Below, piece by piece: positions 1-49,961 of a stretch of DNA of 49,961 nucleotides. The notes beneath the pieces were generated by a model that did not search any database, was not told the origin of the DNA, and worked only from the letters and a program-made list of their open reading frames with translations. The stretch's first letter is position 1, and every line of letters begins with the position of its first letter. The position numbers were made by a program, and so were the translations under genes. This DNA comes from Planctomycetota bacterium (GTDB lineage Bacteria > Planctomycetota > JBDREB01), in assembly GCA_043820325.1 (NCBI GenBank), contig JBDREB010000019.1:1-49961 (forward strand). Reading direction: 5' to 3'.

Positions 1-134
1 GGTAACCATGCTTCCTCGCAAGTCCTTGTAGCTGCGGGGCTTGACCCCGCCTCCGGATGGGCGACCGCAAGGGTCGCAGCTACGGGGAAAAGCGCGCACA
101 CAGTAGGATTGTGGACTTTTTGCGAGTCCGTCAA
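1..134. repeat. Copy A (cut by the window edge) of a 134-bp near-identical intergenic repeat; copy B is 1381..1514
   Basis: By eye 133/134 nt are identical to 1381..1514 (pos 10 is g vs a). Nested stems at 28..83: GTAGCTG/CAGCTAC encloses CGGGG-CTTGA-CCCCG and GCGACC-GCAAG-GGTCGC. Ends with the arm CTTTTTGCGAGTCCGTCAA (116..134). Confidence 0.85.
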
Positions 135-156
135 TGCTCAAGTAAGGACAAGAACT

Positions 157-169
157 GCCGCCCGGCGGC
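157..169 (-). terminator. Possible intrinsic terminator downstream of truA
   Basis: GC hairpin GCCGCC-G-GGCGGC. On the minus-strand RNA it is followed by a U-rich stretch (AGUUCUUGUCCUUACUU). The same hairpin recurs after asd (1540..1552). The stem is short, so this is a weak call. Confidence 0.3.
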
Positions 170-175
170 CACATT

Positions 176-239
176 CGACTTTTCGTCTATTGGACTTTTA
201 GACTTTTAGACCTTCCTGCTTTCCGACTTCCCGACTACT
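176..239. repeat. Array of about 8 tandem 8-mers (sGACTTTy on the + strand) running into the truA stop codon
   Basis: cgactttt cgtctatt ggactttt agactttt agaccttc ctgctttc cgacttcc cgactact in strict 8-nt register. Confidence 0.7.
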
Positions 240-996
240 CATACCACACCTCCCACAAGGTCAGGCCGCGGGCGGGGGCGGCGGCGCGCATGCGGCGGCG
301 GTCGCGGCCGGCCAGGATGGCGGCGACATCGGCGGGGGTGATGCTTCCGCCGCCGGCGTCGACCAGGGTGCCGGCAATGATGCGGACCATCCGGAAGAGG
401 AAGGAGCGGCCCCGCACGGCGATGACGACACCATCTTCCGCCGCGTCCACGGTGACGCTGAAGAGGGTGCAGACAGGGTCGCGGCCGGAATCGTTGGAGC
501 CGCTCATGGCGGTGAAATCATGGGTGCCGACGAGGTGGGCGGCGGCGGCCTGCATGACGGCGAGGTCGAGGCGGCGGGAGTTGTGCCAGGTGTAGCGGTC
601 TTTGAGGGGCTGGGAAGTGGGCGTGGTGAGGATGGTGTAGCGGTATTCCTTGCCCGCGGCGGAGAACCGGGCGCTGAAATCGGCCGGGACATCTTCCGCC
701 GCGTGAACCACGATGTCGGCGGGCAGGCGGGTGTTGAGCATGCGTTTGATGTTGTCGGCCGGGTGGGTCCAACGGGTGGTGAAATTGGCGCAGTACCGCC
801 GGGCGTGGACGCCGGCGTCGGTGCGGCTGCACCCGGTGACGGTGAGTTCGGGCTCGCCCAAGGCCTTCTGCGCGGCCGCGGCCAGGGTCCCCTGGACGGT
901 GGGGCGGTCGGGCTGGACCTGCCAGCCGTGGTAGGCGGTGCCGTCGAATTCCAAAGTCAGTTTGATGTTGCGGTCCGGGAGTTCAGGAGCGGTCAT
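235..996 (-). CDS. truA: tRNA pseudouridine(38-40) synthase TruA
   Basis: ORF 235..1065 trimmed to ATG 994..996 (MTAPELPDRNIKLTLEFDGTAYHGWQVQ). TruA signature with the catalytic Asp context GCSRTDAGVHA. Confidence 0.9.
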   Translation of the reverse strand: MTAPELPDRNIKLTLEFDGTAYHGWQVQPDRPTVQGTLAAAAQKALGEPELTVTGCSRTDAGVHARRYCANFTTRWTHPADNIKRMLNTRLPADIVVHAAEDVPADFSARFSAAGKEYRYTILTTPTSQPLKDRYTWHNSRRLDLAVMQAAAAHLVGTHDFTAMSGSNDSGRDPVCTLFSVTVDAAEDGVVIAVRGRSFLFRMVRIIAGTLVDAGGGSITPADVAAILAGRDRRRMRAAAPARGLTLWEVWYE

Positions 997-1135
997 GGGC
1001 GCACGAGAGGACAGGTTACGGGGAAATATCGAATATCGAACCCTTCGACTGCGCTCAGGGTCCATGACACCGCCCCGAGCCGCCGAGGGCGCCCGGGGTC
1101 CCGAGCGAAATATTTCCGTATGCCGACCGCCGTAG

Positions 1136-1209
1136 GGGCAGGTTTTAAACCTGCCCGCCTTGCACGGATCGCGGGCTGGAACGAAGACGGGCGGGTCGCA
1201 GACCCGCCC
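1136..1209. repeat. Two REP-like GC-rich palindromes
   Basis: GGGCAGGTTT-T-AAACCTGCCC (1136..1156, preceded by GTAG) and GGGCGGGTC-GCA-GACCCGCCC (1189..1209, followed by CTAC). Confidence 0.7.
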
Positions 1210-1318
1210 CTACAACGCGGGAGAGGAATAACCCGGATCCCCCTGGGAACGCCGGGGGCCACTTCGGCTCCGCCAATCGGGAGATACGAAGGCAAGTCAC
1301 AATGCTCAATGCTCAACA

Positions 1319-1514
1319 TTGACGGACTCGCAAAAAGGATCTTTGTCATGCTCCACAGGTCCCGGGACGGTCCTGCCGGTGGTAACCATACTTCCTCGCA
1401 AGTCCTTGTAGCTGCGGGGCTTGACCCCGCCTCCGGATGGGCGACCGCAAGGGTCGCAGCTACGGGGAAAAGCGCGCACACAGTAGGATTGTGGACTTTT
1501 TGCGAGTCCGTCAA
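1319..1514. repeat. 196-bp element bounded by a perfect 19-nt inverted repeat (MITE-like or long-stem element); its right part is copy B of the 134-bp repeat
   Basis: Left arm TTGACGGACTCGCAAAAAG (1319..1337) is the exact reverse complement of right arm CTTTTTGCGAGTCCGTCAA (1496..1514). A related arm pair occurs at 46146..46301. Confidence 0.8.
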
Positions 1515-1539
1515 CATTCAACTCTCAAGAATAAGAACA

Positions 1540-1552
1540 GCCGCCCGGCGGC
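1540..1552 (-). terminator. Possible intrinsic terminator downstream of asd
   Basis: Same GCCGCC-G-GGCGGC hairpin as 157..169. On the minus-strand RNA it is followed by UGUUCUUAUUCUU. Confidence 0.35.
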
Positions 1553-1558
1553 TTCAAT

Positions 1559-1606
1559 CGACTTTGCGTCTTTTCGACTTTGGGACTTTTCGACCCTCCG
1601 CCTTCT
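1559..1606. repeat. Array of about 6 tandem 8-mers (sGACTTTk) ending at the asd stop codon
   Basis: cgactttg cgtctttt cgactttg ggactttt cgaccctc cgccttct in 8-nt register. Same position relative to the stop codon and hairpin as the array at 176..239. Confidence 0.7.
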
Positions 1607-1608
1607 TT

Positions 1609-2604
1609 CTATACAAACAACTCCGCGATCTGTACCGCGTTAAGCGCCGCGCCCTTGAGGAGCTGGTCGCCGACCATCCAGAGGTCGAAGGTGTTGTCCT
1701 GGGACTGGTCCTTGCGCACGCGGCCGACCATGATATCGTACTTGCCGGAGGCGTCGATGGGCATGGGCCAGCGGTTCTTGGAGGGATCTTCGAGGACGGT
1801 GACGCCGGGGGCCTTGCGCAGGAGCGCGTAGATGCCCTCGACGGTGGCCGGCTTCTTGAACTGGACATTGACGGCCTCGGAATGGGCCCGCAGGACAGGG
1901 ACGCGCACGCACGCGGCGTTGATGCGGAGCGTGGGATCGCCGTAGATCTTACGGGTCTCCTTGAGCATCTTGGTCTCTTCTTCGCAGTACCCGTCGGAAC
2001 CGAAGGCGGAATTGTGCGGAAAGAGGTTGAAGGCGTACTGGAACGGGATCACGGTGCGGATGTAGGGCTTGCCCGCCAGAATGGCCGCGGACTCCTCCTT
2101 GAGTTCCTCCATGGCCTTGGCCCCGGCGCCCGAGGCGGCCTGGTAGGTGCTGATGTGCATGCGCGCGACGCCGAAGGCCTGGTAGAGGGGGTACATGGGC
2201 ACGGCCATGATGATGGTGGAGCAGTTGGGGTTGGCGATGGTGCCCTTGTGCTTCCTGGCGTCCTGGGGGTTGACCTCGGGGATCACCAGCGGGGTCCCCT
2301 CTTCCATGCGGAAGGCGGAGGAGTTGTCGATCATGAGGGCCTTGGAGGCCACGACCGCGTCGCGGAATTCACGGCTGCGGCCGGCGCTGGCGCTGAAGAG
2401 GGCGAAGTCGACGCCCTTGAAGGAGTCCTTGGTGAGGGTGTCGACCGTGTATTCCTTCCCCTTGAAGGTGATTTTCTTGCCCTTGGACCGCTCGGAGGCC
2501 AGGAGGGTGAGCTTGGAGATGGGGAACTTGCGGTCGGCCAGGACGTTCAGAAATTCCTGTCCCACCGCGCCGGTGACGCCGGCAATGGCCACATGAAACC
2601 CCAT
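1609..2604 (-). CDS. asd: Aspartate-semialdehyde dehydrogenase (short type)
   Basis: N-terminal VAIAGVTGAVGQEF dinucleotide-binding motif, active-site NPNCSTI, C-terminal AHSEAVNV His context, 331 aa. It sits directly upstream of truA, as the asd paralogue usg does in E. coli, so a usg-like role cannot be excluded. Confidence 0.85.
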   Translation of the reverse strand: MGFHVAIAGVTGAVGQEFLNVLADRKFPISKLTLLASERSKGKKITFKGKEYTVDTLTKDSFKGVDFALFSASAGRSREFRDAVVASKALMIDNSSAFRMEEGTPLVIPEVNPQDARKHKGTIANPNCSTIIMAVPMYPLYQAFGVARMHISTYQAASGAGAKAMEELKEESAAILAGKPYIRTVIPFQYAFNLFPHNSAFGSDGYCEEETKMLKETRKIYGDPTLRINAACVRVPVLRAHSEAVNVQFKKPATVEGIYALLRKAPGVTVLEDPSKNRWPMPIDASGKYDIMVGRVRKDQSQDNTFDLWMVGDQLLKGAALNAVQIAELFV

Positions 2605-2647
2605 ATGCAGACCTTTCTATGCAACGGGGGCCCGCCGGGGCCCGGTA

Positions 2648-2983
2648 TTATTTCTTCTCGGCCGGGGCGCTTTGGGCCGCCGGTGCCGCCTTGTCCGCCG
2701 CCGGTGCCGCCTTGTCCGCCGCCGGCACCGCCTTGTCCGCGGCCGGCGCGGGCGGGGAGGCGGCATCCTTCTCCCGCTTGGCGCCCTTTTTGTAGGAATC
2801 GGAACGGTAATCGGTCTGGTAAAAACCGCTGCCCTTGAAGATCACGCCGACACCGCCGCTGATAAGGCGCTCCAGCTTGTGCTTGCCGCAGGCGGGACAG
2901 ACGCGCAGGGCCTTGTCCATGATGGACTGGTAGGCATCGAGTTCGTGCCGGCAGGCTTTACAGCGGTATTCATAGGTCGGCAT
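2648..2983 (-). CDS. FmdB-family zinc-ribbon protein with an Ala/Pro/Lys repeat tail
   Basis: MPTYEYRCKACRHE...RVCPACG gives two CxxC pairs typical of the FmdB/CxxC_CxxC_SSSS family. The C-terminus carries ADKA(A/V)PA x3. Confidence 0.8.
   Translation of the reverse strand: MPTYEYRCKACRHELDAYQSIMDKALRVCPACGKHKLERLISGGVGVIFKGSGFYQTDYRSDSYKKGAKREKDAASPPAPAADKAVPAADKAAPAADKAAPAAQSAPAEKK
2676..2738. repeat. 21-bp tandem repeat x3 inside the FmdB-like gene
   Basis: gccgccgg(t/c)(g/a)ccgccttgtcc repeated three times in frame (ADKAxPA). Confidence 0.85.
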
Positions 2984-2998
2984 GGTTCATCCTCGCTG

Positions 2999-3595
2999 TC
3001 ACTGGGGATCGGCGGCCGGAGTTGCTTCGGGTACGGCATCCGCGGCGGGGGCCGGACGACGCGCCACGATCACTTTGGCCGGTATGATAACGGTGTCACG
3101 GAACGCGTAGCCGGTCTCCACCACCTCGATGACGGTCCGCTCGGCCACATCCGGGTTGGCCACGGTCATGACCGCCTCCTGGCGTTCGGGATCGAATGGC
3201 CGGCCGGCGCCCTCGATGGGCTGGACCTGGTGGGATTCAAGGATACCCTGGACCTGGGCCTGGATCGCCGCCCATCCGGCCGGATCGCCGGCGCCGCCGG
3301 CCGCGATGGCCCGCGCGATGCTGGACCGGACGGCCAGGAGGTCCTTCAGGGAGCGCTTGACCGTGCCGAGCTCCCAGAGGTCCCGGTCGCGCGCCGCCCG
3401 CTTTTTGTAATTGTCGAATTCAGCCGCCATGCGCAGGAACCGGTCCTTGTAGTCGCCGCATTCGCATGCCAGGGCCTCGTACATTTCACGGGTGACGGCC
3501 GGCGGGGCTTCAGGAGCAGGGGCCACAGGCGCCGGGCCGGCGGCGGCAGGCACCGCCGCCTCACGGTCCTTCGGTTTCTTCTTCTTATCGTTCAC
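2999..3595 (-). CDS. grpE: Nucleotide exchange factor GrpE
   Basis: GTG start at 3593..3595 with AAGGA about 10 nt upstream. EFDNYKKR motif and a C-terminal beta-domain (VIEVVETGYAFRDTVIIPAKV). Confidence 0.9.
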   Translation of the reverse strand: MNDKKKKPKDREAAVPAAAGPAPVAPAPEAPPAVTREMYEALACECGDYKDRFLRMAAEFDNYKKRAARDRDLWELGTVKRSLKDLLAVRSSIARAIAAGGAGDPAGWAAIQAQVQGILESHQVQPIEGAGRPFDPERQEAVMTVANPDVAERTVIEVVETGYAFRDTVIIPAKVIVARRPAPAADAVPEATPAADPQ

Positions 3596-3702
3596 GGAGC
3601 ATCATTCCTTAACGCGGCCGCGGCCCGCGGCCGCAAACCAAGAACGGTCCTCGGCTTACGGAAACGATAGGCGAAACGGTCGACGGCATGCGGTGTACGG
3701 CT

Positions 3703-3716
3703 TTGATCCGGATCAA
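3703..3716. promoter_or_regulatory. Perfect 14-bp palindrome TTGATCCGGATCAA upstream of grpE
   Basis: Read directly from the sequence. Lies about 110 nt upstream of the grpE start. Function unknown. Confidence 0.4.
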
Positions 3717-3723
3717 GAGTATC

Positions 3724-3851
3724 TGCCACGAAGTCACTAAGGCACAAAGGGTGGAGGGTTCCGATCCAAACCCAATCACCGGTCTTACCTTTGTGACTTC
3801 GTGACTTTGTGGCAAAATATCTTTTCTCCAATTGCGTGACTTTGTGGCAAA
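3724..3851. promoter_or_regulatory. 27-nt imperfect inverted repeat plus direct repeat GTGACTTTGTGGCAAA in the dnaJ-grpE spacer
   Basis: Arm 3724..3750 (TGCCACGAAGTCACTAAGGCACAAAGG) pairs with arm 3788..3814 (CCTTTGTGACTTCGTGACTTTGTGGCA), 23/27 complementary, with a 37-nt loop. GTGACTTTGTGGCAAA occurs at 3801..3816 and 3836..3851. Internal 8-nt periodicity GTGACTTC/GTGACTTT/GTGGCAAA. Confidence 0.5.
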
Positions 3852-3917
3852 TATCCGAGATATCAGCCAATGGCCGGTGTATCTGCAAAAACATGGTCGA
3901 AATCTCCGGAGAAATAC

Positions 3918-5078
3918 TTAGTCGCCTTCGGTAAAATATTCCCGGACCTTGTCAAGGAAGGAACGGCGGTCGGTCCCGGCCTCGGGCGTCTCATCGAAGG
4001 TGGCGAACTCCTCCAGGAGCTCCCGCTGCCGGCGATTGAGCTTGCGCGGCACCTCGACATTCAACCGCACTAACTGGTCCCCGCGGCCGCGATCATGGAG
4101 GTCGCGGACGCCCAGCTTCTCCATCCGGAACACCCGGCCCGGCTGGGTCCCCGCCGGGATCTTGAGGCGGTGGCGGCCGTGGAGCGTGGGCACTTCCACC
4201 GTGCCGCCGAGGGCGGCCTGGGTGAAGGAGATGGGCACATCGCAGATGATATCGTTGCCCACCCGTTTGAAGAATGGGTGCTCTTTCACGAACACATAGC
4301 AATAGAGATCGCCGCGCGGGCCGCCGTTTGGGCCGACCTCCCCTTCGCCGCTGACGCGCAGGCGGGTGCTGTCTTCAATGCCCTCCGGGATGTCGACCTT
4401 GAGGGTGACCGCCTTCGCCTCCCGTCCCGAGCCGTCGCAGGACCGGCAGGGATCGGAGACCATGTGCCCCTGGCCGCCGCAGCGGGGACAGGGGGTGGTC
4501 ATGCTGAAGAACCCCTGGGTCTGCCGGATCATGCCCGCGCCCTGGCAGTAGGGGCAGGTGACCGGCTGGGCGCCGTCCCGGGCCCCGCGGCCGTGGCAGA
4601 CCGTGCATTCCTCGGCCCGCCTGAGCTTGATGGTCTTCTGGACGCCGAAGGCGGCCTCCTCGAACGACAGGGCGATCTCACACTTGAGGTTGGACCCGCG
4701 GCCGGCCGGCTGGCGGCCGCCGCCGAACCCCTCGAAAAAACTGCCGAAGGATGCATCGCCGAAGATGTCGCCGAAGGCGGAAAAAATATCCTCGTTGGAA
4801 TGGAAGGAATGCCGGCCAGCCATGCCGCCCTCGAAGGCGTTGTGCCCATACTGGTCGTAAAGCTTGCGCTTCTCCGCGTCGCCCACCGCATCGTAGGCCT
4901 CGGCCGCCTCCTTGAAGCGGTTCTCGGCCTCCTTGTCGCCCGGATTGCGGTCCGGATGGAATTTCATGGCCTTGCGCTTGTAGGCCTTTTTGATCTCCTC
5001 GGCGGAGGCGTCACACGCGACATCGAGGACCTCGTAAAAATCCTTTTTCTCGCTCACCGGCCTTCCTTGCCCCATCAT
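3918..5078 (-). CDS. dnaJ: Co-chaperone DnaJ
   Basis: J-domain HPD motif (KFHPDRNPGD), Gly/Phe-rich linker, and four CxxCxGxG repeats (CTVCHGRG, CPYCQGAG, CPRCGGQG, CRSCDGSG). Confidence 0.95.
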   Translation of the reverse strand: MMGQGRPVSEKKDFYEVLDVACDASAEEIKKAYKRKAMKFHPDRNPGDKEAENRFKEAAEAYDAVGDAEKRKLYDQYGHNAFEGGMAGRHSFHSNEDIFSAFGDIFGDASFGSFFEGFGGGRQPAGRGSNLKCEIALSFEEAAFGVQKTIKLRRAEECTVCHGRGARDGAQPVTCPYCQGAGMIRQTQGFFSMTTPCPRCGGQGHMVSDPCRSCDGSGREAKAVTLKVDIPEGIEDSTRLRVSGEGEVGPNGGPRGDLYCYVFVKEHPFFKRVGNDIICDVPISFTQAALGGTVEVPTLHGRHRLKIPAGTQPGRVFRMEKLGVRDLHDRGRGDQLVRLNVEVPRKLNRRQRELLEEFATFDETPEAGTDRRSFLDKVREYFTEGD

Positions 5079-5116
5079 GCGTACCCGCCAGCACCGGCGC
5101 GGCGCGGACGGGAAAG

Positions 5117-5150
5117 AAAATGCCCCTCAGCCGCGGCCGAGGGGCATTTT
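5117..5150 (-). terminator. Intrinsic terminator-like hairpin after groEL (copy 1)
   Basis: AAAATGCCCCTC-(loop)-GAGGGGCATTTT with a stem of about 10 bp. The minus-strand RNA continues UUUUCUUUCC. Confidence 0.6.
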
Positions 5151-5177
5151 ATGCTGGTATCGGTCGAATGGCGGCCG

Positions 5178-6797
<1,620 letters not shown>

Positions 6798-6817
6798 TGC
6801 CATATCCTCCTATCGTT

Positions 6818-7108
6818 TCACTTGATGATCTTGGCCAGAACTTCACTCTCGCGCATGATGACGAACTCATCCTTGCCGAGCTTCACATCCGCGCCTGAAT
6901 ACTTGCCGAACAGGATGCGGTCCCCCTTCTTGAGGGCCATCGCGCTACGCGAGCCGTTGTCCAGGACCTTGCCTTCACCGACCGCGATCACTTCGCCCTC
7001 CTGCGGCTTTTCCTTGGCCGTGTCGGGCAGGATGATGCCGCCCTGACTGCGCTCCTCGGACTCCACGCGCTTCACGACGATCCGGTCATCCAGTGGTTTA
7101 ATTCCCAT
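6818..7108 (-). CDS. groES: Co-chaperonin GroES (copy 1)
   Basis: Cpn10 family (IKPLDDRIVVKR...GGIILP). Start moved to ATG 7106..7108, 6 nt after AAGGAG. Only about 26-32 nt separate it from the upstream groEL stop. Confidence 0.93.
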   Translation of the reverse strand: MGIKPLDDRIVVKRVESEERSQGGIILPDTAKEKPQEGEVIAVGEGKVLDNGSRSAMALKKGDRILFGKYSGADVKLGKDEFVIMRESEVLAKIIK

Positions 7109-7140
7109 GGTCATCTCCTTTATTCCGTTCTACCGTGTCA

Positions 7141-8787
<1,647 letters not shown>

Positions 8788-8814
8788 TATCGGGTCTCCT
8801 TCTGATCCAGATGG

Positions 8815-9102
8815 TTAATCGATGACCGCGAGGATGTCTTCTTCGGGCATGACGATATAGTCTTCACCGTCGACCTTGATCTCGGTGCCCGCGTAGGATG
8901 TGAAGAGCACCTTGTCGCCCTTTTTCACGGTCAACGGGATCACCTTGCCCTCATCGGTCTGATGCCCGGTCCCCACGGCAATGACCTTCCCTTCCTGCGG
9001 CTTTTCCTTGGCCGTTTCAGGCAGGACGATCCCGCCGCTCGTGATCTCATTCGCCTTCAGGCGCTTGATCACGATCTTGTCCGCCAGGGGCTCGATCTTC
9101 AT
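8815..9102 (-). CDS. groES: Co-chaperonin GroES (copy 2)
   Basis: Cpn10 family (MKIEPLADKIVIKRL...GGIVLP). AAGGAG lies 7 nt upstream of the ATG. Confidence 0.93.
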   Translation of the reverse strand: MKIEPLADKIVIKRLKANEITSGGIVLPETAKEKPQEGKVIAVGTGHQTDEGKVIPLTVKKGDKVLFTSYAGTEIKVDGEDYIVMPEEDILAVID

Positions 9103-9300
9103 ATCACTTCTCCTTAACTTACAACCGTTCCATTAACCGCACGATCCGGGCCATCGACAACTGGACATTGTTGAGCATGACTTAACAATGCAACAAGCAT
9201 GCCATCTTTCTATTATTTACATCGCGTTCATATTGCGTTATTTATGACTGCCATCCGAACTGAAACGCAAAGCCATGTTCAATATGGCGTGTCAAATTGA
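9103..9300 (-). promoter_or_regulatory. AT-rich island upstream of the groES2-groEL2-groES1-groEL1 unit, with a 25-bp near-palindrome
   Basis: Conspicuously AT-rich compared with its surroundings. CATTGTTGAG-CATGA-CTTAACAATG sits at 9166..9190 (10-nt arms, 1 mismatch). I found no CIRCE (TTAGCACTC-N9-GAGTGCTAA) here. Confidence 0.4.
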
Positions 9301-9424
9301 CAGTAAAGGCCTTCCTTTCCGGATGCGGCCCGCGATCAAGGGAAAGAACAACGCGGGGTTCTTCAACCATTCTATGGTCCCCGGTGCGCCGGAAACCGCT
9401 CCGCGGTAGCCGGGAACGCGTTTG

Positions 9425-9457
9425 CGAAAACCGCGCCCCCCCCCCGCACGGCGCGCA
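9425..9457 (-). terminator. Possible terminator after rplQ
   Basis: Minus-strand RNA has CGCGCC-(G-rich loop of about 11 nt)-GGCGCG followed by GUUUUCG. It includes a homopolymer C/G run of about 9-10 nt. Confidence 0.4.
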
Positions 9458-9461
9458 GATG

Positions 9462-9965
9462 TCAGGCCGCCGGCGCGTCGCCGGACGGGGCGCTCTCCGG
9501 GGCGGGTGCGGCCGCCGCCTTCGCGCCCGCTTTCTTGTTCCCCTTGTCGCTCTTTTTCTTGGTGAAATGGAAGCGCAGGGTGCTCTTCTTTTTGGTCTTC
9601 TCGGGGACTTCGTAGGCCAGAAGCATCAGCACGGTCTCCGTGTTGTCGCCCAGGACGCGGCCGAAGGGCACGATGCGGGTGTACCCGCCGCTATCCTTCT
9701 TGAACCGGCCCGCCACCTCGTTGAAAAGGTGCTTGACGGCCGCTTTGTCATGGAGGAGCTGGAATACCCGGCGCCGCGTGGCGGTGTCCTTGCCGTGGAT
9801 CGCGAGATGGACCGTGCGCTCGGCCAGCCGCCGGGCCGCCTTGGCCTTGGGCTTGCTGGTGCGGACCTTGCCGTGCATGATCAGACTGCTGACGAGGTTC
9901 CGCAGCATGGCGTCGCGGTGGGCGCTCGTGCGGCTCAGTTTGGTAGTCTTGTTCCCGTGACGCAT
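9462..9965 (-). CDS. rplQ: 50S ribosomal protein L17
   Basis: MRHGNKTTKLSRTSAHRDAMLRNL, plus a Lys/Ala-rich C-terminal tail of about 40 aa. Last gene of the alpha operon. Confidence 0.95.
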   Translation of the reverse strand: MRHGNKTTKLSRTSAHRDAMLRNLVSSLIMHGKVRTSKPKAKAARRLAERTVHLAIHGKDTATRRRVFQLLHDKAAVKHLFNEVAGRFKKDSGGYTRIVPFGRVLGDNTETVLMLLAYEVPEKTKKKSTLRFHFTKKKSDKGNKKAGAKAAAAPAPESAPSGDAPAA

Positions 9966-9968
9966 GGC

Positions 9969-11012
9969 TTATTCCACTCCCCTCTCTTCGAGTTTCAGGA
10001 GCTCGTCCTCGAGGTCCATCTCAAAGTTGAGCCCCAGTTCGACCAGCTTGTTCTTGAGTTCCTTGGCGGAGGTCTTGCCGAAGTTGCGGATCTTTTCCAC
10101 TTCCGCTTCGGGCATGGCCGCGATCTCGCCGATGGTCTTGATGCCCTTGGTGGCCAGGCAGTTCAGGGTCCGCACCGACAGGCCGATGCCGTCGATCGCC
10201 GTGGCGAACTTGGCCTTCAGTTCATCCTGGGCCTTGCGCACCTTCTCGTCGGCCAGCCCGGGCTTGCGCTTCTCCTCCAGCTCCATGCCGACTTCGCGAT
10301 AGCGCGTGAAGCAGTTGAGGTGCTTGCGGTAGACATTGGCCGCCTCGAGCATCGCATCCTCGGGATAGATCGTGCCGTCGGTCCAGACCTCCATGACCAG
10401 CTTGTCATAGTCCGTGATCTTGCCGACGCGCGTGTCCTCGACCGCGTACTGGACGCGCAGGATGGGCGAGAAGGTGGCATCGATCGCGATGAAGCCGACG
10501 GGCTGTTCCTGGGTCTTGAGGCGTTCTTCGTTCTCCTCGGCGCTCAAGTACCCGCGGTTCTTCTCCACCACCAGCAGGGCCCGGAAGGTGCCCTTGGCCT
10601 CGGTCTTGGTGCCGATCACATGGCCCGGGTTGACCACTTCCGCGCCCGCCGGGCATTGGACATCGGCGCCGGTGATGTCGCCCGCGCCCTTCTTCTCGAT
10701 GTTCACATCGACCTTGTTCACCTCGCCGGTCAGCCGGAAATTAAGCTCCTTGAGGTTCAGCACGAACTCCTGGACATCCTGGAAGACGCCCGGGATCGTG
10801 GTGAACGCGTGATCGACGCCCTCCAGGCGGACCGCGGTCACGGCCGCGCCCTCGATCGAGGACAGGAGGATCCGGCGGAAACCGTTCCCCAGCGTGTGGC
10901 CGAAACCGCGCTCGAAGGACTCAATGATGAACTTGCCGTAACTGGCGGTCATCGATTCCTTCACCGGCAGGCACCGGGTGGGCAGTTCGAACCCTCTCCA
11001 TCTGATTCTCAT
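9969..11012 (-). CDS. rpoA: DNA-directed RNA polymerase subunit alpha
   Basis: 347 aa. The N-terminal domain and a C-terminal HhH domain (IGLSVRTLNCLATKGIKTIGEIA) are present. Conserved operon position. Confidence 0.96.
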   Translation of the reverse strand: MRIRWRGFELPTRCLPVKESMTASYGKFIIESFERGFGHTLGNGFRRILLSSIEGAAVTAVRLEGVDHAFTTIPGVFQDVQEFVLNLKELNFRLTGEVNKVDVNIEKKGAGDITGADVQCPAGAEVVNPGHVIGTKTEAKGTFRALLVVEKNRGYLSAEENEERLKTQEQPVGFIAIDATFSPILRVQYAVEDTRVGKITDYDKLVMEVWTDGTIYPEDAMLEAANVYRKHLNCFTRYREVGMELEEKRKPGLADEKVRKAQDELKAKFATAIDGIGLSVRTLNCLATKGIKTIGEIAAMPEAEVEKIRNFGKTSAKELKNKLVELGLNFEMDLEDELLKLEERGVE

Positions 11013-11046
11013 TATGACGGTCTCCTGTTAAAGTCCTGTCGAGCGA

Positions 11047-11706
11047 TTACTTCGAGCACAACTCGACGATCAGTCGTTCGTTCACCGGCGCGGATACCGC
11101 TTCGCGCAACGGCCGGCTCTTCACCTTGAACTTCAATTCGGATGCCACGGCGCTCAAGTCCAGCCAGGCCGGCAGTTCCCGGCTCTTGCCCTGGGCCATA
11201 TTCTCCTTGAGGACCGCCACCAGGGTCTCCTTGGCGCCCTTGAACTGGAATTCATCCCCGGCGTCGACGATATAGGAGGGGATGTCAACCCGCTTGCCGT
11301 CCTTGAAGATAAACCCATGGTTGACGAACTGCCGGGCCTGGGAGCGCGAACTGGCTAGGCCGGACAGGAAGACGACATTGTCAAGCCGGCATTCCAGAAG
11401 CACGAGCAGGTTCACGCCGGTGTTGCCCTGCATGCGGTTGGCACGGTCGTAGAAATGCCGGAACTGCCGCTCATAGACGCCGTAGAATCGCTTCAGCTTC
11501 TGCTTCTCGCGCAGCTGCCGGCCGTATTCGGTCGGGCGGCGGCGCCGCTGGGTCATCTTGGCGCCCGGCTTGGACGGCGTGCGCCGGCGCGGGCCCTCCG
11601 AAGCGTTGAAGGGGCATTTGACCGACTCGCACCGTGCGCCGCGCAGGAACAGGCGCTGGCCCTCCGCCCGGCACAGTTTGCACTTGGGACCGATTGTCCT
11701 ACCCAT
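11047..11706 (-). CDS. rpsD: 30S ribosomal protein S4 (Cys-cluster type)
   Basis: MGRTIGPKCKLCRAEGQRLFLRGARCESVKCPF... plus an S4 RNA-binding domain. Confidence 0.95.
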   Translation of the reverse strand: MGRTIGPKCKLCRAEGQRLFLRGARCESVKCPFNASEGPRRRTPSKPGAKMTQRRRRPTEYGRQLREKQKLKRFYGVYERQFRHFYDRANRMQGNTGVNLLVLLECRLDNVVFLSGLASSRSQARQFVNHGFIFKDGKRVDIPSYIVDAGDEFQFKGAKETLVAVLKENMAQGKSRELPAWLDLSAVASELKFKVKSRPLREAVSAPVNERLIVELCSK

Positions 11707-11762
11707 GAACTAAACCTCCTGTCGTTCGCGCTAATTGTTCTGGATCCGGCGACCGCGCCTGA

Positions 11763-12155
11763 TCAGATGCGCCGCTTCTTGCGGGGCCGGCAGCCGTTGT
11801 GGGGCAGGGGCGTCACATCCACGATGGCGCGGAGCTGCATCCCCGCGACCTGCAATCCCCGGATGGCCGATTCGCGCCCTGAACCCGCGCCCTTGACCCG
11901 CACTTCGATCTCGCGCATACCCATCTTGATGGCCTTCTGGGCGGCCTGCTCGCCGGCCAGCTGGCCAGCGTACGAAGTCTTCTTCTTCGCGTTCTGGTAA
12001 CCCACGGTGCCGCCGCTCGCCCAGCACAGGGTGTTGCCGTTGAGATCGGTGACCGTGATCTTGGTGTTCTTGAAGGTGGCCGTGATATGCACGACCCCGC
12101 GCCGGACACTGCGCTTGACCGCCTTGACCCGCTTGCCCTGCTTCTTCGATGCCAT
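11763..12155 (-). CDS. rpsK: 30S ribosomal protein S11
   Basis: GVVHITATFKNTKITVTDLNGNTLCWASGG...VTPLPHNGCRPRKKRRI. Confidence 0.96.
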   Translation of the reverse strand: MASKKQGKRVKAVKRSVRRGVVHITATFKNTKITVTDLNGNTLCWASGGTVGYQNAKKKTSYAGQLAGEQAAQKAIKMGMREIEVRVKGAGSGRESAIRGLQVAGMQLRAIVDVTPLPHNGCRPRKKRRI

Positions 12156-12176
12156 GTGCTCATCTCCCTCCGGTTA

Positions 12177-12560
12177 TTACCGCAGTTCCTTGACGCTGGC
12201 CTTGCGGGCCACGGTCTTGCGCTTGCCCTTGCGGGTCCGGGCATTGGTACGCGTACGCTGGCCCCGCACGGGCAACCCCTGGATATGCCGGATGCCCCGG
12301 TAGCACCGGATGTCCATCAGGCGCTTGATGTTCGTCGTCTGCTGGCGGCGGAGCTCGCCTTCCACGATGATGTGTTTTTCGACATAGGCGTTGATCGCGC
12401 TGATCTCCTCGCGGGTCAGCAGATTCGCGCGCTTGTCGGGATTGATCTTGAGGTCCGCGCATATCTTCACGGCCAGGGTCGGACCCACGCCGAAAATATA
12501 ACGCAGGGCGATCGCCGTGGGCTTGTTATTGGGTATATCTACACCGACGACTCGAGGCAA
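12177..12560 (-). CDS. rpsM: 30S ribosomal protein S13
   Basis: (M)[17 protein letters not shown] start at 12558..12560 with AAAGGA upstream. Confidence 0.95.
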
Positions 12561-12579
12561 GGTGGCATCCTTTCAATCA

Positions 12580-12693
12580 TCATCCCTGGCGTTGTTTGTG
12601 CTTGGGGTTGGCGCAGATGACCCGCACCCGGCCCTTGCGCCGGATGACCCGGCATTCTTCGCACATCCGTTTGACCGACGCTTTAACCTTCAT
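12580..12693 (-). CDS. rpmJ: 50S ribosomal protein L36 (zinc-binding type)
   Basis: Not in the ORF track (too short). Minus-strand ATG 12691..12693 to TGA 12580..12582 translates to [37 protein letters not shown], with C-x2-C-x12-C-x4-H. Confidence 0.9.
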
Positions 12694-12713
12694 TGTATTC
12701 CCTTTGCAATCAT

Positions 12714-12938
12714 TTACTGTTCGTCCTTGCGGTACAGAATGCGGCCCTTGGTGATGTCATACTGCGACATCTCGATGGTCACCACATCGCCGGGCAGGAT
12801 CTTGATGTAGTTCATGCGCATCTTGCCCGAAACATGGGCGAGCACCTCGTAGCCGTTCTCCAGCGCCACCCGGAAAAAGCCGTTGGCCAGCACATCCTTG
12901 ACCACGGCATCAACCTTGATGGCCTCTTCTTTCCCCAT
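12714..12938 (-). CDS. infA: Translation initiation factor IF-1
   Basis: [41 protein letters not shown]...; 74-aa S1-like fold. Confidence 0.96.
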
Positions 12939-12948
12939 TACCGGACTC

Positions 12949-13725
12949 TCAAAAGCATGTCAACACTTCCACGCCGTCATCCAGGATGGCCACGGTGTAT
13001 TCAAAATGCACCGACAGCCGGCGGTCACGGGTGAGGACCGTCCATCCGTCCGCGGCGGTCTCCACCTCGAACGAGCCTTCGGTGAGCATGGGTTCGATCG
13101 CGATGGTCATGCCCGGTTCCAGCCGGAGATCGGCGGGCGGATAGGCGTCCGTGACGAAATTGGGGATCTGGGGCTCCTCGTGCATCCGGCGGCCGATGGT
13201 ATGCCCGACATATTTGCGGAGCACATTATACCCCCGGCCCTCGGCGTAGGACTGGATGCCCGCCGCCAGTTCGCGCAGCGGCATGCCCGGGTGGAGGATA
13301 TCGACCGACCGCTGCAGGGTCTGCCGGCCGGCATCGATGATGTCGGCCGCCTTGCGGGAGACCGGTCCCACCGGCAGGGTCACGGCCATGTCGGCAAAAC
13401 AGCCGCGATGCTTGAGGCCGATATCGATGCTCAGGATATCGCCCGCGGCCAGGATCCGGTCGGCGGCGGGGATGCCGTGGACCACCTCCGCGTTCAGGGA
13501 GGTGCAGATGTTCTTCGGGAAGCCATGGTACCCGAGGAAGGCCGGGGCCACGCCGTGCGCCCGGAACAATTCGGCGGCCCGCTCATCCAGCGCCAGGGTG
13601 GTCACACCGGGCACCACCATGCCGCGGAGCTCGCGGAGGATGCCGGCGAGGATCGCCCCGCCCTCGCGCATCACGGCGAGCCGCTCCAGGCAGGCTGTGG
13701 ACTGGATGACCATGGACACGCCCAT
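12949..13725 (-). CDS. map: Type I methionine aminopeptidase
   Basis: [60 protein letters not shown]. The ORF-track start (13776) lies inside secY, so I trimmed it to an internal Met (13725 or 13713). The start is uncertain. Confidence 0.85.
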
Positions 13726-13726
13726 A

Positions 13727-15043
13727 CTAACGCCGGCGGCCCTTGAGCTTCGTGCGCAGGAAACCGCCGTAATCACGCATGTAGAAATGCTGCTGGATCT
13801 TCTGCATGAGGTCCAGCGACACGCCGATGACGATCAGCATGGCCGTTCCGCCGAAGAGGGAGGATGAGGAGACGAACGGGGTCTTGACCTGCATCCCGAC
13901 CAGCGTCGGCAGGACGGCCACCACGGCCAGAAAGATGGCGCCCATGAACGTGACATAGATCAGGGTCTCATGGAGGAACTCGGCCGTCTTGCGGCCGGCC
14001 CGGTAGCCGGGGATGAAACTGCCGTTCTCCTTGAGGTTCTCGGCCATCTCCTCGGGGTTGAAGAGCATGGCGGTGTAGAAGAAGGTGAAGAAAACGATCA
14101 GGACCACGGTGCCCAGGATGTATTCAAAGGAATAATAATCGAACCAGTTCAGGCCGAACAGGCCGGCCAGGACCTGGGGCGCGGTCATCAGGGCGGAGGC
14201 GAAGATCACGGGGATCACGCCCGCCTGGTTCACCCGGAGCCACAGGGCCTGTTTCTGTCCCCGCATCTGCCGGCCGTACTGCACGGGTATCATGCGCCGG
14301 CCGAGATAGATGTAGACCACGGAGAACAGGATGACCACCACCAGCCCGGCAAGCACCAGGAGCGAACCGATCCCGAGCTGGCTGCCCGATTCATCCGGGC
14401 TGAAGCTCAGGTTCTGGGAGACCTCCAGGAACGCCAGCGGGATGCGGGCGACGATATCGACCATGATGATCAGCGAAACGCCGTTGCCGATGCCGAACTG
14501 GGTGATCTGCTCGCCGATCCACATCAGCACCATCGATCCGGTCGTGATCGTAAGCACACCCGTGAGGATGAACAGCCCCCGGCTGTGGGTGAATATGGTC
14601 GCCCCCGCCGGGCCGCCCATCTCGATGTTGGCCAGGTAGAGGCAGGCGATGAAGGACTGGACCACGGCGATGGCAATGGTCAGGTACCGCGTGTACTGGT
14701 TCAAACGCCGGCGGCCGGGCGCGCCCTCGTCATAGATGGCCTTGAGGGCGGGCACCACCTTGGAGAGCATCTGGATGATGATCGAGGCGCTGATGTAGGG
14801 CATGACGCCCAGGGAGAACAGGGTCGCCCGCGAGAGCGATCCGGCCGTGATGATGCTGAACATCGAAAGGATGTTGCCCATGGCGCCCGTCTGCTGGGTG
14901 AACCACTGGTTGAAGGTCGTGTAATCCAGGAAAGGTATGGGCAGGAAAGTGCCTAGGCGGAACACACCCAGCAGGCCGACGGTGATCAGGATCTGGCGGC
15001 GCAGGTCCCGCTGGCGGAATATGTCCGCAATGGTCTGGAACAT
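13727..15043 (-). CDS. secY: Protein translocase subunit SecY
   Basis: 438-aa polytopic membrane protein in the canonical position after rplO. No adk gene lies between secY and map. Confidence 0.95.
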
Positions 15044-15714
15044 CAGTTCTTCCCGCCCGCCGCCGGAGCCGCGCCGTCACCGGCCGGCTTCTCGCCCCTG
15101 GGGGTCTTCTTCGCTTCGCCGCCCTTGGCGTCGCCCGCCTGGGCCTTTTTCTCGGCCTTCCCGCCCTTGGCCGGTTTCTCGCCCTTGGGCCCCTTGTCGC
15201 CCTTGGCGCCCTTTTCGGCCTTGGGGGCCGGGACCGGTTTCGGCTTGGGAACGGGCGGGGCCGTGATGATGGCGGCGGGGACTGTGCCGCCCGCGGCCAG
15301 GATCTTGACCGCGGCGGATTTTGAAACGGCCGCCACGCTGAAGGTGAGGCGGACCTTGATGTCACCCTTGCCGAGGATCTTCACCCGCGGCACGGACCCG
15401 GAGATGACACCCTTCGCCTTGAGCGTCGCCTCGCTCACGGTCTCGCCGTCGACGAAAGCGGCCAGGCGGTACAGGTTGACCGCGGTCAGATCTTTGCGGA
15501 AACGGACATTGCTGAACCCGCGCTTGGGCATGCGGCGGACGAGGGGCATCTGGCCGCCCTCGAAGAACATGTTGGGGAACTTGGACCGGCCGCCCACCCG
15601 GGCCGACTGGCCCTTGCCGCCCTTGCCGGCGGTCTTGCCGTGGCCGGAGCCGGTCCCGCGGCCGACCCGTTTGCGGACATGCTTCCGCTTGACGCAGACA
15701 TCATGAATGTTCAT
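15043..15714 (-). CDS. rplO: 50S ribosomal protein L15 with a long low-complexity C-terminal tail
   Basis: L15 core (KRVGRGTGSGHGKTAGKGGKGQ) plus a Lys/Ala/Pro/Gly-rich tail of about 75 aa (PKPKPVPAPKAEKGAKGDKGPKGEK...). Confidence 0.93.
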   Translation of the reverse strand: MNIHDVCVKRKHVRKRVGRGTGSGHGKTAGKGGKGQSARVGGRSKFPNMFFEGGQMPLVRRMPKRGFSNVRFRKDLTAVNLYRLAAFVDGETVSEATLKAKGVISGSVPRVKILGKGDIKVRLTFSVAAVSKSAAVKILAAGGTVPAAIITAPPVPKPKPVPAPKAEKGAKGDKGPKGEKPAKGGKAEKKAQAGDAKGGEAKKTPRGEKPAGDGAAPAAGGKN

Positions 15715-16433
15715 GAGAGTTTAACTCCTCGCAACGATTCGATGGTCTCGCGGGTCTTCAACTGGTGAAGCGCATCCATGGTGGCCCGGGCCATGTTCAG
15801 CGGATTGCGTTTGCCGTAGACCTTGCTCAGGATGTTGGCCACACCGGCACACATGAGGATGGCGCGCGGGACCGTGCTGGCGATGACACCGGTACCGGCC
15901 TGCGCGGGCAACATCTTGACGCTCGTGGCGTCGGCCCGGCCGAACACCTCGTGCGGGATGGTATCATTGACGATCGGGATCAATTCCATGTGCCGCACGG
16001 CCCGGTTGCGCGCCTTCTGGATCGCCGCGGCGACCACATTGGCCTTGCCCGTCCCCACGCCCACGCGGCCGTTCTGATCACCGGTCACGACCAGCGCACT
16101 GAAGTGGAACCGCCGGCCGCCCTTTACGACCTTGGCGCAACGACGCACCTGAAGGACCTCCTCCATGAGCTCCCGCTCACCGGAGGCGCGTTCGCCGCCC
16201 CGCTCACTGCGGGGACCACGCGGTCCACCGCCCGATCCGCCGCCGGGTCCGCGGCTGCCGCCCGATCCGCCGCCGGGTCCGCGACTGCCGCCCGATCCGC
16301 CGCCGGGTCCGCGACTGCCGCCGCCCGGTCCGCGACTGCCGCCGCCCGGTCCGCGTCCGCCGCGTTCGGGCCGGGCGCCCGATTCAGGGCGTGCGGGTTT
16401 TGCGTTGGATTCGTTCTTCTCGCTGTCGGTCAT
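15711..16433 (-). CDS. rpsE: 30S ribosomal protein S5 with an Arg/Gly-rich N-terminal extension
   Basis: S5 core starts near LQVRRCAKVVKGGRRFHF and is preceded by about 85 aa containing (GGS)RGPGGG repeats. It overlaps the rplO start by 4 nt, leaving no room for rpmD (L30). Confidence 0.93.
   Translation of the reverse strand: MTDSEKNESNAKPARPESGARPERGGRGPGGGSRGPGGGSRGPGGGSGGSRGPGGGSGGSRGPGGGSGGGPRGPRSERGGERASGERELMEEVLQVRRCAKVVKGGRRFHFSALVVTGDQNGRVGVGTGKANVVAAAIQKARNRAVRHMELIPIVNDTIPHEVFGRADATSVKMLPAQAGTGVIASTVPRAILMCAGVANILSKVYGKRNPLNMARATMDALHQLKTRETIESLRGVKLS
16231..16362. repeat. In-frame tandem repeats (30 bp x3, then 21 bp x2) inside rpsE
   Basis: cccgatccgccgccgggtccgcg(g/a)ctgccg x3 (16231..16320), then ccgcccggtccgcg(actg/tccg)ccg x2. 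Confidence 0.85.
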
Positions 16434-16450
16434 GGGGACTCGCTGCCTCC

Positions 16451-16822
16451 CTAAAACTTGACGCCGCTTTTGAGGAAACTCTCGGCGAGCGCCTTGACCC
16501 GCCCGTGGTACTTGTACGGCCCGATATCAAAAACGACCCGCTTGATGCCCAGGGCCTTGGTCTTGTCGCCAAGCATAGTCCCGACAATGACGGCCACCGC
16601 GCTCTTCTTGGTCTTGGGCGGGATCGCGGCCGCGACATCGGTGGTCTTGGACGAAACGCTCAACAGGGTGACGCGCTTCGCGTCATCGATGAGCTGGGTG
16701 TATATGTGATTCAAACTGCGATTCACGCTCAAGCGGGGGCGTTCGGCCGTGCCGTGGTATTTCTTCCGTTTGCGCATGGCCCGCCGTTGACGCAGCAGGC
16801 CTTTCCGTTTGCTGTTCTCCAC
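16451..16822 (-). CDS. rplR: 50S ribosomal protein L18
   Basis: RRAMRKRKKYHGTAERPRLSVNRSLNHIYTQLIDD; canonical position. Confidence 0.95.
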   Translation of the reverse strand: MENSKRKGLLRQRRAMRKRKKYHGTAERPRLSVNRSLNHIYTQLIDDAKRVTLLSVSSKTTDVAAAIPPKTKKSAVAVIVGTMLGDKTKALGIKRVVFDIGPYKYHGRVKALAESFLKSGVKF

Positions 16823-16825
16823 GGA

Positions 16826-17380
16826 TCAACCTCCTTCGCCTGTGAACGACTTGCCAGCCTTGCGGCGGATCACTTCGCCTTCGTACATCACGCCCTTGCC
16901 CTTGTACGGGTCGGGCGGACGCAGTTTGCGGACCATCGCGGCGAACTGGCCGACCTTCTGCCGGTCGGGTCCGGTGACCTCGACGCGGGTGGAGTTGGGC
17001 AGGTTGACCGTGACCCCTTCCAAGACCTCGACCACCTTGATGTCGGCAAAGCCGAGGCTCATCTCGATCTTGCGGCCGTTCAAGATCGCCTTGAAGCCAA
17101 CGCCCTCGATCAGGAGGACCTTGCGGTATCCCTCGGACACGCCGATGACCATGTTGTTCACCAGGCTCCGGAAGAGCCCGTGCCGGCAACGCGCCTCGCG
17201 GCTTTCCTCGGTCCGTTCAAAGACGATCTGCCGGTCCTGGGCGCGGTAGTCGAACCGGATCTTGTCCGATACGGTCAGGGTGAGGACCCCCTTGGGGCCC
17301 TTCACGGAGATGTTCTGGCCCTGGCTGGTCACCTGGACCGCCGCGGGCACCGGGACGGGTTTTTTACCTAAACGGGACAT
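16826..17380 (-). CDS. rplF: 50S ribosomal protein L6
   Basis: MSRLGKKPVPVPAAVQV...; two L6 repeats; 184 aa. Confidence 0.95.
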   Translation of the reverse strand: MSRLGKKPVPVPAAVQVTSQGQNISVKGPKGVLTLTVSDKIRFDYRAQDRQIVFERTEESREARCRHGLFRSLVNNMVIGVSEGYRKVLLIEGVGFKAILNGRKIEMSLGFADIKVVEVLEGVTVNLPNSTRVEVTGPDRQKVGQFAAMVRKLRPPDPYKGKGVMYEGEVIRRKAGKSFTGEGG

Positions 17381-17398
17381 TGCTTTCGACTCCCTCGT

Positions 17399-17800
17399 CT
17401 ACCAGACTTTGCACAGAATTTCGCCGCCGATCTTATCCTGCCGCGCCTTCCGGTCGCTCATCACGCCCCGGGAGGTCGACAGGATGGCGATCCCCATCCC
17501 GTTCCGCACGGGACGCAGGTCGCCGGTGCGCGCATACAGATGCCGGCCGGGCGTGCTGACCCGGACGATCTTGTTGATGATCTTTTCGCCCTTGGGACCG
17601 AACTTGAGGTAGATCTTGATGACCTTGCCGGCCACGGAAGGCTCCAGGACCTTGAAGGAGGAAATGAAGCCCTCTTCCTGAAGGACATCGAGGATCTTTA
17701 TCTTGACCGTGGCGTAGGGGCATTCCACGGTGGTCTTCTGGACCATCAAGCCGTTGCGGATGATCGTGAGCATGTCACCGATCGGGTCGGTCATCACCAT
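17399..17800 (-). CDS. rpsH: 30S ribosomal protein S8
   Basis: TDPIGDMLTIIRNG...GGEILCKVW. Confidence 0.96.
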   Translation of the reverse strand: MVMTDPIGDMLTIIRNGLMVQKTTVECPYATVKIKILDVLQEEGFISSFKVLEPSVAGKVIKIYLKFGPKGEKIINKIVRVSTPGRHLYARTGDLRPVRNGMGIAILSTSRGVMSDRKARQDKIGGEILCKVW

Positions 17801-17821
17801 ACGGAAAGGCTCCTTTGTCGT

Positions 17822-18007
17822 TTACCAGGAACTCTTGCGGACGCCGGGGATCATCCCCTTGTGGGCGAGTTCGCGGAAGCACAGGCGGCAGACGCCGAAC
17901 TTCCGGTAATAGGCCCGGTCCCGGCCGCAGATGCCGCACCGGCGGCAGATCCGCGACGAGAACTTGGGGGTTTTCAGCGCGGCGAGGACGAGTGATTTGC
18001 GTGCCAT
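17822..18007 (-). CDS. rpsN: 30S ribosomal protein S14 type Z (zinc-ribbon)
   Basis: 61 aa; CRRCGICGR...CRLCFRE...GVRKSSW. Confidence 0.95.
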
Positions 18008-18008
18008 G

Positions 18009-18569
18009 TCATGCCCCCTCTTTCGCCTTGTCTCTGAACGGCATGCCCATGAGTTTGAGCAGGGCGTAGGACCGCTCGGGCGTGCTGTTGCCGATCACAA
18101 AATTGATGTCCATACCGAAATGGTATTGGACCTTCTCGATGTCGATCTCGGGGAAGATAAGGTGTTCCTTGAGCCCCATGCCGTAGTTGCCCGCCTGGTC
18201 AAAGGACTTTTCGTTGACGCCGCGGAAGTCGCGGATGCGCGGGAGGACCAGGTTGATGAGCTTGTCGACGAAGTTGAACATCATGCGCCGGCGCAGGGTG
18301 ACGCACAATCCCACGGGCATGCCGTCGCGGATCTTGAAGTTCGACACGGCCTTGCGGACCTTGGTCACCAGGGGGCGCTGGCCGGTGAGGGCGGCCAAGT
18401 CGATCTTGACGAAGTCGATGATCTTGGCATCGGCCACGCCGTCGAACCCGATGCCCACATTCACACTCACCTTTTCCAGGCGCGGCAGGGCGTGGATGTT
18501 GGTCGCGCCCAGCTGGAGTTTGAGGGCGGGGAGGATTACCTGCTTGTACCGTTCAATGAGGGGCAGCAT
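18009..18569 (-). CDS. rplE: 50S ribosomal protein L5
   Basis: 186 aa; ...[28 protein letters not shown]...; canonical position. Confidence 0.95.
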
Positions 18570-18572
18570 AGC

Positions 18573-18923
18573 TTACTTTCCTGTCTTCGCGACCACGGGA
18601 AAATCTTTACCGCACTTCAGACAGACGCGCACTTTGGCGTCTTCCGCCACGCGCATCCGCACGCGCGTGGGTTTGTTGCAGGCGGGGCAGACCAGCATGA
18701 CCTTGGCCACGGGCAGCGGGGCCTCGATCTCGACCCGCCCCCCCTTGGGGTTGCCCTGGCTCGGTTTCTTGTGACGGAAGATCTTGTTGAGACCCTCCAC
18801 CAGGACCCGCGCCGTTTCGGGATAGACCTTGCGTACCCGGCCGCGTTTCTGGTCGACCGGATTGTACTTGGCGCTGCCGCTGATAACTTCAACGATGTCA
18901 CCGGTTCTGATTCGCAATCCCAT
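18573..18923 (-). CDS. rplX: 50S ribosomal protein L24 with C-terminal CxxC...CxxC
   Basis: KOW region (IRTGDIVEVISGS) followed by CPACNKPTRVRMRV...VCLKCGKDF. Confidence 0.92.
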   Translation of the reverse strand: MGLRIRTGDIVEVISGSAKYNPVDQKRGRVRKVYPETARVLVEGLNKIFRHKKPSQGNPKGGRVEIEAPLPVAKVMLVCPACNKPTRVRMRVAEDAKVRVCLKCGKDFPVVAKTGK

Positions 18924-18932
18924 ACTTTGCCT

Positions 18933-19301
18933 TTACACAACCTCTGCGGCCAGGGAAATGATGCGCATGAACTTCTTGTAACGCAATTCGCGCGCCACGG
19001 GACCGAAGATCCGGTTGCCGACCGGTTCGCCCGTATCGGTGATGATCACACAGGAATTGTCGTCGAACCGCACCGCCGACCCGTCGGGGCGCAGGATGTC
19101 ACGGGTCGTGCGCACGATGACCGCCTTGACCTTTTCGCCCTTGCGGATGCGGCTTTGCGGTGTGCACTTCTTCACCGAACCGACGATGATGTCGCCGACC
19201 GTGCCGTAGTACCGGCCCGTGCCGCCGCGGGGCTTGATGCACATGACCACCTTGACCCCGGTGTTGTCCGCGACAGTGAGCATGGTCCGCATCTGGATCA
19301 T
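18933..19301 (-). CDS. rplN: 50S ribosomal protein L14
   Basis: [22 protein letters not shown]...; 122 aa. Confidence 0.97.
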
Positions 19302-19305
19302 TTGA

Positions 19306-19584
19306 TTACGCCTTCACAATCGATACCAGCCGCCAGCGCTTGGTCTTGCTCAACGGGCGGGTTTCCGCAATAACCACCTTGTCGCCGATCTGGCACTCAT
19401 CCTTGGGATCATGGGCCTTGAAAATCGTGCGCCGCCGGACATGCTTGAGGTACTTGGGGTGTTTCTGGAGGTATTCCACGGCAACGGTGATGGTCTTGTC
19501 CATCTTGTTGCTGATCACCACGCCCTCGACCGTCTTTTTGGCGAGCACCGTCTTTTTGGCGAGCACCGTCTTGTCATCGATCAT
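19306..19584 (-). CDS. rpsQ: 30S ribosomal protein S17
   Basis: [39 protein letters not shown]; the N-terminus carries a duplicated KTVLAK. Confidence 0.94.
19529..19572. repeat. 18-bp in-frame tandem duplication at the 5' end of rpsQ
   Basis: accgtctttttggcgagc x2 plus a partial third copy (encodes [15 protein letters not shown]). Confidence 0.85.
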
Positions 19585-19787
19585 TGCTTGTCCTTTGCCT
19601 TGACCTGCCGTTCCTTGACGATGGTCCGGATCCGGGCGATCTCCCGGCGGTTCTTCCGGAAGATCGAGTTGTTGTCGATCTGCTCGACGACCGACTTGAA
19701 CTCCAGATTGTAGATCTCGCGCCGGAGCGTTTCGATCCGGTTATTCAACTCCTCCGGGGTCATCTCGCGCAATTCATCCGCCTTCAC
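19581..19787 (-). CDS. rpmC: 50S ribosomal protein L29
   Basis: [30 protein letters not shown]. Confidence 0.94.
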
Positions 19788-20200
19788 GAACTTCTCCTGT
19801 CCAGCATGCGGGCCCGCACCGGCAGCTTGAACGACATCCGGCGCAGGGTCTCCCTGGCCATGTCACGCGTGACCCCGCCGATCTCGAACATGACGGTGCC
19901 GGGCTTGACCTTTGCGATCCACTCTTCCGGCTCGCCCTTGCCCTTGCCCATGCGGGTTTCGGCCGGCTTGGCCGTCTGGGCCTTGTGGGGGAAGATCTTG
20001 ATGTAGATCCGGCCGACGCCCTTGAGGAAGTGGCGGGCCGTGATACGGGCCGACTCGATCTGGCGGGAGGTCACCCAGGCCGCCTCGAGCGACTGGATGC
20101 CGTGCTCACCGGAGGTGACGGCATTGCCGCGATGGGCCTTGCCCCAGATCGGACCGAGGTGGCTTTTGCGGTACTTGACGCTTTTGGGCATCAGCGCCAT
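19784..20200 (-). CDS. rplP: 50S ribosomal protein L16
   Basis: LMPKSVKYRKSHLG...; 138 aa. Confidence 0.96.
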   Translation of the reverse strand: MALMPKSVKYRKSHLGPIWGKAHRGNAVTSGEHGIQSLEAAWVTSRQIESARITARHFLKGVGRIYIKIFPHKAQTAKPAETRMGKGKGEPEEWIAKVKPGTVMFEIGGVTRDMARETLRRMSFKLPVRARMLDRRSS

Positions 20201-20201
20201 A

Positions 20202-20894
20202 TTACATGTTCTCCTTGCTCATGATTTCCTTGGTGCGGATCTTTTCCTGGTAATCCCGTTTGGTGATGAAACCCCGATGGATCCACACCTTGATGCCGAT
20301 CTTGCCGTGCTTGGTGACCGCCTCGCCCAGGGCATAGTCCAGATCGGCCTTGAGCGTATTCAGGGGCACATTGCCCGAGACGAGTTTCTCGCGGCGGGAC
20401 ATTTCCGAGCCGCCGACGCGGCCGGACATGATGATCTTGACGCCGAGGGCGCCCGCTTCCATGACGGTCTGCACCGCGTCGTTCATGGCCTTGCGGAAAA
20501 AGGCGCGCCGCTCGAGCTGGGCGGCGATGCGCTGGGCGATGATCTCGGCGTCGCAGTCCGGGTTCTGCAGTTCGCTGATGTTGATGGCGACCTTTTTACC
20601 GGTCTCATACTCAAGGTTCTGGATGAGGGTCTCGATCTCTTCGCCGCCCTTGCCGATGAGGTAGCCCGGCTTCTCGGCCAGGATGTTGATGATGATCGAA
20701 TTGCCGCCGTCGCGTTTTTCGATCTGCACCTTGGAGATGAACGCGTCCTTGTAGTACTTGCGGATGTACTTGCGGATCTTGTGGTCCTCAAGGACATTCC
20801 GGGCGAAGCCCTTCTTGTCCGCCATGAACCAGCTGGACTCCCACCCGCGGTTGTACGCGAGGCGGAAACCGTTCGGATTGACCTTCTGACCCAA
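20202..20894 (-). CDS. rpsC: 30S ribosomal protein S3
   Basis: The ORF-track start (21023) lies inside rplV. Trimmed to TTG 20892..20894, preceded by AAGGAG, giving (M)GQKVNPNGFRLAYNRGWESSWF. Confidence 0.93.
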   Translation of the reverse strand: MGQKVNPNGFRLAYNRGWESSWFMADKKGFARNVLEDHKIRKYIRKYYKDAFISKVQIEKRDGGNSIIINILAEKPGYLIGKGGEEIETLIQNLEYETGKKVAINISELQNPDCDAEIIAQRIAAQLERRAFFRKAMNDAVQTVMEAGALGVKIIMSGRVGGSEMSRREKLVSGNVPLNTLKADLDYALGEAVTKHGKIGIKVWIHRGFITKRDYQEKIRTKEIMSKENM

Positions 20895-20905
20895 CGGACA
20901 TCTCC

Positions 20906-21250
20906 TTATTTCGCGACTTCGTCCAAGATGACATTGATATGGCTGGTCGGCTTGCGGATGGGTGTGGCCCGGCCCATGGCCCGCGGCATGAACCGCTTGA
21001 GCACCGGCCCCCCCTCCACGCACAGACGCTTGATATAGAGATCGCTCACATCGCCGCCAAGCTCTTCGTTCTCGACGGCATTGGCCACCGCCGATTTCAG
21101 GAGCTTGTCCAGGTAGTAGGAAGCCCGCTTGTGCGTGTTTTCGAGGATCAGGATGGCCTCCTCCACGCTCTTGCCGCGGATCAGGTCGGCCACCAGCCGG
21201 ACCTTGCGCGGCGAGATCCGGATGTAGCGCTGTGACGCTTTGATGTCCAT
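20906..21250 (-). CDS. rplV: 50S ribosomal protein L22
   Basis: Trimmed to ATG 21248..21250: MDIKASQRYIRISPRKVRLVADLIRGKSVEEA. Confidence 0.94.
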   Translation of the reverse strand: MDIKASQRYIRISPRKVRLVADLIRGKSVEEAILILENTHKRASYYLDKLLKSAVANAVENEELGGDVSDLYIKRLCVEGGPVLKRFMPRAMGRATPIRKPTSHINVILDEVAK

Positions 21251-21269
21251 AGTTACCTCGTCCCGTTCT

Positions 21270-21548
21270 TTAGGTGGTCGCGGCCGCGGTTTCTTTGCGG
21301 TGCCCGCGGAATCTGCGGGTCGGCGCGAACTCGCCCAGGCGGTGCCCCACCATGTTTTCGTTGACATTGACGGTCATGAACATCTTGCCGTTGTGGACCT
21401 CAAAACTGTGGCCGATGAATTCGGGTACGATGTGGCAGGCCCGGGCCCAGGTCTTGATGGGCTTGCGCTGTCCCTCGGCGTCCTGTTTGAGGACCTTCTT
21501 AAGGAGCTTCACGGCCACGAACGGGCCTTTCTTCTTGGATCGGCTCAT
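21270..21548 (-). CDS. rpsS: 30S ribosomal protein S19
   Basis: [19 protein letters not shown]...[12 protein letters not shown]. Confidence 0.97.
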
Positions 21549-21551
21549 GGG

Positions 21552-22382
21552 TTACTTCTTCCTTCTGCGTACGATGAAGTTGCTGGAGGTGTTGCGGCGC
21601 CGGCGCGTTTTGCCGCCCTTGCTGAGCTTGCCCCAGGGCGAACACGGGTGCCGGCCGCCGTGCGTCCGACCCTCACCGCCGCCCATGGGGTGGTCGACGG
21701 GATTCTGGCTGGTGCCGCGGTTGTGCGGGCGCCGGCCGAGGTGGCGGCTGATGCCGGCCTTGCCGAGCTTCTCCAGCTTATGGTCGAGGTTGCTGACCTG
21801 ACCCATGGTGGCCTTGCAGTTCAGGTGGATCATGCGCACTTCGCCGCTGGGCAGGGTGACATGCGCGTATTTGCCTTCTTTGGCCGTGAGCGTGGCCGCG
21901 GCGCCCGCGGCCCGGACCAGCTTGGCGCCGCCGCCCGGCCGGAGCTCAACATTGTGGATCTGCATGCCGAGGGGGATGTCGCGCAGCAGGAGGGAGTTGC
22001 CCATGTCGGGCTCGATCTTCTCGCCCGAGAGAATGACCTGGTCGACTTTGAGCTTGTCGGGCGCCAGAATGTACCGTTTTTCGCCATCGGCGTAGAAGAC
22101 CAGGGCGATGTAGGCCGACCGATTGGGATCATATTCGATGGTCTTGACCCGGCCCGGCACGCCGTGCTTGTCACGGGTGAAATCGATGATGCGGAAGGCC
22201 CGTTTGGCGCCGCCCCCGCGGAACCGGGAAGTGATATGCCCGTGATTGTTGCGGGCCCCCGTCTGGGGATGGCTGGTCACCAGCGACTTTTCCGGCTTGT
22301 GGACGGTGAGCATCGAGAAATCGAGGACGCTCTTGAACCGCTGTCCGGGGGAGGTCGGTTTCCTGCGGGCCATTTCCGGCAT
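21552..22382 (-). CDS. rplB: 50S ribosomal protein L2
   Basis: ...[26 protein letters not shown]...; 276 aa. Confidence 0.97.
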
Positions 22383-22397
22383 GGTATGCTGCCTTTT

Positions 22398-22679
22398 TTA
22401 AATCAAGTCGATGTAATCGTTTTCGCGCAGGCGCACATACGCCTTCTTCCACTCCGGCGCCCGGCTCTGGAACGCGCGCCGGTACATCCGCGGTTTGCCC
22501 GGCATGTTGGCGGTCCGCACAACGACCACCTTGACATCGTAGAGGGCCTCCACGGCCTCCTTGATCTGGGTCTTGTTGGCGGCGGAGTCGACCCGGAACG
22601 CATAGGTGTTGCCCCGTTCGGCGCCGCTGACGGCCGCCTCGGTCACCAGGGGCCGCTTGATGATCTGGTATTTATTCAT
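22398..22679 (-). CDS. rplW: 50S ribosomal protein L23
   Basis: IIKRPLVTEAAVSGAERGNTYAFRVDSAANKTQIKEAVEALYDVKV. Confidence 0.95.
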   Translation of the reverse strand: MNKYQIIKRPLVTEAAVSGAERGNTYAFRVDSAANKTQIKEAVEALYDVKVVVVRTANMPGKPRMYRRAFQSRAPEWKKAYVRLRENDYIDLI

Positions 22680-22681
22680 GT

Positions 22682-23311
22682 TCAGTTATTCGCTCTCGCC
22701 AGCAGAGTGTCGAAGTCTTCCTTGGTCATGACGATGAACCGGCTGTTGAGCAGGTCGTGCGCATTGACGCCCTTGACGGTCTTGATGGTGACCCGCGGGA
22801 TATTGCGGGCCGATTTCAGCATGGTCGCGCTGTCGGTCAGGATCAGGATGGTGGCGCCCAGGATCCCCACGCCTTCCAGGAAGCCGTGCACGGTCCGGGT
22901 GCGGGGCTTGTCCAGCTTCAGCCCGTCCAGGAGGTAGATCTCGGCCGAAGCCACCTTGCCGGCGATGGTGCCGCGGAGCGCCGCGCGCTTCATGCGGCGG
23001 GGCATGAGCGTGGTGACTTCCTTGGGCCGGGGGCCGAAGACCTTGCCCCCGCCGCGCCACAGCGGCGAGCGGCGGCAACCGGCGCGCGCACGGCCGGTGT
23101 GTTTCTGGGCCCAAGGCTTCTTGCCCGAACCGGCCACTTCGCCGCGCGTCTTGGTCGAAGCGGTGTGCTCCTTCGCGTTGGCCTGGTAGGCCAGCGCGGC
23201 CTGCTGGAGCAGGGGCAGCCGGACGCCCCCCTCAAGCAGGGCGTCGTCAACGCGGCGCGAACCCGTTTTCTTGCCGCTGGCGTCGTAAACCGTCACATCC
23301 GTCATGGCCAT
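22682..23311 (-). CDS. rplD: 50S ribosomal protein L4
   Basis: ...[36 protein letters not shown]. Confidence 0.96.
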
Positions 23312-23949
23312 TATCCTTGTTTCGGCGTGATCTCGAGGAGCGCGCCCCGCGAGCCGGGAACGGCGCCCCTCACGCAGATGAGGTTTTTTTCAGGATCGAT
23401 GGTGATCACATCGAGGTTGCGGATCGTGACCCGGTCGCACCCCATGTGGCCGGGCATTTTCTTGCCGGGCCAGATGCGGGACGGGTCGGTGTTGTTGCCG
23501 ATCGAACCGCAACGGCGGTGACAGGCCTCGGCGCCGTGCGAGGCCGGCGAACCGCGGAAATGGAACCGTTTGACCACACCCTGGAAACCGTGCCCGCGCG
23601 AGGTGCCGGTGATATCGACCTTGACGCCGGCCGTGAGGATCGCCACGGTCACCATGTCGCCGGATTTCAGGGTGGGGCCCCCGTTCGTACGGAATTCGCG
23701 CACGAACCGCACGGGGTTGACGCCGTATTTGAGGAAATGGTAGTATTCGGGTTTTTTCAGCAGGTTGTCGCGCTTGGGCAGGAAACCCAGCTGGACCGCA
23801 TCGTAGCCTTCCTTGTCCCGGGTCTTCACCTGGATGACGGGGCAGGGACCGGCTTCGATGACCGTGACGGGCACCGTGTTGCCGTTCTTGTCGAAGGTCC
23901 GCGTCATGCCGAGTTTTCTACCGAGAATACCGATGGCCATGGGTCGCAT
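23311..23949 (-). CDS. rplC: 50S ribosomal protein L3
   Basis: GILGRKLGMTRTFDKNGNTVPVTVIEAGPC...; the start may be Met4 (23940). Confidence 0.96.
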   Translation of the reverse strand: MRPMAIGILGRKLGMTRTFDKNGNTVPVTVIEAGPCPVIQVKTRDKEGYDAVQLGFLPKRDNLLKKPEYYHFLKYGVNPVRFVREFRTNGGPTLKSGDMVTVAILTAGVKVDITGTSRGHGFQGVVKRFHFRGSPASHGAEACHRRCGSIGNNTDPSRIWPGKKMPGHMGCDRVTIRNLDVITIDPEKNLICVRGAVPGSRGALLEITPKQG

Positions 23950-23951
23950 CC

Positions 23952-24266
23952 CTATTCAATGATGCTCTTGATCTTGGTCATCACCCCGCCCGGCAACTGG
24001 AGGTTGTGGAGCGTATCCACGACCTTCTTGTTGACATCGGTGATGTCGATGATACGGCGGTGGGTCCGGATCTCGAACTGCTCGCGTCCCTGGGAGAATT
24101 TATGGGGGGACTTGATGACCGTGAACTTCTCGATCTTGGTCGGCAGCGGGATCGGCCCGGAGATGAGGGCCCCGGTCTTCTCCACATTGGAGATGATCAC
24201 CTTGACCGTGCGGTCGAGCAGAGTATGCTCGTACGCCTCCAAACGAATACGAATCTTCTCTTGCAA
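23952..24266 (-). CDS. rpsJ: 30S ribosomal protein S10
   Basis: The ORF-track start 24293 is a TTG. I prefer the TTG at 24264..24266, with AAGGA about 8 nt upstream, giving (M)QEKIRIRLEAYEH. The start is uncertain by 27 nt. Confidence 0.9.
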   Translation of the reverse strand: MQEKIRIRLEAYEHTLLDRTVKVIISNVEKTGALISGPIPLPTKIEKFTVIKSPHKFSQGREQFEIRTHRRIIDITDVNKKVVDTLHNLQLPGGVMTKIKSIIE

Positions 24267-24329
24267 AGCAAGATCCTTAACACAGCGGTCCAACGGGCGG
24301 ATCCCGACGGAAAATTTGGAAAAGGGCTT

Positions 24330-24356
24330 ATTATATCACAAATTAAAAATTGTCAA
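24330..24356 (-). promoter_or_regulatory. Sigma70-like promoter of the S10 operon
   Basis: Minus strand reads TTGACA-atttttaatttgtga-TATAAT (15-nt spacer, with TGn extended -10). It sits in a short AT-rich island between fusA and rpsJ. Confidence 0.6.
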
Positions 24357-24442
24357 GGAATACTTGGCTTTTTTTTACGAATTCTCCGCCCGCCGCGGGA
24401 CGGGCGCAGCGCAACTCCGCGGCCGGCAAGGGGTTGCCGCGT

Positions 24443-26506
24443 TCAGAAAAAAGCCCCCTCCTTGCGCAATTTTTCCGGCAGGACCCGGTATTCACGCGGC
24501 TCCATGGTAAAGAGGCCCCGCCCCTGCGTGACGGAGCGGAACCGGGAGGCGAACCCGAAGAGCTCCCGCAGGGGCGCCGAGACCTCCAGGGTGCGCATGC
24601 CGCCCTTGACATCCGAGCTGACGATCTCGCCGCGCCGCATGTTGAAGAAATTGATCGTATCCCCCACATATTCGGGCGGGACCATGACCGCCACCTTCAT
24701 GAACGGTTCCAGGATCACCGGCGCGCCCTGCTTGAGGGCCTCGCGGAAGGCGATGCTGGCGGCGCCGTTCATGGCCGTCTCGTCCGTGCCCGGCGCCTTG
24801 AACCGGAGTTCCAGGAGCGTGACGCGCACATCGATGACCGGGTAGCCCATGATCGTGCCCGCCAGGAGCGAATCCCGCACGCCCTGCTCCGCGGCCTTGA
24901 TGTAGAGCGGCGGCGTGCCGGGCAGTTTGAGCCCGTTGACAAAGGCGAACCCCGATCCGCGGCCGCCGGGCGCGGCCTCCAACTGCACCTGCGCATAGCG
25001 CACCAGGTCGCCCATCTGCGTGTCCACCAATCCCTCGCCGACGGCGGCCCGCCCCACGGTCTCGCGGTAGCTCACCCGCGGCCGGCCCATGTTAACCTTC
25101 AGGTTGTGATCGCGGACCACGCGGTGGCCGATCACCTCCAGGTGGAGCTCGCCCATGCCGGCGATGAGCGTCTGGCCGGTCTCGGCATCGGCGCGGAACG
25201 TGAAGGTGGGGTCGTCCTTGGCGATCAGCCCCAGCACCTCGGTCAGGCGCGCCTCGTCGGCGGCGGCGACCGGTTCGATGGACATGGCCACCACGGTCTC
25301 GGGGAAGCGCATCCGCTCGAAGAGGACGGGGTGTTCCTGGTCGCACAGCGTGTCGCCGGTCACGGTGAACTTCAGGCCGGCCACGGCCACGATGTCGCCG
25401 GCCACCGCCTCTTCGACCGCCTCGCGCTGCTCGGCGTGCATGCGGAAAATGCGCCCCACCTTCTCGATGCGGTCCCGGGTGGAGTTGAAGATCCGGCCCT
25501 TGAGGTCAAGCCGGCCCGAATACAGGCGCAGGTAGGTGATGCCGCCGTGGACATCGTTCTGGACCTTGAACGCCAGCGCGGCGAAGGGATCGCCGGCGTT
25601 CCGTTTGCGTTCGACCGGGGCCCCGGTCCGGGGATCGGTCCCGGCCGCCACCGGGATATCGTTGGGCGCGGGCAGGTAATCGACGATGGCGTCCAGCAAG
25701 CCGCGCACCCCGCGGTTCTTCAGGGCCGAGCCGCACACCACGGGCACGGCCTTGCCGGTGCAGGTGAGATGGCGGATGGCCCGCTTGATCACGCCGTGGG
25801 GAATCTCACGGCCTTCCAGGTACCGTTCCATCAGGTCATCGTCATGATCGGCCAGCTTCTCGATCAGGGCCTCCCGGCGCCCGGCGCACAGGACCGCCAT
25901 GTCGGCGGGGATCTCCCGGATCTCGATGTTGTCATGCGCGGCGGTCTCGGGGATGAAGTGGGCCTTCTGCGTGATCAGGTCCACGAACCCCGTAAAGGCC
26001 GCTTCGACCCCGATCGGCACCTGCAGGGGCAGGACCAGCACATTGAAACGCGCGGCGATCTCGCCCGTCACCCGGTCGAAATCGGCTCCGACCCGGTCCA
26101 GTTTGTTGATGAAGGCGATCTTGGGCACATGGTAGCGATCCGACTGGTGCCAGACGGTCTCCGACTGGGCTTCCACCCCTTCCACCCCGGCGAAGACCAC
26201 CACAGCGCCGTCCAGCACCCGCAGGGAGCGTTCGACCTCGGCGGTGAAATCGACATGCCCGGGGGTGTCGACGATGTTGATGCAGTGGTCCTTCCACATG
26301 ACCGTGGTGCAGGCGGCGGTGATGGTGATGCCCCGGGCGCGCTCCTCCTCCATCCAGTCCGTGGTCGTGGTGCCGTCGTGCACCTCCCCGATGCGGTGCT
26401 CCCGGCCGGTGAAGAAAAGAATGCGCTCCGACACGGTGGTCTTGCCCGCATCGATGTGGGCGATGATGCCGATGTTGCGCACCCGTTTGCAATCGAACGC
26501 CGTCAT
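24443..26506 (-). CDS. fusA: Elongation factor G (divergent N-terminal G-domain sequence)
   Basis: RNIGIIAHIDAGKTTVSERILFFTG, DTPGHVDF, NKLDR; 687 aa. In the str-operon position after rpsG, but not followed by tuf. Confidence 0.93.
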   Translation of the reverse strand: MTAFDCKRVRNIGIIAHIDAGKTTVSERILFFTGREHRIGEVHDGTTTTDWMEEERARGITITAACTTVMWKDHCINIVDTPGHVDFTAEVERSLRVLDGAVVVFAGVEGVEAQSETVWHQSDRYHVPKIAFINKLDRVGADFDRVTGEIAARFNVLVLPLQVPIGVEAAFTGFVDLITQKAHFIPETAAHDNIEIREIPADMAVLCAGRREALIEKLADHDDDLMERYLEGREIPHGVIKRAIRHLTCTGKAVPVVCGSALKNRGVRGLLDAIVDYLPAPNDIPVAAGTDPRTGAPVERKRNAGDPFAALAFKVQNDVHGGITYLRLYSGRLDLKGRIFNSTRDRIEKVGRIFRMHAEQREAVEEAVAGDIVAVAGLKFTVTGDTLCDQEHPVLFERMRFPETVVAMSIEPVAAADEARLTEVLGLIAKDDPTFTFRADAETGQTLIAGMGELHLEVIGHRVVRDHNLKVNMGRPRVSYRETVGRAAVGEGLVDTQMGDLVRYAQVQLEAAPGGRGSGFAFVNGLKLPGTPPLYIKAAEQGVRDSLLAGTIMGYPVIDVRVTLLELRFKAPGTDETAMNGAASIAFREALKQGAPVILEPFMKVAVMVPPEYVGDTINFFNMRRGEIVSSDVKGGMRTLEVSAPLRELFGFASRFRSVTQGRGLFTMEPREYRVLPEKLRKEGAFF

Positions 26507-26542
26507 AGGTCACCTAGTCCCGTCATGCGTGCCGCCTGAAAT

Positions 26543-26582
26543 GAAACAGACCTTTTTCCGCGTACGAAAAAAGGTCTGTTTC
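26543..26582 (-). terminator. Strong AT-rich hairpin between rpsG and fusA (terminator or attenuator candidate)
   Basis: GAAACAGACCTTTTT-(9-10 nt loop)-AAAAAGGTCTGTTTC, a perfect stem of about 15 bp. The minus-strand RNA continues AUUUCAGG. Confidence 0.5.
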
Positions 26583-26596
26583 CGATCCCCGGGGGA

Positions 26597-27058
26597 TCAG
26601 GCGAAGTGGGCGTAGGCCTTGTTGGCTTCGGCCATGCGATGGGTCGCCTCGCGCTTTTCCATGGATGAACCGGTCTTGTTGTAGGCGTCCAGAAGCTCGG
26701 CCGTGAGCTTGTCGACCATCGGCCGGCCCTTCTTGCCGCGGGCGACATCCAGGATCCACCGGAACGCCAGCGTTTCGCTGCGGCGTTCCTCCACGCTCAC
26801 GGGGATCTGGTAGGTGGCCCCGCCAATGCGCCGGGACTTGATCTCCACGATCGGCCGGACATTCTTGACCGCATCCTGGAAGACCTCGATCGCGCTCTTG
26901 GTGGTCTTCTCCTGCAGGCGCGCGAGGGCGGTGTAGACGATCTTCTCCGCCACCGACTTCTTGCCTTTCTTCATGACCATGTTGATAAAACGCGCCAGGA
27001 GGGTGCTCCCGAATCTGATGTCCGGGACGACCTTTCGGCGCTTGAATTCCTTGGGCAT
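26597..27058 (-). CDS. rpsG: 30S ribosomal protein S7
   Basis: MPKEFKRRKVVPDIRFGSTLLARFIN...; 153 aa. Confidence 0.96.
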   Translation of the reverse strand: MPKEFKRRKVVPDIRFGSTLLARFINMVMKKGKKSVAEKIVYTALARLQEKTTKSAIEVFQDAVKNVRPIVEIKSRRIGGATYQIPVSVEERRSETLAFRWILDVARGKKGRPMVDKLTAELLDAYNKTGSSMEKREATHRMAEANKAYAHFA

Positions 27059-27094
27059 GGGACTCTCCTCTCTGTTTCAGGCCTGTGACGGCGA

Positions 27095-27466
27095 TCAGCC
27101 CTGCTTGCGGGTGCCGTATTTGGAACGGGATTTCTTGCGGCCCTTGACCCCCTCCGCGTCGAACGCGCCGCGGACAATATGGTAGCGCACACCGGGCAGG
27201 TCGCGGACGCGGCCGCCCCGGATCAGCACGATCGAGTGCTCCTGGAGGTTGTGTCCCTCGCCGGGGATGTAGGCCGTGATCTCGTTGCCGTTGGTGAGCA
27301 CCACGTGGGCCACCTTGCGCATGGCCGAGTTCGGCTTCTTGGGGGTCATGATCTTGACCAGGGTGCAGACCCCCTTGCGCTGGGGACAACCCTCCAGCAC
27401 CGGGGTCTTGGTCTTGCGGGGAACGGACCGCCGCCCTTTACGGATCAGCTGATTGATCGTCGGCAC
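27095..27466 (-). CDS. rpsL: 30S ribosomal protein S12
   Basis: [13 protein letters not shown]...[13 protein letters not shown]. Confidence 0.97.
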
Positions 27467-27492
27467 GCACCTGTCTCCTTACGATAAATGGA

Positions 27493-31707
<4,215 letters not shown>

Positions 31708-31724
31708 TGGCTCCCCTTAGTTGA

Positions 31725-35435
<3,711 letters not shown>

Positions 35436-35517
35436 TAACGCCTCCTTGGCAATAGCGACACTTCTCCCCCCTCGGGCAATGAAGGGATGCGATGCAATTG
35501 GATCACTGATCGCAGTG

Positions 35518-35940
35518 TCACCGGATCTCGACCGTGCCGCCGGATTCCTCGATCTGCTTCTTGATGGCCTCGGCCTCTTCCTTGGAAACGCCTTCCTTCA
35601 CGGTGGCATTCCCCTTGTCCACCAGGTCCTTGGCGTCCTTGAGGCCCATGTTGGTGAGCTCGCGCACGACCTTGATGACCTTGATCTTGGACGCGCCGCC
35701 GTCCTTGATGACCACATCGAAGGTGGTCTTCTCCTCGGCCGGTGCCGCCGCTGCGGCCCCCGCCGCGGCCGCGGGCATGGCCATCGCCGCGGAGGCGCTG
35801 ACACCGAACTTTTCCTCCATCGCCTTCACGAGCCGGCTTACTTCCAGCACGGTCAGCTTGGCGATGGCCTCCACGACCTCGGCGATCTTGCCGGAAACGG
35901 GGGCGTCCTGGTCCGCTTGGGTCTTGGTCTCTTGCGTCAC
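35518..35940 (-). CDS. rplL: 50S ribosomal protein L7/L12
   Basis: ...[17 protein letters not shown]...[22 protein letters not shown]...; an acidic N-terminal extension of about 18 aa. Confidence 0.95.
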
Positions 35941-35985
35941 ATTCTGTCTCCTTATGCCGTTAGGCAGCTACCATTGGTGACTGAT

Positions 35986-36510
35986 TCAGGCCGACGCGGC
36001 CTGGGACTTCTTTTCGATCTCCTTGACGGTGCACACCAGCTTGCGCATGAGGCCCTGCAGGATGTTGACCGTGCCCTGGACCGGGCCGCGCGCGGTGAGC
36101 ATGACCTGGCAGAGCAGGACTTCGCGCGGCGGGATCTTGGACAGCTCCGTGACCGCGGCGGGGTCCATGACCCGGCCTTCAAACCAGCCGCCCCGGATCT
36201 CCACCGTCTTATGATCCTTGGCGAACTCGGCGACCACCTTGATGCCGGCCATGACATCGCCGCCGTAGATGACGGCCGAGGGCCCGCTCACCTGCGTGCC
36301 AAAGTCGGCCAGATCGATGCCCTGCAGCGCCTTGCGGAACAGGCGGTTCTGGATGTGCAGCATCTGGCTGCCCTTGGTGAAGAGGCGGCCGCGCAGATCG
36401 CAGGTGGCAGCGACCGTGAGGCCGGTGTACCGGATCGCGAACATGCCGGGCACGCCCTTGAGGGCGGCCTGATATTCCCTGACCATCAGTTCTTTCAAAT
36501 GACCGGGCAT
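35986..36510 (-). CDS. rplJ: 50S ribosomal protein L10
   Basis: 174 aa in the canonical rplJ-rplL position. Weak direct motif recognition; the call rests on context and length. Confidence 0.88.
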   Translation of the reverse strand: MPGHLKELMVREYQAALKGVPGMFAIRYTGLTVAATCDLRGRLFTKGSQMLHIQNRLFRKALQGIDLADFGTQVSGPSAVIYGGDVMAGIKVVAEFAKDHKTVEIRGGWFEGRVMDPAAVTELSKIPPREVLLCQVMLTARGPVQGTVNILQGLMRKLVCTVKEIEKKSQAASA

Positions 36511-36538
36511 AAGCGGTTCCTTGCTGGCAACGCGGCCG

Positions 36539-37213
36539 TTAGGTGGTGAGCGTGACGCCGGGGCCCATCGTGGAGGAGATCGCCACGCGTTTGATGAATG
36601 TGTCCCTTACCGTGCTGGGCCGGATGGAAACGATGTAATCGAAGAACGCCTTGATGTTGGCGGCCAGCGCCTCGGGTGCGAACGAGAGTTTCCCGACCGG
36701 CACCAGGATATTGCCCTGCTTGTCGTTGCGGTACTCGATCTTGCCCGCGGCGAATTCCCGCACCATCCTGGCGATGTCATCCTGCACCGACCCGGACTTG
36801 GGCGAGGGCATGAGGCCCTTGGGACCGAGGATGCGGCCGAGTTTGCCGATGACGCGCATCATCGACGGCTGGGCCACCATCACATCGAAATCGAGCCAGC
36901 CCTCCTCGATGCGCTTGGCGAGCGCCTCGCTGCCGGCCTCCATGGCGCCGGCCTGCTTGGCCTCCTCGACCTTGGAATCGTCGCAGATCGCGATCACGCG
37001 CACCTTCTTGCCCACGCCGTGGGGGAAGGAGAAGGAGCCGCGGAGCTGCTGGTCGGCCTGGGTGGCGTCGATATTCAGGGCGATGGCCATGTTCACCGTT
37101 TCGTCGAATTTCGCCGGCTTGGCGGCCTTGACGATCTGCACGGCCTCTTCGATCGTGTAGGTCTTGGACTGGTCAACGAGCTTCAAGTTCTCTCTGTGCC
37201 GCTTGGAAACCAT
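36539..37213 (-). CDS. rplA: 50S ribosomal protein L1
   Basis: ...FDETVNMAIALNIDATQADQQLRGSFSFPHGVGKKVRV... Confidence 0.95.
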   Translation of the reverse strand: MVSKRHRENLKLVDQSKTYTIEEAVQIVKAAKPAKFDETVNMAIALNIDATQADQQLRGSFSFPHGVGKKVRVIAICDDSKVEEAKQAGAMEAGSEALAKRIEEGWLDFDVMVAQPSMMRVIGKLGRILGPKGLMPSPKSGSVQDDIARMVREFAAGKIEYRNDKQGNILVPVGKLSFAPEALAANIKAFFDYIVSIRPSTVRDTFIKRVAISSTMGPGVTLTT

Positions 37214-37227
37214 ATGTCACCTCAACC

Positions 37228-37659
37228 TTAATCGACTACATCAATGCCCATGCTGCGGGCCGTACCTGCCACGACCTTGATCGCCGCATCGAGCGTGCGC
37301 GCGTTCAGGCCGTCCATCTTTTTCCGGGCGATCTCCGCCACCTGGGCGCGGGTCACCTTGCCGACCTTGGTCTTGTTGGGGGTCCCCGAACCCTGGGCCA
37401 CGCCGGCCGCCAGTTTCAGAAGCACGGACGCGGGCGGGGACTTGAGAATGAAGGTGAAGGACCGGTCCTTGAAGACCGTGATCTCCACGGGGATCGTGAT
37501 GCCGTTATCGGCCTTGGTCCGGGCGTTGAACTGGTTGATGAACTCCTGGATGGCCACGCCGTACTGGCCGAGGGCAGGGCCCACCGGCGGGGCCGGGGTC
37601 GCCTTGCCGCCGGGGATCTGCAGCTTGACTTTTCCGATGACTTCTTTTTTCTTGGCCAC
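37228..37659 (-). CDS. rplK: 50S ribosomal protein L11
   Basis: [26 protein letters not shown]. Confidence 0.97.
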
Positions 37660-37677
37660 GGCCGGGTCTCCTTACGG

Positions 37678-38232
37678 TTATATCTTTTCGACCTGCCAGA
37701 TCTCAAGCTCGACGGCGGTCGAACGGCCGAAAATGTTCATGGTCACGATCGCCTTGCCCTTATTGGGAAAGAGCTCGTTCACCACCGCCTCGTAGTCGGC
37801 GAACGCACCTTCCTTCACGCGCACGGAATCGCCCACCTTGAAATCGACTTTGATCACGCCCTCGTCACTGTCGGCGTCCTGCATGATATCCTTGATCTTG
37901 CGGACCTCATCGAGGCCGAGGGGCTCGGGTCGCTTGGTATCGGCGGAAACGAACCCGCTGACCCCGTCGGTGTTCATCACCAGGGTCCACGAGTCGTCGT
38001 TCACCTCCATCTCGATCATAATATAGCCGGGATAGAGCCGCTTTTCCTTGACCTTCTTGCGGCCATCCTTGAGCTCGGCGACCTTTTCCGTGGGGACCAG
38101 GATCTCACCGAAGTTCAGCTTGACCTCCTCGGGGGACTGGGCGATCATCAGCAGGATGTTCTCCCGGACCTCGTCCTCCTTGTTGGATATCACGCGCAGG
38201 GCGTACCATTTCTTCGTCTTTTCCGCCGTCAT
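37678..38232 (-). CDS. nusG: Transcription termination/antitermination factor NusG
   Basis: KWYALRVISNKEDEV (NGN domain) and a C-terminal KOW (GDSVRVKEGAFADYEAVV). Confidence 0.95.
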   Translation of the reverse strand: MTAEKTKKWYALRVISNKEDEVRENILLMIAQSPEEVKLNFGEILVPTEKVAELKDGRKKVKEKRLYPGYIMIEMEVNDDSWTLVMNTDGVSGFVSADTKRPEPLGLDEVRKIKDIMQDADSDEGVIKVDFKVGDSVRVKEGAFADYEAVVNELFPNKGKAIVTMNIFGRSTAVELEIWQVEKI

Positions 38233-38233
38233 A

Positions 38234-38653
38234 TCACTTCAATCCCAGCAAACCGCGCCAGATGCCGGCCATGAAGATCAGGTCAAAGGCGCCGGCGACA
38301 ATGCCGAAGAACACAATGACACCCACAATGACGAGTACGGAGTTCTTCAACTGCTCCCATGTGGGCCAGGTGACCTTTTTGGCTTCCCGGTCGACCCGGA
38401 CCAGGAAATCCACGGACCGTTCATGGAACAGGAGCACCCACAGGATCACGCCGATGCAGGCCAGGGCGACCAGGGACCCGATCACATGGCCCCAGTTGAA
38501 ATAGATATTGGCGTATTCCAGGCCGAAGAACGACCGGTTGACGAACCAGCCGTAGACGGCGTAGACCAAGGCGGCGCCGATGAGGCCGAGGAACACGCCC
38601 ATCAGCAGGCGCGTGTTGGTGCCCTGGTCCTTTTTCTTTATCGTCAGATCCAT
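38234..38653 (-). CDS. secE: Preprotein translocase subunit SecE (multi-TM form)
   Basis: The ORF-track start 38713 runs into tRNA-Trp. Trimmed to ATG 38651..38653 (MDLTIKKKDQ...). Hydrophobic segments plus the conserved C-terminal EAKKVTWPTWEQL + TM. Confidence 0.85.
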   Translation of the reverse strand: MDLTIKKKDQGTNTRLLMGVFLGLIGAALVYAVYGWFVNRSFFGLEYANIYFNWGHVIGSLVALACIGVILWVLLFHERSVDFLVRVDREAKKVTWPTWEQLKNSVLVIVGVIVFFGIVAGAFDLIFMAGIWRGLLGLK

Positions 38654-38683
38654 TCGGCTCTTTCCGTCAATCCCGGAGAAACA

Positions 38684-38760
38684 TGGCAGGTCAGGAGGGA
38701 TTCGAACCCCCAACCACCTGATTTGGAATCAAGCGCTCTGCCAGTTGGAGCTACTGACCT
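38684..38760 (-). tRNA. tRNA-Trp (anticodon CCA)
   Basis: Cloverleaf by eye: acceptor AGGTCAG/CTGACCT, anticodon loop TTCCAAA, T-arm GGGGG-TTCGAAT-CCCTC, encoded CCA end. Classical position upstream of secE. Confidence 0.88.
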
Positions 38761-38769
38761 GCGCCAAGT

Positions 38770-38922
38770 CTACTTTTTCCGCTGGTTGTGAACCGTGTGC
38801 GCGCGGCAGAACTTGCAGTACTTCTTGAGCTGCAGCCGTTCCGCGTTGCCGCCCACATCGCGCAGGATGGCATAGTTCCGGTTCTTGCAATTGGGGCACT
38901 CAAGCTGTACCGGCTTCTTCAC
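38770..38922 (-). CDS. rpmG: 50S ribosomal protein L33 (zinc-binding type)
   Basis: Not in the ORF track. GTG 38920..38922 (AAGGAG upstream) to TAG 38770..38772 gives (M)KKPVQLECPNCKNRNYAILRDVGGNAERLQLKKYCKFCRAHTVHNQRKK. Confidence 0.88.
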   Translation of the reverse strand: MKKPVQLECPNCKNRNYAILRDVGGNAERLQLKKYCKFCRAHTVHNQRKK

Positions 38923-38943
38923 GGTTCAGATACTCCTTTGTAC

Positions 38944-40140
<1,197 letters not shown>

Positions 40141-40193
40141 GACCAGCATCTCCTAATCTAAACCAATGATTCCATCTCGAAGATCGCAACAAA

Positions 40194-40266
40194 AGCTGCT
40201 GATGGGAGTTGAACCCATGACCTCATCCTTACCAAGGATGTGCTCTACCGACTGAGCTACAGCAGC
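40194..40266 (-). tRNA. tRNA-Thr (anticodon GGT)
   Basis: Acceptor GCTGCTG/CAGCAGC, D-arm AGCTCAGTCGGTAGAGC, anticodon loop TTGGTAA, T-arm ATGGG-TTCAACT-CCCAT; CCA is not encoded. Classical position upstream of tuf. Confidence 0.88.
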
Positions 40267-40364
40267 ATAACGGCCCGCGAGCGGCCGATGCCGTTCCTTC
40301 CCCGCGCCGCATGTCTCAATGCCTGCAACGACCGACACAACAAGCCGGGGAATAGAAAAATCAC

Positions 40365-40393
40365 CTATTATATGAAAAATAAGAATTAGTCAA
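40365..40393 (-). promoter_or_regulatory. Sigma70-like promoter with an AT-rich UP-like region for tRNA-Thr-tuf-...
   Basis: Minus strand reads aaaatattttccaaaataaat-TTGACT-aattcttatttttca-TATAAT-agg (15-nt spacer; alternatively 17 nt to TAATAG). Confidence 0.6.
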
Positions 40394-40520
40394 ATTTATT
40401 TTGGAAAATATTTTCACGCATCCCTCCTGATCGGGCGGTGCCGGGCCGGTCCGGCACCCCTCCTCCCGCCCCCCGCCGGCCGGAAAAACAATGGGCGCGG
40501 ACGCTTCCGCCCCCGGCCGT

Positions 40521-41399
40521 TCAGCGCCAGCGGCGGTGGAGCCAGAACCAATCCCCCGGATGCTCCCGGATGACCTTTTCGAACACGGCCGTGTAGGCCT
40601 GGGTGATCCGGGCGATCTCCCCGTCGCGGTCCCGCCCCTGGTCGGGCAGGATCGGGTCCATGATGAGCAGCCGGTGGCGGGCGGTGCCTTCCCGGACGGT
40701 CATAAGCGGGATGACCGGCACCCCGGTTTTCCAGGCAAAGGCGGCCGGCCCCTTGGGCGCCGTGCAGGACTTGCCGAAAAAATCCACGGTCACGCTTTCG
40801 CCGGCGATGTGCTGGTCGGCGACAATACCGAGGAATTCCCCCCGCCCCAGCCGCCGGAAGACCTGTTTCAGGGCGCCGTCCCGCGGGATGAGTTCGATCC
40901 CGACCGACCGCCGCATGGCGTTGATGAGGGCGTCGACCCGCGGATTGTGCTGAACGCCCGTGACATAAAAGAGCGGGATCCCCGAATAGGCCAGGGCCGC
41001 GCCGCAGATCTCCCACGAACCGCTGTGCATGGCGGCCAATACCGCGCCCCGGCCCTCCGCCGCCAGGCGGCGGATCGGCTCCAGCCCCTCCACGCGGATG
41101 TACCCCGCGTCAAAGACCGGGCGCAGCCGGCGGAAACGGAGGAATTCGAGCCCGGCCGCGGCGATGTTGAAATAGGCGCGCCAGGCAATCCGCACGGCCG
41201 CCGGCCGATCCACGCCCATGGCGGTCATGATCCGTACAACGGTCTCGCGGCGCCGCATGCGGAAGACCGCAAACCCCAGCCAGGCGATGAAACGGGCCGG
41301 GGGATGGGTCGCCCGGTAGGGCAGCAGGTTGACCGCCAGGTAGACCAGATAGAGCCCGGCGTATTCGATCGAATGTCTAAACCGCGAGCGTTTCTTCAA
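40521..41399 (-). CDS. Lipid A late acyltransferase family protein (LpxL/HtrB-like)
   Basis: N-terminal hydrophobic anchor, HX4E-type motif MHSGSWE, GIVADQH, TAPKGPAAFAWKTGVPVIP and the C-terminal FEKVIREHPGDWFWLHRRW typical of the family. Confidence 0.8.
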   Translation of the reverse strand: MKKRSRFRHSIEYAGLYLVYLAVNLLPYRATHPPARFIAWLGFAVFRMRRRETVVRIMTAMGVDRPAAVRIAWRAYFNIAAAGLEFLRFRRLRPVFDAGYIRVEGLEPIRRLAAEGRGAVLAAMHSGSWEICGAALAYSGIPLFYVTGVQHNPRVDALINAMRRSVGIELIPRDGALKQVFRRLGRGEFLGIVADQHIAGESVTVDFFGKSCTAPKGPAAFAWKTGVPVIPLMTVREGTARHRLLIMDPILPDQGRDRDGEIARITQAYTAVFEKVIREHPGDWFWLHRRWR

Positions 41400-42699
41400 G
41401 GGTAAGCCCCCCTTCGAACAGACAGAGGACCGGTGTCGGTCCGGCGGCCAGCGTATCGGCCGGCGGCAATTCCGCGCCCCGGGCCGACCACACGCGTGAC
41501 GGGACCCGGGCCAGCTCCACCCGCCGGGGACCGTGCAGGGACCAGACCGCCACCAGCGTGTCGGCCGGCCCCCGGAAGGCCGCGGCCACCAGGTCGCCCC
41601 GCCGCCGCAGACCGGCGTTCACGCGGCCGGGCAGCAGGCGCGCCAGGGTCCGGAACGCGTCGTACCCGGGCCGGAGGCGGAAGGCGCCGTCGCGGTCGTC
41701 GATAAGGCCGTACCCGTGCGCGGCCAGTTCCCACCAGACGATCCGTTCGGGTATGCCGGTCGCGAACGCCAGCAGGTAATACCGCGCCAGGTAGTCGGCG
41801 CAGGTCTCCTCGGAAACGCGCACCGCGGCGCCGGCCGGCGCGTATCGGCCCGTGCCGCACAGCGGCCAATTGACCTCCGTGACCCACAGCGGCCGCGCCC
41901 CGCATCCATTGGCGTCGGCTACGGCCCGCATCAGCCGGAGCTTGCCGCCGAGATCGTACCGGCCCCACCCCTGGGGCCGCTCGGGCATGCCGCGGCGGTC
42001 GACATAGAGCAGTGTGTTGATGACATCAAAGAGGTCGGGGCCGGTCCGGTGCAGGATCGCGTCGAGGTAATGGGGCTCGAAATCGAGCACCCCGGGACCG
42101 ATGAAACGCAACTCCCCCGACTGCCCGGTCCGGCTCCGCCGGGCGAAGGCCGCGTACTCGCCCGGGGTCCGGAACCCCCATTTTTTACGGTTGCTGCCGT
42201 GCCCGATCTGGATGAAGGCGGCCAGCGGCGCGGCCGCCGCGGTGATCCGGTCGAACCGCCGCTGCCAGAGGGCCGGGTCGATCACGCTGGCGCGGTCCTG
42301 GACCACGGCCACCACCACGCGTTCCCGCGGCAGGCCGAAGGAGCGGATGAAATCCATCTCCGCCTCCAGGGTCGCCTCCTCCCAGACCAGCACGCGGCAG
42401 AGCAGGGTGCCGGCGCCCGAAGCCTGCCAGGCCGCCCGCAGCCGGGCCAGATCGGGCGCGGCGGGATCGAACGAGACGGCCAGCCCCATGGCGGCCGGGT
42501 CGACCGCGCGGGCGGGCGTGGCCCGCTCCAGGGCGCGGTACCGCCGCAGAACACCGGGAAGATGGAAGGCGTTGCGGCACACCATGGCCGTCATGGGCAG
42601 GAGATCGCCGACCCCGGAGAGGAAGTTGGATACCCGCCCCCCCAGCTGGACCGGCTGGGCCGAACGCCGGTCCCATTCGAAGCCGCGGCTACGGGCCAT
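41377..42699 (-). CDS. Hypothetical protein, possibly glycoside-hydrolase-like (TIM barrel)
   Basis: 440-aa ORF in an operon-like position. RPLWVTEVNWP resembles the nucleophile strand of clan GH-A enzymes (weak, memory-based). Overlaps the next gene by 23 nt. Confidence 0.4.
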   Translation of the reverse strand: MARSRGFEWDRRSAQPVQLGGRVSNFLSGVGDLLPMTAMVCRNAFHLPGVLRRYRALERATPARAVDPAAMGLAVSFDPAAPDLARLRAAWQASGAGTLLCRVLVWEEATLEAEMDFIRSFGLPRERVVVAVVQDRASVIDPALWQRRFDRITAAAAPLAAFIQIGHGSNRKKWGFRTPGEYAAFARRSRTGQSGELRFIGPGVLDFEPHYLDAILHRTGPDLFDVINTLLYVDRRGMPERPQGWGRYDLGGKLRLMRAVADANGCGARPLWVTEVNWPLCGTGRYAPAGAAVRVSEETCADYLARYYLLAFATGIPERIVWWELAAHGYGLIDDRDGAFRLRPGYDAFRTLARLLPGRVNAGLRRRGDLVAAAFRGPADTLVAVWSLHGPRRVELARVPSRVWSARGAELPPADTLAAGPTPVLCLFEGGLTLEETLAV

Positions 42700-42702
42700 G
42701 GT

Positions 42703-43818
42703 TCAGGGACCCGGGGTCAACCGGGCCGTGCCGGCGCCCGGGGACTGCAGGAGGGTGCGCACCGCTTCCATCACGGCGGCCGGTTCAATGCGCTCCATCA
42801 GGCCCGTGTCCCGCACATAGGGCCGGGTCTGGCGGGCGACATGCTCGGGGGAGGCCACGATATTGATGCCCCGCCCCGTGGCACAGGCATAGGCCCCGTT
42901 GCGCCAGGGCAGGGTGGGGCCGAACAGAAAGACCGACGGCACGCCGGCATGGAAGGCCATCTGCGTGGGTCCGCTGTCATGGCCGACAAAAAGACGGGCG
43001 CGCTTGACCAGGGCCGCGAACCGGCCCAGTCCCATGCGCGGCAGCACCCGCGGCGGCCGCGGCCCGGCCGTGCGCGCGGCGATCGTGGCGCACAGCGCCT
43101 GCTCCACCTCGCTGCCGCCGGCCAGAAGCACGGCGCAGGGGAATTCCCCGGCCATGAGTTCGCACAGCCGGGCGAACCGGTCGGCCGGCCACTGTTTGTT
43201 CGCGCGGCTGACCCCGGGGTGGACCAGGATGAAAGTTGCGGCCCCGGTCCCGGCCGTGTGATCCCGGATAAGGGCCGCGGCGAAGGTTTCGTCCTCCGCG
43301 GTGGTATGGAGGCCCGGGATATCCAGGACCGTTTCGATCCCGAAATGGCCGAGCAGGGCCAGGTTCTGGCGGGCGACATGCACGCCCGCGGGCGGGACGA
43401 TGCGGTGGGTCGTGAAGAACCAGTTGAGTTCCCGGCAGTTCAGCCCCCCGAACCCCACCACCGCGGCGGCGCCGCTGGCGCGGGCCACCAGGCCGCTCTT
43501 GGCCAGCCCCTGCAGGTCGATCGCCGTGTCGAAGCGGTGGGAGCGCAGCTGCCGCTTCATGCCGCGGTACCAGCGCCAGCCGCCGACCAAACCGCAACCG
43601 CGGCCCACATCGATCACCGCGTCCAGGTCCGGGTCGGATGCCAGCAGGTCGGCGGCCGTCTGCACCGCCCAGGCAATATAGGCCGTGGGGAACCGGCGGC
43701 GGAGCGCCCGCGCCACGGGCAGCGCGTGCAGGATATCGCCCAGGGCGGTCAACTTTACGATCAGGATGCGGGGGGCGGCGGCCGGTGCATGAGTACCGAC
43801 CGGCGGGGAGTCGTTCAT
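42703..43818 (-). CDS. Glycosyltransferase family 9 (LPS heptosyltransferase-like)
   Basis: ILIVKLTALGDILHALPVARAL... and C-terminal LFVGHDSGPTQMAFHAGVPSVFLFGPT. Confidence 0.85.
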   Translation of the reverse strand: MNDSPPVGTHAPAAAPRILIVKLTALGDILHALPVARALRRRFPTAYIAWAVQTAADLLASDPDLDAVIDVGRGCGLVGGWRWYRGMKRQLRSHRFDTAIDLQGLAKSGLVARASGAAAVVGFGGLNCRELNWFFTTHRIVPPAGVHVARQNLALLGHFGIETVLDIPGLHTTAEDETFAAALIRDHTAGTGAATFILVHPGVSRANKQWPADRFARLCELMAGEFPCAVLLAGGSEVEQALCATIAARTAGPRPPRVLPRMGLGRFAALVKRARLFVGHDSGPTQMAFHAGVPSVFLFGPTLPWRNGAYACATGRGINIVASPEHVARQTRPYVRDTGLMERIEPAAVMEAVRTLLQSPGAGTARLTPGP

Positions 43819-43861
43819 ACCGTGCGTCCCGGGCGTGGCAGGAGGGGTGACCGGGGCGCTT

Positions 43862-45067
43862 TCAATGGGCCATAGGAGCGTCGCCGATGTTGGTGTCGAA
43901 ATAGCGGCGCAGGGCCAGCATCAGCCCTTCCGACCGTTCGACATTGTTCAGGAAATAAGCGGGCACGGTCTTCTTCAGCCGTTCCAGCTCCTCGGCCTGG
44001 TTTTCGATATACTTCATCGGCGCCTCCTTGAAGCGCGCCCAGTCGGCCACATTCACGGAAAGGTAGCGGTCGAGTTCCGTTTTCATGTCGCTCCACTCCC
44101 GGACGCGCCAGTCCAGGAACCGGGCGACTTCCTCGTTCAGCTGCCGGGCGTGTGCGGACTGGATGCTGAAATAGTCCTGAAAATCGTTCACCAGCCGGCC
44201 CGTGGTCGCGATGTTGCGCGCCGCGTAACAGTGGATCTCCTTGACCAGGTCGGAGATCTCCAGGTTCGTCCACAGGTACCGGCCCGAAGACCGCCCGAGT
44301 TCCTGGAGCATTTCTTCGGTGTTGTATTTGACAAACTTCATCGCTGACCGGGACAGCTCCCGGGGCTTCTCATCCAGCTGGTAGGAGAACATCTTGTTGG
44401 TGTCATCGGTCAGGGCGCTGAAATCCTGCGCCACCTTGTCGAAGTACCGCGCCGTGGCGCCGGGGATGGCCTTGGAATTCTCCACCTGCCAGGCAAAGAA
44501 GCTCTCCACGTCGACGGAGAGGTTCCCCGCCAGCGCCATATTCACCCGGTCGTACCGTTTGAGGGCCTCGACGACCTGGTGGGTCTCCGCCTTGCGTTGT
44601 ACCATGAAGCGGCGGTAATCCTCGTGCAACTGGGGCAGGTCGACCTCCATCGGGATCCGGCCGTAACGGTTGGCCTCCTCGATCATGATCCGGCTCTGGG
44701 TGACCAGGTGCTCATTGAGGAACACGACGATCTCGCCGGGCACCTTCTGGGCCTGGAGGATCTGGGCCTCGGCGTATTCACGGGTCACATAGGCCAGCGG
44801 ACCGACCTCGCTCATGTAGAACGCAAGGTAGTCGGCGATCTCCTGCTGCAGGGGGCCGTTGAGCTCGGCCGTTGCCCGGGTGACCTCGCGCTTCACGGAG
44901 GCGGCAAAGAGCGTCAAATCCTCGGGCGTGGCCTTGAAAAAATGCCGCGCGTCGGTCTGGACCCCCGGGGCCCGGCCCCCGCATCCGGGCATGACCAGGG
45001 CCGCGGCAAGCATGACGCATCCCGCCACAAGCAAGCTTTTTCCGGTCAAGCGACACTCCTCATGCAT
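43862..45067 (-). CDS. Hypothetical lipoprotein
   Basis: Trimmed to ATG 45065..45067: MHEECRLTGKSLLVAGCVMLAAALVMPGCGG (signal peptide plus lipobox-like PGC). I recognised no family for the rest. A consensus promoter lies immediately upstream. Confidence 0.6.
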   Translation of the reverse strand: MHEECRLTGKSLLVAGCVMLAAALVMPGCGGRAPGVQTDARHFFKATPEDLTLFAASVKREVTRATAELNGPLQQEIADYLAFYMSEVGPLAYVTREYAEAQILQAQKVPGEIVVFLNEHLVTQSRIMIEEANRYGRIPMEVDLPQLHEDYRRFMVQRKAETHQVVEALKRYDRVNMALAGNLSVDVESFFAWQVENSKAIPGATARYFDKVAQDFSALTDDTNKMFSYQLDEKPRELSRSAMKFVKYNTEEMLQELGRSSGRYLWTNLEISDLVKEIHCYAARNIATTGRLVNDFQDYFSIQSAHARQLNEEVARFLDWRVREWSDMKTELDRYLSVNVADWARFKEAPMKYIENQAEELERLKKTVPAYFLNNVERSEGLMLALRRYFDTNIGDAPMAH

Positions 45068-45082
45068 AGAATGTACCCGATG

Positions 45083-45111
45083 ATTATACCGCTCTCCCTG
45101 AAAAATGTCAA
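45083..45111 (-). promoter_or_regulatory. Perfect consensus sigma70 promoter
   Basis: Minus strand reads TTGACA-tttttcagggagagcgg-TATAAT (17-nt spacer), about 15 nt upstream of the lipoprotein ATG. Confidence 0.7.
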
Positions 45112-45121
45112 CCACTTTTTC

Positions 45122-45143
45122 AAAACCCCTTGACGAACAGGGG
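45122..45143 (-). terminator. Weak terminator-like hairpin after the metallophosphoesterase gene
   Basis: Minus-strand RNA has CCCCU-(8-nt loop)-AGGGG followed by UUUUG. Only a 5-bp stem. Confidence 0.3.
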
Positions 45144-45165
45144 CCGACGGGCTCCGATCCAGGGG

Positions 45166-45909
45166 TCAACCCGACGGTCCTTCCCACACCAAAACCGGCG
45201 TAAAACCCGCCTGGTCGGCCGCCACCAGCCGGCAGGCCGCCCCGCCGGCGGCCAGGCCGGCCGTCCCCGCATGGCCGGGCCCGTGGACATGGCCGAAAAC
45301 ACACAGGTCGATCCGGTACCGCTCAAGCAGGCCCGCCGCCCGGCCGGGCGTGCCATCGGCGCCCACGGGCGGGAAATGGAGCAGTGCCACCCGGGGCGCG
45401 GCCCCGGCCGGCAGGGCGGCGAGGCTCAGTTCCAGCCGGTGCATCTCCCGCGCCAGAAGCCGTTCCCGTTCAGCCGGGTCCTCGGCCCGCGGCTCCGGGT
45501 CCGCGGCGACCGCCCCCGGCCAGGCGACGGCCGGGTCGTTCCAATACCGGGTACCGGCAAAGCCCGCCCCATCGATCAGGCAGGCATCATTGTTGATAAT
45601 GAATATACCCGGCGGCAGGACCGCCCGCACCTTGGCGGCCGACTGCCACCAGTAATCATGGTTGCCCCGCACCAGCACCTTACGGCCCGGCCGGGCGGCG
45701 AGCCAGACCAGGTCATCCCGGACATCGGCCAGGCGCATGGCCCACGAAAGGTCCCCCGGCACCAGCACCACATCCCCGGCCGCCACGGTCGCATCCCAGG
45801 CCCGGGCGATCCGCGCCGCATGGTCGCGCCATGCTTCACCGAAAATGTCCATGCTCTTGCCCGTCCCCCCCGGCAGGTGCAGATCGCCGATGGACCAGAT
45901 CATGGGCAT
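45166..45909 (-). CDS. Calcineurin-like metallophosphoesterase
   Basis: Motifs GDLHL, VPGDLSW, GNHDYWW, LLHFPP and FGHVHGPG. Start at 45909 (MPMIWS) or 45903 (MIWS). Confidence 0.8.
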   Translation of the reverse strand: MPMIWSIGDLHLPGGTGKSMDIFGEAWRDHAARIARAWDATVAAGDVVLVPGDLSWAMRLADVRDDLVWLAARPGRKVLVRGNHDYWWQSAAKVRAVLPPGIFIINNDACLIDGAGFAGTRYWNDPAVAWPGAVAADPEPRAEDPAERERLLAREMHRLELSLAALPAGAAPRVALLHFPPVGADGTPGRAAGLLERYRIDLCVFGHVHGPGHAGTAGLAAGGAACRLVAADQAGFTPVLVWEGPSG

Positions 45910-46126
45910 TGCCGATTGTGGATTGCGGATTGCGGATTGCGGATATGATGGCGACGACCGGTGACCGACATGCGGCAATTATGCCGTTCAGCACACGGGG
46001 TTCGCGGGAACCGTGGGAATTGCCGATTGCCAATTGCCGATTGCCGATTGAAGATATGATGGCGACGACCGGCATTCGATGTGCGGCAATGATCCCATGC
46101 GCCCCGTGGGATTCGCGGGGGTTTCC
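45908..46126. repeat. Two tandem units of about 111 bp, each headed by five ATTGCSG-type heptamers
   Basis: Heptamer arrays at 45908..45942 (attgccg attgtgg attgcgg x3) and 46019..46053 (attgccg attgcca attgccg x2 attgaag). Both are followed by atatgatggcgacgaccgg... and a GC hairpin. Confidence 0.8.
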
Positions 46127-46145
46127 GATCTGAAATCTTAAATCT

Positions 46146-46301
46146 GACGGAGTCGCAAAAAGTCAATTCCCCCTCTTCTGGAGGGACGCGCTCCGTCGCG
46201 TCCGTTTTTGTTCCTCCTATGAACGGCATCCCCGGCCACGACAGAGCGTGGCCCTCCATAGTGGAATCGGACCCTTGAAATCGACTTTTTGCGACTCCGT
46301 C
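46146..46301. repeat. 156-bp element bounded by a perfect 19-nt inverted repeat related to the arms at 1319..1514
   Basis: GACGGAGTCGCAAAAAGTC (46146..46164) pairs with GACTTTTTGCGACTCCGTC (46283..46301). The interior is unrelated to element 1 but has hairpins GGACGCG-ctccgt-CGCGTCC and GCCACG-acagag-CGTGGC. Confidence 0.8.
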
Positions 46302-46465
46302 CAATCTGCAATCTGCAATCTGCAATCGGCAATGATCTCGCGCGGTATCTGTGGGCAATCCGACTGGTGGGTACAAAGCAGGGGCGAAAGATTGGCGACC
46401 TCCGAACCGCGATCCTTGATCGGGGATTTCCAATCTGCAATCTGCAATCGGCAATCGGCAATTCA
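46302..46465. repeat. Two arrays of five heptamers in the opposite orientation (CAATCKG), 129 bp apart
   Basis: 46302..46336: caatctg x3, caatcgg, caatgat. 46431..46465: caatctg x2, caatcgg x2, caattca. The last array abuts the arfB stop codon. Confidence 0.8.
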
Positions 46466-46810
46466 TCAGTCCCACGCCTTCCCCGACCGGCCGGCCTTGA
46501 ACCCGCTGCGGCGGCGCTTGGTCGAAAGCCGGTCCTCGCGCGAGCCGGCCGTCGGCCGCGTGCGGAAGCGTTTTTTGCGCGGCCGGTTCAGCACCTCCAG
46601 CTTTTCGGCCAGCCGCTTGAGCGCGATCTGCCGGTTCTCCGCCTGGCTCCGCGTCTCCGCGCACCGGACCGTGATCCCGCTGGGCGGGTGGACCATCCGC
46701 ACCGCCGTCTCCACCTTGTTGCGGTGCTGGCCCCCCGGGCCCGAGGCGCGGTAGAACGCCATTTCCACCTCGCGCGCGAGCTGGTCAAGGTCGGTCGAAT
46801 ACCGGGGCAT
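46466..46810 (-). CDS. arfB: Alternative ribosome-rescue factor ArfB (peptidyl-tRNA hydrolase, YaeJ-type)
   Basis: Trimmed to ATG 46808..46810: [39 protein letters not shown]... plus an Arg/Lys-rich C-terminal tail; 114 aa. Confidence 0.85.
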   Translation of the reverse strand: MPRYSTDLDQLAREVEMAFYRASGPGGQHRNKVETAVRMVHPPSGITVRCAETRSQAENRQIALKRLAEKLEVLNRPRKKRFRTRPTAGSREDRLSTKRRRSGFKAGRSGKAWD

Positions 46811-46901
46811 GGTCAGTCCTCCGTCATCGGAAACTTCCATTATACCGACCGGCATTCGATTGCAAGGCCAAAACGCCCGCCGCGGCCATGGCAGAGGTTC
46901 G
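46651..46901. repeat. Direct repeat copy 1 (5' part of arfB plus its upstream region); partner is 48833..49083
   Basis: Colinear alignment by eye. 7 differences in the 160 coding nt, with the first ~90 nt identical. The upstream ~90 nt are more diverged but keep TTGCAA-N15-TATAAT and GGCCATGGCAGAGGTTCG. Confidence 0.85.
46839..46865 (-). promoter_or_regulatory. Sigma70-like promoter of arfB
   Basis: Minus strand reads TTGCAA-tcgaatgccggtcgg-TATAAT (15-nt spacer), about 28 nt upstream of the ATG. Confidence 0.5.
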
Positions 46902-46963
46902 CTCCTGCCGGGGTTCAAAGCCGCGTTTATTCGGGTGTTGTGGATCAATTGTAAGGACTTCCG

Positions 46964-47000
46964 GCGCGGTTTCCGCGCTTATATAACCGCGCGCGGTTAT
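46964..47000 (-). terminator. Two GC hairpins right after the COG2865-type gene (possible terminator)
   Basis: ATAACCGCG/CGCGGTTAT perfect 18-nt palindrome (46983..47000) and GCGCGG-TTT-CCGCGC (46964..46978). No clear U-run on the minus-strand RNA. Confidence 0.3.
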
Positions 47001-47001
47001 T

Positions 47002-48693
47002 TTATGCGCGACGCTCATACCACGCCCCTTTTTTGATTCCGTGGCGAACCAATGTTCCGTCTTCGGCCAGTCTCGTGAGAAGGCGGTAAGCCTGGTCCGG
47101 GGACAGCCGACACAACTCCGCCGCCTCCCGCCGCGTAATCCGCCCGTGTTTTTCCGCGTATTGCAGTACCATCTGCACCTGCTGCAGCGGTTCGAACCCC
47201 CGTTGGCGTACATACGCGGCCTTGTCGCCCAACGCTCTATAGGCGGCGGCCGACAGGTGCCAGATGCGGCCTTTGTTTCGGCCGCGGTCTTCAACAAGGC
47301 CCGCTTCCACCAACTTGCGCAGGATTGCACGGGCTTCGGATTCCGGTTTTTGGGTCAGGCGGGCGGTTTCTTCGGTGGGCAGGCTTCGGTCACGCCACAG
47401 GGCATTGAGTACAAGCATATCATCCAGGCCCAATTCGCGTCCGTTTTGCGCCTCGGTGACCAGCATGCGGACAAATTCCAGATTGGCTTTGCCGCCGGGA
47501 ATGTTTACGACGACACCGGTATGGTCACTGCGGTCATACGACGGCGCCGGGCGGCCATTGCGGAGTTGTTCGTAATAAATGGTGTCTATGCCCCGGGCCG
47601 TTCGTTCCACGATGCCGGCGCGTTTGAAGGCATCCGCCAGCAGCGGGTTGCGCGGTCGCGGGGCGGTGACCAGCAGGTTGTCCAGGCGCACGCCTTCCGG
47701 GAAACCGCCCGGATTGCTGATCGCGATATGGTCCTGATGCCACTGGAAGTGCACCGCGCCCAGCCGCAGGTAGTCGCGGTGGATGAGGGCATTGGCCAGG
47801 GCTTCGCGGAGCGCCCGTTCCGGGTAGTCGGGTATGCCCACACGCAGCATGCCGACCATGAGTTCCTGCTCGCGGTTGCGGGCGCGGATGCGGCCTTCGA
47901 TCTCCTCCATGACCCGTACAAGGGGCCATGTAAAAAAGTCGTTTACTTCCACATCAATCCCACGCATCACCTGGAATGCGGTTTCATGGCTGGGGAGATG
48001 ACGGCGGATTATGTTTTCCTTGCCGAAGAGCAATATGGCCGCAAGGCGTATACCGCGGACCGATCCGTTGGCATCTATGACACCCAGGGCTTTGGCGAGT
48101 TCCATGTCGGGAAGTTCGAGCAGGGATTCGTCACTGCGGCCCCGCCGCTCGCGGACACTGCGACGGTAGCGCTCGAATTCCAGCGGGTCAAGATCCTCCC
48201 ACCGCACCGAAGCGACGATCTGCGCCGAAGGGTCGAGCAGGCCGCGGTCCGCCTGGAACGATTGGACCGCATACGCATCCATCGGCAGGCATGCCGGCTT
48301 GCCATCGCCGCCGATGGTCCGGCGCAAAAACACACCGTCGCTTGTGCCCACCAGTTGCCGTGTGGCCGGGATCTCAATAACCAGCACCGGGTGGCCATCG
48401 ACGGGAACCGTTTCCACGCTTACGGTCAAAGGCGACCGCGTACGACCGGCGATCATCGCGGCCAATTTGCCGGGATCCGTGGCTTTATCGTGCCGCGAAC
48501 GGGCGCCGGTGATACGGCCGTCCTTTTCGATGCCGATCAGGAGATACCCGGGCTCTGTGCCGGGTCGATTGGCCAGGCAGACAACGGCTTCAACCAGGTC
48601 GTGATCATTCAGGGGTGCTTTCTGTTCACCCTTGAACTCGACCGCCAGGGTTTCACCGGCTGCGATCAGACGCCCCAATGTTTCCGGGGTCAT
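47002..48693 (-). CDS. COG2865-type protein: AlbA_2 (Schlafen-like) N-domain + HATPase_c_4 + C-terminal winged-helix domains
   Basis: N-terminal [11 protein letters not shown]... (AlbA_2 signature E-x-L-E-F-K); central [45 protein letters not shown]; C-terminal wHTH-like repeats. Its ATG overlaps the upstream stop codon (ATGA). Confidence 0.8.
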
Positions 48694-48998
48694 GGCGCCT
48701 CTTTCCAGAAACCGAGGCCACGGAGGTTTTTAACGATTTCTTTATCCAGCTTTGCGGCTTCAGATTGCTGGTCGCGCAACTGGGCTATGAGCCGCTTCAT
48801 CTTGGCCTCGAAAGGTTCGCCGTCATCCTCCTGCGTCTCCGCGCACCGGACCGTGATCCCGCTGGGCGGGTGGACCATCCGCACCGCCGTCTCCACCTTG
48901 TTGCGGTGCTGGCCGCCCGGACCCGAGGCGCGGTAGAACGCCAGCTCCACCTCGCGCGCGAGTTTGTCAAGGTCGGTCGTATACCGGGGCATGGCCAT
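48690..48998 (-). CDS. Chimeric ORF: ArfB GGQ N-domain fused to an unrelated C-terminus (possibly a rearrangement remnant or pseudogene)
   Basis: About the first 56 aa are near-identical to arfB at 46466..46810 (GGQ kept). After ...VRCAET it continues [47 protein letters not shown] instead of the basic tail. Confidence 0.6.
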
Positions 48999-49083
48999 CC
49001 TCCGTCAATGGATCGGCCCCATTATACGGGCCGGCCGATGATTGCAAGACTAAAACGGCAACCTCGGCCATGGCAGAGGTTCG
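48833..49083. repeat. Direct repeat copy 2 (see 46651..46901)
   Basis: See copy 1. The inner boundary of similarity is at about 48833, inside the chimeric ORF. Confidence 0.85.
49021..49047 (-). promoter_or_regulatory. Sigma70-like promoter copy upstream of the chimeric GGQ ORF
   Basis: Minus strand reads TTGCAA-tcatcggccggcccg-TATAAT (15-nt spacer). Confidence 0.45.
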
Positions 49084-49280
49084 AGACCAACTTCCGGCCT
49101 TGTCATCGGCCAACATCGCCTTGCATTTCCTTACCGCGGCCTGCGGCCGCAACCAAAGGCCGGCATACGGCATACAGTTTTGATTCGGACCGTAAGAGCC
49201 GGTCGTCCCGCTTCACCCAACCCCCACCGGCAGCCCGGGCGTGTTTCATGCCTCGGGACGCCCTTTGCGGATGCCCGGCC

Positions 49281-49541
49281 TTATCGCTTGATCCCCAGCT
49301 TCTGGCGCATATCCCGGGCGAAGATGCCGCCTTCACGCTTATGGCGCCGACGGGATCCCTCGACAATGCTCATGAATTCGGGATTCAGGGAAAGCGATAT
49401 GGTCTCCCAGTCGGTGTTGTGGATATCAAGCAGTGCCGCGACCGGTTTCCCCTGCCGGGTGAACACCACCGGCGACTTCCTGCTCCGGCTGACATACTCG
49501 GCCACGCTGGCCTTGGCTTCCTTCATTTCGACCCGGGTCAT
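49281..49541 (-). CDS. Type II antitoxin, Phd/YefM family
   Basis: MTRVEMKEAKASVAEYVSRSRKSPVVFTRQGKPVAALLDI...NPEFMSIVEGSRRRHKREGGI; 86 aa. Its ATG overlaps the toxin stop (ATGA). Confidence 0.75.
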   Translation of the reverse strand: MTRVEMKEAKASVAEYVSRSRKSPVVFTRQGKPVAALLDIHNTDWETISLSLNPEFMSIVEGSRRRHKREGGIFARDMRQKLGIKR

Positions 49542-49885
49542 AGTGCGATTTCCTTTCCGCCAATGACGATCTTTCCGCGGATTTTAAGCCCGACCGCACG
49601 GATACAAACACGCCGCATCGGCTCCGTTTCGACATCATAATACACGCGTAGTGCGCCGATGCGCAATTCCCAGGGCGCGACTGGATTCGGTCGCATGCGT
49701 TTCCTGTTGCGCGTTTCCACATCCGGTTGAAATATCAGGCGATCATCAACCGCATCAAGAATGCATACCTGGTCGCGCTTCCGCAAACATTTCAAATGGT
49801 CGCCGGCGGTTGGAGAATACTCCACTTCAGATTTCCTGATCCCTGTGGGGTGGACTGATGGTTTTCCGGAACGGGTTTGGCGCAT
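49538..49885 (-). CDS. Type II toxin, RelE/ParE superfamily
   Basis: ...PWELRIGALRVYYDVETEP.RRVCIRAVGLK...; 115 aa. Located upstream of the antitoxin. Confidence 0.7.
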   Translation of the reverse strand: MRQTRSGKPSVHPTGIRKSEVEYSPTAGDHLKCLRKRDQVCILDAVDDRLIFQPDVETRNRKRMRPNPVAPWELRIGALRVYYDVETEPMRRVCIRAVGLKIRGKIVIGGKEIAL

Positions 49886-49961
49886 TTTCCGCGTGACAAA
49901 TGGGCTGCGGCGGCTATCCTTTCTGGGGTCTGACTTCAGGATGATTGGTCATGCACCAGAT

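What the first reader, a model, noticed from the sequence alone, without database searches (positions are those of the whole stretch)
1319..1514. Element bounded by a perfect 19-nt inverted repeat that recurs 45 kb away with a compensatory base swap
Arms TTGACGGACTCGCAAAAAG and CTTTTTGCGAGTCCGTCAA flank 158 bp here. At 46146..46301 the arms GACGGAGTCGCAAAAAGTC and GACTTTTTGCGACTCCGTC flank 118 bp of unrelated sequence. The shared 17-nt core differs at one position (C vs G), and the change is mirrored in the partner arm of each element, so pairing is preserved. The interiors differ but the arms co-vary. That pattern points to selection on a stem (RNA or cruciform DNA) or on a paired recognition site, rather than a conventional MITE family, which would share its interior. 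A third right arm lies at 116..134; its left partner would fall before the window start.
Basis: seen in the sequence. Interest (0 to 1): 0.65.

Follow-up and report, generated by a model that had tools for sequence, protein, structure and literature searches.

The report
Ordinary miniature transposons sharing terminal repeats
The two inverted-repeat-bounded elements are small non-coding transposons (MITEs) from two multicopy families that share one type of terminal repeat and carry 6-bp target-site duplications, so this is ordinary mobile DNA and not a conserved RNA or DNA stem.

Summary
The arms at 1321-1337/1496-1512 and 46146-46164/46283-46301 are terminal inverted repeats (TIRs) of two MITEs. 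E1 (192 bp) is flanked by a perfect 6-bp duplication, AACATT. E3 (156 bp) is flanked by AAATCT/CAATCT.

Both interiors are multicopy in the source metagenome: E1 at about 55-90x single-copy depth and E3 at about 3-6x. The truncated copy at the window start shares E1's interior at 97% identity.

The TIR GAYGRnnYCGYAAAAAGTC also bounds at least 40 short elements (76-315 bp) in Desulfobacterota MAGs. These have many unrelated interiors. 21 of 46 pairs have exact 6- or 7-bp duplications, against 0.6% exact 6-bp matches in the control, at an AANNTT-like target.

Across these pairs the arms show no covariation. Position 7, the "swap", is unpaired in 12 of 38 distinct pairs. Rfam finds nothing, and RNA depth fits passive read-through.

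No autonomous transposase was found. An ISDol1-type (ISNCY) partner is only an untested lead. Verdict: a new member of a known kind, of low interest.

The parts
1321..1512 (.). E1: complete 192-bp MITE. It has a 17-bp perfect TIR (1321-1337 / 1496-1512) and no room for a transposase.
   Evidence: Searches give the arms. One search shows the interior repeated at 1-141. In some searches the interior contig depth is 8525 against about 91-103 for flanking genes in X1, and about 55-65x in X12 and 35-55x in X3. Contigs break at 1319-1321 and 1512-1513. Unique-depth contigs bridge both junctions (1184-1344 and 1489-3000).
1315..1320 (.). Left copy of the target-site duplication AACATT of E1
   Evidence: Read directly. 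A 6-bp TSD is the modal length in the superfamily.
1513..1518 (.). Right copy of the target-site duplication AACATT of E1
1408..1463 (.). Module nested inside E1: two GTAGCTGCG-led hairpins in inverted orientation (REP/REPIN-like). It is a separate and more abundant repeat.
   Evidence: One search shows both halves start with GTAGCTGCG. In one search the summed depth is 114,000-137,000 here against 8,525 for the rest of the interior; overlapping short contigs inflate the sum. Searches show joints 1463->1406/1407 with alternative 24-25-nt spacers.
1..132 (.). E0: second E1-family copy, truncated on the left by the contig end. Its right TIR is at 116-132, followed by AATGCT (133-138).
   Evidence: D8: 1-141 matches 1381-1521 at 97%. 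One search shows the window is the whole 49,961-bp contig.
46146..46301 (.). E3: complete 156-bp MITE of a different interior family. It has a 19-bp perfect TIR (46146-46164 / 46283-46301) and is a near-complete foldback.
   Evidence: One search gives MFE -89.6 kcal/mol, z -10.1. One search shows self versus reverse complement at 65% over 166 columns, with only the arms shared with E1. In one search interior contig depths are 272-557 against 93 for unique DNA in X1.
46140..46145 (.). Left flank AAATCT of E3 (target-site duplication, 5 of 6 identical to the right copy)
46302..46307 (.). Right flank CAATCT of E3 (target-site duplication)
1539..1553 (-). Terminator-like hairpin AGCCGCCGGGCGGCT plus a T-rich tail, between the asd stop (1609) and E1. 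It is not part of the MITE and shows that E1 lies downstream of the gene's own terminator.
   Evidence: A twin hairpin at 157-169(-) lies between the truA stop (235) and E0.

Best explanation
[quoted passage not shown] They are short, non-coding, non-autonomous DNA transposons.

Shown:
- They belong to two interior-defined families within one TIR-defined superfamily, with ends 5'-GAYGRnnYCGYAAAAAGTC.
- The elements have terminal inverted repeats, flanking 6-7-bp duplications of an A/T-rich AANNTT-like target, high copy number and intergenic positions.

Inferred mechanism: a DDE-type transposase encoded elsewhere binds the roughly 19-bp ends. It excises or copies the element and joins it to a 6-7-bp staggered cut, and repair of that cut creates the duplication.

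The mirrored C/G difference between E1 and E3 is a family-specific variant at a TIR position the system tolerates. Both arms of each element probably carry it by descent. It is not a compensatory change maintained by selection on pairing.

In this 63% G+C, Planctomycetota-like groundwater bacterium the few A/T-rich intergenic stretches are the available targets. These stretches lie 3' of terminators and beside 7-8-nt micro-arrays. The elements are transcribed, if at all, passively by read-through.

The identity of the transposase is not established.
For: TIRs.

TSDs in the window: AACATT/AACATT for E1 and AAATCT/CAATCT for E3.

Most loci are Desulfobacterota MAGs. Most hits have an inverted partner arm separated by about 40-280 bp (element length 76-315 bp).

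TSD statistics over 46 pairs: 15 exact 6-bp, 6 exact 7-bp and 11 with 5 of 6 matching. The control, using flanks of different elements, gives 0.6% and 3.4%. Target composition is A22/26, A16/26, N, N, T14/26, T24/26.

Many interior families share only the TIR. Clusters have 10, 6, 5, 3, 3, 2 and 2 members, plus singletons.

Copy number: the E1 interior contig is at depth 8525 against 91-103 for neighbouring genes in X1. It is about 55-65x in X12 and 35-55x in X3. E3 pieces are at 272-557 against 93. Other copies have different flanks (loose ends; L094 and L095). One further E1 copy has flanks that combine to give TSD AGACTT: left ...CAGAC+TT and right AGACTTGGCTC.

No covariation and asymmetric ends.

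No Rfam family and no promoter-like site.

RNA: the E1/gene depth ratio is 30-40 in the metatranscriptome X2 and about 85-90 in DNA. Per-copy RNA is therefore below that of the neighbouring gene. One RNA contig runs from asd into the right arm.
Against: No autonomous element with these TIRs and a transposase gene was found in about 0.7 Mb of fetched loci or in plasmid or viral collections.

No empty (uninserted) site or excision footprint was seen in related metagenomes, so recent mobility is not directly demonstrated.

The arm-pair set is biased, because one arm of every MAG pair was selected by an exact pattern.

In the window's own lineage both arms are perfect. Some lineage-specific constraint on pairing therefore cannot be fully excluded from three copies.

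Copy numbers come from assembler word depth in metagenomes and may mix related strains.
Confidence: 0.9

Rival explanations
1. The arms form a selected RNA stem (structured non-coding RNA, terminator or processing signal) or a DNA cruciform. The C/G swap would then be a true compensatory change.
For: Both elements fold much better than shuffles: E1 z -4.5 and E3 z -10.1. Both arms are perfect in all window copies. Element sequence is present in a metatranscriptome.
Against: There is no covariation over 43 pairs. Positions 3-7 are often unpaired, with 10, 7, 11, 20 and 12 of 38 distinct pairs unpaired respectively. Pairing comes from positions that are invariant as sequence. Unrelated interiors and sizes from 76 to 315 bp share the ends. 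Target-site duplications have no place in an RNA-gene model. There is no Rfam match. RNA per copy is lower than for flanking genes. Strong folding is automatic for any TIR-bounded or foldback element.
Confidence: 0.04
2. The elements are REP/REPIN-type repeats mobilised by a RAYT (IS200/IS605-like Y1 transposase). The arms would be the REP hairpins.
For: They are an inverted pair of about 20-nt conserved units with a short spacer, highly abundant and intergenic. The genome does carry REP-like GTAG-led hairpin pairs, at 1132-1213 and nested in E1 at 1408-1463.
Against: The arms themselves are not palindromic hairpins and do not begin with GTAG. REPINs, as I recall from the literature, do not make target-site duplications, whereas these elements have 6-7-bp TSDs. 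The interiors are long and family-specific.
Confidence: 0.03
3. The paired arms are operator or binding sites for a host DNA-binding protein (a regulator or nucleoid protein). They would be conserved because of that role, not because of transposition.
For: The 12-nt inner core TCGCAAAAAGTC is conserved as sequence across phyla. The positions are intergenic.
Against: Hundreds of copy-equivalents have TSDs. The sites lie downstream of terminators and not at promoters. Copies occur inside phage contigs and overlap gene 3' ends. No consistent neighbouring gene class was seen.
Confidence: 0.03

Closest known systems
Bacterial MITEs in general, e.g. Correia elements of Neisseria, RUP of Streptococcus pneumoniae, Nezha of cyanobacteria, MITEAba12 of Acinetobacter (PMC6382973). 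General definition as in PMC11602168.
   Same: They are 50-800 bp, have no transposase, carry TIRs of at least 10-15 bp, have short TSDs, are multicopy, sit mostly between genes and often fold into long hairpins.
   Different: The TIR sequence (GAYGRnnYCGYAAAAAGTC), the 6-7-bp AANNTT-type TSD and the host range differ. Hosts here are Desulfobacterota MAGs plus a Planctomycetota-like groundwater lineage. I found no published description, but ISfinder and Dfam-type databases could not be queried.
TIR/TSD-defined MITE superfamilies of eukaryotes (Stowaway with Tc1/mariner, Tourist with PIF/Harbinger); comparison from general knowledge
   Same: Many families with unrelated interiors share only the terminal repeat and the TSD type, because one transposase class recognises them.
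   Different: Those are eukaryotic, with different transposases and TA or TWA duplications.
ISNCY family, ISDol1 group (type element from Desulfococcus oleovorans)
   Same: By my recollection of the ISfinder family table, this group makes 6-7-bp direct repeats. It is abundant in Desulfobacterales: 42 ISDol1-group elements are reported in Desulfotignum phosphitoxidans (PMC4046663). That matches the TSD length and the main host clade here.
   Different: Its terminal sequence could not be retrieved, and no transposase was found next to these TIRs. The link is a lead and not a result.
IS1634 family
   Same: It makes 5-6-bp A/T-rich target duplications (PMC2266710 Table 1).
   Different: Its ends start with C (C-----YT). 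The elements here start with GA, and a 7-bp TSD also occurs.
REP/REPIN elements
   Same: They are inverted pairs of short conserved units, highly abundant and intergenic.
   Different: The units here are not GTAG-led palindromes, and the elements carry TSDs. A REP-like pair does sit nested inside E1 (1408-1463).

Membership tests
MITE (non-autonomous DNA transposon) | Terminal inverted repeats of at least 10-15 bp | tested here: met
   The TIR is 17 bp and perfect in E1 and 19 bp and perfect in E3. Partner arms are present in most MAG loci.
MITE (non-autonomous DNA transposon) | Flanking target-site duplication of fixed short length | tested here: met
   E1 has AACATT/AACATT and E3 has AAATCT/CAATCT. 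Of 46 pairs, 21 have an exact 6- or 7-bp TSD and 11 more match at 5 of 6. The controls give 0.6% and 3.4%.
MITE (non-autonomous DNA transposon) | Small size and no transposase gene | tested here: met
   The window elements are 192 and 156 bp. Superfamily members are 76-315 bp.
MITE (non-autonomous DNA transposon) | Multiple dispersed copies sharing the interior within a family | tested here: met
   Window 1-141 matches 1381-1521 at 97%. Depth is about 35-90x unique for E1 and about 3-6x for E3. Copies with other flanks are L094 and L095. MAG families have 10, 6, 5, 3, 3, 2 and 2 members.
MITE (non-autonomous DNA transposon) | Presence/absence polymorphism (empty sites) showing mobility | tested here: inconclusive
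   No precise 'skip' joint was seen across E1 or E3 in 7 metagenomes. L094 carries E1 in the opposite orientation next to a paralogue of the 1141-1320 flank, with a 6-mer of AATGTT. This suggests independent insertion but does not prove it.
MITE (non-autonomous DNA transposon) | Cognate autonomous IS with the same TIRs and a transposase | tested here: inconclusive
   None was found in 93 fetched loci, plasmids or viral contigs. Whole genomes could not be searched for arm pairs 1-2 kb apart.
ISNCY / ISDol1-group derivative | 6-7-bp direct repeats (recalled from the ISfinder table, not verified here) | tested here: met
   There are 15 exact 6-bp and 6 exact 7-bp TSDs. The family value itself comes from memory.
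ISNCY / ISDol1-group derivative | TIR sequence matching that of ISDol1-group elements; ISDol1-type DDE transposase in the same genomes | not testable with these tools
Only indirect support exists: ISDol1-group elements are abundant in a Desulfobacterales genome (PMC4046663).
IS1634-family derivative | Ends C-----YT; 5-6-bp A/T-rich TSD (PMC2266710 Table 1) | tested here: not met
   The ends are GAYG... in 45 of 45 arms. The TSD is 6-7 bp. Only the A/T-rich nature of the TSD agrees.
REP/REPIN (RAYT-mobilised) | Short imperfect palindromes with a conserved GTAG-type 5' tetranucleotide; no TSD | tested here: not met
   The arms start with GAYG and are not self-complementary. TSDs are present.
Structured non-coding RNA family | Match to a curated family, or compensatory covariation supporting the helix | tested here: not met
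   Rfam finds only two tRNAs at gathering threshold, and only chance miRNA hits at E about 0.5. The covariation score is 0.088 against 0.104 in shuffles, and only 2 of 19 pairs change on both sides.

The most novel reading that the evidence does not exclude
The GAYGRnnYCGYAAAAAGTC ends define a large MITE superfamily that is so far undescribed. It spans at least two phyla (Desulfobacterota and a deep-branching Planctomycetota-like lineage) and also occurs in phage contigs. It reaches hundreds of copies per genome, and its autonomous partner is unknown and possibly a poorly characterised or new transposase group. A weaker variant is that, in the window's lineage, the unusually perfect arms are maintained because the hairpins have been co-opted, for example as 3'-UTR stabilisers or terminators.
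Probability: 0.12. Interest if true: 0.4.

Novelty: new member of a known kind. Interest (0 to 1): 0.15.

Why it matters
The main value is for annotation and assembly. These elements explain why the contig ends where it does, since short-read assemblies break at every copy. They also explain spurious ORFs and odd C-terminal extensions that read through the ends ('..DSQKV', '..DGLAKSP'), and why the intergenic DNA of this organism looks so repetitive.

The TIR/TSD signature gives a simple handle for masking these elements in Desulfobacterota and Planctomycetota-like MAGs. It also gives a handle for finding the responsible transposase.

As a caution for motif hunters: a base change mirrored in both arms of an inverted repeat does not demonstrate a selected stem when the arms are transposon ends.

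Tried and rejected
(1) Known RNA family. Rfam at gathering and E-value thresholds found nothing relevant.

(2) Stem covariation. I counted pairs on 43 arm pairs and found none.

(3) Autonomous IS.
- The candidate arm pair 2.3 kb apart in L065 encloses GAPDH and other host genes, not a transposase.
- Unpaired arms are followed by ordinary genes.
- Clustering ORFs across loci gave only ABC-ATPase-type paralogues.
- A relaxed arm regex with a TSD filter at 0.45-3.5 kb gave nothing.
- A viral-contig scan found only short MITEs, one inside a phage with terminase and DnaB.
- Plasmid BLAST of the TIR gave only chance hits.

(4) Literature. Searching the TIR as a text string gave chance primer hits only. 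MITE/Desulfo and ISDol1/ISNCY searches gave context but no TIR sequence. The FEMS IS review is not held.

(5) Extending the window leftwards to see E0's left end. Contigs carrying asd or truA are all shorter than the window and break at the repeats.

(6) Metagenome scan with E1's right end. It found only two short contigs.

(7) Empty sites in seven metagenomes. None were seen.

(8) Outward promoter in the TTGAC-containing end. There was no sigma-70-like match.

(9) Integron attC and CRISPR-repeat ideas. I dropped these on inspection. The neighbours are housekeeping genes, there is no array, and the elements have TSDs.

Full report
**1. Observation**

- GACGGACTCGCAAAAAG lies at 1321-1337(+), 1496-1512(-) and 116-132(-).
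- The G variant GACGGAGTCGCAAAAAG lies at 46146-46162(+) and 46285-46301(-).
- That makes five matches, against 0.01 expected from dinucleotide shuffles. Allowing three mismatches adds no further copy in the window.

The spacings are 158 and 118 bp. E1 and E3 share nothing but the arms.

Two details change the picture.
- Window 1-141 is 97% identical to 1381-1521 (D8). The 'third right arm' is therefore the right half of a second copy of the same element, interior included. The window is the whole contig (the window's EF-Tu sits on a longest contig of 49,961 bp), so the assembly stopped inside this repeat.
- The outer TT...AA of the '19-nt arm' is not part of the inverted repeat proper. The six bases left of 1321 (AACATT, 1315-1320) are repeated directly right of 1512 (AACATT, 1513-1518). 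E3 is likewise flanked by AAATCT (46140-46145) and CAATCT (46302-46307).

**2. Context**

The window is 63% G+C bacterial chromosome. It carries rpoB/rpoC-sized ORFs, a tuf gene, two tRNAs and two tandem groEL-sized paralogues, mostly on the minus strand.
- E1 lies between truA (235-996, PseudoU_synth_1) and asd (1609-2604, Semialdhyde_dh).
- E0 lies downstream of truA.
- In both cases a terminator-like hairpin (AGCCGCCGGGCGGCT at 1539-1553, and its twin GCCGCCGGGCGGC at 157-169) separates the gene's stop codon from the element.
- E3 lies between a gene ending at 46466 and one starting at 45903.

The organism's EF-Tu is only 74-77% identical to its best database relatives. The named ones are Pirellulales, Thermoguttaceae and 'Planctomycetes' MAGs. 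The source is therefore a deep-branching Planctomycetota-like bacterium, and the sequencing runs that hold it are mostly groundwater and drinking-water metagenomes.

**3. Copy number**

I laid metagenome contigs on the window.
- In run X1 the flanking genes sit at word depth 91-103. The contig covering E1's interior (1338-1427) is at 8,525, about 85-90x.
- The same element is at about 55-65x gene depth in X12 and about 35-55x in X3.
- Repeat contigs begin and end at 1319-1321 and 1512-1513. Unique-depth contigs bridge both junctions (1184-1344 and 1489-3000), so the insertion is real and not a mis-join.
- E3's interior pieces are at 272-557 against 93.
- Loose ends and two JGI contigs (L094, L095) show E1 and E3 ends joined to other flanks.
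- One further E1 copy can be pieced together with left flank ...CAGACTT and right flank AGACTTGGCTC, giving a 6-bp duplication AGACTT. This combination of contigs is an inference.

Both elements therefore belong to families that do share their interiors.

**4. The arms elsewhere**

I scanned one genome per species for GACGGANTCGCAAAAAGTC. Almost all loci are Desulfobacterota MAGs such as Desulfatirhabdium, Desulfobacterales and Syntrophales. A few are coding-sequence chance hits, for example L006, L018 and L068.
- Allowing mismatches, most hits have an inverted partner arm; the resulting elements are 76-315 bp long.
- Many hits lie at contig ends, as repeats do.
- By interior sequence the elements fall into clusters of 10, 6, 5, 3, 3, 2 and 2, plus 14 singleton elements (13 from MAGs, plus E3). 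They share only 20-28 nt of the ends with E1 and E3.
- A viral-contig scan found the same short elements, one inside a phage genome with terminase and DnaB genes.

**5. Target-site duplications**

For 46 arm pairs I compared the flanks.
- 15 have an exact 6-bp direct duplication.
- 6 have an exact 7-bp duplication.
- 11 more match at 5 of 6 positions.
- Pairing the left flank of one element with the right flank of another gives 0.6% exact and 3.4% 5-of-6 matches.
- The duplicated site is A/T-rich with an AANNTT-like profile: A 22/26, A 16/26, N, N, T 14/26, T 24/26.

This is the signature of DDE-type transposition into a staggered cut.

**6. Stem or recognition site?**

I aligned the two 19-nt arms of 43 elements and counted pairs.
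- 88.8% of cells pair, but shuffling the partners among elements gives 89.6%.
- The covariation score is 0.088 against 0.104, with 489 of 500 shuffles at least as high.
- Only 2 of 19 pairs ever change on both sides.
- The two ends differ systematically. One is GACGGAyTCGC.. and the other is mostly GATGRnnTCGY.. (T at position 3 in 33 of 45 partner arms). This resembles distinct IRL and IRR ends.
- Positions 1-2, 8-10 and 12-19 are conserved as sequence in both arms.

The pattern fits recognition of a conserved end sequence by a protein. It does not fit selection on base pairing.

One caveat is that one arm of each MAG pair was picked by an exact pattern, which biases the set.

The mirrored C/G in the window is best read as family ancestry. 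E3 is a near-complete foldback (MFE -89.6 kcal/mol, z -10.1), and it is 65% identical to its own reverse complement over 166 columns. Its ends are therefore probably alike by descent.

The strong folds (E1 z -4.5) follow automatically from the TIRs and nested hairpins.

**7. RNA**

Rfam gives no family. In the one metatranscriptome that holds the region (X2), genes are at about 8-12 and E1 pieces at 313-355. That ratio of 30-40 is below the DNA ratio of about 85-90. One RNA contig runs from asd through the terminator into the right arm. This fits passive read-through, or some DNA carry-over, and does not fit a dedicated abundant RNA. No sigma-70-like promoter is predicted in the elements.

**8. 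Mechanism and family**

Shown:
- TIRs and 6-7-bp TSDs at an A/T-rich target.
- Small non-coding size and high copy number.
- Many interior families.
- Occurrence in two bacterial phyla and in phage contigs.

Inferred: mobilisation in trans by a DDE transposase that binds the roughly 19-bp ends.

Not established: which transposase. I found no autonomous copy.

My best lead is the ISDol1 group of ISNCY, named after a Desulfococcus oleovorans element.
- I recall it as having 6-7-bp direct repeats.
- ISDol1-group elements are the most abundant IS class in the Desulfobacterales genome of Desulfotignum phosphitoxidans (PMC4046663).

IS1634 makes 5-6-bp A/T-rich TSDs but has ends starting with C (PMC2266710), so it does not fit. 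REP/REPIN membership fails because the arms have no GTAG-led palindromes and the elements have TSDs.

**9. Substructure of E1**

Positions 1408-1463 are two GTAGCTGCG-led hairpins in inverted orientation.
- Their summed depth in X1 is more than tenfold that of the rest of E1. The sum is inflated by overlapping short contigs.
- They occur with alternative 24-25-nt spacers in other arrangements.
- They look like a separate REP/REPIN-like repeat nested in the MITE before E1 amplified. The contig 1338-1427, which spans the junction, is itself at about 90x.

**10. Verdict**

It describes ordinary MITEs: two families of one TIR-defined superfamily.

The pattern of shared arms with unrelated interiors is what MITE superfamilies look like. 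The 'compensatory swap' is not evidence for a stem.

Novelty is limited to an apparently undescribed TIR/TSD class with an unidentified transposase. Interest is low.

Noticed in passing
window 177-211, 1025-1040, 1300-1316, 1558-1594, 3789-3811, 45908-45944, 46019-46050, 46128-46147, 46302-46333, 46431-46462: Short tandem arrays of 7-8-nt units sit in intergenic DNA, often directly against stop or start codons and against the MITE insertion sites. Examples are GACTTTTA, TCGACTTT, CAATGCT, ATTGCGG, ATTGCCG, CAATCTG and CAATCGG. The ATTGCGG run at 45908-45944 is at very high depth in other metagenomes (X12 1391, X16 3696, against about 0-5 for its neighbours), always with different flanks. The octamer arrays (GACTTTGCGACT...) resemble the inner TIR core GACTTTTTGCGA. 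Their function is unknown.
   Followed up: partly
window 1408-1463 (and 28-83 in the truncated copy): A REP/REPIN-like inverted pair of GTAGCTGCG-led hairpins is nested inside the MITE. It is far more abundant than the MITE itself in X1 and occurs with other spacers and arrangements elsewhere. No RAYT gene was looked for.
   Followed up: partly
window 1132-1213: There is a second REPIN-like doublet: GTAGGGGCAGGTTTTAAACCTGCCC and, inverted, GTAGGGGCGGGTCTGCGACCCGCCC. It is at about 20x unique depth in X1. One half scores as a terminator-like hairpin.
   Followed up: partly
window 1017-1121: Another small element is bounded by inverted repeats (TTACGGGGAAATATCG ... CGAAATATTTCCGTA). It is at about 16x unique depth in X1. 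It may be a different MITE family. Its TSD was not examined.
   Followed up: no
window 1141-1320 and L094 2068-2258: The left flank of E1 is itself a repeat. L094 carries an 89% identical copy, again abutting an E1 end, but with E1 in the opposite orientation and the reverse-complement 6-mer AATGTT. This could reflect nested repeats with a preferred target or inversion of the element. It is unresolved.
   Followed up: partly
window 45903-46008 / 46014-46119, and inverted matches at 46302-46334 and 46426-46464: A 111-bp tandem duplication (77% identity) lies upstream of the gene starting at 45903. Heptamer runs in inverted orientation lie on both sides of E3, making the whole 45904-46465 spacer a large imperfect palindrome (D18, I1, I2, I8-I10).
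   Followed up: no
window 49824-49961 and L094 10-147: The right end of the contig also matches another locus at 98.5% over 138 bp. Both contig ends therefore lie in repeats.
   Followed up: no
window 38944-40149 (tuf): EF-Tu is only 74-77% identical to the nearest of 5.8 billion database proteins. The named relatives are Pirellulales, Thermoguttaceae and Planctomycetes MAGs. The organism is a poorly sampled deep lineage.
   Followed up: partly
window 5178-6803 and 7141-8787; 46651-46815 and 48833-48997: Two tandem groEL-sized paralogues (541 and 548 aa; no family search run) are 72-80% identical at DNA level over the matched stretches (D2, D4, D5, D10, D15). A 165-bp segment is duplicated at 95% identity 2.2 kb apart, within the ORFs at 46466-46948 and 48690-48998 (D7).
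   Followed up: no
L065 4679-6400, L014, L005, L041, L055, L092 6190-7350: In MAGs and a phage contig, called or open reading frames run through the MITE end. This gives recurrent spurious peptide tails or heads such as ..TDSQKV, DGLAKSP and DGFAKSP. It is an annotation artefact worth masking.
   Followed up: no

Follow-up and report, generated by a model that had tools for sequence, protein, structure and literature searches.

A 102-aa open reading frame (ORF) on the minus strand of the window, the entire 49,961-nt contig that was analysed, is most likely a small gene left by a DNA rearrangement, and almost certainly not a new enzyme. Codons 1–53 of this hybrid ORF come from an arfB-like gene and the last 47 codons from hsdM of a type I restriction-modification (R-M) system. 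That the ORF is a recombination by-product, a scar and not an evolved protein, is the best explanation and one that we hold with considerable confidence, because the hsdM part is collinear with R-M operons down to an ATGA overlap, the joint lies in a microhomology, the fusion appears confined to one lineage, and the GGQ domain is truncated. The initial annotation had left two options, a fresh scar of rearrangement and a newly targeted GGQ hydrolase; the scar was borne out, but neither its freshness nor the new targeting module was.

Structure of the locus and the 253-bp repeat

The features of the locus, all on the minus strand, are as follows.

48690–48998, minus strand: hybrid ORF, 102 aa from the first ATG
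48992, minus strand: likely start of the hybrid as predicted by the gene caller (P0001, 100 aa), at the second ATG, 6 nt after the first
48690–48832, minus strand: hsdM 3' remnant, last 47 codons (143 nt), for the C-terminal HsdS-binding tail helix of type I methyltransferases
48832–48844, minus strand: joint J1, arfB ...GCG GAG ACG / CAG GAG GAT... hsdM, spanned in runs X1 and X4
48833–49085, minus strand: repeat copy B, with a terminator-like hairpin, TTGCAA/TATAAT-like hexamers, GGAGGA, and arfB-like codons 1–53 up to the joint
47002–48693, minus strand: intact 563-aa gene, with SLFN_AlbA_2, HATPase_c_4, and winged HTH domains
46904–46982, minus strand: 79-nt gap from the end of R-M homology (46983) to copy A, with the second joint J2 and a GC hairpin
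46651–46903, minus strand: repeat copy A, with promoter-like hexamers, a Shine-Dalgarno sequence, and codons 1–53 of the complete arfB-like gene
46466–46810, minus strand: complete ArfB-like gene (P0002, 114 aa), with GGQ, the RSQxxNR helix, and a basic tail

Toxin-antitoxin genes adjoin the locus.

The start codon at 48992 lies 6–7 nt past a GGAGGA Shine-Dalgarno sequence. The reading frame of the hybrid is intact and ends at the native hsdM stop, a TGA that overlaps the start of the 563-aa gene (ATGA). The ORF had been described as having its own promoter copy and an intact frame, which holds at the sequence level, with the hexamers, the Shine-Dalgarno sequence, and the open frame all present.

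Counted from the 48992 start, 50 of the first 53 residues (94%) were identical to those of the neighbouring P0002, and both proteins run ...GITVRCAET up to the breakpoint. Against the ArfB equivalog model NF006718 (NCBIfam, cut-off 100 bits), P0002 scored 84.7 bits and is therefore called only ArfB-like, and the hybrid scored 33.7 bits.

Copies A and B form a direct repeat of 253 bp with a spacing of 2182 nt, which brackets a 2.18-kb insert. Their coding parts (160 nt) had 7 differences, giving 3 amino-acid changes and 3 synonymous codons. All seven fell within the first 78 nt, and the final 82 nt before the breakpoint were identical (Fisher p = 0.014). The ~100 nt upstream were also duplicated: CTTGCAATC, GTATAATGG, and GGAGGA are common to A and B, and the spacer and the 5' UTR have diverged well beyond the difference seen in the coding part. 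A consensus promoter scan missed the shared hexamers because of their spacing of 15–16 nt, and gave only the terminator-like hairpin in copy B. A fresh event is not supported, as the copies differ at 7/160 coding positions and far more upstream, and the structure was found in a second sample.

Truncation of the GGQ domain at the breakpoint

The hybrid carries GPGGQ and matched Pfam RF-1 (PF00472) with 58.4 bits (cut-off 35). P0002 covers positions 10–106 of this model (length 116), and the native sequence of the hybrid reaches only to about position 50 and breaks off immediately ahead of the conserved RSQxxNR helix. RSQxxNR was present in 28 of 30 aligned ArfB-like family members, the other two having KLQ instead of RSQ; it was replaced in the hybrid. 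In this alignment with the 30 family members, both the RSQxxNR helix and the tail motif TKPxR...RRL...K...R were missing from the hybrid. The RF2 equivalent, TRSQIKN, comes directly after the position of the breakpoint. The earlier claim that the GGQ domain had been kept needs correction: the sequence is near-identical to arfB through VRCAET, but the domain is halved before RSQxxNR. The replacement of the Arg/Lys-rich tail was confirmed, a native part of 61 aa with 21 K/R and 6 D/E having given way to 47 aa with 9 K/R and 10 D/E.

In E. coli ArfB, removal of C-terminal residues leads to loss of ribosome binding (reviewed in PMC8012679). Because the GGQ domain is missing its second half and the ribosome-binding tail is gone entirely, the hybrid peptide is probably not a working rescue factor.

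The AlphaFold model of the hybrid consisted of three strands followed by one long helix (residues 61–92), with a mean pLDDT of 80.6, and a Foldseek comparison with domain 3 of RF2 and RF1 gave TMq values of 0.44–0.54. The HsdM helix comes after the three strands in the model much like the native helix in RF domain 3, the prediction having been run on a mixed alignment of both parents that cannot support the packing. A GGQ-bearing mini-domain may therefore be folded in the model's terms, and the HsdM helix might stand in sterically for the lost native helix, which says nothing on function.

The C-terminal half and the next gene are one block from an R-M operon

The tail had been likened to the C-terminal end of HsdM-like methyltransferases, and the searches agreed. 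A tblastn search with the last 49 residues against plasmids returned 87 records; the 25 matches listed were 3' ends of type I M-subunit genes, and among them the alignment usually runs on into the start of hsdS. HsdM C-terminal fragments 73–76% identical to the tail were found in a large protein search (P0049 and P0058, 73%). The profile search also found homologues, with PADLOC MTase_I profiles matching residues 50–97 of the hybrid, in one case at the extreme end of the model. In the single 522-aa HsdM compared, residues 473–520 alone aligned with the hybrid. RF-1 was the sole match in a Pfam search of the hybrid, the HsdM_N and N6_Mtase catalytic domains being missing, and a PDB sequence search with the tail alone gave nothing significant.

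Judged from these alignments, the hybrid carries the HsdM C-terminal tail helix, a predicted HsdS-binding element. In solved type I methyltransferases, this tail and the coiled coil of HsdS form a four-helix bundle, and deletion of the tail disrupts assembly of the methyltransferase complex (PMC9613975). The segment had been called acidic, coiled-coil-like, and 46 aa long. It does look like a coiled coil, because the HsdM tail pairs with the HsdS coiled coil in the four-helix bundle, but it is 47 aa long and not strongly acidic (9 K/R, 10 D/E).

The 563-aa gene has thousands of homologues, 75–80% identical, in many phyla. In the intact R-M loci examined, the homologue lies directly downstream of hsdM. 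It follows the end of hsdM with the identical 4-nt ATGA overlap in locus L001, and lies inside an hsdM...hsdS operon, with hsdM upstream, in loci L005 and L006. The window is homologous to the R-M loci at the DNA level between 46983, 19 nt beyond the stop of the 563-aa gene, and 48844, 12 nt beyond the breakpoint. This homology and the ATGA overlap show that the hsdM tail and the 563-aa gene came as one contiguous block out of a type I R-M operon. Elsewhere in the window, no R-M remnants (hsdS, hsdM, hsdR) were found. As expected of a scar, the 5' half of the hybrid and its upstream region are collinear with the neighbouring gene, and the 3' half and the next gene are collinear with hsdM operon blocks.

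The joint is real DNA

Independent assemblies were compared because the ORF is 960 nt from the end of the contig, which the window covers in full. In the source run (X1), J1 is crossed by a 2160-nt Logan unitig of depth 81 (46703–48862). In a separate study of another groundwater sample (X4, 2019), it is crossed by a 192-nt contig (48671–48862). J1 is thus real DNA, present in two samples. Pieces of the insert and its flanks were also found in runs X2 and X5 (2018–2019) and in the RNA run X3 (2025), and an X3 contig ties the A-specific variants (allele A) to the arfB 3' part. This presence over several years is compatible with selection, more plausibly on the 563-aa gene.

The X1 depths were ~93 for the backbone, 94.3 for the arfB 3' part, and 73.2 for the copy-B flank, and the identical 82-nt stretch had a depth of 162.5, about twice that of its flanks (73–94). 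With depths near 1:1:1 and the repeat at 2x, one integrated copy fits. Only two 5' alleles were seen; no third 5' allele and no insert-free cells were detected, the depths of 73–94 being within noise.

An assembly artefact would require a chimeric join at the common arfB sequence, or an insert-free chromosome plus a separate 2.18-kb circular or tandem molecule. The position of the ORF near the contig end is consistent with such an artefact, as are the final ~300 nt of the contig, which look mis-joined, and the identical 82-nt repeat, which is longer than Logan's k, so that the unitig graph alone cannot order the pieces. However, J1 lies within unitigs of two independent samples, and its 12-nt microhomology is too short for a join in a k=31 graph. 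The depth ratios and the presence of just two 5' alleles also argue against an artefact, and the X3 contig linking allele A to the arfB 3' part is not expected from a free circle. We therefore regard an artefact as very unlikely.

The fusion appears unique to this lineage

Among 5.8 billion clustered proteins, the sole full-length match to the hybrid was the window's own protein, and the next matches covered one half only. An exhaustive HMMER pass over 1.84 billion representatives gave the same result, with no second fusion. Within 6 kb of 80 arfB-like loci in other genomes, there was no hsdM tail, no second 5' copy, and no homologue of the 563-aa gene, and an exact-sequence look-up of the 102-aa and 100-aa forms found no other contig with the hybrid product. 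Taken together, the databases covered point to a fusion unique to this lineage. The initial annotation held that a unique fusion whose tail lacks homologues would indicate a scar; the fusion is unique, but the tail has HsdM homologues.

Origin of the hybrid ORF

At the joint, arfB reads ...CGG TGC GCG GAG ACG / CGG AGC..., the hsdM homologues read ...GGY GCS GAR GCS / CAG GAR GAY..., and the hybrid reads ...TGC GCG GAG ACG CAG GAG GAT.... The breakpoint falls at a short microhomology, GCGCGGAGACGC in arfB versus GCS GAR GCS C in the hsdM homologues. The crossover lies inside the microhomology GCGCGGAG(A/G)CGC, and the homology to hsdM loci reaches 48844. Its extent, ~12 nt, is estimated from the hsdM homologues standing in for the actual donor hsdM. 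A microhomology of this length at the joint is a signature of illegitimate recombination.

We propose that illegitimate recombination at the ~12-nt microhomology fused arfB codon 53 to part of a type I R-M operon. This segment would have comprised the last 143 nt of hsdM together with the whole accessory gene found after hsdM in some operons of this type. Copy B would have retained its promoter-like hexamers, Shine-Dalgarno sequence, and start codon, leaving the hybrid frame open to the native hsdM stop, and the joint after codon 53 would be in frame by chance. On the other side of the segment, a second, diverged arfB 5' allele would be followed by the intact ArfB-like gene, such that the cell would keep a full copy.

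The two repeat copies are probably alleles of different lineages, because their hexamers are conserved, the spacer and UTR have diverged, and the 82 nt by the joint show no differences. They may have been brought together by homology-facilitated illegitimate recombination (HFIR; PMC3240628) or a similar event with homology at one end. The closest arfB-like genes to this one, including P0004 and P0005, were just 58–62% identical, and no conserved synteny was found around the arfB-like gene for P0004, P0005, or the 80 genome loci; the native and the incoming arfB copies are therefore indistinguishable. Tandem duplication followed by decay was also considered and is less likely, as the conserved hexamers with a diverged spacer and the identical 82 nt suit two alleles better.

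Another history would be site-specific integration, in which a defence island entered at the arfB 5' end, supplied a replacement 5' end, and eroded to the hsdM tail and one gene. The direct repeats that flank the insert are consistent with this, one copy having diverged as if from another host, and the identical 82-nt stretch on the crossover side could be a core. The adjoining toxin-antitoxin genes would fit a defence island, and in locus L002 the 563-aa homologue is likewise an orphan among R-M debris. However, the window contains neither an integrase nor any further gene of such an island, and a search of the repeat edge for a tRNA or att site, including a tRNA-like attachment site, found none. 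The insertion occurs in 0/80 arfB-like loci elsewhere, and the repeat ends exactly at the hsdM microhomology, a position more in keeping with illegitimate joining than with an att core. Integration is thus an improbable account, and it differs from illegitimate recombination in the history of the event only, the ORF being a scar either way.

Expression and possible roles

The RNA data came from one metatranscriptome (X3) with low-depth contigs and a flat profile, in which DNA carry-over is possible. With that proviso, depths were ~14 for tuf, 5–10 for rpoBC, and 2–4 for the 563-aa gene. One X3 contig (48953–49231), also possibly from carried-over DNA, covers the first 46 nt of the hybrid ORF and 233 nt upstream. 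At this low depth, no X3 contigs covered 48522–48952. An Rfam search of 45800–49961 gave no matches even at E<=1. Given the intact frame and the conserved promoter-like and Shine-Dalgarno elements, the hybrid peptide could well be produced.

If the hybrid were a functional GGQ protein with a new targeting module, the HsdM tail would dock the GGQ fragment on HsdS, or act as an HsdS decoy against HsdM. The intact ORF with its promoter-like hexamers and Shine-Dalgarno sequence, the four-helix bundle formed with HsdS by the HsdM tail, whose deletion disrupts assembly (PMC9613975), and the ordered AlphaFold model are all compatible with this. Yet the GGQ domain is halved, hsdS, hsdM, and hsdR are missing from the window, the fusion was found nowhere else, and the body of the ORF had no RNA contig in the low-depth X3 data. 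The tail is also simply collinear with the operon block that brought it in. A functional protein of this kind is very unlikely, and we give equally little weight to the more general reading that the hybrid peptide is made and has its own function, as an HsdS-docked decoy modulating type I R-M assembly or as a GGQ-loop tether. In a weaker version, translation of the hybrid would be needed in cis, coupling the 563-aa gene to the arfB promoter.

As a scar, the hybrid ORF most likely matters only for the 563-aa gene captured behind it, to which it would supply a promoter and a leader for translational coupling. Whether the copy-B promoter and a translated leader ahead of the orphan 563-aa gene, coupled through ATGA, do have such a cis effect is roughly an even call. 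The 563-aa homologue in L002, an orphan among hsdR fragments, hints that the accessory gene is useful apart from restriction. It seems that the gene can persist after its R-M system is lost, and the present locus is a case of an AlbA_2/HATPase_c_4/wHTH accessory gene that did so, apparently through capture of a housekeeping promoter. A literature search on the AlbA_2/HATPase_c_4 accessory gene returned nothing useful.

Beyond annotation, the hybrid itself has little significance, as the event is of a known kind and this is another instance. It is an example of how a microhomology joint can give an in-frame, promoter-bearing hybrid gene that resembles domain-swap innovation. We recommend that the ORF be labelled as an arfB 5' fragment plus an hsdM 3' fragment, a fusion remnant, and not as a release-factor-like protein.

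Comparison with known systems

The arfB-like part of the hybrid belongs with a family of short (~115 aa) proteins annotated as "peptide chain release factor-like protein" in Planctomycetota, Acidobacteriota, Latescibacterota, and Chloroflexota. Like ArfB/YaeJ and this family, the hybrid has, in its N-terminal 53 residues, the GPGGQ loop and two to three beta strands. Unlike ArfB/YaeJ, it is without the RSQxxNR helix, the linker, and the Arg/Lys-rich tail of the mRNA channel, and it is a fragment of the family and not a member.

Similarly, HsdM C-termini are 57–76% identical to the last 47 residues, and the stop codon has kept its overlap with the start of the next operon gene, as in hsdM operons. 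Unlike HsdM, the hybrid has no HsdM_N or N6_Mtase domain, and there is no hsdS or hsdR nearby.

The proposed event resembles those in which HFIR or other illegitimate recombination has left chimeric ORFs and orphan genes in defence and effector islands, the orphan arrays in Vibrio T6SS loci (PMC5361080) among them, in that a foreign segment is joined by microhomology at one end and is associated with homologous sequence at the other. As in the cases described there, the outcome is a truncated gene copy and an orphan accessory gene. The present locus differs from those cases in that the joint is in frame and the promoter is kept, and the mechanism we infer would thereby have produced a seemingly intact hybrid gene.

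Sequence coverage at the contig end

The final ~136 nt of the window (49826-49961) had a depth of ~10^5 in the source sequencing run X1, where the backbone depth was ~93, and depths in the hundreds to thousands in the remaining runs that were looked at. The left flanks of this segment were many and different, and Illumina-adapter loose ends were also found. Immediately inward, at 49662-49825, we found no covering contig in the Logan assemblies of X1, and for the contig end (49662-49961) neither Rfam nor plasmids gave a match. Here the contig has probably been mis-joined to a repeat, or to an artefact, of very high abundance.

One gene pair reaches into this segment:

49281-49885, minus strand: toxin-antitoxin-like pair in reversed order, suggested by a motif seen by eye and a sub-threshold Pfam score.

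The 115-aa ORF of the pair carries a RelE/ParE-like motif (WELRIGALRVYYDVE...) that was spotted by eye, and it had no profile match. The second gene overlaps the end of this ORF by 4 nt and encodes a Phd/YefM-like protein of 86 aa, whose Pfam score of 27.2 bits was slightly under the cut-off of 29.8. Judged by sequence, the two genes look like a toxin-antitoxin pair with the gene order reversed. The predicted N-terminus of the 115-aa putative toxin lies inside the suspect contig end.

Homologues of the 563-aa accessory gene

A homologue of the 563-aa gene, 80% identical and likewise orphan, was found at another locus, L002 (also L003). At L002 (5380-6000 and flanks), HsdR-like fragments in two frames were seen by eye in the 620 nt upstream of the homologue, preceded by a 249-aa HATPase_c_4 fragment. 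A PhdYeFM-PIN pair lies upstream, and on the downstream side there is another PIN gene pair. It seems that the accessory gene repeatedly outlives its R-M system.

Repeat arrays and the arfB-like gene

Between the stop codon of the arfB-like gene and the metallophosphoesterase gene lie the following repeats:

45908-46462: four short arrays of a 7-nt unit (CAATCKG / ATTGCSG), ~4.6 copies each, two arrays in each orientation.

The arrays make inverted pairs, and within the window the unit is confined to this interval (11 matches versus 0.01 expected). Their Logan depth was 3-12x backbone and other joints (45944->46308/46431) were present in several runs, which together suggest a multicopy, variable repeat element.

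The arfB-like gene itself (46466-46810, minus strand) belongs to a short release-factor-like family of ~111-126 aa, which also includes the loci L010-L089 of other genomes and is found across Planctomycetota, Acidobacteriota, Latescibacterota, and Chloroflexota (Ktedonobacteria). In the representative library, outside the window, the query's GGQ region matched the 1115-aa protein P0241 in 10 separate places, so that P0241 may be either a repeat protein or a wrongly predicted one. The product of 46466-46810 scored 84.7 bits, below the NCBI ArfB equivalog cut-off of 100, and in a PDB sequence search it matched domain 3 of RF2 better than Escherichia coli ArfB.
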